In this document: positions 1 through 64,000 of the stretch, piece by piece
Numbering within the stretch: position 1 is the first letter of the stretch
Layout: each line of letters opens with the position of its first letter
Source of the DNA: Podarcis vaucheri
Taxonomy: Eukaryota
NCBI GenBank assembly: GCA_965113315.1
Contig: OZ220363.1
Strand: one strand, 5' to 3'
DNA length: 64,000 nucleotides
Position numbers and translations under genes: made by a program
The notes under the pieces: model-generated
The model's database searches: none
Seen by the model: the letters and a program-made list of their open reading frames with translations, nothing else
Told to the model about the DNA's origin: nothing

Positions 1-124
1 ACCTGGCGTGGAGATCTCTGTAGGCGGCTGCCGCATCCTCCTCCCTCTTCTTGGATGCCAGTACCTCCGCGTTCAATTGGGTAACTGCCTGTTGCAGCGC
101 TGCAACTGTCTCTGCTTCCGTCAT
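1..124 (-). mobile_element. Start of gag-like ORF of the Gypsy element (MTEAETVAALQQAVTQLNAEVLASKKREEDAAAAYRDLHAR...), runs off the window
   Basis: Coiled-coil-like N-terminus about 100 nt downstream of LTR/PBS. Confidence 0.6.
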
Positions 125-234
125 CTCTGCTAACCATCGTGAGCTTGCTCCCAAACACCGATCCCCTCCTCCAGCTGCCTCTCTCTCCGCTGCGAGATAT
201 CAGGTGTCCGAAGCTTTTGGGAGACGGGTCTTAC

Positions 235-1033
235 TGTCAGAGCTGCCACCCAGTCCCAGCTCACATAGGACCAAGTCCGCCAGCGTTCACTTTATAAGAG
301 TCTTTATTAAGTTACAGGTTTCATTTCCGAACTGCAGCGTGCAGCTCTACACCTTCTGCCCTAGGTCGGCGAAGACCCGTCTGAGTCCCCGCCTCTTGCA
401 CACCAGCTTAATACCCTAGCCTTGCTCCACCTCCTTCGCCTCTCCCTACGTCTCTGGGTCCTTCTGCCCCCCTGGGCCTCCTCCTTTCTACTCTCCTCTG
501 ACGCTGACCCCCCTGATCCTTCTGCCTCCTTGCGGCGGGCTTTGGGACCTGGCTCACTCTCCGGGCTGCTTACTGCTCCAGCTTCCGCTGCATTTGAACT
601 TGGCGCGCGCGCCCAACTCTCTACTTTCCTCTTAACCGTTGCCTCGCTCTCTGAGGAGGGCGTGACCACCCCTGACTCGTGCCCTCCCTCCTGCTGACAG
701 CCTCCGGAACCCGATGCCTGGCTACCTTCCTCCCTGCTGCTCTCAGTCTTGAGCGTGGGTCCCGACTTCCAGCTGCTGCCGCCCTCAGTTATGAGCGTGG
801 GTCCCGACTTCCAGCTGCTACTCTCTGAATCTCCTCTGTTCCCTTCCTCCTGGGGTGTCCCCCCGGATCCCCCCCTTGCTCTGCTCACTGGGGCTCCCTT
901 TTGGGAGTCCTCTGACTCACTGCTTAGGCTTGGAGATCTCGGGTCGTCATCATCACTCATTTTCCCTTCGGATTCCTCCCCCTCGCTCTCTGCTTCCTCC
1001 CTTCTCTGCGTCTCTGCTCCTGAACCCCTGACA
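235..1033 (-). mobile_element. 5' LTR of a Ty3/Gypsy (Tf1/sushi-like) retrotransposon
   Basis: TGTCA...TGACA termini; TATTAA at 408-413 and AATAAA at 303-308 on the minus strand; PBS 2 nt downstream; gag-like ORF follows. Confidence 0.85.
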
Positions 1034-1495
1034 AGTACGAATTCTAGAGCACCTTGTAAGCCATTCAAAACTGTGAGATTGAACCCACCAGCGTGTGGTG
1101 TGCAGTGAAATGTTTCATAGGGAAACAGGGGCAGAGGTGCCAGCTTGTGAGGGCAATGGGGGGGTGACGTCACGGTGTCCCCGACGTTTGTGCGTGTGAG
1201 CATCGCAGCTCCCTAAGCCGGGCAGAAGCTTCCTGGACACTGGAAAGGAGATGCCAGGGCCCTGCTGCCTCCTTCCTAAAGCCAGGTGGGCTTTGGGAAG
1301 GTGGCGGGAGGGCTCTTGGACCATTTAGGCAATTAGCCTAGTCCCCCTAGTCAACTGACTGCACACCACTGGCACCCACTGCCCCTATCTCCCCAACTTC
1401 CATACACTGAGTGGGCCTGCAGGCACCACCAAGCCCACACATGAACAACTTGTATGCTGATAGCTCTCTCTGCATGAGAGAGGACCTAACTTTTT

Positions 1496-2710
1496 TTCCC
1501 CAGTACATTTTTATTCAAATTACACAAAGAAAATATACAAATAAACATACCGCTAAACATATCAGTATACATATAAGTACATATTTACATAATTTATTAT
1601 TTCCCTTCCCCAAATTATACAGAAGATCATAAAAAGAAAAAGAAAATCATAATATTTCGGGCTCTGCCGAGCCCTGGACTCCCCTCCACCCTTTTGGTAA
1701 GTATCAAATAAATTCCACAATCACGTATTTTGTTTTTATTCTTAAAAGTTAATCACTCACTGTTAGATTTATTCCAACCCCGCCAGTTTCCTCTACAAAT
1801 TGGTTCCGATATAATTCCAATATTTATTCCAATTTTTTTGAAATTTCTGTTCATCTTGGTCTCGTATTCTACCTGTTAGTCTAGCAAGCTCGGCATAGTT
1901 TACCATTTTGACCTGCCAATCCTTTATACTGGGTATGGTTTCCGTTTTCCAGTTTTGTGCCAACATAATTCTTGCAGCTGTGGTGTCGTAAAGAAATATG
2001 TTCTTATCTTCTTTTCTAATTTCTTTACCCATCATTCCTAGCAGAAAGGCTTCAGGTCTTTTGGGGAAAGTGTATTTAAGTATTTTTTTAAGCTCGTTAT
2101 AAATTAGTTCCCAAAAGCCTTTCACTTTATTACATGACCACCACATGTGATAAAAGTCGCCTTCTGCTTCACCACATTTCCAACATCTTTTATTCTTTAA
2201 CCTATACATTTTAGCCAATTTCACCGGCGTGTGATACCACCTATATATCATTTTCCAGATATTTTCCCTCAGTGCCATACACGCCGTAAACTTTATACTA
2301 CTGTTCCACAGTTCCTCCCACCATTCAAAGTCAAGATTATGGCCGATGTCTATTGCCCATTTAATCATTGCCTCCTTCACGTCCTCGTCTTTTGTGTACC
2401 ACTCCAGTAGCATATCATATATCCTAGACAATATTTTATTTTTACCTTCAACTACCTCCACGTGGAACTTAGGTTTTTTGTCTTCAAAGCCCAGTTTCTT
2501 TTTATCTTCTTTTAACAAATCATTCACCTGGTGGTATTGCAACCAGCCAGTGAATAAGTTTTTTATCTCTTCGTAGGGTCTAAGTTTCTTCCCTTGTTCT
2601 GTTTTAGTTATAAGTTCTTCATAGGTGGCATTCTTCTCTTCCATATTTGTTTTCCTAATCGTTAACACCTCTAATGGTGAGATCCACCAGGGAGTCTTCC
2701 TTTCCAGGAG
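1496..2710 (-). mobile_element. 5'-truncated L1-clade LINE (ORF2 C-terminus plus 3'UTR)
   Basis: ORF 1793-2668 with CWKC...HMWWSC Cys/His motif; TSD ATGAGAGAGGACCTAACTTTTT at 1474-1495 and 2711-2732. Confidence 0.9.
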
Positions 2711-3396
2711 ATGAGAGAGGACCTAACTTTTTGCAGGGTTCCCAAGCACACAGACGTATGAAGGTGCTTTATACCAAATTAAATAATTGGTCCATCTAGT
2801 TCATTATTATGAGCACTAACAGACACCAGCTTTCATTTTTTAAAAACAAACCTTTTTAAAAGGTTTGAAAAGCACTTAGCAATAAGTCTCAAGGAGAAAT
2901 TGGAAATGTTGAGGATGAAAATGGCTTACAGCTTCTCTGCACTTTGCCTTGACTACGGATCCTCTATTAAGTTCCCTTTTGGCAATATGAGCTGCTAGTT
3001 TTACAGTCACAGCAGGTAGAGGTCATGGGAGCGCTGTGTAGCTTTGCCATCAGTGGTATCACAGGCACATTCCACTATGAGTTTGTGTAACACACACAGC
3101 ATTTATTCCATAGGTGGTCCTGCTAGAAAGGGAGGAGATCATACTTCTTACAACAATATACTTATGATATGTAGGTAGAAACTAGATTCCTCAAAACAAT
3201 GGGCAACATGCCAGATTACTTGCACTATAATATTCCTGAGGGATATTAGATAATATATTGTTAGCTGAGATGTTGACCCCACATAACTGTATGTTATACT
3301 CACATATTAAGAGCCCTGGAATGATTATATGAAAAGATTCAATCAGGTATAATGACAAAGTTAGGGCATGCAATAAAAACATACATTGTCTGGTAC

Positions 3397-3971
3397 CTGA
3401 CTTTCAGCCCCATATGGATTTTCAGTTCCAAAAAACTTCCTCTTTGCTTCTCCATTTCCATATGTATTTGTTTTGGTGTTTGGGTCCTAGCAGGCAAAAC
3501 AGAATCACAATGGATCTAAGTTACAAACACATTATTTTTAGTTATGCTATATTACATACCTGTGGTAGAACCAACATAGAAAGATTTGTAACGTAGGCAC
3601 AGCAATTCTACAATGATTCTGCACTGAGATGCTTGCCTGCCAGACACCATCCTTGTTTGCAGTATGTAGGTTCTGACATATTTGAAAAAGAATACCCTTC
3701 AAGCATGAAATCTGTTGGCTACCAGTCTGTGAGATGCAAAATTTATAAAAGTATACAGTTAGGTATACTTTGCTTACTGAGTTTGCAGTCCCTCTTCCAT
3801 CACAGTCACAATAATTATTTCATTTGTCTCACTCAAGGCAATAAAGCTAATGTTGAAGACATTCCTTACCAGAAGAATATTGGCTGGTGAACCCATATAA
3901 ATCTCGGATGTGTACACTGCAGGTGGTGCTTTGACCTCAGAGTCCAAAACTGAGAAGGATCCTTGAAGCAT
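3397..3971 (-). CDS. Candidate first two coding exons (3870-3971, 3397-3486) of a third cPLA2 paralogue, probably epsilon
   Basis: ATG plus 34 codons ending CTG|GTAAGG, then a 90-nt open phase 0-0 exon CTAG|GAC...CAG|GTACCA. No recognisable homology; support is splice signals and expected cluster order only. Confidence 0.45.
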
Positions 3972-5109
3972 TCATAGAGACTTTGAACCAGTTAAGGAAG
4001 ATGAACAAGTGTATAAAAAGTGACTCAGAGCTACACCCCTCTCTTACTTGACAGATTCTTCCTACATTCTCTTACTTGACAGTCTCCTCCTACATTCCAC
4101 TCTCTATCCAGGCAAATCTGTCAGGTTATTTGCTTATGAAACAATTACCCTGTACGATCCTTAGCATGCCTCCTCCAGACTGCCAGTTCTTTCCAGGAGG
4201 GATTCATGCGCACATCAGAATTTTAGATTTCCACAATTAAAGTGAGTGAAAGTGCCCTGTCACCCCAGTACACCAGATCCACTTTAAACAAAACAAAACA
4301 AAACAAAAACCTGCTGTTTTGCTGTATGGAAAGTGAGGGGGAAATAATTTTTCAGGTTTTGAGACTTTGCTACAATGCATAAACTCTGTTATTAATTAGG
4401 TGAGTTTTATCCTGTTTTGGAATGTGAAAGTAGGGGATGTTATAAGGCCATACACACACAAAGTATTTTTTTTTGTAATAATATTTTTTAAAAAGAAAAA
4501 GAAAGTGAGGGGGGAATAGACTGAAAAGTGTGGAATAAATATATGATTAACAAGAAGACATGTCAAATACACCATAAGCAAATCAGAATGAATGCTTGTT
4601 GTCATATAACCAACCACCCTGTGAAATAATCAGAACGGATGCTCAGTAAAACCCAGACATACTTTAGTCACCATGTAAGCTTTGTACAAGCAAATTGGAA
4701 TTACTTCTAAAAAGGTCTAAACAGGCCATCTAGAACAGTCCTTAGATAATAAAGGATACCATGCTCAAAACTTGCACATTTTCAAAAAAGAAAAACCTTA
4801 ATATTTGGTGACTTGGAGATGAACCATGATAAAAGAACTTTAAACAAATCTGTTTCCTGTTAAAATTCTGATTTGTGAAACAGCCCCAGGGTTACCACCA
4901 ACCTTATTGGACAGGGCTCCTAATCCAATAAAAATTGCAAGCATAAATAAGGCATGTAGAGGAGAGATATGCAACCAGATGGGCTTTCAGTTAGAAGCAG
5001 AAAGGAAGAGAGTATTAGTGGGTCTGTGAGTGAAATTCCTTCAGCCATAGCCCTCACTGGGTCGAATCTCTCCTATCCACAACTCAGTTATGGATAAGGT
5101 TGATCTGGC

Positions 5110-5146
<37 letters not shown>

Positions 5147-5826
5147 TAATAATAATAATTTTTATTTATACCCTGCCCTCCCCAGCCAAGGCCGGGCTCA
5201 GAGCGGCTTACAAGCAATAATAAAAACAAGTTTAATGATTACAACTTAAAAACAAAATTAAAATACAACATTAAAATATTGAAACATTAAAATATTAAAA
5301 TGTAGCCTCCTCGCAGGAGGAGAAGGAAAAGAAAAAAGAAAGAGAGGGAGGGAATCAAATTGGCTCCAAGCCAAAGGCCAGGCGGAACAATTCTGTCTTA
5401 CAGGCCCTGCAGGAAGAAATCAGATCCTGCAGGGCCCAGGTCTCATGAGGCAGAGCGTTCCACCAGGCCGGAGCCAGAGTTGAAAAGGCCCTGGCTCTGG
5501 TTGAAGCCAATCTAACTTCCTTAGGGCCCGGGACCACTAGGGTGTTGCTATTTATGGACCTTGAGGCTCTCCGTGGGGCATACCGGGAGAGGCAGTCCCG
5601 TAGGTACGAGGGTCCTAGGCTGTGAAGGGCTTTAAAGGTCAAAACCAGCACCTTAAATCTGACCCTGTACTCCACCGGGAGCCAGTGCAGCTGGAAAAGC
5701 ACTGGGTGAATATGCTTCCATGGGGGAGACCCCGTGAGGAGCCTCGCTGCAGCATTCTGCACCCACTGGAGTTTCTGGGACAGCTTCAAGGGCAGCCCCG
5801 CGTAGAGCGAATTACGGTAGTCAAGC
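5110..5826 (-). mobile_element. L2-clade LINE 3' fragment with (TTA)n tail
   Basis: LDYRNSLYAGLP...QNAAARLL...LHWLPV motif; (AAT)n at 5111-5158. Confidence 0.88.
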
Positions 5827-5829
5827 CAT

Positions 5830-6310
5830 ATATAACCAAGACCTCGGTGGGTGAGCAGCAAGGAGTTAGTATTCCTCAGCTGGCACGCCAAGGTACTTGG
5901 TCCAGCATCAAGAAAGATTTGAAAGCCTTGCCATGGACCATAGGAATTTGATTTCTCTCCCCCCCCCCCCGCTTCCTATCCAGATGGGTACGTGTCTAGA
6001 GTGTTTGCACCTTGTACTGAGACAATCAGACACATTGAGGATTCTTTTGCCATACCATCCTTCCCTTTGTCCAACACCCTGAGCGTATGGAGCTGGTCTT
6101 GGACATGATATTGAGCAACCCCAGGCTATCGATACTGGGGGACGTTGATGTTCACACTATAAGGCCATTAATTCCGGGGCAGATCAGAACATTATGGCTA
6201 CTATTACAACTACAGGGATGTCTCAACATGTCATCGGTCCAACAAATGTAGCAAGGACATGCATTAGGACCTTGTTTTCTCATCGGGTCAGGAAATGGGT
6301 GATCTAAGAA
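5830..6310 (+). mobile_element. Degraded L2-like endonuclease-region fragment
   Basis: Broken frame LECLHLVL...ILLPYHP...ILGDVDVH resembles APE endonuclease. Confidence 0.55.
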
Positions 6311-6335
6311 TGTACAAGTGGGAGCTTAGACACAC

Positions 6336-6419
6336 CTTTCCTGCTTGGCAGGGGGTTGGACTCGATGGCCCTTGTGGTCTCTTCCAACTCTATGATTCTA
6401 TGATTCTATGATTCTATGA
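6336..6419 (+). mobile_element. CR1 LINE 3' end with (ATTCTATG)n tail
   Basis: GGGGTTGGACTCGATG...TTCCAACTCTATG followed by octamer repeats. Confidence 0.85.
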
Positions 6420-6522
6420 CCTCTTTGTTCTGACCTTTGACACCTGACATGCGTGTTGCCAGGGCTCACCCTTTTGTTGTGAGTTTAACCTGTTTTAACT
6501 GTTTTTAATTCTGGGTTTTAGA

Positions 6523-6967
6523 CAGCGGCGTAGCGTGAGTTGTCAGCACCCGGGGCAAGACAAGTAATTTGCGCCCCCCCCCAACCCCTAACCTGCCGAT
6601 CTGAGGCGAGTTGCCGCTGGCGCTGCCGTCCAAACCACGCCGCTTGCCCGGAGGAGGAGGGGGGCAGAGAGGGGAGGAAAATGCAACATGGCCCAGCAGC
6701 TGCAGCAGCAGCAGCGGAGGCGGCGCTGTGAGGAGGGGCTGCCTGGCGTGTCCTCCGCGGCCCTGACGCGCAGGGCTGAGAGCCGCTGCCTGCCGGACGC
6801 CTTCAGCCCGGGCGCGCGCACAGCTCGTCGGTTCCGCGAGACATGGGGCTCTGCTACAGCCTGCGCCGGAGGCTCTTCGGCGACTCCGGAGGCAGCGAGC
6901 GCGCCCCCCCCCAGATGTTGTGCCCGGTGCGGGCGGCCCCCCTGGCACCCCCCACGCTACGCCACTG
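6523..6967. mobile_element. Non-autonomous hAT element (CAGTGGCGTAGCGTG TIR family)
   Basis: TIRs and 8-bp TSD GTTTTAGA. Confidence 0.9.
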
Positions 6968-8220
6968 GTTTTAGATTGCTGGGACCTGCCAGTAAAGGCT
7001 GGTAATAAATAAAATGAAACAACAACCACAACCACATGAGCTGCTGTTTGTCCTTTGGCAAGCTGGGTTCACTGACAGCATTCTCCACTGGAATTGGCTT
7101 CACTAAGGAGTTCACCGCTGAGAAATCCCAATGCAGCCAAGAGGGCCTGCTGCCAGGGCAGATCAGTTAAAAAAAACTCCACTATTGCTCATCTGTTACC
7201 ACCAGGCAGGTGATAAACCAAAGAGGGTGAGGTGAAAAGTCAGTCAAGTGGACCATCTGCGGGTGAATGTCTAAGCATGGCAACACTCATATCCATTTCA
7301 AAATAGATACTATTATTCAATCATTCACCTCTAATGCAATTTAGATGCTCTTTGATTAAGCCACTGGGTGTGATTAATTCAGAGAATTCTTGCCTGGTAT
7401 GTGTGTGTGCTACTAATTCTGCAGTGACATGAATAACTGGTGTGCCAAGTCTAGTATCACAAAATAGGATGCATCGTATAGCTCTGGTTTCCATTGTTGC
7501 TTCATTAAGAACACGAAAGCACCGCTCATATACGGTGTGTTTGAAGGTATCCTACATTCCTGGATTCCTAAGCATTCGTGAATCACCACGGCAATTAAGG
7601 GTATCTAAAAAGAAATCAGCATGTTGCCCTTAGCGCTCTTCTGAACTTGGACCACGGAAACTGGATTCCTACCAGCTCTTGACTTGTCTGAATAAAATAT
7701 GCAAAGTAATTCTAAATGTTGAAATCATGAGGGCATGTGTTTCTTTAAAATTTGTGAAGGTACAAAGAGTCTCCTTTTAATGATACCACTAGGAGTCAAC
7801 GGTGGGAAGATCATTTGGAGAGATTGCACTTCTTCTGATTCAGAGAAAGAAACAGGTTTTAAATAAATTAATACGAGCATGCATACAATCAGTAGTTGTT
7901 GTTTTTTTAACTGAACAGCATGGAAATTGGGGTGGAGTTTTTTTTATTTTAGTGCAAATATTGAATGATAGGAATATCCCAGGGAGTCTAGAATTAATAT
8001 ATTTTATTCACACTGACAGCCAGAATTGTTCCTCTGCTGTATTTTCCTACAGGGGGGAAAAATCAATTTTTAATAAATGCACTGCTGCATACAATTAATT
8101 AGCAATACAATGAGTAGATGCAATACTAGCCAAAGTGTGAACTATGTAAATTGTTATCAATTGATATATTTTTATTTTTAAGGCAACAGTTCCTAGGAAG
8201 TATGCATGCATGTATAACTG

Positions 8221-8661
8221 ATATACCTACGGGACCGCCCCTCCTGGTATGCTCCACGGAGGACCTTAAGGTCCATATATAGCAACACCCTAGAAGTCCC
8301 GGGCCCTAAGGAAGTTAGATTAGCCTCAACCAGAGCCAGGGCCTTCTCAACACTGGCTCCGGCCTGGTGGAACTCTCTGTCTCATGAGACCAGAGCCCTG
8401 TGGGATCTGATTTCTTTCCGCAGGTCCTGTAAGACAGATTTGTTCCACCTGGCCTTTGGCTTAGAATCAGTTTGATTCCCTCCCCCTCTTTCTTTTTCCT
8501 TTCTCCTCCTGTGAAGAGGCTGCATCGTAATGTTTTAATGTTGTATCTTAATCTTTTAAATTGTATTTTAATCAACTTGTTTATATTATTGGTTGTTAGC
8601 CACCCTGAGCCCGATCTTGGCTGGGGAGGGCGGGGTATAAATAAAAAATTATTATTATTAT
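8221..8661 (+). mobile_element. L2-clade LINE 3' fragment, same family as 5110-5826
   Basis: Reverse-complement similarity to about 5160-5610; (TTA)n tail. Confidence 0.85.
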
Positions 8662-9204
8662 AAAGACATAGCTTTCACAGCCTTCTGAAATAAGCTATCC
8701 ATTGCCCTTTTGTTTTATTTAAATAATGTTAGAAAGTTTGTGTTTTATTATACAGTATTTACAAACACCCTGATAAAAATAATTTCCAACTAAATCTTTG
8801 AATCTGCTTCATTAGAACATCTAAACTGCACTAAGTGTGCTTTGTAGATTTTCTTTTCCTATTCAAATATTTTAACTGGAATATTTTTGGTGATTGGGGA
8901 AAACACCGAAATATTTATACAACTCATAAAATTCACCCAGTGTATGTTTTAGTTTTAGTTATTCAATTACGTCAAGCAAACGTACTCAATCAGATTCAAG
9001 CTGATATGCTGTATCAGAATATTTGCTGGCAAGACATTCTAGAAAACCCATCTCAATATTTCATGAAGGATACCATGGTCAATGGTATCAAAAGCCGCTA
9101 AGAGATCCAGCAGAACCAGGAAACAGATTTCACCTCTGTCCCTAGCCTGCTGGAGATTGCCAACTAGTGCAACCAAGGCGGTTTCAATCCCAATGATACC
9201 TGAG

Positions 9205-9739
9205 CAGTGGCGTAGCGTGGGTTCTCAGCACCCGGGGCAAGGCAAGTAATTTGCGCCCCCTAACCCGTGGATTTTAGCACTTGAGTCTCTTCCGCTCCCC
9301 CCCCCAGATATTGCGCCAGGTGCGGCAGGCCCCCCTGCACCCCCCACGCTACGCCACTGCTCCCACCACAAGTCTTCAGGACAGCCATCCGAAGGCTGGC
9401 GCGGGGAAGGTCTCTCCGCCCCACCGCCAGGCTTCGGAGCAGCCTTCCGAAGGCTGGCTGCGGGAGGAGGTCTCTCCGCCCCACCGCCAGGCTTCGGAGG
9501 AGCCTTCCGAAGGCTGGCGGCGGGAGGAGGTCTCTCCGCCCCACCGCCAGGCTTCAGAGGAGCCTTCCGAAGGCTGGCGGTGGGGCGGAGAGACCTCCTC
9601 CCGCCGCCAGGCTTCGGAGCAGCCTTCCGAAGGCCTTGGAGAGGTTCCCGCTTCCTCGAGGGGGGCCGGCCAAACGCGCCCCCCAAATGTTGCGCCCGGT
9701 GCGGCCGGCACCCCTGGCACCCCCCACGCTACGCCACTG
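9205..9739. mobile_element. Composite non-autonomous hAT element with internal 60-bp tandem array
   Basis: TIRs; TSD TACCTGAG; internal right TIR at 9341-9359. Confidence 0.9.
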
Positions 9740-11885
9740 TACCTGAGTGTCATTACCTAGGACCCAGGTGAATGTCATTACCTGAGACCCACTAGGGTCA
9801 ACACAGCAGGCAGGCATTTTTGAGCATACATTGCTCTCATACATTGCTTTCACAGCACTAATGTTTCTGTTTTGAGTTAGTCTCTACTGAGACTTACAGT
9901 CCAAGTGGCTAGCAGGACACCAAGGAAAGGTTGTGCTGATTAGGAATGCAGGAAATCTGACAAGTTCCTTCAGGCTAGCTGGAAGGTGAAGTACAGAGTA
10001 CCCCTATACTGACATGCTCTCACCCTCTGTCACTGAAGACGTTTCTAATGCACAACTGACCTCAGCCTGCTAAGTGCAGAGCCTGCTGAAACATTTTCCC
10101 AGGCACAACCACAATGAATCTGTGCCATGGCCCTAGCTAAGCAGAGATTTTTCATGCACCTCAACCTGTCTTTTTGCTAACAAGCAGGGCCTTGCCTATC
10201 AGCTTCACATACCAGAATGGCGAAGTGGCCTTGAAGAGACTGGAAGCTCCAAACTGACCGCTTCCTGTAACAGACTACCAAAAATGCAGCATTTTGCACA
10301 AGACAGAAGAATTTATAAACTTTGTTGCCATGGTACAGCTGGTAGAAAGGAGTGTGTGTTTTGTAAACCAATTAGAAGTGAACATGAGGAGTCCATGAGC
10401 TGTCCATGTGTTCTGTTATCCAATCATGTTGCTGAAAGGGATCGTTCACGAGCTAACCATGTAAAGAGAATGTTCTAAAAGCATCTTGAATTTTGTATTT
10501 CGAGTCCAGAATTGGGAGAATTCCTCTGGATCATTTATTCTTGCTGCAGTTGGCAATAAATATGAACTTTTTCCACGATGCTACTGTCTTTATTTGGCTA
10601 AAGAGGACCTACGTATTTCCAGACCCCCTTTGTATGGTAACACCATGATGTTATTTTCACTAATGTATTGCACTGATATGCAAACTTTACCCCCGTATGC
10701 GTATTCACATGGTCAGAGAACTGCATCAAAATACTTGTTTGTGTCTCGAGGCCCCAAGACCCACCCCCCAAATAAATACACACGGACACTTACATTAGTT
10801 TATGTTTGGGGGCAAATTTTGGCCACAACTTTATTGAAATACAATCACGTGAGCGGTATTGGCTTAGCCATTGACTCCCCACTATAACTGACTCCACCTC
10901 TCAGGATAATCGTCCAATGGGGTAAACCAAACGAGGGAGCAAGGTCGATGAGGACCAACCTAAGCTCACCCCTGGGTTCCTGTGGTCCTGGCATGGCCCT
11001 AGCCCCTCAAGCAGACTTCAGACAAGATCCAGGACGCCCAGATTCCTTTAACAGAATACTCAGTTCCTGGAGGGGCAGGTGATGGCTGCACCTCCCCTCC
11101 TCACAATCCAACTGAGCCAATGCCTAACCACCACCTTACAAGTTGTGACTATTTGCTAAGGGGTAGGTGAAAACCAAATGGCTAAAGCCAATCTGCCAAA
11201 TGGAAAAAAAAATCCTACCCAGCCCCTGTTCCAAAACAGGCGACCCAAACCAAAGCAAGGCCAAGTGACTCTACCTAAACTAGGGAGGGTCAGCCGTGCA
11301 AATGCAAGTGCCCTACTTGCATCATGCTGCCATTTTTAAAGCCCCTGGGATCACGCCACCTACTGGCTATTGGCTAAAACTGCCTGGCGTGATCTCAGGG
11401 GAATGGACAGGACTTCCTGCTCCTTTCCCCACCACCACCACCACCACCACCACCATTTTAACCCTGTCAGGTGAGCTCTTGGGTCCCGAGCACAACCAGG
11501 ACCCTCTGTTATGAGGATCCCATATCTCACAGTGAAAAAAATATCAACCAAGTTAACAGCAGATTGTATTCTACTGAAGCAGTGATTGCACTTAAGGGCA
11601 TAATCCTCTGAGAAGCAATGTTTATTACACCCTGCTGAAATGAATGGGTGTTATGTAAAAAGAACACAGTGCATGCAGTGGATTTCAATGATGTTTGTCT
11701 ACAGGACTTCCCAGCGTCTTAAGGTTTAACACAGTTGTTATGAATATATGATTCGGGATAAAGTGGTTGGGCGTTTCTGTTTACACAAAGTTGCTCCAAT
11801 CTAGAAATCTACAAACTCAGCAGAATATATGGGCTGACACCCCACTAAAAAAAAAGATCAAAGAGAGATGACAGAGAGTGGCAGG

Positions 11886-11939
11886 ACTGAGTGTTCCACA
11901 CACAACATCTCAGAACTGAGTGTTCCACACACAACATCC
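11886..11939. repeat. 30-bp tandem duplication (ACTGAGTGTTCCACACACAACATC)
   Basis: Seen directly. Confidence 0.85.
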
Positions 11940-12118
11940 GCTGCATTTGGAATATTCCCAGGCAACAGTTTATTGGGTGTTGTTACAAGTTTTGGGGGGC
12001 GGAGTCAGTCTGGATGCATCCCTTCCAAATTTTTCACCCCCTCCAAATCTGATTTTGTGTATGTGAAGTTAGAATCTATGAGGGGAAATATACCAAACTG
12101 GTCAGACTAGTCTCTTTG

Positions 12119-12372
12119 AAGAGAAGAAGAGGAGGAGTTTGGCTTTGATATCCCGCTTTATCACTACCCTAAGGAGTCTCAAAGCGGCTAACATTCTCCT
12201 TTCCCTTCCTCCCCCACAACAAACACTCTGTGGGGTGAGTGAGGCTGAGAGACTGCAGAGAAGTGTGACTAGCCCAAGGTCACCCAGCAGCTGCATGTGG
12301 AGGAGCGGAGACGCGAACCCAGTTCACCAGATTACGAGTCTACCGCTCTTAACCACTACACCACACTGGCTC
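12119..12372 (-). mobile_element. tRNA-derived SINE (Squam1-like)
   Basis: A/B-box tRNA-like head GCCAGTGTGGTGTAGTGGTT...GGGTTCG; TC-rich tail; TCTCTTTG flanks. Confidence 0.88.
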
Positions 12373-12594
12373 TCTTTGTAAGGTAATGGACATAACTGGC
12401 AAGTTAAGTGCGCTCATCAGCACCACAAAGACTGAGCTAGGTTGCCATTGACAATGGTCCCCACTGACCTTCATTCCAAGGAAACCGAACCCTGGGAAAG
12501 CTTAAGAGTCTCTTCCCACTCAGAAATTGGGGTGTGCAAAACAATATGTAGCTGGCTGAATCCACATGCAGAAAACCACTATCCTACTACTGTT

Positions 12595-12855
12595 CAGAGG
12601 TCTGACTACTGCCAGAAACCAGGCCGAGGGCCATCTCAGTAGTGGCACCCACCCTTTGGAATGCCCTCCCAACTAATTTCAAACAGATGAACAACTACAC
12701 AACTTTCAGAAGATATCTGAAGGCAGCCCTGTATCGGGAATTTTAAATGTTTGATGTGTTGCTGCTGTTGGAAGCCACTTACAAGTAGCTAGGGCAACCC
12801 AGTCTCATCGGCAGGATATAAGTAATATAAAATAATAATAATAATAGTAATAATA
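12595..12855 (+). mobile_element. Degraded L2 3' fragment
   Basis: Similar to the L2 copies at 20535 and 25530. Confidence 0.6.
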
Positions 12856-13928
12856 TTTCCAGCCCTATTACTTCAGGCCACTCTAATGTTGCAAGAAGTT
12901 TAGGAACAAACCTGATTTACAGGGCTTTCCCCCATTAGAATGTCTGTGGTGGTCACACCAATTACATGAGCTAGAGAGAATAGTGACCTGGTTGCATGGA
13001 TACTCCTTTCTCATGTAGAAACCATCACAAATCAGCTTCACACACAATCACAACCTGAATATGACTCCCATGGGAAACAGGATAACAGCAGGTGTTTCTT
13101 TAACTGTGGTACATCTGTACATGAAAGATTGCAGAAACCCTATTCTTCCCACAGCGAAGGTAATCCGAGGGTGTTGGGGAAAGATTTGAGTGCTCCATTT
13201 GAAGATCAGGGCCAAAAAAGACATGACATTCATTAGGTCATTTGCCATTTATTGAAAGGTTTTTCTTATCAAAGAAGATAGCGTGTCCCCCTCCCAATCA
13301 TGACAGGGCTCCTGGGGTGCTTAGGGGTTTTGTTTTTGTTGTTGTTGTGTGTGTTAGCTTTTTGTTCACCATTGTTGTCCCAATCTGGATCAGAGGGTAG
13401 AGGGGCATTCCCACAATTTCCTTGGAGAAAAAGCCCCCATTAACTCCAATGGGATTTTTTAATCCCATGTAAATTAAAGTTGTCAAGGTGGGGAGGGAAG
13501 GGGTGTAATCCAGATTGGGACCATAGTAGGAGGCAAAGGACTAAAACACCCTCTCCTTGCTAAGGTGCCATTCCTGATAAGGGACCCACACTTACAACTT
13601 CTGCAAGTAGAATCCTGCACTCAGGGGCATATCACTTAATTAACAGCCCATGTCGTTTGGCCCTCAGATCATATATTCTGCTTTGTATGTGACAACAGCA
13701 AATATTCCTTTAAAGAGGCAGGGCTCCCACTATCAAGTTTGGCTTGGCTTCAAGGAGTGTGGCTGCCACACCCAGAAAGCGTTGAGAATTGGTCCTAAGT
13801 TACCAGTACAAGGCTAGCGTGTGGGTTGTTGGGTTTTGATGGACACATTTGACCTATGTCACACACTTAAAATTTCCCCTCAAATCAAAGCTCATGTCAC
13901 ATATAGCTTATGACAACAATCATCACTA

Positions 13929-14154
13929 CCGTAGTACCTCAGGTTAAGAACTTAATTCGTTCTGGAGGTCCGTTCTTAACCTGAAACTATTCTTAACCTG
14001 AAGCACCACTTTAGGTAATGGGGCCTCCCACTGCCGCAGCGCTGCTGCTGCACAATTTCTGTTCTCATCCTGAAGCAAAGTTCTTAACCCGAGGTAATAT
14101 TTCTGGGTTAGCGGAGTCTGTAACCTGAAGCGTCTGCAACCTAAGGTACCACTG
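13929..14154. mobile_element. Tc1/mariner-pogo (Tigger-like) MITE
   Basis: TIR ...GTACCTCAGGTT / AACCTAAGGTACCACTG; TA flanks. Confidence 0.8.
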
Positions 14155-14161
14155 TACTCAA

Positions 14162-14167
14162 TTTATT
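14162..14167 (-). terminator. Candidate poly(A) signal of the PLA2G4D-like gene
   Basis: First AATAAA seen after the stop (about 700 nt); an ATTAAA variant lies at 14696-14701. Confidence 0.4.
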
Positions 14168-14340
14168 AAGCAAAGAAGTAACCCCAAGTTCTGACCCTAC
14201 AATATTCCTGATTTTGGCATTTGCTGGTATCTTTTATCCTGCCCTCTCTTCTCCCATCCCTTTCAAATGTCCGGGATGGGGAGCCTGCGATTATCGTGAT
14301 GTTGCGGGACAACCATATGTCAGGAGTGCTCTGATGGTGT

Positions 14341-14494
14341 TTCCTGATTGGCAGGGGGTTGGACTCGATGGCCCTTGTGGTCTCTTCCAACTCTATGATT
14401 CTATGATTCTATGATTCTATGATTCTATGATTCTATGATTCTATGATTCTATGATTCTATGATTCTATGATTCTATGATTCTATGATTCTATGA
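14341..14494 (+). mobile_element. CR1 3' end with expanded (ATTCTATG) array, about 13 copies
   Basis: Same 3' sequence as 6336-6419. Confidence 0.88.
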
Positions 14495-14867
14495 CTAAGA
14501 CTCCCATCATCCTTTGCATTAGTCCTGCTGGCTGTGGCTGGTGGGAGTCAATCTACATCTCGAGGTCCACAGCCTCCATATACCTGATTTAAGTGCTTGA
14601 AGGACAAGTAAAGATAAGAAGCAAGGCATCTCCATTTTTAGATTTCTTACAGTGAAAGTCCTAAGGATGTTAGCTCAGAAGTGAGGCCTGCTGAGTTTAA
14701 TAATATGACTTGCTCTCTCTAATAAATGTGTACAGGATAGTAACCTTCATCTTTTTGGGGGTTGAACTCCACTGACCTGCCAATCATCCTACTCTGCAAA
14801 GGAAAAGGCTTGATGATGTACTAGGAGGAGGAAGCCATACATTGCTGGTAAAAGCAGGCAAGGGATC

Positions 14868-15100
14868 CTAAGAAGAGTCACATGGCTGGGCACATTTCTG
14901 GCCACATTTTTTCCATTCTATGGCGATGGAGAGAGCCTGAAGAATGACATCTCTGCTATTCTGGATGTTATAGTCAGTCAGTTTCAGGAGTTTGTCAAAA
15001 TCTTTCTTAGTGTATGTAAAGTTCATCAGCTGGTATGGTGAGCAATAGCCAGATAGCGGGACTGTGCCTTCTGCCATCTCGGTTTGCCTACGTTCCACAC
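14868..15100 (-). CDS. PLA2G4D: PLA2G4D-like last coding exon (VERRQTE...[14 protein letters not shown])
   Basis: 233 nt to TAG. Confidence 0.92.
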
Positions 15101-18100
15101 CTGAAAATAAAAAAAACAAATATGCCCCCGGTTAAATCGTTTAGGAGATCTGGGAACATGTTCAGACCTCTTTCAATCATTTGATCATCCCCCCCTACTG
15201 TTACCTTGCCTTTGTTTTGTTTTGAGACAAAATATTGCACGTTGAAAGTGAAATGTACCTGGTTCTTTAAATTTCTGGAATGTATCATTCACAAGCGGGA
15301 AATGAAGCACTATGGGGGATTTGTTATTCTCCTCGTCCACAAATAGGTAACATTCTCTTGGATTTTTCTTGTCTTCCTCACTCAATGAAATCCTGGGAAA
15401 AGGAATTCCCTGCTCCAAGCAGTATTCACTGGTTTGTTCTATAGACTGTAGCACAAGAAATTCGGGTAACTTTAAAGGCTGTCCTTTAAATCAGCAGGCA
15501 CTAAATTACATAGCCATAATTAGGGCTGGGGCAGGATTTCAATTCACTCCACTATTTGGAGCTAAGGTCTCCAGTCCGCATTCCAATGGATCATGCTCAG
15601 ATCATAATGTAGACGTGTGGATTCAACTACATGTCTATGAACCTTTCTGAGTATGGTTCACTTTCTTTAAAAAAAACAACAACACCAAGATAGTTGCAGG
15701 GCTTTCTGCCTCTACATTTCTGTTTTTAAATTATTTCTAGCTGATTGGAGCGGCTACTCTTGCTGTGCTCATTGAAATGTTTTGAGTAAAAAGTCCCTGC
15801 CGTGACCCTGTGTAATTGCACAAGGAAAAGATGGTTGCCCCAATGTACTTATGGGGGCAGCCATCTTTTTTCTGTACAATGTCCCAATGAGGCTTCAAGC
15901 AGCTAGAAAATGTTTGTTAAAAGAAAAAGGAGCCAGAAAGCTCTCAGACCACATCGTAAGTGTGTGGGTCAATAACATTTTAAAAGAGTGCAGATTTTGC
16001 CTTTTAAAAAAACCCATGCAGACATTCATTGGAGACACAAACTGGATTCAGCCCATTTTGACCATCCTTTGCCACAATTCTAAGGGTATGTTTGAACGAT
16101 GATGCTGATAAACATTTAAAATAAAATAGCCTACAAGTGCCTAGTCACAGAGAAAGAAAGAGTGTGGGAGCTGAGCAACAATAAAGAAAAAAATACCTGG
16201 CTACTTTTTTAAATACTCCATCTAGAGGGTTGTTTAAGACTAATTTCTGCTCTACATTCTACAGAGAATTCTTTTTGAAGCACCTGATATAAGAACTGTT
16301 TTCTGCTGAAAATCCACAATTGTAGCTTTGTTCACAAGTCAAAAAGCAGATACACTTTTGTTCAGTTTCATGTTGATAAGTTTCTCCTCATTTGATTGAA
16401 ACTCAAGTGCCCATAGCTTGGAATGACTGGAATGAGCTTTACTTTTAATAGCTGTGTAGAACGGAAAATTTTGGCAAGCACAAGAGAAACAGTACCCATT
16501 GAAATTACGGTACATCTTCTGTGACATGTCTTGCCTTCCTTTGTTTCTAGGTCCTTAGCCATTACTACATTGCTTCGAAGGTATTTTGTCTGATGCAACG
16601 CACATATTATTTAGTGTATGATAGGCTTTGATTATGTTTGCTGCAGTCGGATGATGGTGATGATGGATATAAAATTGTACCATTTCCTATCTATCTATTT
16701 ATCTATCTATCTATTGATTGAATTTATATACAGCCCTATACCTGGGGATCTCAGGGCAGTTCACAGAATCAAAACCTTCAAGATTTTATGTAATCAACAC
16801 CCCACTCCCCCAAAGTGCCTATTACAACATAATGTGTATTGACAGCTGCAAATCAAAGCATCAGCAAAATACTAAACTGCACTTTTTTCACAATGGCAAG
16901 GGGTTTTTTTTTGGGAGGGAGGAGGAATCTGTATCGGGACCCTGGCATGGAGGGTAGGAGAGAGTTCCTCTTTCCTCTACTGTGAGCAAACTGTTTGCAG
17001 AAGAATACCTTAACACTAACCTGGAAGGGGTTGTCCAGAGAGTAATCAAATGATAAGATGACATCTACTTTCCGCTCCTTTCTCAAGAGCGGGGGACAGC
17101 TAGTATTGATGAAATATGCAGCATCAACCAGGCAGATACCTTCTTCTGATGGTGTCAGTTGATTAGGAAACTGGTCCAGTCGGCTGTCTGAAATGCAAAT
17201 TATACAATAAAAATCAATCTAGTAATCTAATCTGATTTTTATCATCCATTTTCTTTCACAAAATGTTTCAGATCTGGGACCCAAACCAATGGCTTCAAGT
17301 TATAAGTAAGGAAATTCTGACAAAACATCAGGAAGAACTTTCTAACAGTAAGAGCTGTTCGACTGTAGAATGGACTCCCTCAGAAGGTGGTAGACTCTTC
17401 TTCATCAGATGTTTCTAAGCAGAGGTTTGGTGGCCATCTGTCATGGGACTGGACTAGGAGACCCTTAGGGTCCCTTAAAGGTAAAGGTACCCCTGCCCGT
17501 ACGGGCCAGTCGTGTCCGACTCTAGGGTTGCGTGCTCATCTCGCTCTAGAGGCCGGGAGCCGGCGCCGTCCGAAGACACTTCCGGGTCACGTGGCCAGCG
17601 TGACAAAGCTGCAGCTGGCGAGCCAGCACCAGCGCAGCACACGGAAACACCGTTTACCTTCCCGCTATAAAGCGGTCCCTATTTATCTATTTGCACTTAA
17701 GAGTGCTTTCAAACTGCTAGGTGGGCAGGAGCTGGGACCGAACGATGGGAGCTCACCCCGCCGCGGGGATTCGAACTGCCAACCATACGATCGGCAAGTC
17801 CTAGGCACTGAGGTTTTACCCACAGCACCACCCATGTCCCTAGGGTCCCTTACAACTCTACATTTCCATGATTCTATAGTTCTATTTGAAGCCAGGCCTC
17901 TGCCTGAGCCTGGAACTTTCAGGGAGTCAGTCTATGGCTCCAAACACCATTCAGAATTCAGGGCTCTGCCACACATTACATGGCAGCACACTTGTGTTTA
18001 TCAGAACGTACATTCAAGTTGCTGTTCCAGCCAATCCCATCTCACTGATAAAGTTTGCTGTCTGACACATATGTTGGTGAACACACTTTTATCATGTTCA

Positions 18101-21100
18101 CATTTTTCATATTTAGGTATATATCTGGAACATTGCATGTGTCCATTTAAAAAGAAGAAAAGTGTATAAAATGAAATGTGTTCTTGAAACAGCACTCCAG
18201 GTCTAAGGAAGGCAAGATAACTTGACAAAAGAGAGACAGTGATAAATGAGCTCTGTTCAACACTTCCATCTGTTTACAAGTAAAATCAAAGTCACTATGT
18301 TTACAGTAAACCCACATTTTCACCTATTGTCCAGTATCCCAGGCCCAGTTATGGGAAGATATAAATTTGTAGGTTCTAAAGAAGAATTTAATAGTTAGTG
18401 TGTCAGCAATGTCCTTTCAGATGAAGGGTGGGATAGCAATTTTATTAACTTAGTAAATAAATTATCAGCACTAAAAAGCAATAGGGTATTATGATTATTT
18501 TTGGTGGGGTTGTTTTCCTTTATTTTTTTGGTAACTAGAACTGTAATCCTAATACTTTGGTTTGGAGAAAGCCCAACTGAATTCAATAGGTTATACGTCT
18601 AAGTAGACATAGTTACCTTTCCATGTAGAGAACTGACTCTCCTGGTAATAGTCTTTATGCATATGGAAACCATTGAGGAAGTTATGGATGTGATGGTGCA
18701 ATGGACGATCAGTTAAAATATTTCTTATAATCTGAAAGAGCTTCCCATCAGGACACATCCAAGAGGTCCCCAAGTAAGTAGAGCTTTCTGGTGGAATATG
18801 ATTTCTCTCTGAATAAGGGAAAGGAAGAGAAGGGGATTGGAGGGGGAGGAAGCAGTCCGTGTTGCCACTTTATGCCACTATAGCATTACAGCAAATGTCT
18901 ATGAAAAGGCTTATTCAAAAATCATATAATTGTCTTCCTCTGCACAATTTAAAGTAGATATATGGCATTGTTTATGAATAATGACACACTGTCAAATACA
19001 TATGCCTGGAACAGATACAGGTAACCCCATTTAGATACCAAAAAAGTGGGAAATTCCCTTAATGTTCCTTTAACAGGGATTTTTAATCTACATTCGCTAA
19101 CACCTAGATATCACTCACTTTTAGTGAAAGCAACAAATAATATTGTGGCACCTTGAAAACTAACCAATTTGTTACGGTGTAAGCTTTCATGGACCATTTC
19201 ATAACTTTCCACAGGTGGCCTTCCACACCACCCAAGCATGTGTGTTCATGCAAGTGTGTGCGCACACCCAAATACGTGTTTTCTTATCTCTCTGCCACAG
19301 TGCTTTGTGTAAGTGTAGAGAATAGCACTGTGCTGCCTTAAATCTCTTCCAGTTTCTGAACTGCACACTGGCCATCACTATGTTCATGTGAATGGAGGCA
19401 AACCATCTAGGCTACTTCTTCAGGGGTTATTTACGAGAATATGTGTGCTGTTATGTACACATTATTTTAAGCTAACAACAAAATTCCTACCAATGTTTCT
19501 TATTTTGCTTCTGATAAGTTTCTGCCAAGATTCATCTGTACTGCTCAGCTTATTCCAGACATCGAGCAGATTCACAGCAAGAATATTGCTCCACAACGCT
19601 GTAAAGTCAAGCATATTTAGGGAAAGATCAGTTCTTCTTTGCATCCTTTCCATCCTTTCTCATTCAGCTGTTTATCATTAATCAAAACTTCAATAGTAAT
19701 TAATTACTCCTCCTGCCTTATTTAGGTCTTTTGAAATATTAGGACTTCATGTGCTACTAGATAATGGTTGTGCTATTTGCTCATAAACACACATTTGTTT
19801 ATTCATACGTATTGCAACAGAAAAGCATTTTATATTTAAAGCGAGGTGGCCTCCTCAGGCAGCTGATGTTGGGTGTGAAAAAATTGCAGCATCAGGCACA
19901 TAATTGTCTTGGGCTAGCCTACACCTCAAAATCATTTCCCACAAATTACCTACAAATCAACCTACAAATCTGGTTGATGATCTTAGTAATTGCAAATCCA
20001 GTTCACAACAGCTTTCAAGAGAGTAACATGCCACTTTACAGGAAATTAATACAATTACCTTCTAAATAACAGATCCGGGACTCTAGGTTTTTCTTCATTA
20101 GCCGTCCCATGAAGAATTCACTTCCAAAATCTTCTGAATGGATGAATGCACCGTATTTCAGAAAACCAACTTCATAGGGGGAGAATTCACACCATTCTGT
20201 GTACAGACAATCAACAAGCATACTTGCTATCTTATTGCTGATGGAAGCATGGTAACATAATAATTCTGCATCTAAAACCTCCTATGAGAATAAACTAATT
20301 TGTGTATGCATTGTGTTTATCATTCTACCTTTCCTCCAAGGAGCATGGAGGGGGAAATGCATTGTGTAATATTGCTAAATGATCTGTGGGAAACAATTAT
20401 TTCCATATCTCATTCATTTTCACAAGAAACGACAAGTGAGGTCACTTTTACTTTCATTTTATTGATGGGGAAGTGAAGCTGAAAGAGGAGAGTTACTTCA
20501 CCAAAGCCATCAAACAAGCACATGGCTCAATGGTCCAAGACCATCATTCAACCCAGACGCTGAGGTCCAGCTCCAAGGGCCTTCTGGTGTTTCCCTCACT
20601 GCGAGAAGTGAGATTACAGGGAGCCAGGCAGAGGGCCTGCTTGGTGGTGGCACCCGCCTTGTGGAATGCCCTCCCACCAGATGTGAAGGAAATAAACAAC
20701 TATCTGGCTTTTAGAAGACACCTGAAGGCAGCCCTGTTTAGGGAAGTTTTAAATTTCTTGTGTTTTACCATTTTTAATTTGTGCAGTAAGCCGCCCAGAC
20801 TGGCCGGGCAGTTTACAGCACATACAAAATTAATTATCATCACCATCATCTAAATGAATCATTTATACCTATGTACAGAAACTGCACTAACAGCCAAATT
20901 TATTTGCTGTGCTTACAACAATCAGTGAAACAAATTACTATGCAGTTTTAATGTGATCATTTCATATTTGCAACAATGAAACCTACAATGAATCTCCAGT
21001 TCTACGCACATACTTACTCACACTTAGGATGCTTTCAGGCTGGTTTTTTGTAACATCTACATGATGGTGTTGGCATCAAAATGCCAGCAAATATTCCCCA

Positions 21101-24100
21101 CCCCCTGCAATTTAATCTGGATTTTCCCTTCTTGAGGAAGAGATGGCCACTTAAAAAACAACAACAACCTGTTGCCATTAAGCTATTTGCAATATCTCAA
21201 GGACCCATTAGCAATATTAAGCCGCTGTCTATAAGCTCCTTTAGTGTCCTGGAGCAGGCCCCAAACCTGGCACATACCGTATTTTGCGCCCCATAGGACG
21301 CTCCGGCCCATAGGACGCACCTAGTTTTTTTTGGGGGGGGAATAAAGAAAAAAAAATTATTTCCCCCCCAGGTGCGGGGCTGGAAGAACCAGGTCGGGGA
21401 ACAGTGGGAAGGCACGCTCTGCCTCCCCGCTGCCCCCCGAGCTTGTGGGGCTGGCGATGGGGAGAAGTGTGCTGATCCCGGGACTGCAGGCAGCTCTGCA
21501 CCGCCATCCCGAGGGGGGCGGGACTTAGCGCCCCGCTCGGGATGGCGGCGCAGATCCGCCTGCAGTCCCGGCACGGCAGGCAGCTCTGCGTGGCCATCTG
21601 GAGCGGGGCGGGCTTCGCCCCCAGCTCCCGGTGGCCGCGCAGAGCTGCGCTGATCCCGGGACGGCAGGCAGCTCTGCACCGCCATCTGGAGCGGGGCGGG
21701 ACTTAGCGCCCCGCTCCCGATGGCCGCGCAGAGCTGTGCTGAGCCGGGGACTGCAGGCAGCTCTGCGCAACCCTCGAAGCAGGTCTCCCGAGGGTTGCGC
21801 AGAGCTTCCTGAAGCCTGGAGAGCGAGAGGGGTTGGTGCGCACCGACCCCTCTCGCTCTCCAGGCTTCAGCAAAAGCCTGCATTCGCCCCATAGGACGCA
21901 CCCAGATTTCCCCTTCATTTTTGGAGGGGAAAAAGTGCGTCCTATAGGGCGAAAAATACGGTACATGCTAATCTCTGTTTCAGTTACTGTCATATTGACC
22001 TGTATAATTAATATGCAAGGTAAATTACCTACAGATCAAATAACCCCTAAGGATGTTCTGAAATTTCCCTTCTGGCACATTATTGCTACATAGTAAAGCT
22101 TACACAGGAGAATAGGCTAAGGAAAATTGCTGACATTTGCACCTGCCATTCTCTACTGCAATTACAATTTTATAAGAATTACCTTTGAAATCAAAAGTAG
22201 AAATATGGTTTTCTTTCACATTAAGGGCTAAATAGAGGGGTAGGGGATTCTGCCCTTGATTCACAGCCTGTTGCTGATCAGATAATTTAAAATCATTCAC
22301 CTAATAAGGAGGAAAAACAGAAAGCAAGCAAAGGACTTGGAGCTCAGAAGAGTGTGCCACGTACTGCAACAAATCAGATATGGTTTTGCAAAACAAATCT
22401 CTGAAAATTGTGTGAATATACTCTTAAGTGCTTCATACTTGCACTTTTGTTACCCCTGACAGTTAAGTCCAGTCGCGAACAACTCTGGGGTTGTGGCGCT
22501 CATCTCACTTTACTGACCAAGGGAGCCGACGTTTGCCGCAGACAGTTTTTCCGGGTCATGTGGCCAACATGACTAAGCCGCTTCTGGCAAAACCAGAGCA
22601 GCACACAGAAACACCGTTTACCTTGCACTGGAGCAGTACCTATTTATCTACTTGCACTTTGACGTGCTTTCAAACTGCTAGGTGGGCAGGAGCTGGGACA
22701 GAGCAACGGGAGCTCACCCCTGGCGGGGATTCATACTGCCAACCTTCTGATCGGCAGGTCCTAGGCTCTGTGGTTTACACCACAGAGCCACCCACATCCC
22801 TTTTGTTACCCTTACAATATCACTAGTTTAATGTAATCAGTTATAAACTGTATGAATGAGATGGATGAGTGAATATATGGAATAAAGGGGGTCCTGCAAA
22901 ATTTACAAAGAATGAAACTTGGCTGCTGATGGCTCTTTCAAAAAACAAGGACTTCATCAGATTAAAGGAGATCAATGCTTTCTGTGCTTTCCTCTTTCAG
23001 TTCTGGATAAATAATATTGGTTGATATGTGTTTTTTTAGTTACTGATATGGCCTATTTTGCAACAAATTTTAAAATGTTATAATGCTAGTTTTATCAAAA
23101 CGGTTTGTTTCTTTGGATTATTATATTGCGCTTTGAAATCAATTGCTTTTAGGCTGCTCATGGTACTGGTATGTATTTTTTTGTTGTTATCCAGACACAA
23201 CAACAACAAAAAACAACCCCAAAGTATACATGTAAGGTCACTCATATTTTTCTTCACTGAAAGCCTTAATTGAATGATTAATTGAATATATACATGCCAG
23301 CAGGGGCGAACAAAGGAGTTGTGACACCCAGGGCGGGACGTTGCTAAGTAGGGCACATGTGCGGTGTCACTACGTATGACACACGCACTGTACATGGCAA
23401 TGCTGCACATGTGCTGTACATAGTGGTTTGCCAGCCGCACCACTCCAGTGCTGTACGGATAATGCCAGGATCCTTTGTTCACGGCTGTAGCAGCGACAGA
23501 GGGATCCCACTGCTGTCCGTATGGCGTTGGAGCTGTGGCACTGGCAAACCGCTATGTACAGCAAATGCGTGCGACGCCACACATGTGCTGTACATAGCAG
23601 TTTGCCGCCGGCACCGGGATCCTCTGCTCACAGCTGCAGCTGCGAATCCTCCACATGAGGCTGCAGCTGCGGGATGGCTGCTCGCGCCGCCACGCCCGGG
23701 CCGGGGCAGCAGGGCAAGCACCCCGCAGGGTGCCACCTTGTCACCCGCCCAGATGTGGAACCTGGGGCGCACTGCCCCCCCCCTTCCCTGACACCACTGC
23801 ATGCCAGAGAGATGAAACAACCAACAGAGGCTTTTGAAGATAATTGGCTCTCCATTAATCATTTCTGTATTTGGACACTGATCATTAGGAGAGGCCTAAA
23901 GCTGTTTACATACCCCATCATGCAAGATATTCTCCAGAGCTACGGCCCACAGGTCATTAAAAGAAGTAGAGATGCCCTCTTTGGCCCTCTGCCTCAGCTC
24001 CTCTTGATAATAAATCAGATGCTCCAGAGAAAAGGTGCTTATCTTATTCTTTCCCATATGCTTCTTGGCTTCAAGGATTGGCCTCTCCAGATCCTTTTGG

Positions 24101-24291
24101 GACCAATTGGAATCTTCATACAAATTTGACATGGTCCTAAAGAAACAGTTGTAATAAAATAATTAGGGTAAATGCATGGACAATAGAACACACACGTAAA
24201 GAAGCCACCTTGGTTTTCCTGAAGACTGGTTTAAATGTTAGAAGAAGAAGAAGAAGAAGAAGAAGAAGAAGAAGAAGAAGAAGAAGAAGAA

Positions 24292-24328
<37 letters not shown>

Positions 24329-25527
24329 TTGGATTTGATATCCCGCCTTTCACTCCCTTTTTAAGGAGTCTCAAAGCGGCTAACATTCTCCTTTCCCTTC
24401 CTCCCCCCACAACAAACACTCTGTGAGGTGAATGGGGCTGAGAGACTTCACAGAAGTGTGACTGGCCCAAGGTCACCCAGCAGCTGCATGTGGAGGAGCG
24501 GAGACGCGAACCCAGTTCACCAGATTACGAGTCTACCGCTCTTAACCACTACACCACACTGGCTAGACAGAAGCACAGGAAATGGAAGGATAGGCAAGAT
24601 GAGCCCTGCTTCAGTTTTCCACTCTTGCACACTGATGTCTGAAGCGGCACATCTCAAGCGCAACCATAATTCCCAGGACTGTCCCTATTGGAAAAATCTA
24701 TTTGGTGATTCACAACTTTCTGACTAGTTGCAGGACCTTAGCCAGACCTAGCAGAGTACACGCAGAATCCACGGAAGCAATTGGCTACTTGGCTGCAGAC
24801 AGGATAGATGAATCAGGAACCAGGAACTTGTAGTTAGGTGTTTCTTATATACAGTGGACTATTTACAGGAACAGAACACGGATCTTTTGCTAGCTCTCTC
24901 TGACACGACTCACAACTCCCACACTGACACAGAACTCTGAACACAAACACTGAACTAACAGTTAGTAGGCCATTAATTATCACTCCTTTGAGAGAGCTTG
25001 ACCAATCAGGGAGTGGTCTCCATGTCTCTGTTATCACCAGGCAGACTTACTCCTTCAGATTGCCTTCTGGCTGTCTGCCAAACCTTAATTGACTCTGTGA
25101 CTTCATTGCTGGTATGGCTTGGCTCAGGGAAAGCAGATTGCATACAAATAATGTTCAGATACTATGCACTTCTTAATACCTTTCCTTGGTTTCAGCTCCA
25201 AAATTCCACAATCCCCTCCCCCAGTTTCATGCTGACAGTCTCACCAAGTTGAGCCTGAGGTACCGCTGATATATGTTATGCAGTCCAGAATGCCAAGCTT
25301 CTTAAGTCCTGAGAGCTGCCCGTAAAGAGACGTCATTGCTCTGCATCCACCTCCTGTGGCCATGACTGCAACTACTGGCACCTGTTTAAAATACACAGAC
25401 ATATATATATTTATATTAATATCTGGCCTGTTCATTAGCACACAATTAACAATGTCCTCTGGGTAGTTCACAGATTTAAAATATGAGTATTAGCATTTTC
25501 GAAGGACATAATATCAGCTAGGATGAC

Positions 25528-25581
<54 letters not shown>

Positions 25582-26201
25582 TTATTATTTATACCCCGCC
25601 CATCTGGATGGGTTTCCCCAGCCACTCTGGGCAGCTTCCAACAATACAGCGTCAGACATTAAAAACTTCCCTAAACAGGGCTGCCTTCAGTTGTCTTTTA
25701 AAAGTAAAATAGTTGTTTATTGCCTTGACATCTGCTGGGAGGACATTCCACAGGGCAGGCGCCACTACCGAGAAGGCCATCTGCCTGGTTCCCTGTAACC
25801 TCACTTCTCGCAGCGAGGGAACCGCCAGAAGGCCCTCAGGGCTGGAGCTCAGTATCCGGGCTGAACGATGGGGGAGGAGACGCTCCTTCAGGTATACAGG
25901 ACGGAGGCCGTTTAGTGCTTTAAAGGTCAGCACCAACACTTTGAATTGTGCTCAGAAACGTACTGGGAGCCAATGAAGATCTTTCAGGACCGGTGTTATA
26001 TGGTCTCGGCGGCCACTCCCAGTCACCAGTCTAGCTGCCGCATTCTGGATTAATTGCAGTTTCCGAGTCACCTTCAAAGGTAGCCCCATGTAGAGTGCAT
26101 TGCAGTAGTCCAAGCGGGAGATAACTATTCTCTGTAAGACTAACGCCAATGATACAAATAGCCGTTCTGCCACAGAGCAGCACACCATTCAGCAGTTGTA
26201 C

Positions 26202-26251
<50 letters not shown>

Positions 26252-29200
26252 TATTTATACCCCGCCCACCTGGCTGGGTTTCCCCAGCCACTCTGGGAGG
26301 ATCTCAACAGAAAATAAAACCACAATAAAACATCAAACATGAAAAACTTCCCTAAACAGGACCGTCTTCAGATGTCATCTAAAAGTAACATAGTTGTTTA
26401 TTTCCTTCACATCTGATAGGAGGGTGTTCCACAGGGTGGGGGCCACCACCAAGAAGGCCCTCTGCCTGACATGTGCCAACCATGCCAGATATCAGTTGCT
26501 TTGCTAACACCGTTGCCTCCCCAAACATTTATTTTATTCATTTAATAAACGCACCACTTAATTGTGAAACCTCTAAACGGTTTATGTAAAAAATGTAAAA
26601 ATATCAGTAAAATACAACATTGAAAACAAGGTGAGCTAAGAACAATTCCAAGCATGAAGTTCATCCTTCCCACAACTTGCACGTTACACCAGTAGAAAAT
26701 GAAAGGCGTCTTTTTTTTAAGGGATGTGTCAAATATAAATTGTTGTCTTCCTTTTAAAATATGCATTCTTTTCCTTCAGTTCCAGATCCAGCATACCTCA
26801 TGATCCAACAGATCCTCTTCTAGCTGGAGGACACTTTTCAGACCAGCTGCAACCACTTTCTTCCGTTTATGTAGAAAAGTCTTTTCCTCTCCGCAAAGGT
26901 CAAACCTCATACGCACATCAAGGTGCTCAGAGCTGAAACAAAATTAAGGACGTAGGTAGGGGAAGCAAACATCATCCACTAACTACAGGATCAACATTCC
27001 ACATTTAGAGATAGCCTGTTACTCTAAATCAAGCGTGGGGAATCTGAGGTGCTCTATATGTTGTGGGGCTCTCATTTAAACTTGCCTAATTTCAGCTTTA
27101 CGCAGCCAGCTGAAATCACAGAAATTAAATGCACAGAAAACAGAGAGCTTAAAGCTTCTTTTGGCACAGGGTTCCGCAGGACAAAAATAGCTTTAAGGTC
27201 TCTGCTTTGGGATTGGGGAGGCTCTCGCAAGAGCCTCATAGAGCCTTCAAAGCTCTCTGCCTTGCTTGGGGCACAAGACCTGTTTGGCATGTTGGCTCCA
27301 GAAGGTAAGAATGATCACATTGGGGTGTTCCAAGTATACATGATTTTGGTTCTGTGCATATTCAGTAACCCCCATGCAAGTTGCAAGTCAACTGCGAGGG
27401 CACCAGACTGGCAAAGTCCAACCTAAACCATTATTAGGCATTCAAATCCAAACCAAACTGAATTTCTCCCCCATCACAAAAACCTAAGGTGAATATAAAA
27501 TGACTGCAGCTAACACAAAGGAGAGAATTACTGTCATTACTTTGGACCCACATACATTAGTTAAGAAAAAGTGTTTTATATGCATTATAACACTGTGACA
27601 CCAGATGGCGCGGTGGAGTTCTGTCATTTGCCAATGTGATTTCCCACATTGAGGTTTTCCTGAAATGCTTTTTTGATGTGTCTAAATCCAGCCCTAAACT
27701 CCTGACAGCAACTGTTTGAATTTCCCGTCTACACATACACACATACCCATACCCCACTGAAAACAGTGGATGGGAGAAAAGAATAGGGGACTTTGCACTT
27801 GGGCACACAATTCATGGCTTGAATCAAGAATCCTTTCTTTAAAAAAAAAAATCACACAAGTATTAATTAGCTGACCAAAGCCAGTATGTGGGTTGTCCCC
27901 AATATTGCCATGTTAATTGGACACTATGGCTATCTTGCTTTCAAATAGTCATCATTCTCTCTTCTTTTCTTTTCTTCTCTGATCTCAGACCCTTATGTTC
28001 CATCCCATGTACATCCCATCCCATGTGTATATATGCTTGCCAGTTAAAGAATACATGACACATCAGATGAAGTGGGTTGCACACCAACGTTTATGTCATA
28101 ATAAAACTGTTAGTAAAACTGTTAGTTAGGTGCCAGAAGACTTGTTGTTTTTCTTACAACAGACTATCAACATGCCTATCCTTCTGGAGATTGACATCGA
28201 ACTCCTCTAGCTAACCCAAACAGTTGCAAAGAGGACAATACAGAAAAACAAAAAATAGACTGGGTTACCCTAAAAGTCTACTCAAGATTTTTTTTGGGGG
28301 GTGTCAGAAAAGTAATACATTACCAAGTCTGTGTATGCAATTTAACTTCCAAATTAGTATCCTGAAATGAAGAATAATGAAGAACAATATTTTAAGTCGC
28401 ATGCATAATCCACAGAACTCAGCATTCTTAGATTCTATTCACATAATAATTACTTGCTGGAATATGCCACAAAATGGAAAAAATAAAATCCTGGTAGCTT
28501 TTCTATGTGTTTCTGCTCTCTGACACCAAGTGAAGCAAATCCTATGACACTGTTAACTCTGAAAAATAGTGCATTTTCTGTGACTGCGTCTCTGCATCAT
28601 AAAGTATAGGCACATTTATAAAAATGAAAGGCCTGAGAACCGCAGAACATTTTTATTTCTCGTGATATTCCTTGGTTTAAATAAACATACACACATGCTT
28701 ATCCTAAGTATGCATAACAATAGAGGTTGTGTGAGTTACATCCAGGCCTGTGATCAGCAGAGTTCCACTTGTGCTACAGGAAGAAGGGAAGACAATTTCT
28801 CATCCATTCCTCCTCCTTCCTACAGCCCTTATCCCTTGCAGCTACATGGCGAAGGGAGAAAAATTACCTACCCTCACCCTACTGGATCTCAGACCTTTCT
28901 GTGAATCAGATTGAAAGCTGAGCAATACTGAAACAAAGCTTAAAATTCCATACAAAAATGCCCGTGGTATGGGCTCCAATCTTATGGAACAGGGGAAACT
29001 GTGCAAAAAGATATATCTTTACAAGATGCAAAAAACTGAAGAAACTTTCCCTGTGGTAGAGGGAAAGGCATTCCAGAACGTAAGAGCAATGGGGGAAATG
29101 CCCATTTTCAGGTTCACCACCCTACAATATTCTGTTGGATATGGTGATGACACAAATAAAATCCCCACCCCCATGATGTAAGACTTGGATTCTAAGTGAT

Positions 29201-31818
29201 TGTTCAGATCTATACATTGGCAGGCAGTCCTTCAGGTAACCTGGTCCCACGTTGTTCAAGTTTTTATGTGGTAAGATCCACCACCACAATCTGGGACAGC
29301 TCCTTTCATGTGCAACTCTTAGGAACAAACTTATTACCGTACTTTTCTGTGCATAAGACTAGGCTTTTATCCTTAAAAATAATGCTAATAAGTGGGTGTC
29401 GTCTTATACAGGGGTGGACGTTTGATTGGTTGCTGCCTCGGCTGTCAGCGGCTATTGTGCGTGTTCTTGGCTGCTGCGTCAATAGGTGGTTTTTAATGGC
29501 CAGTGCAGCGGCAATTGGGCAGGCGATTGGCAGCTTATGGCAGCAATGGGACAGGTAGGAGGTGTATTTTGCGATGCGTAGGGCAATCCTCCCCAAAAAA
29601 AGCTCAACAACTTTGTGCCATCTCCCCCCATTTTCTTAAATTTGAGCCCCACGAAATAGGGGGTATCTTATACATGGGGGCGTCTTATGCACGGAAAAGT
29701 ACGGTATGTTTCAGCTATCACATCCAATTATGTGGAAGAACTCAGAAAGCCTTTCCAGATAGCTTGATATTGTTTGCATCATTAAAGTCCACTTTTCCAA
29801 GATCAGCCATTGTGTAAAAAGCTGGGACAGTTAATTGCCTTAAGTTTAGGAACCTATCAAAGTGTGAAGTGCTTACCTCTGATGCAGTAAGAATTACTTT
29901 CACCTCCTGCCCCACAGAAAGTGATTTCAGAGGCATAGTCAGGGATGCAGATGAATTCTGTTTGTCTTGCTCCCCATTACTTGAGCAATGCTAGATGGGG
30001 TGGGGAGAGTTATGTTGTTAAATAATCAGAAAATACTATGTTTAAAGATTATTTTGATTTTTCAAAAAATAATGTTATATTTCAAACAGAGTAGGATGGC
30101 AGTCTAAAGAACCCTAGGGTTGAACCCTGCAGTTTTTGCATATAACTTATCAGTTAACTAAAACTCTAAAACGATATGTATATTATCAGTTTAATTAATG
30201 TTTATCAAGGTTATTACATTAGATGGGCAAACTTTTGGACTGAAAGCATGAATATAATGAGTGTTACCAACTGGAGCTAATACTTTTACCTCACTGCTGT
30301 TTTTGGTTTGGGGGAGTAGTCGAGGGAGAGTCTGGGTGCAAAAGCACACTCTTAAAAATATTTACTTGGAAGCAAGTCCCATTTAAATCTACTCTGAAGT
30401 TGGTGGTCATTGGTGAACGAGGTATTTCAGGCCAGGGTTCCTGGAATCCAGGCCCCGGTAACTGACCTCCTGTACCATGAGAATAGCATGTCTACCAAAG
30501 ACGTCATGGTCTGGATTATGTCTACACAGAGGTGCCAACTAAACAGTATTTTGAAACACACCATCTGATTAAGCATCTAGTCAGATGAAGTTTCAGATTC
30601 AGGGCCTGCTTTTCAGTCTATATTACTGAGAAATGAGAAGATCCCATCAGACCAAGCTTCTGCTCAACACTGTTCCCCACACTCTGCCTCTCAATCTGAT
30701 CCTTTGCTAACTTGGACTACACCAGAGATAGCCAACACAGTGCCCTCCAGATTATACCACCTTCTGAAGATGCCCCATTCTTCCTTTCAGAGTTCCTTCC
30801 TTTCTGCCAATATATTCCCCTTTCTTGCCCATTCAGATCGTGTGCATGTAGAACACTAACATAAAAAAGGGGTTACTTTCACTCGCTTTCCAGAACAGCA
30901 GCTGCACTGGTCCGCAGCACAAAAGAAAAAGAAAAGATATCACTCTACTATAGTTTCCCATTATGTTCAAATACAGGAAACTGTGGTTTGATCCAATCAC
31001 AGAGATAACAAAACAGAATTAAACTGTGTTTTCATATTCTGGTTTTGTACAACTACCCATAGTTTAGACAACCACTGTTTCCCATATGAGGACACAATAG
31101 GAAACTATAGTTTGTGCAACATAGCAAATCGAAACTTTTAACTTCCCTCAAGGTCTAAGGAGGAAGGAAGTGGATTGGTGCATGGGAATCTGAGGCTCAC
31201 TGTGGCACATTATTATAACAGAAACAGAAAACCATGATTTCCTGGGTCTGTATTTTATAATACTCTGAGAGGGGGTACATTATTCTATCCCTATTGTATT
31301 TTTAGGTGTGGTGCATTATTTCCAATGAAAGTATGGTCACCTGCAGGTGAGCGTTTAATTGTGGTTCCCAATACGTCGGGTAGTGGAAATAAAAGCATTC
31401 TACCGATCCAGATTCCAAAACAGTTTTCCATGTATCTTCATATGATCCCTTCATTCTCAGTTCAAGATCACCTTCTTCTACAAAGAGAAGCCCAGACAGA
31501 TTACAATATCAACATGAGTGTAAAAAACATATTTTACCTACAAACTGCCCTTTAGAGCTACAGTGGTACCTTGGTTCCCAAACGCCAAAAACCCAGAAGT
31601 AAGTGTTCTGGTTTGCAAACATTTTTCAGAAGCTGAACATCCGATCTGGCTGTCGGCTATTGTTTCCAGGGCACCTGCACCAATCAGAAGCTGAACCTTG
31701 GTTTTTGAACATTTCGGAAGTCAAACGGACTTCCGGAATGGATTAAGTCTGACACTTTTGTTTTTGCATTTTTGTTTTTGAGGCTTTTTCGGGACTGTGT
31801 GGAACCCAGTTCAGCTAC

Positions 31819-31857
<39 letters not shown>

Positions 31858-34800
31858 GTGACTGCAGAAATGGATAATAGCCTCCCATCCAAACAATGAC
31901 TATCATCAGTGCAGGTAAGGAAAAAAATATATTTTTATCATCTACAATACTGTCTTATTTATTTTATAGTACAGTACATTGATTATTGCTTTCATTTTAT
32001 AGATCAATGGTCTCGTTAGATAGTAAAATTCATCTTAAATTGCTGTTTTAGGGGATGTTTTTAAAAGTCTGGAACAGATTACTCTGTTTTGCATTACTTT
32101 CCATGAGAAAGTGCGCCTTGATTTTGGAACACTTTGGTTTTGGAACAGACTTCCAGAATGGATTAAGTTTGAGAACCAAGGTACCACTATCCTATCTGGA
32201 TTTAATATAAATGTCCCCCCCCAAAAAAAAAAAAAATAAAAAAAAAAATCCAGCACCTAACAGTTGCTTAACAGCTAGAAGGAAACACCACCCAAAATAT
32301 TTGCACCAGTAAAATGATTGCTTTTCCAAACAGCAGTTATATATTTAATAACTTGTTGGCATTTGTTTCTAATTTAAATACTAGCAATAACTTCAAATTT
32401 TGCCAAGGGCTAGTTAATCAACAGGCTAGATATGCTATAAAGGAGTGTTAACAATCTCAGTATCCTTCAGTCCATTCCGGACTTTGCAAGTAATTATCCA
32501 TAATATACCACCTTATTTTCTCCTGCAACTTGACATTGCAACATGAAGAACATTTAAGCAGCTTGTATGCATTTCATCCTGATCTTATTATCCAATATGG
32601 AACAGAATCAATAGCTGTTGCTTAACAAAACAGCAGCAGCAGATAAAGAAAAATATTTATATCTGCATCCATTTTCTTGATTCCCAGATAAGAGAAAGTT
32701 AATTGTTGTTGAGGTGGGGTACGATCTCTACCTGGAATTACCTTTGAAATACTTCACACTTTTCTCCTTGGAAACACAAACATTCAAACAAGCAACTGGA
32801 CGGGCCTGTGAAAAATGAACAATAATCCAAGTAATGAAGCTTCAAATCAGTGGCGTAGCGTGGGTTGTCAGCACCAGGGGCAAGGCAAGTAATTTGCGCC
32901 CCCTAACCCGTGGATTTGCGCCCCCTAACCCTAACCCCCAGATGTTGTGCCCGGTGCGGCCGGGCCCCCCTGCACCCCCCACGCTACGCCACTGGTGACC
33001 CGACAAGGAGTAGCGAAGGATGGGCGTGTTTCGTCCCTGATCCAGATGAGATCAAGGCGCCGGCAACGGGAAGGAGGCGGGGGAGAAGCAGGAGCAGGCC
33101 AGCCGGGGCTGCTCCAGACCCCTCCCCGATCTCTCCCATCGCCGCTGGAGGGGTCATGGAGGCACTGAGCCTGGGAGGCGGGTAGCCAGCCAGGGCGCAC
33201 CTACCCAACCTCGCCGCGCCCAGGCGCGCTGCTCTCTCCAACTTCCTCCCGGCCGGGCCAGCGGCTCCACCTCTTCCTTTGCCTCTTTGAGCCGCTTAAT
33301 TCCCAGCAAGCGATTAGCAGGCTCGGATCGGCTCCTGCGGCAGGCGGCGCCTCCACCTCCTCCTCCTCCCGGCTTTGCTGCTGCACGGCTCTTTTCCCTC
33401 CACCGACAGCGCGCTGCGCCTTGGAGAGGTTCCCGCTTCCTCGAGGGGGGCTGGCCAAATGGAGACGACGACCCCCCACCCCAAGCAAGCCTCAATTGCT
33501 TGTCCCTTCCCTCTGGACTCGCCCCCCCACCAGATGTTGCGGCCGGTGCGGCCGGCACCGCTTGCACCCCCCACGCTACGCCACTGCTTCAAATTTATTG
33601 AATGGTCAAGCATTCATGAAGAGCTGCCTCTAAAGGCAGTTCTTTAACATTTGTCTCCCATAGTCCTCCACCCCACAGCCTTTAGTTCCTTTTGTGTATA
33701 TTAAATTATAATTCACCTAAAACTACATTCCAGAAACAATGAAAGGATGCACAAAATCTAAAGGATTAAGATTACCACTATGATGTTGTTTGTGAGGAGA
33801 TTCTCAAGACGATCCAAACTAGAAGGGGGGAAATGCAAGTTTTAAAAATAATTGCACCGAATACATCTTTCTTAGCAACCAATCTTGCCTTACAAATTTA
33901 GTGAACTGAGGCCTGGCAAAGCAGGATTACAGGAAGGAGTGTGAGCCACAGGCAACAAAGAAAAGCAGACCCTCCAAGTCTCCCTATTTTCCAGCAACAG
34001 TCCTGGGTTTACAGAAGCCATCCTGGTTTCTGATTTGATCCCAGAACGTCCCACTTTTCCTTAGGATGTTCCAATTTTCTGCGGAGAGACGTTGGAGAGT
34101 ATAGTAGGACATCCCCATTCCATTCAAAAAGTTTTGTTGGGTATGGAATAGGACATCCACAGGGCTTTGTTTTTTCAACTGGAACTCACCGGAACTCATT
34201 TCCAGCACCTCTCAGGTGGGTACCATTGCCATTATAAGAGAACGGGGAGGCGTTCATGGTGAGTTCTGGCACCTCTTTTTCTAGGAAAATGGCACTGGGC
34301 ATCCCTATTTTCAATGGAGAAATGTTGGAGGACATGCAAAAGGAATCCCACCCTCACTTACATCCAGTCTAGACAACAACAAACTCTAGACACCAACTAA
34401 AGCACTTGCTCAGAACAAGCCAATACACCCTAACTTTCAGTAAGAATGTTTAGGAGACTGCAACCTGAAGTTCCTTCAACTTCAGTTGGGAGAGAATATC
34501 TATGTGATTCATTTTAGCACGCACTTAAAAGTGCTTAATGGTAATCAAATTGGGCCTGCTACAGATGTACACATTAGTTTGTTCTGTGTGTATCGCTGTC
34601 CTTTGCTGGATATAATCAAATTTTACTTTGCTTTTCTACTTGTGCAAGACAATCCTGATTCTATGATCGCTGGATCCAAGCTTACATGTTTTAATAATCA
34701 CTCACTATATGCTTTTACGAAAAAGTTCCACAAATCCTTCCATTGGAACTATTACTTTATAAAAATTGATAGTATTTAGGAACACTCCCACATTCCTTTC

Positions 34801-37800
34801 CCAATGTAAATTGTGGTGTGATACATTATGGGTTCTTCAGGGGTTACAGTGGTGTCCAAACTTTTTTCAAAGAGGGCCAGATTTGATGAAGTGAAGGGCC
34901 GTGAGGGCTGACCAAAGTTGTTAACCTTTTTTTCGGGTTGAAGTTGTTGAACTTTTTTTCAGATTAAAGTCGTTGAGGGTTTTTTAAGATTCCCCCCCCC
35001 CCCAGGAAACAAACTGCCACAGGGGCCGGATTAAACCAACTGGCGGGCTGGATTAGGCCCCCCAAAACGGACTTTGGACATGCCTGGGTTAAATGAGCAG
35101 GAAAGAGAGCTGGAGTTCAATAAAGGATCAGCTATCTCCTGAGGGAAAGGCACTTCAGTCTCTACTTCAACATGCCTGCTAGTCTTTCTTTCCCCGTAAC
35201 ATAGAGATCTTTTTCTTTGTTAGATGATACTTCCCCAACAGTTTGAATGTACAACATTTAAAGCAATAGCAATGCAGTTTGTTTTTTATATGATATGAAA
35301 GAAAATACTTTGCTTTTACTATGTATACTACTTGAATTATAGAGAACAACCTTATCTCTCCAGTAGAAAAAATGGCAAGTGTGAAACAGCCCCTGAAATC
35401 TACCTGTAATGGTTTGAATTCCACATTATGGATCAGCAAATACCCTGCATCACATTTCATACGGCATGCTCCCAGAATGGAGGAAAGGCATAAAGCAGGC
35501 TTTATTTAATTAAATTAAGAAGAGCATGCTTACTTCAGGAAGACTAGAACTTTTGGTGAAAGGTAATTAACTGAAAAACAGAAGAAGCAACCACATCAAT
35601 TGTTCGATTTATTATGCACAATTAAATTCATGCCTAGACAAGCTAAAGTCTATCATCTGGAAGCTTTCAGCACCCTGAATGCTCAAAGTGACAGCATATG
35701 TAATTAGTTGTGCTATCTTGATGACTCCTGCTCATTAAATTCACAGCTTGTTATAAACAAAGACATCTATAAATGCACTAACTTAAACCTGTATTTTTTA
35801 ATAAAAAAAACAAACTGACACCACATTTTATAAAGAATCCAGAATACTTCCCTATTATTACTACATACTTTTCCTTCATTATGAACTCTACGTCCAGTTC
35901 TTCCTTACTCTGGAAAGAAAAAGATGGCTGGGATCAGCAACATAATAAAAAAAAATCTGCTTAAGAAACAAAAAAAGTAAAGAGATGCTTTTCATATTAA
36001 CTGAATATGAATGGCAAGTGAAGCAAAACATTGCAGGATTTCAGCCATAAAACTATAAGAAGAGTCCTGCTGGAACAGCCCAAAGTCCCATCTCTTCCTC
36101 CTGTCCTGATAATCAGCAGATAACAGCTGCGGATTGCCTTAACCTACAACATGCATGTCCAACTTCAAGTAGCTTGTGATCTACAATATCAAAAACTGGC
36201 AGTGATCTACCAGCCAGGGATAAGTGCAGCGTGGGCGGGCAGCCGCTGGCTGCTTCCCGAGGGAGCAGGAACATGTAGGGAAAGGTGTAGGGTGGGTGGC
36301 AGGATGGGTGCAGAGTGGGCCGGTACAGCCCAGATCTCTCCCCCCCCCCCGCCGAAGCTAGCCCTTTCTCTCTCCCCCCAAGCCAGCCCTTTCTCTCTCC
36401 CCCCAAGCCAGCTCTTTCTCCCCCGACCCCAAGCAGCGCTCTCTCTCTCCCCCCTCAAACCAGCTGGGCTGCGGAGCTCTCCTGGACAACGCTTCTCCTC
36501 CCGCCCACCCGCAAACCACAGCACGATCTCTCTCTCTCTCTCTCCCCTCTGTCAAAGGGAGCCACGCAACTGATGTGGATCCCAATAGGTAGTGCCTGCC
36601 CTCCCTCCCTCTCTCCCTCCCTGCCAAAGGGAGCCTTCCCACGCGGCTCCTCCTCGCGCCTCCCTCCATCTCCGGCAGCCTTCCCCTTTCCCAATGGGGA
36701 TAGCCATGCTAAGCCCGCCTCCACGCTTCCAGCAGCATCCCACAGACCTCTGCCCAGCTCCCTCGCGTCTCTGCTCAGGCAGAGAAAGTCAGGTAAGTGC
36801 CAGAAGGCCAGGTAAGTATCATTCAGGGCTTCTTCAAACATGGCATGTGATGTCAGATAATATATTTACATAATCAAAATGTTCAGGAGGCACACACATA
36901 AATATTTCTCCTCCACTGAAGTGTGAAGCAAAGATATGAGCAAGGTATTTCGTTCTGCACCTCTGAATTCAGTATGAAGGTTGTGTGGAATCTCTCTCCA
37001 GGGCTGACTTCAGCTACATCAAAAAGGACAGTAAAGAGAAGGTCATCTGTGGTGAGCAGGTCTTCATCATAAATCTTCAGTTCCAGGATGTTCTGAAAAT
37101 TAAGGAAGCGCCTTAAAAAAATTGTATGTGCTTGTGTTAAACGTTAGGACCTCAACAGGGACGCGGACTTATAAAAAATATTGGGGGGGCCCGGGAAAGC
37201 TCGTGAAATGTAAATGAGCTCATGAATATGCAAATAAGCTCATGAATATGCAAATAAAGTGGCGCCGCCCCCTCGCGAGCGAATAGGGGAGAGCGTGCTG
37301 CTGCCTATTAATCAGCTCCGGAACAGCTGATATGCGGGAAACCTGGGGCTAGAGGCAGAAGCCCCCGCCCCCGGGGATTCCCCTGTTCTTGCGGGGGACG
37401 GCCGGGGCTCTCCAGCTAGGGCGCGCGGCTGGCTGGCTGGCTGGCTGGGGAGAGAGCAGGTGGGGAGGAGGCGGGGGACGGCGGCAAGGGCGCCCGAGAT
37501 TATTGGGGGGGCTGAGCCCCCCCAAAAAATTTTTTGAGGGGGCTCAAGCCCCCTCAAGCCCCATGGAGTCGGCGCCTATGGACCTCAAATCTATCTGAAC
37601 AAAAACTTGCCCATCTTAAGCTACTAGAGAAATTCTAGAATGCAGATTCTCTGAGACTAATGCCATTTCCTTACCTTCACTTGATTCTGTACTGTGAAAT
37701 AGAAGGTTTCGTTCCACACAGGTGCACTTGAATTCAGGACTGTTTGAGTCCTTGCTTCCTCCTGCGAAGCTGTTGGCAGCCATAGAGTTACATAGCAGTC

Positions 37801-40260
37801 AGCTCCACTCACTAAAGCAGGGAGAAAAACTTGCTTAGTAAGAGTCTAAAGCCAAGCACTAAAACCACAACACTGATAACCTTTGTGACTCTATTGTATT
37901 AAGTTTGACACCTTTCAGATAAAGAGATTAGGTAAGTTTGGAGCTAGCATCTGCACGGATAAGGAGCCAGTTTAGCCCCAGGTACACGCCTTTATTTTTC
38001 TACCATATAAATGAACACCCTTAATAATTCACTTCTGTGAGGGAAAGTAAAGCCCTGCACTAGATGACACCTTTTAACAAAGGGAGGGAGAAATTGTCCA
38101 TCATCCACACCCACTGACTCGCCTGACATGACAGACATCTAGCACAGAAGGATGGAGGTAAACAACACATCTCTGAGCTTTCTGCAAACCTCTCCATACC
38201 ATACCGAACTTATCAAAACAGTAGGGGTGTTAGTCAACTAAGTATTACTCAGAGTAGACCCACTGAAATCAGTTGTCATAATTGAGTCATGTTGGTTAAT
38301 TTCAGTGGGTCTACTCTGAGTAACACTTAGTTGATTACCACCCTTGGCATATTACTAATCACATATAAAGGGCTGCCCTACATATTAAATCTACATGGCA
38401 GTACATAGAAGATTGTCTTATACCAAGGGTCAAATTATCTGTCCATCTCGTCTAATATTATCCACTCTGACTGGCAGCAGCTTTTCAAACAAGCAGGAGT
38501 CTTTCCCATTACCTGCTACCTCAGGCTTCCTCAACCTCGGCCCTCCAGATGTTTTGAGATGAAAATTCCCATCATCCCTGACCACTGGTCCTGCTAGCTA
38601 GGGATCATGGGAGTTGTAGGCCAAAAACATCTGAAGGGCCGAGGCTGAGGAAGCCTGTGCTACCTGATTCTTATTTTAACTAGAAATTTGCAGGGATTGA
38701 ACCTGGAACCTTTTGCATGGAAAACATGTGCTCTACCCACTGAGTTATGGCTCCTCCCCACTGAAATGTGTAGTGATTCTGCTTTTCACATCAATGACCA
38801 GGACAGCTTCTGTGTAGTGTTTTACATGTAGTCCGGTTTTCGCTTACCGTACATATGATCTTTATACCTAAAACATAGCTACCTCTGAGTGCTAAATTAA
38901 TAAGGTGGTACTCTGTGTTGTGTAATATTTGGAAAGGGATTATTTTTTAAGCATCAGATGGCATGACTGTGAGCTGTATCCAAATAAGGCCTACTCAGAG
39001 TAGACCTACTGAAATCATTGGTCATGACTGACTCATGCTTATTGAATTCAGTGAGACTTCTCTGAGGCTGGATCCAAACAGATATTAAATACGCTATTAA
39101 AATACTATTAAAAATTGCAATAATATATATATGCAATTTGCCATTGAGCTCTACAGAGCCATCTGGTGTCACAGTCTTATAACACACTTATAATGTTAGA
39201 ATTGCAGCTGTGTAACTGAGTCCTCAGGAGGAGTAGGACTTAGTTAGATTCAAATCTATGTGTCCAACCAAGTTTGTTCTCAGGCCAAAGAGTCTTTATA
39301 CATATAAAAGGGTAGGTCTGTGGTTCCTTCAAAAACCTGCCAAGCATTTCAGGTTTGCCAAACATTTTTGATCCCTAGTTAAAACCTGAATTTAGAATTC
39401 CACTCTCACCATCTGTTGAAAATGTTTCATGTTTTGTTTTTCTGGTTACCAGTCCTTTTAATTTCATGGAAGAGAGGCAACCAAAATGTGAAGGAAATAT
39501 GGTACTCACATGGGTCAGCTGCAGTGATATTTTTAGCTTGCAAGATTTTCACAGTGAGCTGAGAAGTGGGGAAGATTTGGATCTGCAAAGCAAATGTATG
39601 ATTTGATGAAGTCACAAAACTGAATTTAACTACACACACTTACCAGCAAAAGGAAACAGAATAGATAATCTCAGAATTGTAGAATGATAAGACAGGAGCA
39701 TATCTGAGAGGTACTTTAACCCAGAACATGAACAGTAATTTGAAGGTAAGGTTCAAAGCAGATGAGGAGGTGATATTTAAAAGAGCCCTTCTATGAGTTA
39801 CAATCTCATAGAATCTCATACAGTGCTTTACCTACTTAATCTCAAGACCTTGTACTCAGTTACACAGTTGCAAATAAAACATTTTAAATGAGTTGTAAAG
39901 TGCAGTATACAAATGTGCAGTGCTTTTCTTTAAAAAATGTTTAGGGGTACTCTCAAGAAAATCACCATTTTATAGTTAAAATCAGGAAAAATAAATACAG
40001 TAAATGGACAAAAGTACAAAGATTCACAAAATGTTTACGGGTAACCATACCCCTGCGTATCCCCCAGAAAAAGCACCACAGATGTGACGCTAGATGGCAG
40101 CAATGAACTATGCAAAATTCAATGTATTTTTCAAAACGTGTTTTTTTTTAAAAAAGGATTTTCACAGCGTTTTTATATGTGTACAGATTCCACCCCTCAC
40201 ATGCTAATCTTGTTGAAATGCCCTCAAGTGTCTTGACCCTGTAGTGCATGTACTGCATAT

Positions 40261-40295
<35 letters not shown>

Positions 40296-40427
40296 TAGCC
40301 CAAAATGTGTTCCTCCATTTGCCCCCTCCCCTTCCAGGTGATATGCTGTATTAAAAAAAACCAATTTATTGAATAGCTGTACTTTTAAATTTACCTCTGG
40401 TAAACTGGTAGTTGGATCCTCAGACAT
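14868..40427 (-). CDS. PLA2G4D: Cytosolic phospholipase A2 group IV, delta-like (delta/epsilon branch); 20 coding exons, about 816 aa
   Basis: Exons: 40395-40427 (putative start), 39510-39582, 37675-37811, 36961-37092, 35869-35909, 33776-33818, 32742-32805, 31341-31477, 29877-29990, 28324-28361, 26797-26932, 25245-25381, 23914-24136, 22183-22300, 20059-20196, 19491-19598, 18617-18808, 17021-17187, 15259-15445, 14868-15100. They sum to 2451 nt and are open. GGGCRA, GTSGS and [12 protein letters not shown] motifs are present. [16 protein letters not shown] and the position directly downstream of PLA2G4F favour delta; an epsilon-like label is possible. Confidence 0.85.
15259..15445 (-). CDS. PLA2G4D: PLA2G4D-like exon (SIEQTSEYC...LHFPLVND...KEP)
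   Basis: 187 nt. Confidence 0.93.
17021..17187 (-). CDS. PLA2G4D: PLA2G4D-like exon with catalytic Asp (SRLDQFPNQ...CLVDAAYF...NPFQ)
   Basis: 167 nt. Confidence 0.94.
17478..17840 (-). mobile_element. Sauria SINE inserted into a CR1 3' fragment (about 17290-17878)
   Basis: (ACCTTT)n tail; GGGACATGGGTGGTGCTGTGG head; TSD TAGGGTCCCTTA at 17466-17477 and 17841-17852. Confidence 0.9.
18617..18808 (-). CDS. PLA2G4D: PLA2G4D-like exon (RNHIPP...[13 protein letters not shown]...STWK)
   Basis: 192 nt. Confidence 0.9.
19491..19598 (-). CDS. PLA2G4D: PLA2G4D-like exon ([12 protein letters not shown]...IRNI)
   Basis: 108 nt. Confidence 0.92.
20059..20196 (-). CDS. PLA2G4D: PLA2G4D-like exon ([11 protein letters not shown]...CYLE)
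   Basis: 138 nt. Confidence 0.94.
20535..20850 (+). mobile_element. L2 3' fragment
   Basis: TLRSSS...[10 protein letters not shown]...[10 protein letters not shown]. Confidence 0.8.
21277..21961. mobile_element. Tc2/pogo-like MITE with GC-rich internal tandem repeats
   Basis: TIR CCGTATTTT..CCCATAGG / CCTATAGGGCGAAAAATACGG; TA flanks. Confidence 0.85.
22183..22300 (-). CDS. PLA2G4D: PLA2G4D-like exon ([10 protein letters not shown]...FDFK)
   Basis: 118 nt. Confidence 0.93.
22450..22800 (-). mobile_element. Sauria SINE
   Basis: Similar to 17478-17840. Confidence 0.85.
23301..23799. mobile_element. hAT-type non-autonomous element
   Basis: TSD CATGCCAG; degenerate CAG..CTG TIRs; internal duplication. 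Confidence 0.75.
23914..24136 (-). CDS. PLA2G4D: PLA2G4D-like exon (TMSNLYED...ILHDG)
   Basis: 223 nt. Confidence 0.93.
24240..24564 (-). mobile_element. tRNA-derived SINE (Squam1-like) with expanded (CTA)n(TTC)n tail
   Basis: Near-identical to 12119-12372; microsatellites at 24240-24328. Confidence 0.88.
25245..25381 (-). CDS. PLA2G4D: PLA2G4D-like exon with catalytic Arg/Ser ([15 protein letters not shown]...GTSGST)
   Basis: 137 nt. Confidence 0.95.
25529..26128 (-). mobile_element. L2 3' fragment with (TTA)n tail
   Basis: [14 protein letters not shown]...QNAAARLV...LHWLPV. Confidence 0.88.
26205..26468 (-). mobile_element. L2 3' fragment with (TTA)n tail
   Basis: Same family as the adjacent copy. 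Confidence 0.82.
26797..26932 (-). CDS. PLA2G4D: PLA2G4D-like exon ([13 protein letters not shown]...LDHE)
   Basis: 136 nt. Confidence 0.92.
28324..28361 (-). CDS. PLA2G4D: PLA2G4D-like exon ([12 protein letters not shown])
   Basis: 38 nt. Confidence 0.85.
29337..29704. mobile_element. Tc2/pogo-like MITE
   Basis: TIR CCGTACTTTTC.GTGCATAAG; TA flanks. Confidence 0.85.
29877..29990 (-). CDS. PLA2G4D: PLA2G4D-like exon (HCSSNGE...[11 protein letters not shown]...TASE)
   Basis: 114 nt, phase 0-0. Confidence 0.86.
31341..31477 (-). CDS. PLA2G4D: PLA2G4D-like exon ([15 protein letters not shown]...AHLQ)
   Basis: 137 nt; NAGNAG-type acceptor. Confidence 0.88.
31561..32189. mobile_element. Tigger-like non-autonomous element containing (GATT)n
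   Basis: TIR CAGTGGTACCTTGGTT. Confidence 0.82.
32742..32805 (-). CDS. PLA2G4D: PLA2G4D-like exon (ARPVACLNV...KYFK)
   Basis: 64 nt. Confidence 0.87.
32848..33586. mobile_element. Composite non-autonomous hAT element
   Basis: TIRs; TSD CTTCAAAT; internal right TIR ending at 32994. Confidence 0.9.
33776..33818 (-). CDS. PLA2G4D: PLA2G4D-like exon ([14 protein letters not shown])
   Basis: 43 nt. Confidence 0.9.
34847..35086. mobile_element. hAT/Charlie-like MITE
   Basis: CAG..TGTCCAAA / TTTGGACATGCCTG TIRs; TSD not clean. Confidence 0.65.
35869..35909 (-). CDS. PLA2G4D: PLA2G4D-like exon ([13 protein letters not shown])
   Basis: 41 nt. Confidence 0.9.
36150..36800. mobile_element. Probable truncated hAT-like element with CT-rich ~24-bp tandem repeats
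   Basis: CATGTCCAAC..GTGATCTAC start; repeats of CTTTCTCTCTCCCCCAAGCCAG; right end not found. Confidence 0.45.
36961..37092 (-). CDS. PLA2G4D: PLA2G4D-like exon ([11 protein letters not shown]...LNSE)
   Basis: 132 nt; weak donor GAG|GTGCAG. Confidence 0.88.
37156..37580. mobile_element. hAT-type MITE carrying tandem CTCATGAATATGCAAAT motifs
   Basis: TSD GACCTCAA; imperfect TIRs. Confidence 0.85.
37675..37811 (-). CDS. PLA2G4D: PLA2G4D-like exon ([15 protein letters not shown]...NQVK)
   Basis: 137 nt. Confidence 0.93.
38224..38343. mobile_element. Palindromic MITE (hairpin)
   Basis: 25-bp perfect inverted arms at 38245-38269 and 38299-38323. Confidence 0.75.
38522..38657. mobile_element. 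Small palindromic hAT MITE nested in an old tRNA-SINE
   Basis: TIR CAGGCTTCCTCA; TSD TGCTACCT. Confidence 0.88.
39510..39582 (-). CDS. PLA2G4D: PLA2G4D-like exon ([24 protein letters not shown])
   Basis: 73 nt, start of C2 domain. Confidence 0.9.
40263..40293. repeat. (AC)n microsatellite
   Basis: Seen directly. Confidence 0.9.
40395..40427 (-). CDS. PLA2G4D: PLA2G4D-like putative first coding exon ([11 protein letters not shown])
   Basis: aggATGt start; phase-0 donor GAG|GTAAAT joins in frame to the first C2 exon. Confidence 0.6.
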
Positions 40428-40829
40428 CCTGTACTCTCAAGCCTCATGCAGTCAGATGAGAAAAATGTCAGGTTGTGCTTGAGGGAACTGGTTCCTTGAC
40501 TGAAGAGGACTAGTCCCAGTTGTGTCTGCCTTTAAAGTGACAGAACTTGGTAATCGTTGTAATATAAGCAGAAACTCAACCCCACCCTCGGTGATTAAAA
40601 ACAAATACTTTAAGAGTGCTCCGTACACATATAAATAGAAAATTATTATTTTTAACAAGTTTGCACTGTATTTTTATGGTGTGGCCAACTGAGTTATGCA
40701 CATCACTAGCTGACAAAATTCCAGAGTTCCTTTCCTGGTATCCATTACCAAATGTGACCTCAGAGCTCAGAACCAAGTCATGCCCAGATTGTTAAATCAT
40801 GCAATGTAGCCATCACTTTTTACTTGTGG

Positions 40830-41215
40830 TTCAGGGTGGTAAAATTATTCAGAGTACTAAAAGGCAATATAGATTGCAAGGGGCTCCAAAAGGATCTCTC
40901 CAAACTGGGCAAATGCACTGTAAAAAGGCAAATGTGATTCAGTGTAAACAGATGTGATGTACATAGAGGCTAATTAGATAAACAAATAAATCCCATCTTC
41001 ACATATAAACTGATAAGGACTGAACTAGTGGTGACCAACCAGGAAAGAGTTATTTGGATTGTGAGGAATAGTTCAGTGAAAGTGAAGACGTAGTTTGCAA
41101 CAGCTGTGAAAAAGGTGGATTCTAAGTTAGGGATCATTAGGAAAGGATTAAAAAAATAAAACTGCTAATATAAGAATGTCCTTATATTTGGTGCAACCAC
41201 ACTTGGAATACTGTG
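40830..41215 (+). mobile_element. Degraded CR1 RT fragment
   Basis: Frameshifted LQKDLSKL..WQM.F..C-like motif. Confidence 0.65.
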
Positions 41216-41217
41216 TA

Positions 41218-41458
41218 CGGCGGAACCACGGTTTTCGAACGTAATCCGTTCTGGAAGCCTGTTCGACTTCCAAAACGTTCAAAAACCGAGGATCAAAGGG
41301 TTGCCAGCAAGTTCAATGGGGGAAATTAAGAAATGCACCTCAGAAGCCGTTCGACTTCCGAGGCACGTTCGAAAATGGAAGGATTCACTTCTGGGTTTTT
41401 GGCATTCGGCTTCCAAAATGTTCGGCAGCCAAGATGTTCAAAAACTGAGGTTTGACTG
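41218..41458. mobile_element. Tigger/mariner-like MITE
   Basis: Degenerate TIRs; similar to 51437-51686. Confidence 0.65.
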
Positions 41459-41884
41459 TGCTAGGTGAGTCTCGGGGTACCTTCCATCTTTATGGTACTA
41501 TGTTTTGAGGCATTTTAGCTTCCCTAGTGCTATAAAATGAATGCATGCTATTTTCTTATTATTTAAAAAAGGTCTCGCATTATGTTCATGTATCTCACAA
41601 AGGGGGACCTGAAACTCTTACCTGCTGTGTGTACAATTGCTACAATAGCTTGCAAAGTTTCCTCCCTTTCTGGAAGGCAGGAAAGTGCAGGTTTAGACGC
41701 ATAAGGGCTTATAATACAAGAGAGTAACCAACTTCTACAGCTGTTAAGTAGACGCAAATACAGTTTTCTCACACTAAATAGCTTTTCATTTGAAGAACAA
41801 GCCACCTCTGCTCAAAAAGCCTTAGAAATATTGCATATATTTGTATACAAACATCAAATCTGGTTGCTGTTGCATACATTAGGG

Positions 41885-42134
41885 CAGGGGTCAGCAAACT
41901 TTTTCAGCCGTGGGCCGGTCCACCGCCCCTCAGACCATGTGGTGGGCTGGACTATATTTTGAAAAAAAAAATATGAACAAATTCCTATGCCCCACAAATA
42001 ACCCAGAGATGCATTTTAAATAAAAGGACACATTCCACTCATGTAAAAACATGCTGATTCCCTGAGTCCATGGGCTGGATTGAGAAAGCAATTGGGCCGC
42101 ATCCGGGCCACGGGCCTTGGGTTGCCTACTCCTG
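41885..42134. mobile_element. hAT/Charlie-like MITE
   Basis: TIR CAGGGGT..GCAA; TSD CATTAGGG. Confidence 0.88.
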
Positions 42135-44739
42135 CATTAGGGCATTGCCTACTTGCAGGTGACCTAACAGAATACCCCACTGTGAGGCTGTTTCCTCACT
42201 ATACCAAACCACTTAGGTATCATTACACATCCGATCTGCAGAATGGCAAGGACAAATGGTGCCCCAATTACTGTCCCTGACACTGGTGGCAGATTCTATG
42301 AATTGGTGCTGTCAGCGACTGAGAGATGTCACGAGCTCCCAGCCCATGGGTGCCTGGGTGTAGGCTAAGCAAAATTCCTCACAAAGCAGGTGTCATAGTT
42401 TGACCTTAACATTTCAGGTTGTTTCTCTCACAGTTATAATTGGCATGTGAAGCAAGGTCCATTTCAAAATCCAGTGTGCGCTAAAGGTTTGCTTAATGTC
42501 TACTTGTTGATACAGGAAATAAACATAGCGATGATGATGATGATTTTAAAAATCTTTTGCTTATTTGCTTATTTTTAAACAGCCATGAGAAAAGCCTTAG
42601 GATAACCATTCATCCTCTTGATTCATTGCGTTGGCATCGCCAATATAAATACATGTAACCACCTCATTTAAGCAATACAAAATTGTAATATTAGATCACT
42701 GCACTACCCCATCATTGTCAATCACAGCATCATACTCACATTCAGCTGTACAAAAAACACGTTTTCCTGGATAGTTTTACAAATAATTTTAACAAGAAGT
42801 CACTAGAACATAATCCATATATCACTTTTAGTAACCTGGTCCAGGTCATATGATCTAGACTGTTTTATCTGACTATTATTATTATTACCGTAATTTCTAT
42901 GGCGCCCTTCATCTGAAGATCACAGGGCAGTTTACAACATAGAAACACAAAAATAAATACCCTAAGAACAACCAAAAGCAACAATGCCCCACTCATACAA
43001 CAGCAATTCATCTTTTAATTAAAACATACGCAATATTTAAATTTTCTAGATTCATTAAAACTTTGACCATGCAAAAGAGCTCCTCTGGGCAGCTTCTTGA
43101 GTAAGCGAAGGATGCAGTGGACTGCAGTGCCCAGTCAGACACAACTGTTGTCAGTAGCCCTCTTCTTCTCTGTGTTCCACACTGCGGTAAGAACCTTAAC
43201 AGGATTGCTGACTTCCCACCACATATCCTCAGTGGTCCTCATGCTATGTATAAAAGTGAATTTACAGTGCATGGTCTTTCTGCTAAGAACTCTTCACCTT
43301 TGTTTTCAATCTACTCTTCTGCTACAGCAAGTATCAACCCCCCCCTCCTTTTCCAAATTATTTTTATTAAGTATCACCTATCTCAAATTATCCCACCCAT
43401 CATTTTGCTGCAGAAATGATTAACTATAGGTGTAAAAATGGGTGGAGAACTATCCTCAGTTATGAATTTCCTGTTTGGTGTGACATTTAAATTATTTGGG
43501 CATTGGATGTTCCTTTTCAATGTTCGTGCATTTAAAAAAAATGGAACTGGCTGAAAGGTTCACAGATTGAAAAATATACACTTCTTGTGACGAGGACCTT
43601 AAAGAGCCAAACCTGCATAAACAAGCCGCTCCTCAAGCTTAATATAAGCAATTTTAAAGGCTTGAAGTTGTTTGCCTTATTAGACCACTAAGAAGTGCAA
43701 AAGCAGCTTTTGATACGGGACACTTAAGCAACGTCTCTGTTGCGCAGTTCAAGATCAGTTTACAGATTGTCATGATCACCAACTATATTTCATTAAAAAA
43801 GAAACTCTTTTGGTTTAACATGTTAAGGACTTAGCATTCTCACCCAGGTGCCAAAATGTCAATAAATTGCAACATTCAACCAGCTATCTGCCTTGTGTGA
43901 GCAGAAGTGCTTTCCAGTCGCACAAAAGTGTCTTTGGGTACATGCCACTGTCGTGAAGCATTTCACTTTAACATTTCATATTTCAATCATAATCTAAATC
44001 AATAACAACAACGAAATATTTCGTAGTCACCTTGGCTTAGACCTCAAAGTACAACAGCTCTTAGTGGCTACTGGTATTGGGATGATCCAGATCTTGTTAA
44101 CTGAATCCTAGAGACGCTGGGCAGTAAATTCTACAAGAACTTTTACCAAAGGTTGTATTCTAACTGTCATAGTTCAAATGTCAAAGGTAATATTAAAGAT
44201 ATGTAACCACTTGAAAGAACTATTTAGGCCTAGGATTAAATTAGGATTAAATAAATAAATAAGAAAAGTTAAGAAATTTGGTTATGACTGTAATACGGTT
44301 TTATGAATTATGATATTGGAAACTGCTACATTTAATTACAAGGAAATTCAGATGGAAGAGATTAGAGGAAGTCGAGTAATATGTTTATAAAGATGGATTT
44401 CAATTAATTAATTAAGTTTTCATTTATGTGGTGATATATGGGAAAATTGAAGTAGTTTATGTTTCATATTCTTTCTTTTTCTTATTCTTTTTCTCTTATT
44501 ATTGTTTATTCTCTTTTTTGTTATGCTTTTGTATGAAAAATAATAAATATTATTTTTTAAAAAATCAAATATCAAGGTGAAACATTGCTTATTTTCATGG
44601 AGAAGGACTTTGTTAATGAATATATGACACAAGGCCATATAGTGGCGGGGTATAAATAATAAATTATTATTATTATTATTAAGCAATTGAAGTCCAGCAT
44701 TACGTTAGCCCAGTGGACCCTATACAGCTGGGTATATAA

Positions 44740-44770
<31 letters not shown>

Positions 44771-45479
44771 GCACATGTATCAAATGCTGAGAATGACAGG
44801 GAGACTAGAAAAATATTTTTTATTTATAAAAGTACTGTTGTGCTTCATTACCAAAATAAAGATTAACAAAAGTTTTGAAGAAAAAAAAAATTACCTTCTT
44901 GTAAATTTCCATGATATGAAGACTCCTGTCCTCATTATTCAAACACACGGTGATTTCTTAAAATAAATAACATTCTTTGTGCACTGATGAAGAATGCCAG
45001 ACACTCAAGATGAGGGTTAAATTTGACGGTATCAGTGGTTCTTCTTCAAAGGTATTCTTTCAAGGTGTAGTAATTGCATCCCTTTACCCAGCAGAACATG
45101 TAACATTAATTTCATATTCTTTGATTAAGACTATTTACAATAGGATTACAATAAAAATAAATACAAAACAGTTCTCAGATTTCCCCACCCCGATATCAGA
45201 TGAAATATATACCCCAGTGGACATTCAGAAATGGACTTCTTAAATATTGGACCTGTAGCACTGGAAACCTACTGCCAAGTTTTATCCACTGCAAATTTTC
45301 CTTACTGAACAGAAAAAGCAAAGAACAGCTTTCTTTATATGTAAACTTAAGTTTCCAGTGCAATCAGAAGAGAATTTCACAGTGCAACATCCATTCACAT
45401 AAACAGGACCCCGCAAATATTCATTTATTTCTACTGGGATCTTTCATAAAAGCACTGCAATCCATTCACTTCCCAGTTT

Positions 45480-45703
45480 TCAAAGAGATGCTAATCCTCT
45501 TTTCTTCTTTCTTCTGCTTAAAGCCATACTTAATGCTTTAAAAACAGCTTCCTTGTTATTCAGTACATTATAGCGACTCAATTCTAGCAGTTTGTCAAAA
45601 TCTTCTGGTTCATAGGTGAAGTTTAGTGTCCAGTATGGCGAGTCTATTCCTCCAATCACAAAATCACCGAAGGATTTCTCCTCTTCTGATTCACGTTCTA
45701 TTC
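45480..45703 (-). CDS. PLA2G4F: PLA2G4F last coding exon (IERESEEEK...[11 protein letters not shown])
   Basis: 224 nt to TGA. Confidence 0.92.
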
Positions 45704-48700
45704 CTGCAGCCAGAGGAGAGGGAAAAGATACATTGCATGAATACCTTCCTTCAAACTTGTTCTGAGGCAGGAATGAGGGGTCTGTAGTCAAACAGTATCT
45801 GGAGGGCCACAACTCCCATTCTTCCTGACCACGGATCATGTTGACTGGGGCTAATTGGAGAATGAAGTTGACTGTATTTTACTATATACTGCATTTTACT
45901 ATACCACATTACAAACAAGCATAACTACTTAATCAACTGCAGGGGGGATAGTTGGCTAACCATGACAATTAAATTAACTGCTCCCTGTTCTCCCAAATTT
46001 CCAAGAAAGTGTGTCTTGCGTTATAAAAAACAACATTCATGTTTCATACAAACTGTGGACAACTGTGATTTCAAGGAGGAATGGGAACATTATACAAATC
46101 ATTTAAAAATACAACAAAAATGAACTGGACTCCTTGGCAGGTTTTGAATAAACATACACACATTGATTGTTGTTAACATGTTGGACAGATATGTAAGGAT
46201 ATATACAATTTTATAATATGCAGAGAAAATATGTGCAGCGAAATCAGGGAGAGGAGCTGAGGGAAGTCCTGGGCGGGAATAAAAAAGGGGGGTTATGTAG
46301 GTGATTATATGGCTTGATAATTTGTTGTGTGGAAATTGAGCAATAAAAAATATTTTAAAAAACCAACAACAACAACATTCATGTTTAAGATGTGTGTGTT
46401 TTTATTGGAAGTCCCAAGCAAAAATGATGATCCAAGTTCTTCATAATATGTCAGTATTGATGCTGTCCCACTAGCTAATTATAAACCACTGAAATATTAA
46501 ACCAGATCACCAGCATACGTGACAGAACTGGTTGGTAGGGTAGAGTCTTATTCATAAAGGAATTAGTAATTTTCTATTTAGATTTTCAAGTTCTACTCCT
46601 TAAAATAGACTGTTCTGAGGACACTCAGTTCATTTCCTCACCTTTTGCTGTTCTCCGGAACAGCTTAATGACCACACCAAAATCATGTTCAAAATGTTCA
46701 GTCAGTTCAACATTCTACTTGGGAATAACAGCTAGATACTTTAAAATGCAGGCTATGTAAGCTCACATGCTGACCTGGTGCTTTGTATTTGTGGAAGGTG
46801 TCATTAACGAGAGGGAAGTGAAGGACTATGGGAACCTTGGGATTCTCAGCATCCAAAAACATATAACATTCCTTGGGATTTTCTTTATCTTCCTTGGTGA
46901 AGATGATTTCTGGGAAAGGAATGTCCCGTTCTTTGCAGTACCTCTGAGTCAATTCTAAGACCTGAAGTATGAGAGGGACATAAAAAACAGTCAGGCAATT
47001 ATTAGCACCTTTTCCCTATGCTCATTTGCTTGAACTGGAACCATACTGGAAAAACTTCAGCTGAACTTGAACTAGTACCAAGCCAAGAAAACTTAACAAG
47101 CCAAAAAAAACCAACAACCTCAAGTTGACTTGCCAGGCTACAATGATTTGTCTCACCTCAAATGGCGCTTCCCAAGAATAATTGAATGATAGGATGACAT
47201 CAACATCTCTCTCTGGTTGCAGTACCAAGGGGAAGGGAGAATTGATGGAAAAGCCACCATCCACAAGGTACAGGCTTTCTTCCATTGGAGTCAACTTATT
47301 AGGGAAAGCGTCTAAATGAGTACCTGAAAAAAAGCAATACAGTATGCTAAAAATGGTGAAACAGAACCGCCAATACCTTCAATGGAAATTCAGTTTATAA
47401 TTGAATGTTTTATACTAAGAGAGGAAAAGCCATGTCTGTATTTGGCACCTGACTGGATTTTAGTGGAGATCTGACACTATTAACAGAGGATTTTCTCACT
47501 ACGCAGGTTTCATTTGCTAATCTATAAACTTTGGGGAAGGTCGGTTTTTATTCCAAAAAGAAATTTTACCTTTCCCGAGCACAAATTTATTGACTCTGAT
47601 GTAATCCTTGTGCAGGTACAATCCTTGCATGAAGTTGAAAGTTTCCCCAGCTGTAACACGAGACTTGAAGAAGTCCTGGAAAATTTGTATCAAGGGTCCG
47701 CCAGGTATAACCAGACGAGTCTTCAGCCTCATAGGATCCCGGAGATGGGATCGTCGACAGTCATCTACAATCATGAATCATGCGGTATATATATATATAT
47801 ATATGATCTACAATCTAGCCTGTGTCATCTTTAGGTTTTGAGAAAACAGATACTTCAATTAGCATGAACACTCTTTACACTTTGTGATCCCTTGTAACAA
47901 TGTGCACAAGATTTGGGTATTTCACTTTGCCATATATCTGCTGTTGAAATGTTCGTTTATATGCCACCTTTGTGCTGCCTCAATAAATAAAAACACACAA
48001 TAAATAAAATTATTTTAAATAACCAACATTAACAAAGGCAGCAGCGTTAACAGTTATTAAGAAGACCAGGTAAAACTGATATCAAGACTAAAAGAGTTAC
48101 GTTTGCTCCACCACATGTAAAATAATTTAAGGGTAAAGTTCAGATTTGGAGTTTATGTGTACCTCTCATGGTTTCACCACTTGTGAATAAGACAGCCATT
48201 TCTGACTTTCATATGTGTAAATACTATGCTACCATGTGATCTGCAACTGATAGCTCTTTATATACCATTCTCACCATTGACCAGTAAACATTCCTACAGT
48301 ATTACCAATGCTAATTGATAAGAAAAGTCACGGACACTGTGACCATGTGAAACTTACTGTTATGAGTTCAAACCTGTTGGCTTTAAGTACAGCACTCATC
48401 TGTGGAGGCATCTTTCTAGGCAGAGGCAGCCAATGTGGTGTCTCCCAGATGATGTTGGAGTGCAGTTCCCATCATTCCCGACCAATGGCCACACTGGCTG
48501 GGGCTGGTGGAAGCTGTAGTTCAATGACATCTGGAGTGCAGCACATTGCATAGGCAAACAATGTGCCAAGCTGTTATGAGCCACAGGAAGACAATGCACA
48601 CCGCCCACACTCCTATCCAAATTTGCCCCTCTTATCGGCTCAAACTTACATTCCGGGATCAATTGGAGAGGGTAGGGCTGGCTGTGTATATGGGAGGCAT

Positions 48701-51700
48701 CCACAGACCTCCTATCACTGTAACGGCTTGGTGCATTGTGTCCCAGATGTGCACAAGGAGTAGACAGAAATAAGCTTCTGTAATACTGTCTTGGGATTCC
48801 CTTCAGCAGTGCATGGGAGCTACAGCTGAGTTGGACGGGATCAAGCTGGTCATTAACCAGCAACAATCCCATGTTTTTCCCAAGAATGGTATACATGGAT
48901 TTACCTTCCCCTCTCTCCCCTGCCCCAAACATTTTATCCTCAAACAAACAACTGTTGAGTTATGATGATTGGCCCAAAGTCACACAACATTCATTGCTGA
49001 ACTTAAGATGCTCTGAATTCAAGTCGAAAACTCTGTTACAGAAATGTAACATGTGTTAGAATGAAGGGAGATGACTAAAAATAACATATCAGGAAAACAA
49101 TCTTAAGATAGGGGCCTCCTAATGCTGCCAAGGAACTCCTGGTTTGCCCTGGCAGGGTCACACATTCTTCTCAACAGCTTTGTTTCAATTGCAGTTTTTT
49201 CAAACGTTTCCCTGGCTTGTAACAAATTTTGCAATCAATTAAGTAGCTCCTCCACTTTTCTCAGGAACAAAGTTGGAATAAATCATCCCATTAGCAGATG
49301 AAAACAATTTTGATGGTATTCATAGAACAAAAAGTTCAACTACCCTTTAAATTTATGCCTCTTCTGTTGACTGGCTATTGTTTGAAAGTTAACAAGAAGG
49401 TACATAGTCTGCCAAACCAAATTCTCAAGCAAAGATATTATTGTGCAAAATAATGCAGAGCAACTTCGTTCCTTACCAATAACTTTGACAACATCACCAA
49501 GAGATTCTAGAAAGCTCAGTCCTGAACCAACCACCTTCAAAAATACATCATCCAGACTCGCAGCAAAGGCACTGCCCCACATTCCTGTAGAGTAATTAGG
49601 AAATCATTTCAAATCAAATTTAAAGGCTCTCTCCACTTTGGCAAACAAAAATATACACATGATCAAGGTACAGGCTACAACCTTATCTAGTGTTAGCTAA
49701 TATTAAACCTCAGATTCTCCACATGAAGAGGCAGGTCTGAGTTCTTTGTGCGTGCCTCCTCTAGTGGTGTTTCTAATAAGATTATTTCAAAAGAGTGCAA
49801 AGGACATTAGCAACACAAAAGCTGCAACTGTTTTCAGCTTAAAGCTATATGCTGGGACATTACTGCTAACTTTTGCAAAGTTGCCACAGGTGCAACTGTT
49901 ATTGCAAATTTTAATTATGATTTCTTGGTTGTACATTGCTCAGAAGGCATTTTGGCATATAAGCCAAAGGATATGGTGGCAAGTACTTTTAAAGGCTGCG
50001 ACTCGTGAAAAGTTTGAGATTAGATAGTGGGAAGGGGCCAGAGGACCATCCGTCCTAAGATACAACATAGCAGGCCTACCAACCCACCAACAGATCTACC
50101 TACAACAGTTAGTGTAGCTTGTACTGTAAATGTAAAGCAGAGTGTTGTCAGGAAAGTGGTTTGTTATGACTCCAAGCCAAACCACAATAGAAGGCAAATC
50201 CTCATCCACAGATGTGCCAGATTGTAAGGATAGGGGGGGGTGCAACATCAGGATGTCAGGGGGAGCCGGGGGCGGAGCTGAACACGGTGACCCCATTGGC
50301 TGGCGGCTCCTCCTGGAACTGCCACTGGTGGGAGGCTAGCTCGACTCTCCTTCCAGAAGGAGGAGGAGGAACTAGCCATGCCACACTTGGCTCTGTGTTT
50401 TGCCTCCACACTTTTGGGACATCACGGGGGGGGGGGGGGAGCGGCTCCTACTCCAAAAATATTGAGAGGCCTGAAATGGGATCAGCCCTCAGGAGATGGC
50501 AGCCCTGCTCACCCACATCTCTACTAATGTGACCCGCAAAGACATTCCTTCTCAACTTGAAATAACAGACCATGACAAAACCCACCCAACAAAACCCCTG
50601 TAGGCCATAACTGAGGAATCAGAAGGTAGTGACACATTATGCTTCATGAAGTTCTTGTCTCTGCCTTACAACCAGCACAAAGTTCATACCCTGCAGGTAG
50701 CAGATCCTGGGCTCAGAATGTTTCTTAATCAGTCGCCCCATGAAGAACTCGCTGTCAAAATCTTCTGTTCGGACAAAAGCACCATACTTGCGAAATCCAA
50801 CCTCATAGGGCGTGAACTCACACCATTCTAACAGGGAAAATACCAGCACCACATCAGAAACAGGTAAGCAAACAAGACTGCTGTATTCCCCCCAGTCAAA
50901 GTAATAAGGCTAGTTTATATGCTGCTCACGTGTTTAGCATTCACATGTTCACTATAATAATGAAACTGTGCTGTCAAATCATGACATATGAAAAAAAGGG
51001 AGAGCAAAATACTATGAGAGGAGTTAAGGCTTACGCAAAGTATTTCCTGACCCATCGCAATTAATCATCTACTTTTCTATCCTTACTATTTCTCTTCCCT
51101 CACCAGCCACCACCCCCATCCTTTCACTTCACCCTCCTTAATGGGCAGGGAAATAATCAACTGTGCAATGGCAGGTAAATGGCCCATGCTAGAGGGAAGA
51201 AAAAAACTACTTACAGATTTTATGAGAAAGAAATACACCTGCCTTACTATACCTGCAAAGTCACCACCACTAACATTGGGCCTCACATTAACGGATGCAT
51301 AGATTGGGTAGGGATTCTGCCCCCGTTTCACAGCTTCTTGCTGGTCAGACAGCTTTGACTGGTCTTCCTGAATAGAGGAGAGGCAATAAGGGTTTCAAAT
51401 TTAGAATTTACTTGCAATGCATATATATTACATATACAGTCGCACCTTGGATCCTGAACGCCTTGCAAGTCAAACGTTTTGGCTCCCAAACGCCGCAAAC
51501 CTGGAATTGACTGTTCCGGTTTGTAAACTATTTTTGGAAGCCAAAGGTCCGACAGGGCTTCCACGGCTTCCGATTGGCTGCAGGAGCTTCCTGCAGCCAA
51601 TCAGAAGCCACGCTTTGGTTTCCGAACATTTTGGAAGTCGAACGGACTTCCGTAACGGATTCCATTCAACTTCCAAAATACGACTGTAGGTGGTGATGAT

Positions 51701-53931
51701 TTATTAAATTTGTATACAACCCTATATCCGAAGATCACAGGGCAGCTCACAACATAAAAATACAAAATAAAAACACAAAGTGCATAATAAAACAAAAACA
51801 CACCTTCTGCTGTAGGAAAAACTCTACAATAAGTCCCCACAGGTCTGTGAAAGACACTTTCCGTCCAGCATTCTCCATTGCAACCAGTTCTTGAAAGTAA
51901 TACTTCAGCTGCTCTGAAGAAAAAGCTCCTACTTTACTGCTTGACATTTTATCCCGGGCAGTGCTGATAAAGTCTCCGGGATCTTTGCTGGACCACTCAG
52001 AATCTTTATACAGCATTGACATGCACCTGCAAAGATAAAATATTAAATTTCTGCATCAAATCTAGTACCAGGAAGCGTAAAGGAAGAAGATAAGACCTTA
52101 TATTTATACGCAACAGTAGCAGCAAGGCTATTGATTGCGAAAAACTGGAAAAGTGGTATAATACCGACAAAAACAGAGTGGCTTGCCAAATTATTGGAGT
52201 ATTACAATATATCCAAAACAATGGAAGAAATTGGAAGGATTTCGAAAGAAAAGATAGATAGGGACTGGAAAGTGTTTAAAAGATACTTGCAAAATCATAT
52301 CGAAAAATCAGAACTCCTATTAGAATAAACAAGTTCCGTTTCAAATACTGAAATATCAAATAAGATGGAAAACAACGTGTAATAGAAAAAGAAGTATGAA
52401 ATTAGGGTAAAGGTGTGTGAAAGAAAGTAATAGAAGTGGAAAGATATTGTAATTGAGTAGATTGGAAGTCAACACAAAGGTGGGGTGAAGGGTCGGTGGA
52501 TGGTGATGGGGAAAGGAACTATTTGTGGGATTGAGTGTAAGTATGTTTGAATATTTTTAAAGATTGTATGAAATGTATGTTTGTATGCTTGTATATGTGT
52601 ATTAATGATAAAAAATAATAAAATTTATTTAAAAAAATAAAAAAAAAAAATCTAATTTTTATATACTATCCGCTACTTTTTCTAAAGTAAGAGTATTTTA
52701 GAAGTCACTGTCTGCTTAAAAAGACTAAGGGCTCTCCCGTGCCTAGAAAGCAAGGGTCTGAGCAGTTTTCTGTTTGTCCATGCTTTCTAAGCACAGGTCC
52801 AACTAGTTTTGCCTTTGCCACGCTGGTTTTCCTGGGGGGAAGCAGTGGGCCAAATGTAGATGAGCTCTAAATAAACTTGAGAAGAAAGTGTTCTCTTCCA
52901 TTGTGGCTACAGCACAAAGAAGCTGTAAGGGAGACTTTCTAGCTTAGAAAGGGAATGATAAGCTGTAGGAGACATAAGAACAGGACAAGACAGAGTTCAT
53001 GATATGATTTTTAAGCACTCTAAGAAACAAACCCAAAGTTGAAGAAGCATATTTTGTACAGAAATACATGGTTTTATTTAAGGGCTACAGATGCATCCAT
53101 TCTATTTGTATGTGTATTTGTATGAATGTGAGTGTGACAGAGTGTGTGCGGGGGGAGAGCGGTGGCTGCTGGGAAATCAACTGACTGTCCTATTTTTTAA
53201 AAAAACTTATTGAAAAGTGTGCAGTTTCACTTTTAAGCTTATTGAAAGGTTTTGTAGGCAATTATTTACTTCATCAGATGCTAGAATGAAACACTATTTT
53301 AATCAATACTCCAAAAAGCGCAAGAAGAAATGTTATTCCCTCCTCTGGTTCAAGATAAGAAATAAGAATTTTCATGCTCACATACCATGTAGAGCCTGAG
53401 ATCCCAGAGAGATATGTGACAGAGTCAAGAAGATTTAGTTGCTGAAGCCCAAACAGGCTGCCATAAAATGATGTCAGTGCTCTGATGCCTCCACCAGATC
53501 CTAGGACTGCTATAACAGGTACCTTAAAAGGGGGGGGGGAGAGAGAAAGCCGGTGAACAAAATTGTGCATTGTATATGTTACAGAGTATTCCTATTATTC
53601 CACTATTTGTCTGACAGAATCATTTTAAAATATTTTTAGTTGGTAGGTTGAGTTGAGCTGGAGCTAATTAAGGCTTTCTCCGAGACTTTCCAAGACTTTC
53701 TCTAAGACTTTTAACTCAAGCTTTTACCTCAAACTTTGTGAATTTTGTTGAGGAAAAGCTGCCAAATGATAGAGTTAAAATACTGAGGCTGATAAAAGCT
53801 AATAAAAGACTGATAAAACTAATAAAAACCGCACAGCTGATGCAGAGCTCAAGTTAATGCTACCACTAACGATGCCATCTTGAAGACCTGTTGGGTCTCT
53901 GGACCGTAATAAAGATTGATTAATAAAGATA

Positions 53932-53976
<45 letters not shown>

Positions 53977-56900
53977 AAGGCACCTAACTAAATGAGATAT
54001 GTAATATGGGATATATAATAACCAGTGTGGTGTAGTGGTTTGAGTAATGGACTAGGACCTGTAGGGTTTGAATCCCTACCCAGCCATGAAGCTCACTGGG
54101 TGACCCCGGACCACTCACTGCCTCTCAGCCTCACAGGGCTGTTGTGAGGATTAAAATGAGGAGAGAGAAAGAGATCCATGTATACCAACTTGAGGTCCTT
54201 GGAGGGGGAAAGGTGGGACATAAATGCAATAAAAGAAATTAAATGACTAAACTCTTGAACAACAAGATGCCCTATTTTATTATGAGCTGTAGCCAATTAC
54301 GAATGGCTCTGCATCTCATATTGACAAGTCACATACCTCTTCTTTATCAAGGTCCTCCCTCAACTGCAGCGTCTTCTTTAGTGCCTGAGATACTATTTCC
54401 TTCCTCTGGTCCAGAAACTGTTTCTCTTCTTTACAAAGATCAAAACCCAGACGTACATCAAGATCCTTTGTCCTGGTATAGAAAATAGTGTTAAAGGAGA
54501 AAATATGGTGGTTATATACAGTATAAAGGGCCTGGCAACCTTTTTGGCCAACATGTGATGTGGGGTGAGAGATGCATGTCAGCTGTGGGGCAAGATCCAA
54601 TATTCCTCTCACCTCCTCTTAAATACATATACTTTCCCCCCCCACACACACACACACATACAGTTTTCCCCTCCCTTAACAAATAATGGAAAGATGTATG
54701 AAGTGTTTCAGTATTCTGAAAAAGTTCATCTCAAAAATCAAATCCGGCTTGGGTAATTTCAAGACTGGAGACTTAAACAAAACTAAGCTAAGTCATGGCT
54801 GAAAAAGAAGGAAGTCAAAAGTGGTTGAGAATCCAACATACAGTGCAATTGGAAATGCATGTGTAGTTTTCCCTGCAGCTCTAGCACCCAAAAGGCAAAT
54901 AGCTTTTGCAACTAAGCAATGCCTCTTCTGCACTGGGAGGCTTTTGCAGGAAAAGGTTCAAAGAGCACACTCACTCATTGCCCCAGCATCCTCACCCATA
55001 TGCACCTGTGTTTTCCTTGTCTGGCAATCACAAACCCAGAAAAGCAAATTAAAATTATGCCCCTAAAACAGCTCCTGGGTGCAAGACTCACATTTTTTCA
55101 GCCTTCACGTGTAGATCCACACTTAAATCCTAAGATGAAAGACAGCACACACTGAAAGAGGTTGCGGGGGGAATTTTCCAATTAATTAACCCATGCTCTT
55201 CTTGTTAACCAGTTAGTGAAATGTTATCTTCCTTTTGGTCCCTTAACCCCACGCTACCTCTACCCCAAAGTCCTTACTTTGAGTCAGTTTTGCAGGACCT
55301 TACCCACAGAGCAAATAAACACAGAACATACCTTTTCAGGCAATCCCAGCACCATCTCATGTGCCTAACTGAATAAAACCTTAAAACCAAGCCAACAGAT
55401 TGACCTAGCGAATATCTGTGTGTGTTTAGGGACAAACATGTGGTACTTTTTGGTGGCAGGGGACTTGAAAGAAAACACAATACATTTATACTTTAAATCA
55501 GGCCTGCATAACTTGTGAGATACTAAACTAAATACCAAAAGGCTAATGATAATAATAAACCTTCCCTTAAATGACAAATTTCCAGGGGGGAGGGTGGGTC
55601 ATGGGGGCCAGATGTGCTTAGCTGCCTACAGATTAGCCACCCCAATCTACACCTGAAAGACCTTGCAAGAGGAGTTTCCGCAACAACCCAACCCAAAATT
55701 GCTAAAATGAAGTTAAAAAATAAATAAATCATACTGTTACCTTTCCTAGTGAAACAGCCATATCAACTTCCTTTTCCAGAGGAAGTGACTGCAGTGGAAC
55801 AATCCCTGATCCAAGAATTGTACTATGCTCTTCAAAGTCTGGGCTCACTCCATCCTGAGAATAAAGAAATACATTTCATAAGGAAAACAAGTTTGTAAGC
55901 ATTCTCTAATGGGATGTGTGGTGATTTCTCACCTGAAGGATGGTAATGGTTCGCTCTAACTCCACATCCAGTTCTGAACACATCCCTTGGCCTACATGAA
56001 AGACAAATGAGTTTCCACAATTCTGATCGGAGTCCGATTTGCAGGAAATGGACAACTGCTTCTCATAGGCACCTGGAAGCGAGAGCTTGAGCAGTCTGCT
56101 TCCTAAAAAGGACAGTGAGACATTTAGGACATGCATTCCTAAGAGAAATCCTATACAATATGTAAGTAGAGACTACTCTTAGAGATGGCAGAGCAACCAA
56201 AGTATCAATAACAAAATGCCAAGCTCCTACATCATGGATAAGATATTAAAAATTCTCTTTGTTACTAATATTAATGGATTGAAATTTGGTTAAATTAATG
56301 GAAAATCTGGATTCTGAAGCAATGAAGCCTACTGCCTCCTCCATGTATATACCACACTTAGGTATTAATGGTAATGAAATAAAGAAGAAGAAGCTGACTA
56401 AGTAGACTTCAAATTATTGTACCCTATTTTTTGTATCATTTTGAAAATGAAAATTAACACTTTCGTCCGAAAAGGCAAAAAAACAGGGTGGAAAGACTAA
56501 GGACTCAGCTACATTCGTCACAATAATACGCTTTGGATGCGTTATAAATATCCAACACCAGATGGGGACAGAGAGCAAAAAGGAGTTTATATGGATTTTT
56601 ACATAGGCTTTTTTTCCTTCTTTTGTTGTAATGATTTAACTTCTGACTTATCTATAGAGTTTTTAACCTGTGTCTAGATCTACCCTATCACCCACGTTCT
56701 TTCCTCACAAATGTACACTTTAAGCAAGCCGCTTTAGAGTTTCTCTACTCTCCTTATTTCATAACACAGTCTTTCCAAGGATGCATATTGGCCTGGGAGT
56801 CAGAAAGCCAAGAAGGAAGTGGTGACACAAAGAGACAGCTTACTCAACATGTTGAGACAAGACCATGCAAACATACTGGCCCCCTGAGAAGAACCTGCAG

Positions 56901-59900
56901 CTGCTTTGCAGCTCCCCAGTCCTTTTTGTGCTACACCACACTAAGCCAACTTTTAACTTAGCATATCATCCAGTCCAAGAATTGTGGTTAAGCTCTCTCC
57001 CCTTGCTAACCATGAGCTGTAGCCGAGAACTTGTATAGACTTTCTTGCTTGAGAGCCAGTGTGGTGTAGTGGTTAAGAGCGGTAGTCTCGTAATCTGGGG
57101 AACCGGGTTCGCTTCCCCACTCCTCCACATGCAGCTGCTGGGTGACCTTGGGCTAGTCACACTTCTCTGATGTCTCTCAGCCCCACTCAGAGTGTATCTG
57201 AAGAAGTGTGCATGCACACGAAAGCTCATGCCAAGAACTAACTTAGTTGGTCTTTAAGGTGCTACTGGAAGGAATTTTTTTATTTCACCTCACAGAGTGT
57301 TTGTTGTGGGGGAGGAAGGGAAAGGAGAATGTTAGCCGCTTTGAGACTCCTTAGGGTAGTGATAAAGCGGGATATCAAATCCAAACTCCTCTTCTTCTTC
57401 AACTAACTCATGAAACATCCAAATTAAAGCATACCTAGTTTATCTACTTTGAAATTTGGGCAGAGCGGGAGAGGAACAAAACCAAAATTGGACTTACCCT
57501 GCTCTCTCAGAGGTGGCTTTTCATCTTTGTTAATAACCCCTTGCACGCAAAGGCAAGGGTACGCCTACATCGAACAAAACAAAATTTTAAAATACTAGTT
57601 TTGAAATATGGTGCTTTGCATGACTTCTCATACAGTGAAAGGTTTAGACCAGGGGTCTGCAACCTTTAAGACAAAAAGAGCCACTTGGACCCGTTTCCGA
57701 AGAAAAAACAACAACTGGGAGCCGCAAAACCATTGCGACATTTAAAACAAATATATCTCCGGAGCCACGACCTGAGAGCGGGCAGGAAGGTGACGTCGGG
57801 ACGGTGCGTGACTAACGCACGCACCGCCCCCATGCGACGTCACAGCCAGTACAGCGCCCGCCACAGTGAGGAGTGTCAGGGTGCACAATGCGCCTCCTCC
57901 CCTTGGTAGTATCTGCCCCGGAGCCGCAGCAAAGATGTAAAAGAGCCACATGCGGCTCCGGAGCCGCGGGTTGCAGACCCCTGGTTTAGACTGAATTCCA
58001 GGAAAATGTTTTGGTTCTACCCCCCCCCCACCCCCACCCCCGCACTGCAGTTTCCAAAGCTTTCACAGCAGACAACCAAAGGGGAACAGATAGAGATGAT
58101 CACACCAGTGAAAAGGAAGTGTCTGTCACTGCTGTGCTCCCGTCTCTTCCTCACCTTTCATCTTGAATATCCTCTACCCGCACACACAACGGCAAAACTA
58201 ATTGCTCTAAGTATTTCAAAGAGAGGGAAAATGCTTTGATTTTGAAAGGGCTCTCCTGCTAAGTGCGCACACCACAAAACACAATTCCCAAACACCTGGC
58301 TCTCCGAACACTCACCACAAGGACACCATTTGTGATAACTTCACCAGGAGCATCCGTGCTGTAAAGGCAAAATACAGCCATAAACAAACATAAAAATATG
58401 TTTACACGTGCCATTAAAAAAGAGGGAAAATAAAAAGACCCCCAGGTGCTTTAAGGCAGGGATCAACATTATTTTATATTGATTTCTTCCCAACTTCACC
58501 ATAAGGTTCCATTCTAGCTTGCAGCCATTTAAAAAGAAAATAGCCAAATCGGCTATTTTTGGCCATAGAATAGGGTGGGTCTTAAAACGTATTTAAAATG
58601 CAGCAGTGTTTTAGGAATAGTTCCTCACGAGGCACAATTCCCATGACTCAAATATTAAATATTGAATTTACTATCTGTGAAAGGAGCCTGTGACATACAG
58701 TACTTATCACTACATCTACCCTTCGCTTTCTACTTCCTACTTTTAAAAAAGAAGCCTGTTGGGACAGGAATTACGCATTGTTTATATTTCATAGAAATCT
58801 GCTTAGTCAGCTACAATAATGAGAATTAACACAGAAGACAAAAAGAAAGAATGCATTAACTTTGTATATTATTATTATCACCATCATCATCATCAGTAGT
58901 AGTATTTTACACAGCCTTTACCCTTACTTCCTAGGGTGGGTGACAATATTTAAAATACAACATTCAAAACAGTTTTTAAAACTTACCATTACAAAAATAT
59001 GTAACCACAAAAATAGGATGGGCCCTGAAACTATACATCTCAGATGTCAAAGGCAAGGGGAAAGGCCATTGTGCGTATGAATGTGCAAGGGTCCAGAAAG
59101 GAAATGAAAGGGGGGGAATCATGCCTATATACACCTAAATCATTTCAGTCACCCCTAGAGTAACTCAATAAAGGCAAGGCCCAAGATACCAATAAAACTG
59201 CATATGGCTGCAATGCCAGTGATACAAGACAAAGGCTGAGAAGCAAGCAGGATTCCACTTGGGCAATGGGACTTTCCCCCTTCCTGTACACGCCAAAAAG
59301 CCACCCCTAAGAGCTCAGAAACCTTCTAGGATCAGATTAAAGGAAGCCACACTGAATACAATTATTTCCTTCATTGCTTGAATGTTTAGAACTGCAGCCA
59401 CTACAGCAGCGGAGTGTATGGCCATGCTGCCTGGGGCATCTGCGGGATGCGCCCTCAAGGGGTGTGTGTCAGGAGTTCAGCCTACACTCGAGTAGGTGGC
59501 AGAGACACATGCCCGACTGGCATGTTCGCTCCCTCCTGGTCGTTCGTTTGGGAGCTTCAAAAGCTTTCTTCTGCCCGAACATCACAGTGACCGATGCCAA
59601 CGACTGCGGAGGGATCCACAGAGTTTGCGCATCACACGTAACAGAGCTCAGCAACTCAGCATTTTGGCTAATCTACTTTATTTACATATGAACACACACG
59701 GAGCACTGCAATATGGCTCCCTCTCTCTGTAGCATCAGACGGGAAAGAGAAAAAGAAGAAAAGACAATAGTCCCACTTCACGGAACACAGTAACACAAAC
59801 ATCCTGTCTCCGTCACTTCCCACTCTGTGGAGTCAAAGCATATACCGTCATGTGAAAGACAAAAATCCCATGACTGCAATCATGGAGCAGGAATTCTAAC

Positions 59901-62648
59901 AGGGTGGGCTGCAGACGGTGCCTTCCCGGGCGCCGCAGTCCAGGGGAGGAGAGGGGAAGCTATCTCTCCCCCCACTCTCCACCATTGGGTCACACCTGAC
60001 CCGGTGGCAGAGCTGCTGCAGCTGGGTGTAAGGTGTGCCGCGGCCAAGGAAGGTGGGCAGCTTCATTGTCACCCACTCTCTTGCTCTTTGCCGCTGGGTC
60101 AGATGTGACCTGTTGGCAGAGCTGCTGCAGACAGGCGCAAGGTGTGCCATGGCCGAGGATGGTAGGCAACAGCAATCTGCCCATTCTCCTGTCCTCCTCA
60201 ACCAGGTCAGGTCTGACCCAGGGCCAGAGATGTGGCCAGGCATGAGGGCCACAGCCAAGGTGCAGCTCCTTCTCACTTGGAACCAGGCTCCAAGGAAGGA
60301 GCCTGCTGTTGGGACGCCTGTTTGCGCCCACTCACAAAATTGTGCCTAAGGCCAAGGTCCCCATGCCCCTCCCCCCACTACGCTTCTGAGCCACCATGAC
60401 AATGGAAAATTTAGCAGCTCTCACCTTTCCTCCAGAAGAAACTCTACATCCAGCTCTTCTTTGTCCTACAAATAAATAAATATATTAACATACAGACTTC
60501 TTCCATCAGCACAGGGCTGGACTGTATTGCATTTGAGGTCTCTTCCAACTTTTGTGCCTCTAAGATATGTTAGCAGCAGGAACAAGCTAAAAAATAGCTC
60601 AGGATACAAGTAACTGGTGAAGTCCTGGCCAAACCTACCTAGATATCAAGAAGCAAAGTTAGGTTCAAGAACATTCCTGAGAACCTGATTCCCCCCCCCC
60701 CATTCAATAAACAAAAGAACTAACCTCTTTTAGTTTAAATGTTTGTTTCAGAGGGCGACCTGTCTTCATCGATGTCACATCATACACGAGAGAAGTAAGT
60801 TCATCACTTAAGAGAACATCTTTATCAAAGAGTGTCAACTCAAGCGTGTTCTGAAACAACAGAAGTCCAGAACTGAAACAGTAGGGAAAGAAAGTGTGCA
60901 TTAAATATCGTATTTCAGGTAAAAGATGACCTGTTCTGAGATAAAAAGAAAAAGTTCAGGGCTGATCCACTGCCCACCACTGTGAGCCGCAAGATCTGAT
61001 GATGACATTGGGGGAAGCCATGTTTTTTCCATATAATTCCCCCTGAGAGCAAAATAGCATGATTAAATCCTGTTCCCAGAGGGGCTTGCCGTATGTTTAT
61101 TAAGAGCCCCATATGCTAACTGCTCCAGGCTTTGGCAGCGGGATGCCCTATTTTCAATTGTTTTACCACATTTATAGAGAAGGGGGGGGGGGGAGATGGT
61201 GGCAGTATACAACCCTTGGATAACCTTGTTAAGAACTGTGCCAGACTGTGGATTCTGAAGTGGACCACTAAACCTATCTGAGTCATGATCCAGATCAAAT
61301 CAGGTGAGTCCACTTGGGAATCAGATGTGGACAGATTCCTTCTTCCCCATCCCTAGCATTGCATTACTTATCTGTATTCGCCCACAGACAGCCACCACAC
61401 CATTTAAAATCTCTCATTTGTATAAATTAGGGGTGGGCAAACTTTTCCCTCAGGGATAATCTGTTGTGGGACTGGCAGTGGGCAGGACAAGAGCCAAAAG
61501 CGGGTGGAGCTACCTCTTTCCTATTTCTCTCCATGGCACCATCTCTCACATTAACCAGTGGACTGCCATATTGTTCTTACCAAAAGTCTAACTGATCTCG
61601 TGTAGAGGGCTTCCACCCCCTTCTCACTCCTCCTATCTGCTTCAGCTCTCTCTCCTTCAAACCCACTCCATTCCACTTTCTGTGCCTCCAGGCTTTCCTC
61701 ATCCATATGAAATTAGGCCTTAAGTAACAGGTCCTCCATCCCCACCCCACACTAAAGTGTAGACCATACATTGGAAAGGCTTTTTCTTTTCCTGACTTAT
61801 CAATGTCATGGTTGCCTGCCTCAGAAAGTTGAGGTTTGCTCAGTTATTCTGTTCTATTGTGCTAGGGTTGCCATATTTCAAAAAGTGAAAATCTGGACAC
61901 AAAGGTTGTTGAGCTTTCTTTGGGTCTATGGTCCCAAACCACTAAGAATTCAAACCTAAGATTTTGTTAGACAATGGCTGAACATATTCTTCACTTAAAG
62001 TCTTTTTTTTTTTAAAGTACAGTACATTGTGATTTCCCACCTCCCCACCCTGCTATTCAGCTCTGGATTGCTCTGCTAATATAAAATCTGGGCTTATGGA
62101 TCACAGAGAGACGTCAAGGCAATGCATTCTGTGAGAGATTAGACCAGCCAGCCATTTTGCTACCTGTCTGGAGTTAGCAGCCAACTGGAACATTTTCCTC
62201 CCTGCCGTTTCTCAGGCTTAAGGGAACAGCAAACAGCAGAGGGCTTTCAAGGCTGCCTATCTCAGTTGTAAGATCAGTGACAGGTGACAAGAATAATATC
62301 TGAGGAGTAAGGCAAGGGAGGGTGGAAGAGATTTACAAGGCACTGGGGTTCCAATAAAGATTTAAGACTGAATTAGATTTACTCCTCACCCCTCAATATT
62401 AATGTATTTGGTTCTGTGGGAGAAATCAAACTACTTTCCCTCCTTCCTAAATCAAGGAATGTTACCTAATATAGCAATTGTTCGGAATCAAGAAGTATTG
62501 ATCTTTTTTACCTTGACAGCGTTGTGAATTCTATAGTGGAAAGTTTCATTCCATTCTGGATCACTGGAGTTGTCAATAACTCGCGTTCGGTAAGTGAGTG
62601 GTGATGCAGTCGGCATACGCAGTTCTACATAGCAATCTGCCTCGGACA
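45480..62648 (-). CDS. PLA2G4F: Cytosolic phospholipase A2 zeta (group IVF), 18 coding exons; 5'-partial (first two coding exons outside the window)
   Basis: Exons: 62512-62648, 60725-60850, 60425-60465, 58316-58358, 57498-57564, 55933-56102, 55741-55854, 55092-55129, 54337-54472, 53386-53522, 51804-52026, 51253-51367, 50690-50827, 49477-49584, 47570-47764, 47157-47323, 46775-46961, 45480-45703. All are GT-AG and phase-consistent with no stops. C2 domain, GGGIRA, GISGS and LVDGGF motifs are present. [26 protein letters not shown] and [13 protein letters not shown] match recalled zeta-type sequence. Confidence 0.93.
46045..46370 (+). mobile_element. Short L1-like 3' fragment
   Basis: AATAAA plus A-rich tail; TSD AACAACATTCATGTTT at 46029-46044 and 46371-46386. 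Confidence 0.8.
46775..46961 (-). CDS. PLA2G4F: PLA2G4F exon (VLELTQRYC...LHFPLVND...KAP)
   Basis: 187 nt. Confidence 0.93.
47157..47323 (-). CDS. PLA2G4F: PLA2G4F exon with catalytic Asp (THLDAFPN...LVDGGF...APFE)
   Basis: 167 nt. Confidence 0.94.
47570..47764 (-). CDS. PLA2G4F: PLA2G4F exon ([10 protein letters not shown]...FVLGK)
   Basis: 195 nt. Confidence 0.9.
49477..49584 (-). CDS. PLA2G4F: PLA2G4F exon ([11 protein letters not shown]...VKVI)
   Basis: 108 nt. Confidence 0.92.
50690..50827 (-). CDS. PLA2G4F: PLA2G4F exon ([11 protein letters not shown]...CYLQ)
   Basis: 138 nt. Confidence 0.94.
51253..51367 (-). CDS. PLA2G4F: PLA2G4F exon ([10 protein letters not shown]...GDFA)
   Basis: 115 nt. 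Confidence 0.92.
51437..51686. mobile_element. Tigger-like MITE
   Basis: CAGTCG..CGACTG ends; TA flanks. Confidence 0.75.
51804..52026 (-). CDS. PLA2G4F: PLA2G4F exon (CMSMLYKD...FLQQK)
   Basis: 223 nt. Confidence 0.92.
52065..52650 (+). mobile_element. 5'-truncated L1-clade LINE
   Basis: [20 protein letters not shown]2 C-terminus; poly(A) tail; AAATCTA flanks. Confidence 0.85.
53386..53522 (-). CDS. PLA2G4F: PLA2G4F exon with catalytic Arg/Ser ([15 protein letters not shown]...GISGST)
   Basis: 137 nt, GXSGS lipase motif. Confidence 0.95.
53932..53975. repeat. (TA)n(CA)n microsatellite
   Basis: Seen directly. Confidence 0.9.
54022..54240 (+). mobile_element. Diverged tRNA-derived SINE
   Basis: CCAGTGTGGTGTAGTGGTT head. 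Confidence 0.75.
54337..54472 (-). CDS. PLA2G4F: PLA2G4F exon ([13 protein letters not shown]...DKEE)
   Basis: 136 nt. Confidence 0.92.
55092..55129 (-). CDS. PLA2G4F: PLA2G4F exon ([12 protein letters not shown])
   Basis: 38 nt. Confidence 0.85.
55741..55854 (-). CDS. PLA2G4F: PLA2G4F exon (DGVSPDF...SLGK)
   Basis: 114 nt, phase 0-0. Confidence 0.88.
55933..56102 (-). CDS. PLA2G4F: PLA2G4F exon ([14 protein letters not shown]...TILQ)
   Basis: 170 nt. Confidence 0.9.
57051..57400 (+). mobile_element. tRNA-derived SINE (Squam1-like) interrupted by a Penelope-like fragment at about 57190-57284
   Basis: Collinear with the other SINE copies except for the ~95-nt insert. Confidence 0.85.
57194..57231 (+). 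ncRNA. Minimal type-I hammerhead ribozyme motif (Penelope-like element)
   Basis: GTAT-CTGAAGA-A-GTGTGCATGCACAC-GAAA-GCT-C-ATGC. Confidence 0.6.
57498..57564 (-). CDS. PLA2G4F: PLA2G4F exon (AYPCLCVQG...REQ)
   Basis: 67 nt, AG/GT flanks. Confidence 0.88.
57650..57983. mobile_element. hAT/Charlie-like MITE
   Basis: TIR CAGGGGTCTGCAACC; TSD GTTTAGAC. Confidence 0.9.
58316..58358 (-). CDS. PLA2G4F: PLA2G4F exon ([14 protein letters not shown])
   Basis: 43 nt, AG/GT flanks. Confidence 0.9.
60425..60465 (-). CDS. PLA2G4F: PLA2G4F exon ([13 protein letters not shown])
   Basis: 41 nt, AG/GT flanks. Confidence 0.9.
60725..60850 (-). CDS. PLA2G4F: PLA2G4F exon ([11 protein letters not shown]...KLKE)
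   Basis: 126 nt, phase 0-0. Confidence 0.92.
62512..62648 (-). CDS. PLA2G4F: PLA2G4F exon (C2: [15 protein letters not shown]...HNAVK)
   Basis: 137 nt, AG/GT flanks. Confidence 0.93.
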
Positions 62649-63384
62649 CTAGAGGGGGAAAGGGCAGAAATGTGACCAGGAAAGGGTCTCTCTCTCCAAA
62701 AGACAAACAAACAAAAAACTAACAGCAGACTAAGAGAATGAGAAGGTGCTTTTCAAAGTAGTCCAAAGTAGCAGCTTAATAAATACTAAAACAAAGAACA
62801 GGAGTAGTATTAACTCATGAAATCTACCAGTGGGTTTTAGATGTAGAACAAATGTAACTAAAGAGAACAATGTGCTAATATGTTCTTTTCTAACATACAG
62901 GATTATCTGTTTTCAAGCTTGATTAAGTCAGTAAAGCAGAGATGGGGAACATGTGATCCTTCAGATGTTACTGCTCTCACTCCACCCCATTCAGCCTAGC
63001 TGACTGTGGGAGCTGGAATGTAAAAACGTCTATGTGGGACACAGGCTCCTCACCCCTGCTGTACACAGTTTTCTTAAAAGACTGATAATTTGGCAAAATA
63101 ATTTCATGGTTTCCCAAATCTTCAACCACCATTCTGAAGGTTAAGAATGGTCTTCCCTGTATGCCAATTTAGCCACGGTTGATAAATACAATGCAGCTTC
63201 CTAGTTCTCTATTAGCATAGTATGCTATGCTCTTAAACTATGTAGTCATGTTGGGTTAAATGGTACCTAACTTTCAGGCACCCATACCAGATGTGAATAA
63301 ATTCTCCTTGTGGAATTGTGTAAGTTATGCAAGAGACATTTATTGGGGTTTCCCCCCTATTTAACATTCATTATCTCAACTATT

Positions 63385-63590
63385 TTTGCAATACAGTAGT
63401 CCTGCCTGCATGTTTCAAGCAAGATGGGTAACAGAGGCAAGGTCTCTAGATAGGATCTCAGTTTGTATATCAGCCTATATAGGTAAAAAGCACTATTAGT
63501 TACTGCTGCCACCTGAGCTTGCCTAGTTAGCCTGAAGTCCAGTATTACTTCCAAACATATACTTGGTACTTCAGAGGAGTGGTACCCCAT
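63385..63590 (-). mobile_element. Old L2 RT fragment
   Basis: VILDFRL..QVAAVTNSAFYLYRLI..LRSYL...DYC. Confidence 0.65.
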
Positions 63591-64000
63591 CTAAGATGGG
63601 TAGCATATATCCATCCAGAGTAGCCAATTTCCACAGTACTTCTGTCTTATCTGGAAAAAGTTTCAATTTGTTCATCCTGACTCAGCCCAAAATTGTCTTG
63701 AGACTTTGGTTTAATGGTTTGACAGCCTCAGTTCGGATGAATAGAGGGAAATGAAAGTTAGAGCTGACTGTCATTAATGGACAGTTAAGTGCAAGTGTCT
63801 GGATGTCTTCTCCACATCAACGTGAAACTATATGGAAAAGTCCCATCCCCTGCCCCCAAGATTCAGAAAACCATCTGGATTCATCAGCCTCCAGGGTCAT
63901 AACAATAAATTTGGTTCTCCACTTTTGCAGATGTTATTCATAGGTGGCCTGAAGGTCAATGCTGTGTCACTGAGAACTGCTGCACAGCTGGTGTCTGGGA

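Follow-up and report, generated by a model that had tools for sequence, protein, structure and literature searches.

The window, by which we mean the whole 64-kb stretch of DNA analyzed, carries at its left end the 5' part of a retrotransposon that is read on the minus strand. In the direction of transcription, the element begins with a 5' long terminal repeat (LTR) of 799 nt (235-1033, TGTCAG...CTGACA), followed by a 2-nt spacer (GT), a primer binding site (PBS, 222-232), and the first 41 codons of gag (2-124), which remain open to the window edge. The sequence-only reading had already placed the LTR end, the spacer, two complementary 11-mers, and a TATTAA box, and each of its coordinates was correct when re-checked. 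Support for the outer edge of the LTR comes from a drop in depth and an empty-site record, seen when we aligned contigs to window positions 1-1100 from four runs, each of a different organism and together 4 of the 11 listed. Between 1036 and 1037, depth in run X1 drops from about 1.36 million to 1,280, and element depth lies about four orders of magnitude above flank depth, a contrast that shows a high-copy repeat and gives no copy number. In run X10, one 350-nt record aligns from 1034 outward only, as an empty site would, which supports an LTR edge at 1033/1034. The adjoining flank reads AGTAC (1034-1038, plus strand) and is a candidate 5-bp target site duplication (TSD) whose partner copy would lie with the 3' end of the element, left of the window. 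The proposal that the element is young has only indirect support, from one other organism in which the site is empty. Elsewhere in the 64-kb window, no further copy of the element was found. One contig of run X1 fuses the LTR start (1033) to the LTR end (234) with 13 foreign letters between them, at a depth of 70, close to flank depth, as from two LTRs arranged head to tail by insertion directly beside another copy or at a two-LTR junction.

Compared to the fetched proteins, the predicted Gag start is 41% identical to the Gag N-terminus of P0050 (E 5.6e-6 in that set), a relative that carries Retrotrans_gag and Ty3_capsid domains and belongs to the same reverse transcriptase (RT) clade as the window family. 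Used as the sole query, the Gag N-terminus had no match among the longer proteins. The window copy also has an upstream, out-of-frame ATG (137-135, minus strand) that is open to the window edge; we rejected it as the gag start given that 93% of X1 depth has a different letter at 136.

The PBS, AAGACCCGTCT (222-232, minus strand), is not of the tRNA-complementary type, with TGG absent from the first 20 nt past the LTR. It is instead the exact complement of AGACGGGTCTT (372-382, minus strand), which lies inside the LTR and would form the RNA's first 11 nt. Exactly 11 nt pair, with no possible extension, and no longer perfect inverted repeat occurs in 1-1100. When the LTR was dinucleotide-shuffled, 3 of 3000 shuffles gave it a complement of at least 11 nt to a word starting 0-4 nt past it. 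The window contains no tRNA gene, positions 1-1500 have no Rfam match, and the exact U5/PBS pattern occurred in 0 stretches of metagenome and viral contigs. For Tf1, self-priming is established; in Tf1/sushi elements ranging from fungi to vertebrates, it has been inferred (PMC4600332, PMC6317226). The closest known systems are Tf1/Tf2 of S. pombe, Tj1, Tosmo1-3, and the Tf1/sushi group (GyDB Fungi/Vertebrates, with Amn-ichi, Amn-san, and Sushi-ichi in the V-clade), and the window element is like Tf1/sushi elements in that its PBS complements LTR sequence and no TGG PBS is present. The geometry for self-priming of this type, which the sequence-only reading had put forward, is strong, and the mechanism itself is already known.

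A transcription start at the first base of the 11-mer is predicted from a different set of signals. A TATA-like box, TATTAA (408-413, minus strand), has its first base 31 nt from 382 (413-382 = 31), as had been noted earlier. The sequence CTCA(+1)GA (380-385, minus strand) is a perfect match to the human initiator consensus BBCA+1BW (PMC5287114) and puts A+1 at 382. The sense strand of the LTR holds 13 matches to this human consensus and 2 TATA-like hexamers, and the only TATA/initiator pair spaced 26-34 nt apart is the one at 413/382. We thus predict that RNA polymerase II starts at A382.

The predicted fold of an RNA that begins at 382 contains the primer/PBS duplex with pair probabilities of 0.59-1.0, which fall to about 0.4 if the RNA starts at 400 and to 0 if it starts at 500. 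Next to this duplex, and stacked on it in the predicted fold, is a long R/U5 helix formed by an R arm (329-353, minus strand) and a partner arm comprising the end of U5 and the spacer, adjoining the PBS (233-256, minus strand). Its energy of -29.8 kcal/mol was reached by 1 of 1000 shuffles. Tf1 requires three duplexes, arranged as a "pretzel" (10.1101/2022.12.06.519325). A third, Tf1-like duplex on the 3' side of the PBS can be drawn at -8.4 kcal/mol and is indistinguishable from shuffles, 191 of 500 and 314 of 500 of which reached its level. Unlike in Tf1, two of the three duplexes, the central and the U5-side ones, exceed chance in the window element. An 8-bp helix (223-216/155-148) was rejected as the third duplex, having a pair probability of 0.07 or less.

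We considered that a host tRNA half or another small RNA could prime reverse transcription, with the 11-nt pairing being a structural helix and nothing else. There is precedent for this in Copia lineages, where half-tRNA priming exists, and the same source describes it from Copia only (PMC6317226), which argues against its use here. The 11-nt complement also starts exactly at the independently predicted +1, and a comparable geometry recurs in a control set of distant loci. From 81 such loci, 34 had a candidate repeat pair, 22 of these had resolved ends, and 17 had a TSD; all 17 TSD-bounded elements carry a self-complement of 8-11 nt after a 2-nt spacer, although 16 of them have one common PBS and hence are not independent. 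On this evidence we regard priming by a tRNA half or other small RNA as very unlikely, and we consider it very probable, by analogy with Tf1, that minus-strand synthesis is self-primed without a tRNA. Among the distant loci, the metagenomic Gypsy loci L010-L061 have the common PBS CTATAA(T/C)CTT and a self-complement of 8-11 nt that mostly lies 84-90 nt from the LTR end. Premature stops shorten the reading frames at metagenome loci, which makes figures for ORF overrun there unreliable.

The primer is not invariant within the family. In the aligned contigs, primer positions 7-8 (376 and 375) vary among copies, with the change A375C accounting for 76% of depth in X7, 9% in X10, and 1.3% in X1. 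Loose contig ends show two further primer variants, in which positions 1-6 and 9-11 were constant on reading by eye. Under self-priming, changes at primer positions 7-8 should have counterparts at 228 and 229. No PBS position appears among the 40 best-supported of the 98 variant rows. A third T>G place, which would fit 229, was counted in X7 alone, outside the 40 best rows; X10 has the primer variant at 9% without any third T>G place.

The self-priming signature described from the sequence alone was upheld, and that description had overlooked a reading frame that runs through the whole of U3 and the primer. This frame (361-1032, minus strand) comprises 223 codons and a TAG stop, opens at the second base of the LTR, spans U3 entirely, and takes in 22 nt at the start of R. 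Its stop codon (363-361) lies 9 nt past the primer, and an AATAAA polyadenylation signal (303-308, minus strand) follows 53 nt past the stop. The other two sense frames of the LTR contain 13 and 7 stops. We rejected chance as the cause of the open frame, given that an equally open frame in any sense frame arose in 14 of 3000 shuffles.

The translated frame corresponds to the end of the Pol polyprotein in related elements. Among 8000 longer candidate proteins scored, it had 4 matches, one a Logan protein and the other three Gypsy polyproteins of Podarcis muralis. It aligns with the extreme C-termini of P0003 and P0004 (E 2e-72 and 4e-72, 73-74% identity; 73% over the full length for P0004). P0004 is 1498 aa long with PR, RT, RH, IN, and SH3_Tf2-1 domains, and both proteins carry RT, RH, IN, and SH3_Tf2-1 as their length permits. 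In relatives, the junction between the polypurine tract (PPT) and the LTR reads GGFEGGMD/VRGSG, a peptide from the purine-rich PPT followed by the first LTR codons. Of the 18 fetched family proteins with this junction peptide, 13 reach a common terminal motif 209-218 residues further on, and 5 stop early or shift frame; most relatives are gene models, in which frameshifts could be concealed. P0006, which is free of introns and comes from a 1384-nt contig, has the tail up to the terminal motif at 49% identity. The window tail is 14 residues longer than in the Podarcis muralis copies owing to a 42-nt in-frame tandem duplication (734-817, minus strand; 38/42 identical, limits approximate). Altogether, about 360 residues follow the chromodomain in the integrase, and 209-223 of these are LTR-encoded, forming an acidic stretch with an arginine-rich end. 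We are highly confident, from these alignments, that Pol would read through the PPT, U3, the TATA box, the start site, and the primer and would stop in R. If the RNA starts at 382, we infer that only the 3' LTR copy of the frame could be translated.

The frame could also be a separate small gene, independent of Pol. An ATG at 960 opens a 200-aa frame (960-361, minus strand) within every LTR, this ATG recurs in several members of the family, and it is where the call of P0037 begins. However, the frame is already open at the second LTR base, and 18 records show it joined to integrase without a break through the PPT peptide, and an RNA starting at 382 would exclude the 5' U3. A separate gene is thus highly improbable, and we treat the frame as the C-terminal tail of Pol, or more specifically of its integrase. 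The gene model P0050 begins in the 5' LTR frame and is fused to Gag, which is probably an annotation artefact.

Variation among copies bears on whether the tail has a function as protein. Among the best 40 of 98 variant rows, 13 of 26 changes in the U3/R frame were synonymous compared to 6.8 expected (p = 0.008), none of the 26 created a stop compared to 0.9 expected, and the listed indels inside the U3 frame preserve it (a -3 change and a +1/-1 pair). The frame therefore looks selected for its amino acid sequence. The tail's last residues overlap the regulatory signals, with TATTAA supplying the V-L-S codons and the primer the codons S-D-G-S-S, so their conservation may reflect DNA-level constraint from the TATA box, initiator, and primer instead of protein function. 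Primer position 7 is a wobble base of the tail, and a change at position 8 alters a residue.

It is possible that self-priming is real and the tail sequence is a passenger, with the frame staying open for no other reason than to bring the stop close to the poly(A) site, or with a protease removing an inert tail. A stop near the poly(A) site gives a short 3' UTR and less nonsense-mediated decay, and the stop here lies 53 nt before AATAAA. Consistent with a passenger, the tail is of low complexity and mostly disordered by prediction (the AlphaFold model of P0006 has a mean pLDDT of 49), its coding strand is T-poor (66 of 651 nt), it diverges fast (49% identity between subfamilies), and it has no Pfam, PDB, or Atlas match. 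However, the synonymous excess points to amino acid constraint beyond the avoidance of stops, and squamate families whose tails differ in other respects again have an arginine-rich end. We therefore hold an inert tail to be doubtful and retain the reading of a Pol tail under selection.

The assignment of the element to the lizard Gypsy elements of the fungal/vertebrate chromovirus group, made in the sequence-only reading, finds support by proxy, through the Podarcis relatives. The window itself provides a TG...CA LTR, and the domain order of Ty3/Gypsy elements is present in P0004 and P0050, P0004 being tied to the window through the tail (73%) and P0050 through its Gag start (41%); the best PDB match is Ty3 Gag-Pol. 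A full-library search with P0006 returned 9 clusters at E 0.001, and all of the named ones are from Podarcis. With RT taken from relatives, we built an RT-RH tree by a quick method with midpoint rooting from 116 of 120 rows, the other 4 being too short. The window family and a second Podarcis family group together (SH-aLRT 100) inside a squamate clade (SH-aLRT 100). Elements of fish, amphibians, and fungi surround this clade, and the plant and algal rows lie outside. The probable membership in the Tf1/sushi group rests on placement in a tree that contains no named Tf1 or sushi-ichi sequence, on the chromodomain remnant, and on the PBS.

At its C-terminus, this family's integrase has a chromodomain-derived segment, which matches the Chromo-bearing sister P0058 at E 3e-14. 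Pfam Chromo was found in the sisters P0057, P0082, and P0090 and had no match to P0003-P0006 at E 0.01. Chromodomains that read methyl-lysine do so with three aromatic cage residues (PMC3605345). In the window family, the first and second of these are lost in all 7 rows and the third is kept, as F, in 1 of 7, so that the alignment shows loss of the methyl-lysine cage. Loss of the cage, together with a Pol that spans the whole of U3 and the primer, distinguishes the family from Tf1/sushi elements. Among the 120 rows, a chromodomain-like match was present in 78. Sequence beyond the chromodomain amounts to 114-363 residues in 11 of 12 squamate rows, compared to a median of 11 residues in the 66 non-squamate rows (57 within 60 residues, 9 longer). 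A similar junction peptide in the proteins of sister families leads us to infer that their tails are also LTR-encoded.

Where a function of the tail is to be sought, the candidate is its arginine-rich end, RRTQRRRERRRRWSKAR (415-465, minus strand), a putative nuclear-import or nucleosome-binding segment. In HMGN proteins, RRSARLSA mediates nucleosome binding (PMC12487698). Proteins of related squamate families, from Anolis and a third Podarcis family, end near this motif: P0090 near RRSARL, and P0082 and P0084 near RRSARI, the motif lying approximately 97-117 residues past a PPT-like junction peptide. It is present in 3 of the 26 proteins examined, all from other squamate families, and is absent from the window family, which has an arginine-rich, helix-like end without it. 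We offer only tentatively that the basic end of the tail serves as a nuclear import signal or nucleosome tether.

In plant CRM group A and some beet chromoviruses, the polyprotein frame is described as continuing into the 3' LTR, where it codes for a targeting part (PMC3059260, PMC3605345), and we grouped beet Beetle7 and Bingo1-4 and 7 with CRM group A as comparison systems. The window element is like CRM group A in that its Pol frame runs into the 3' LTR. In contrast, CRM elements have a tRNA-Met PBS and plant hosts, and plant elements lie outside the clade of the window family. The window element, unlike CRM, keeps a degenerate chromodomain upstream of the PPT, and its frame crosses the TATA box, the start site, and the self-primer. 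It works like CRM in 3' LTR coding alone and is not a CRM member. In the literature searched, which consisted mostly of the openings of abstracts, we found no vertebrate chromovirus described as having a Pol-coding U3, and older sushi/Amn-ichi work or Repbase may have one.

Collectively, our findings make it likely that the locus holds a self-priming lacertid Ty3/Gypsy chromovirus whose Pol tail is coded by U3. RNA polymerase II would start at A382, set by TATTAA at -31 and the initiator, and the first 11 nt of the RNA would fold back onto the PBS beside the long R/U5 helix. By analogy with Tf1, the RNA would then be cut after nucleotide 11, and the released piece would prime minus-strand synthesis without a tRNA. 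At the other end of the RNA, Pol, lacking a stop before the PPT, would continue through U3 into R, and the basic end of the resulting tail might take over nuclear import or nucleosome tethering from the cage-less chromodomain. A broader and still more speculative reading is that in squamate self-priming chromoviruses U3 has become an integrase extension with an arginine anchor, HMGN-like in some families, which in the lacertid family would replace the chromodomain as tether, in convergence with CRM.

If the proposed arrangement is true, about 60 nt would combine a TATA box, an initiator, the primer for reverse transcription, and protein code, and a coding U3 couples the evolution of the primer to the reading frame. 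In yeast Tf1, self-priming has been demonstrated; for vertebrates it has only been inferred, and a high-copy lizard family with a subfamily-variable primer makes vertebrate self-priming testable by covariation alone. The arrangement also suggests a route by which an integrase, as its chromodomain decays, could acquire a new targeting tail out of its own LTR, and such an exchange of chromodomain for tail is relevant to the choice of insertion sites by these elements in reptile genomes.

The remainder of the window contains several other features. Two frames on the minus strand (16853-17218 and 45480-45878) resemble what we take to be exons of cytosolic phospholipase A2 (PLA2G4) paralogues, and a Pfam scan gave no PLA2G4 confirmation for either. 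A 309-codon open frame (1793-2722, minus strand) has a weak zf-RVT match (E 0.006, below the cut-off) and is probably the 3' end of an L1/Tx1-type LINE ORF2. An inverted pair of LINE-like fragments lies at 5328-5606 and 8224-8502 (89%, 279 nt). Lastly, the octamer TCTATGAT forms arrays at 6365-6444 and 14368-14511, which are presumably typical of CR1 3' tails.
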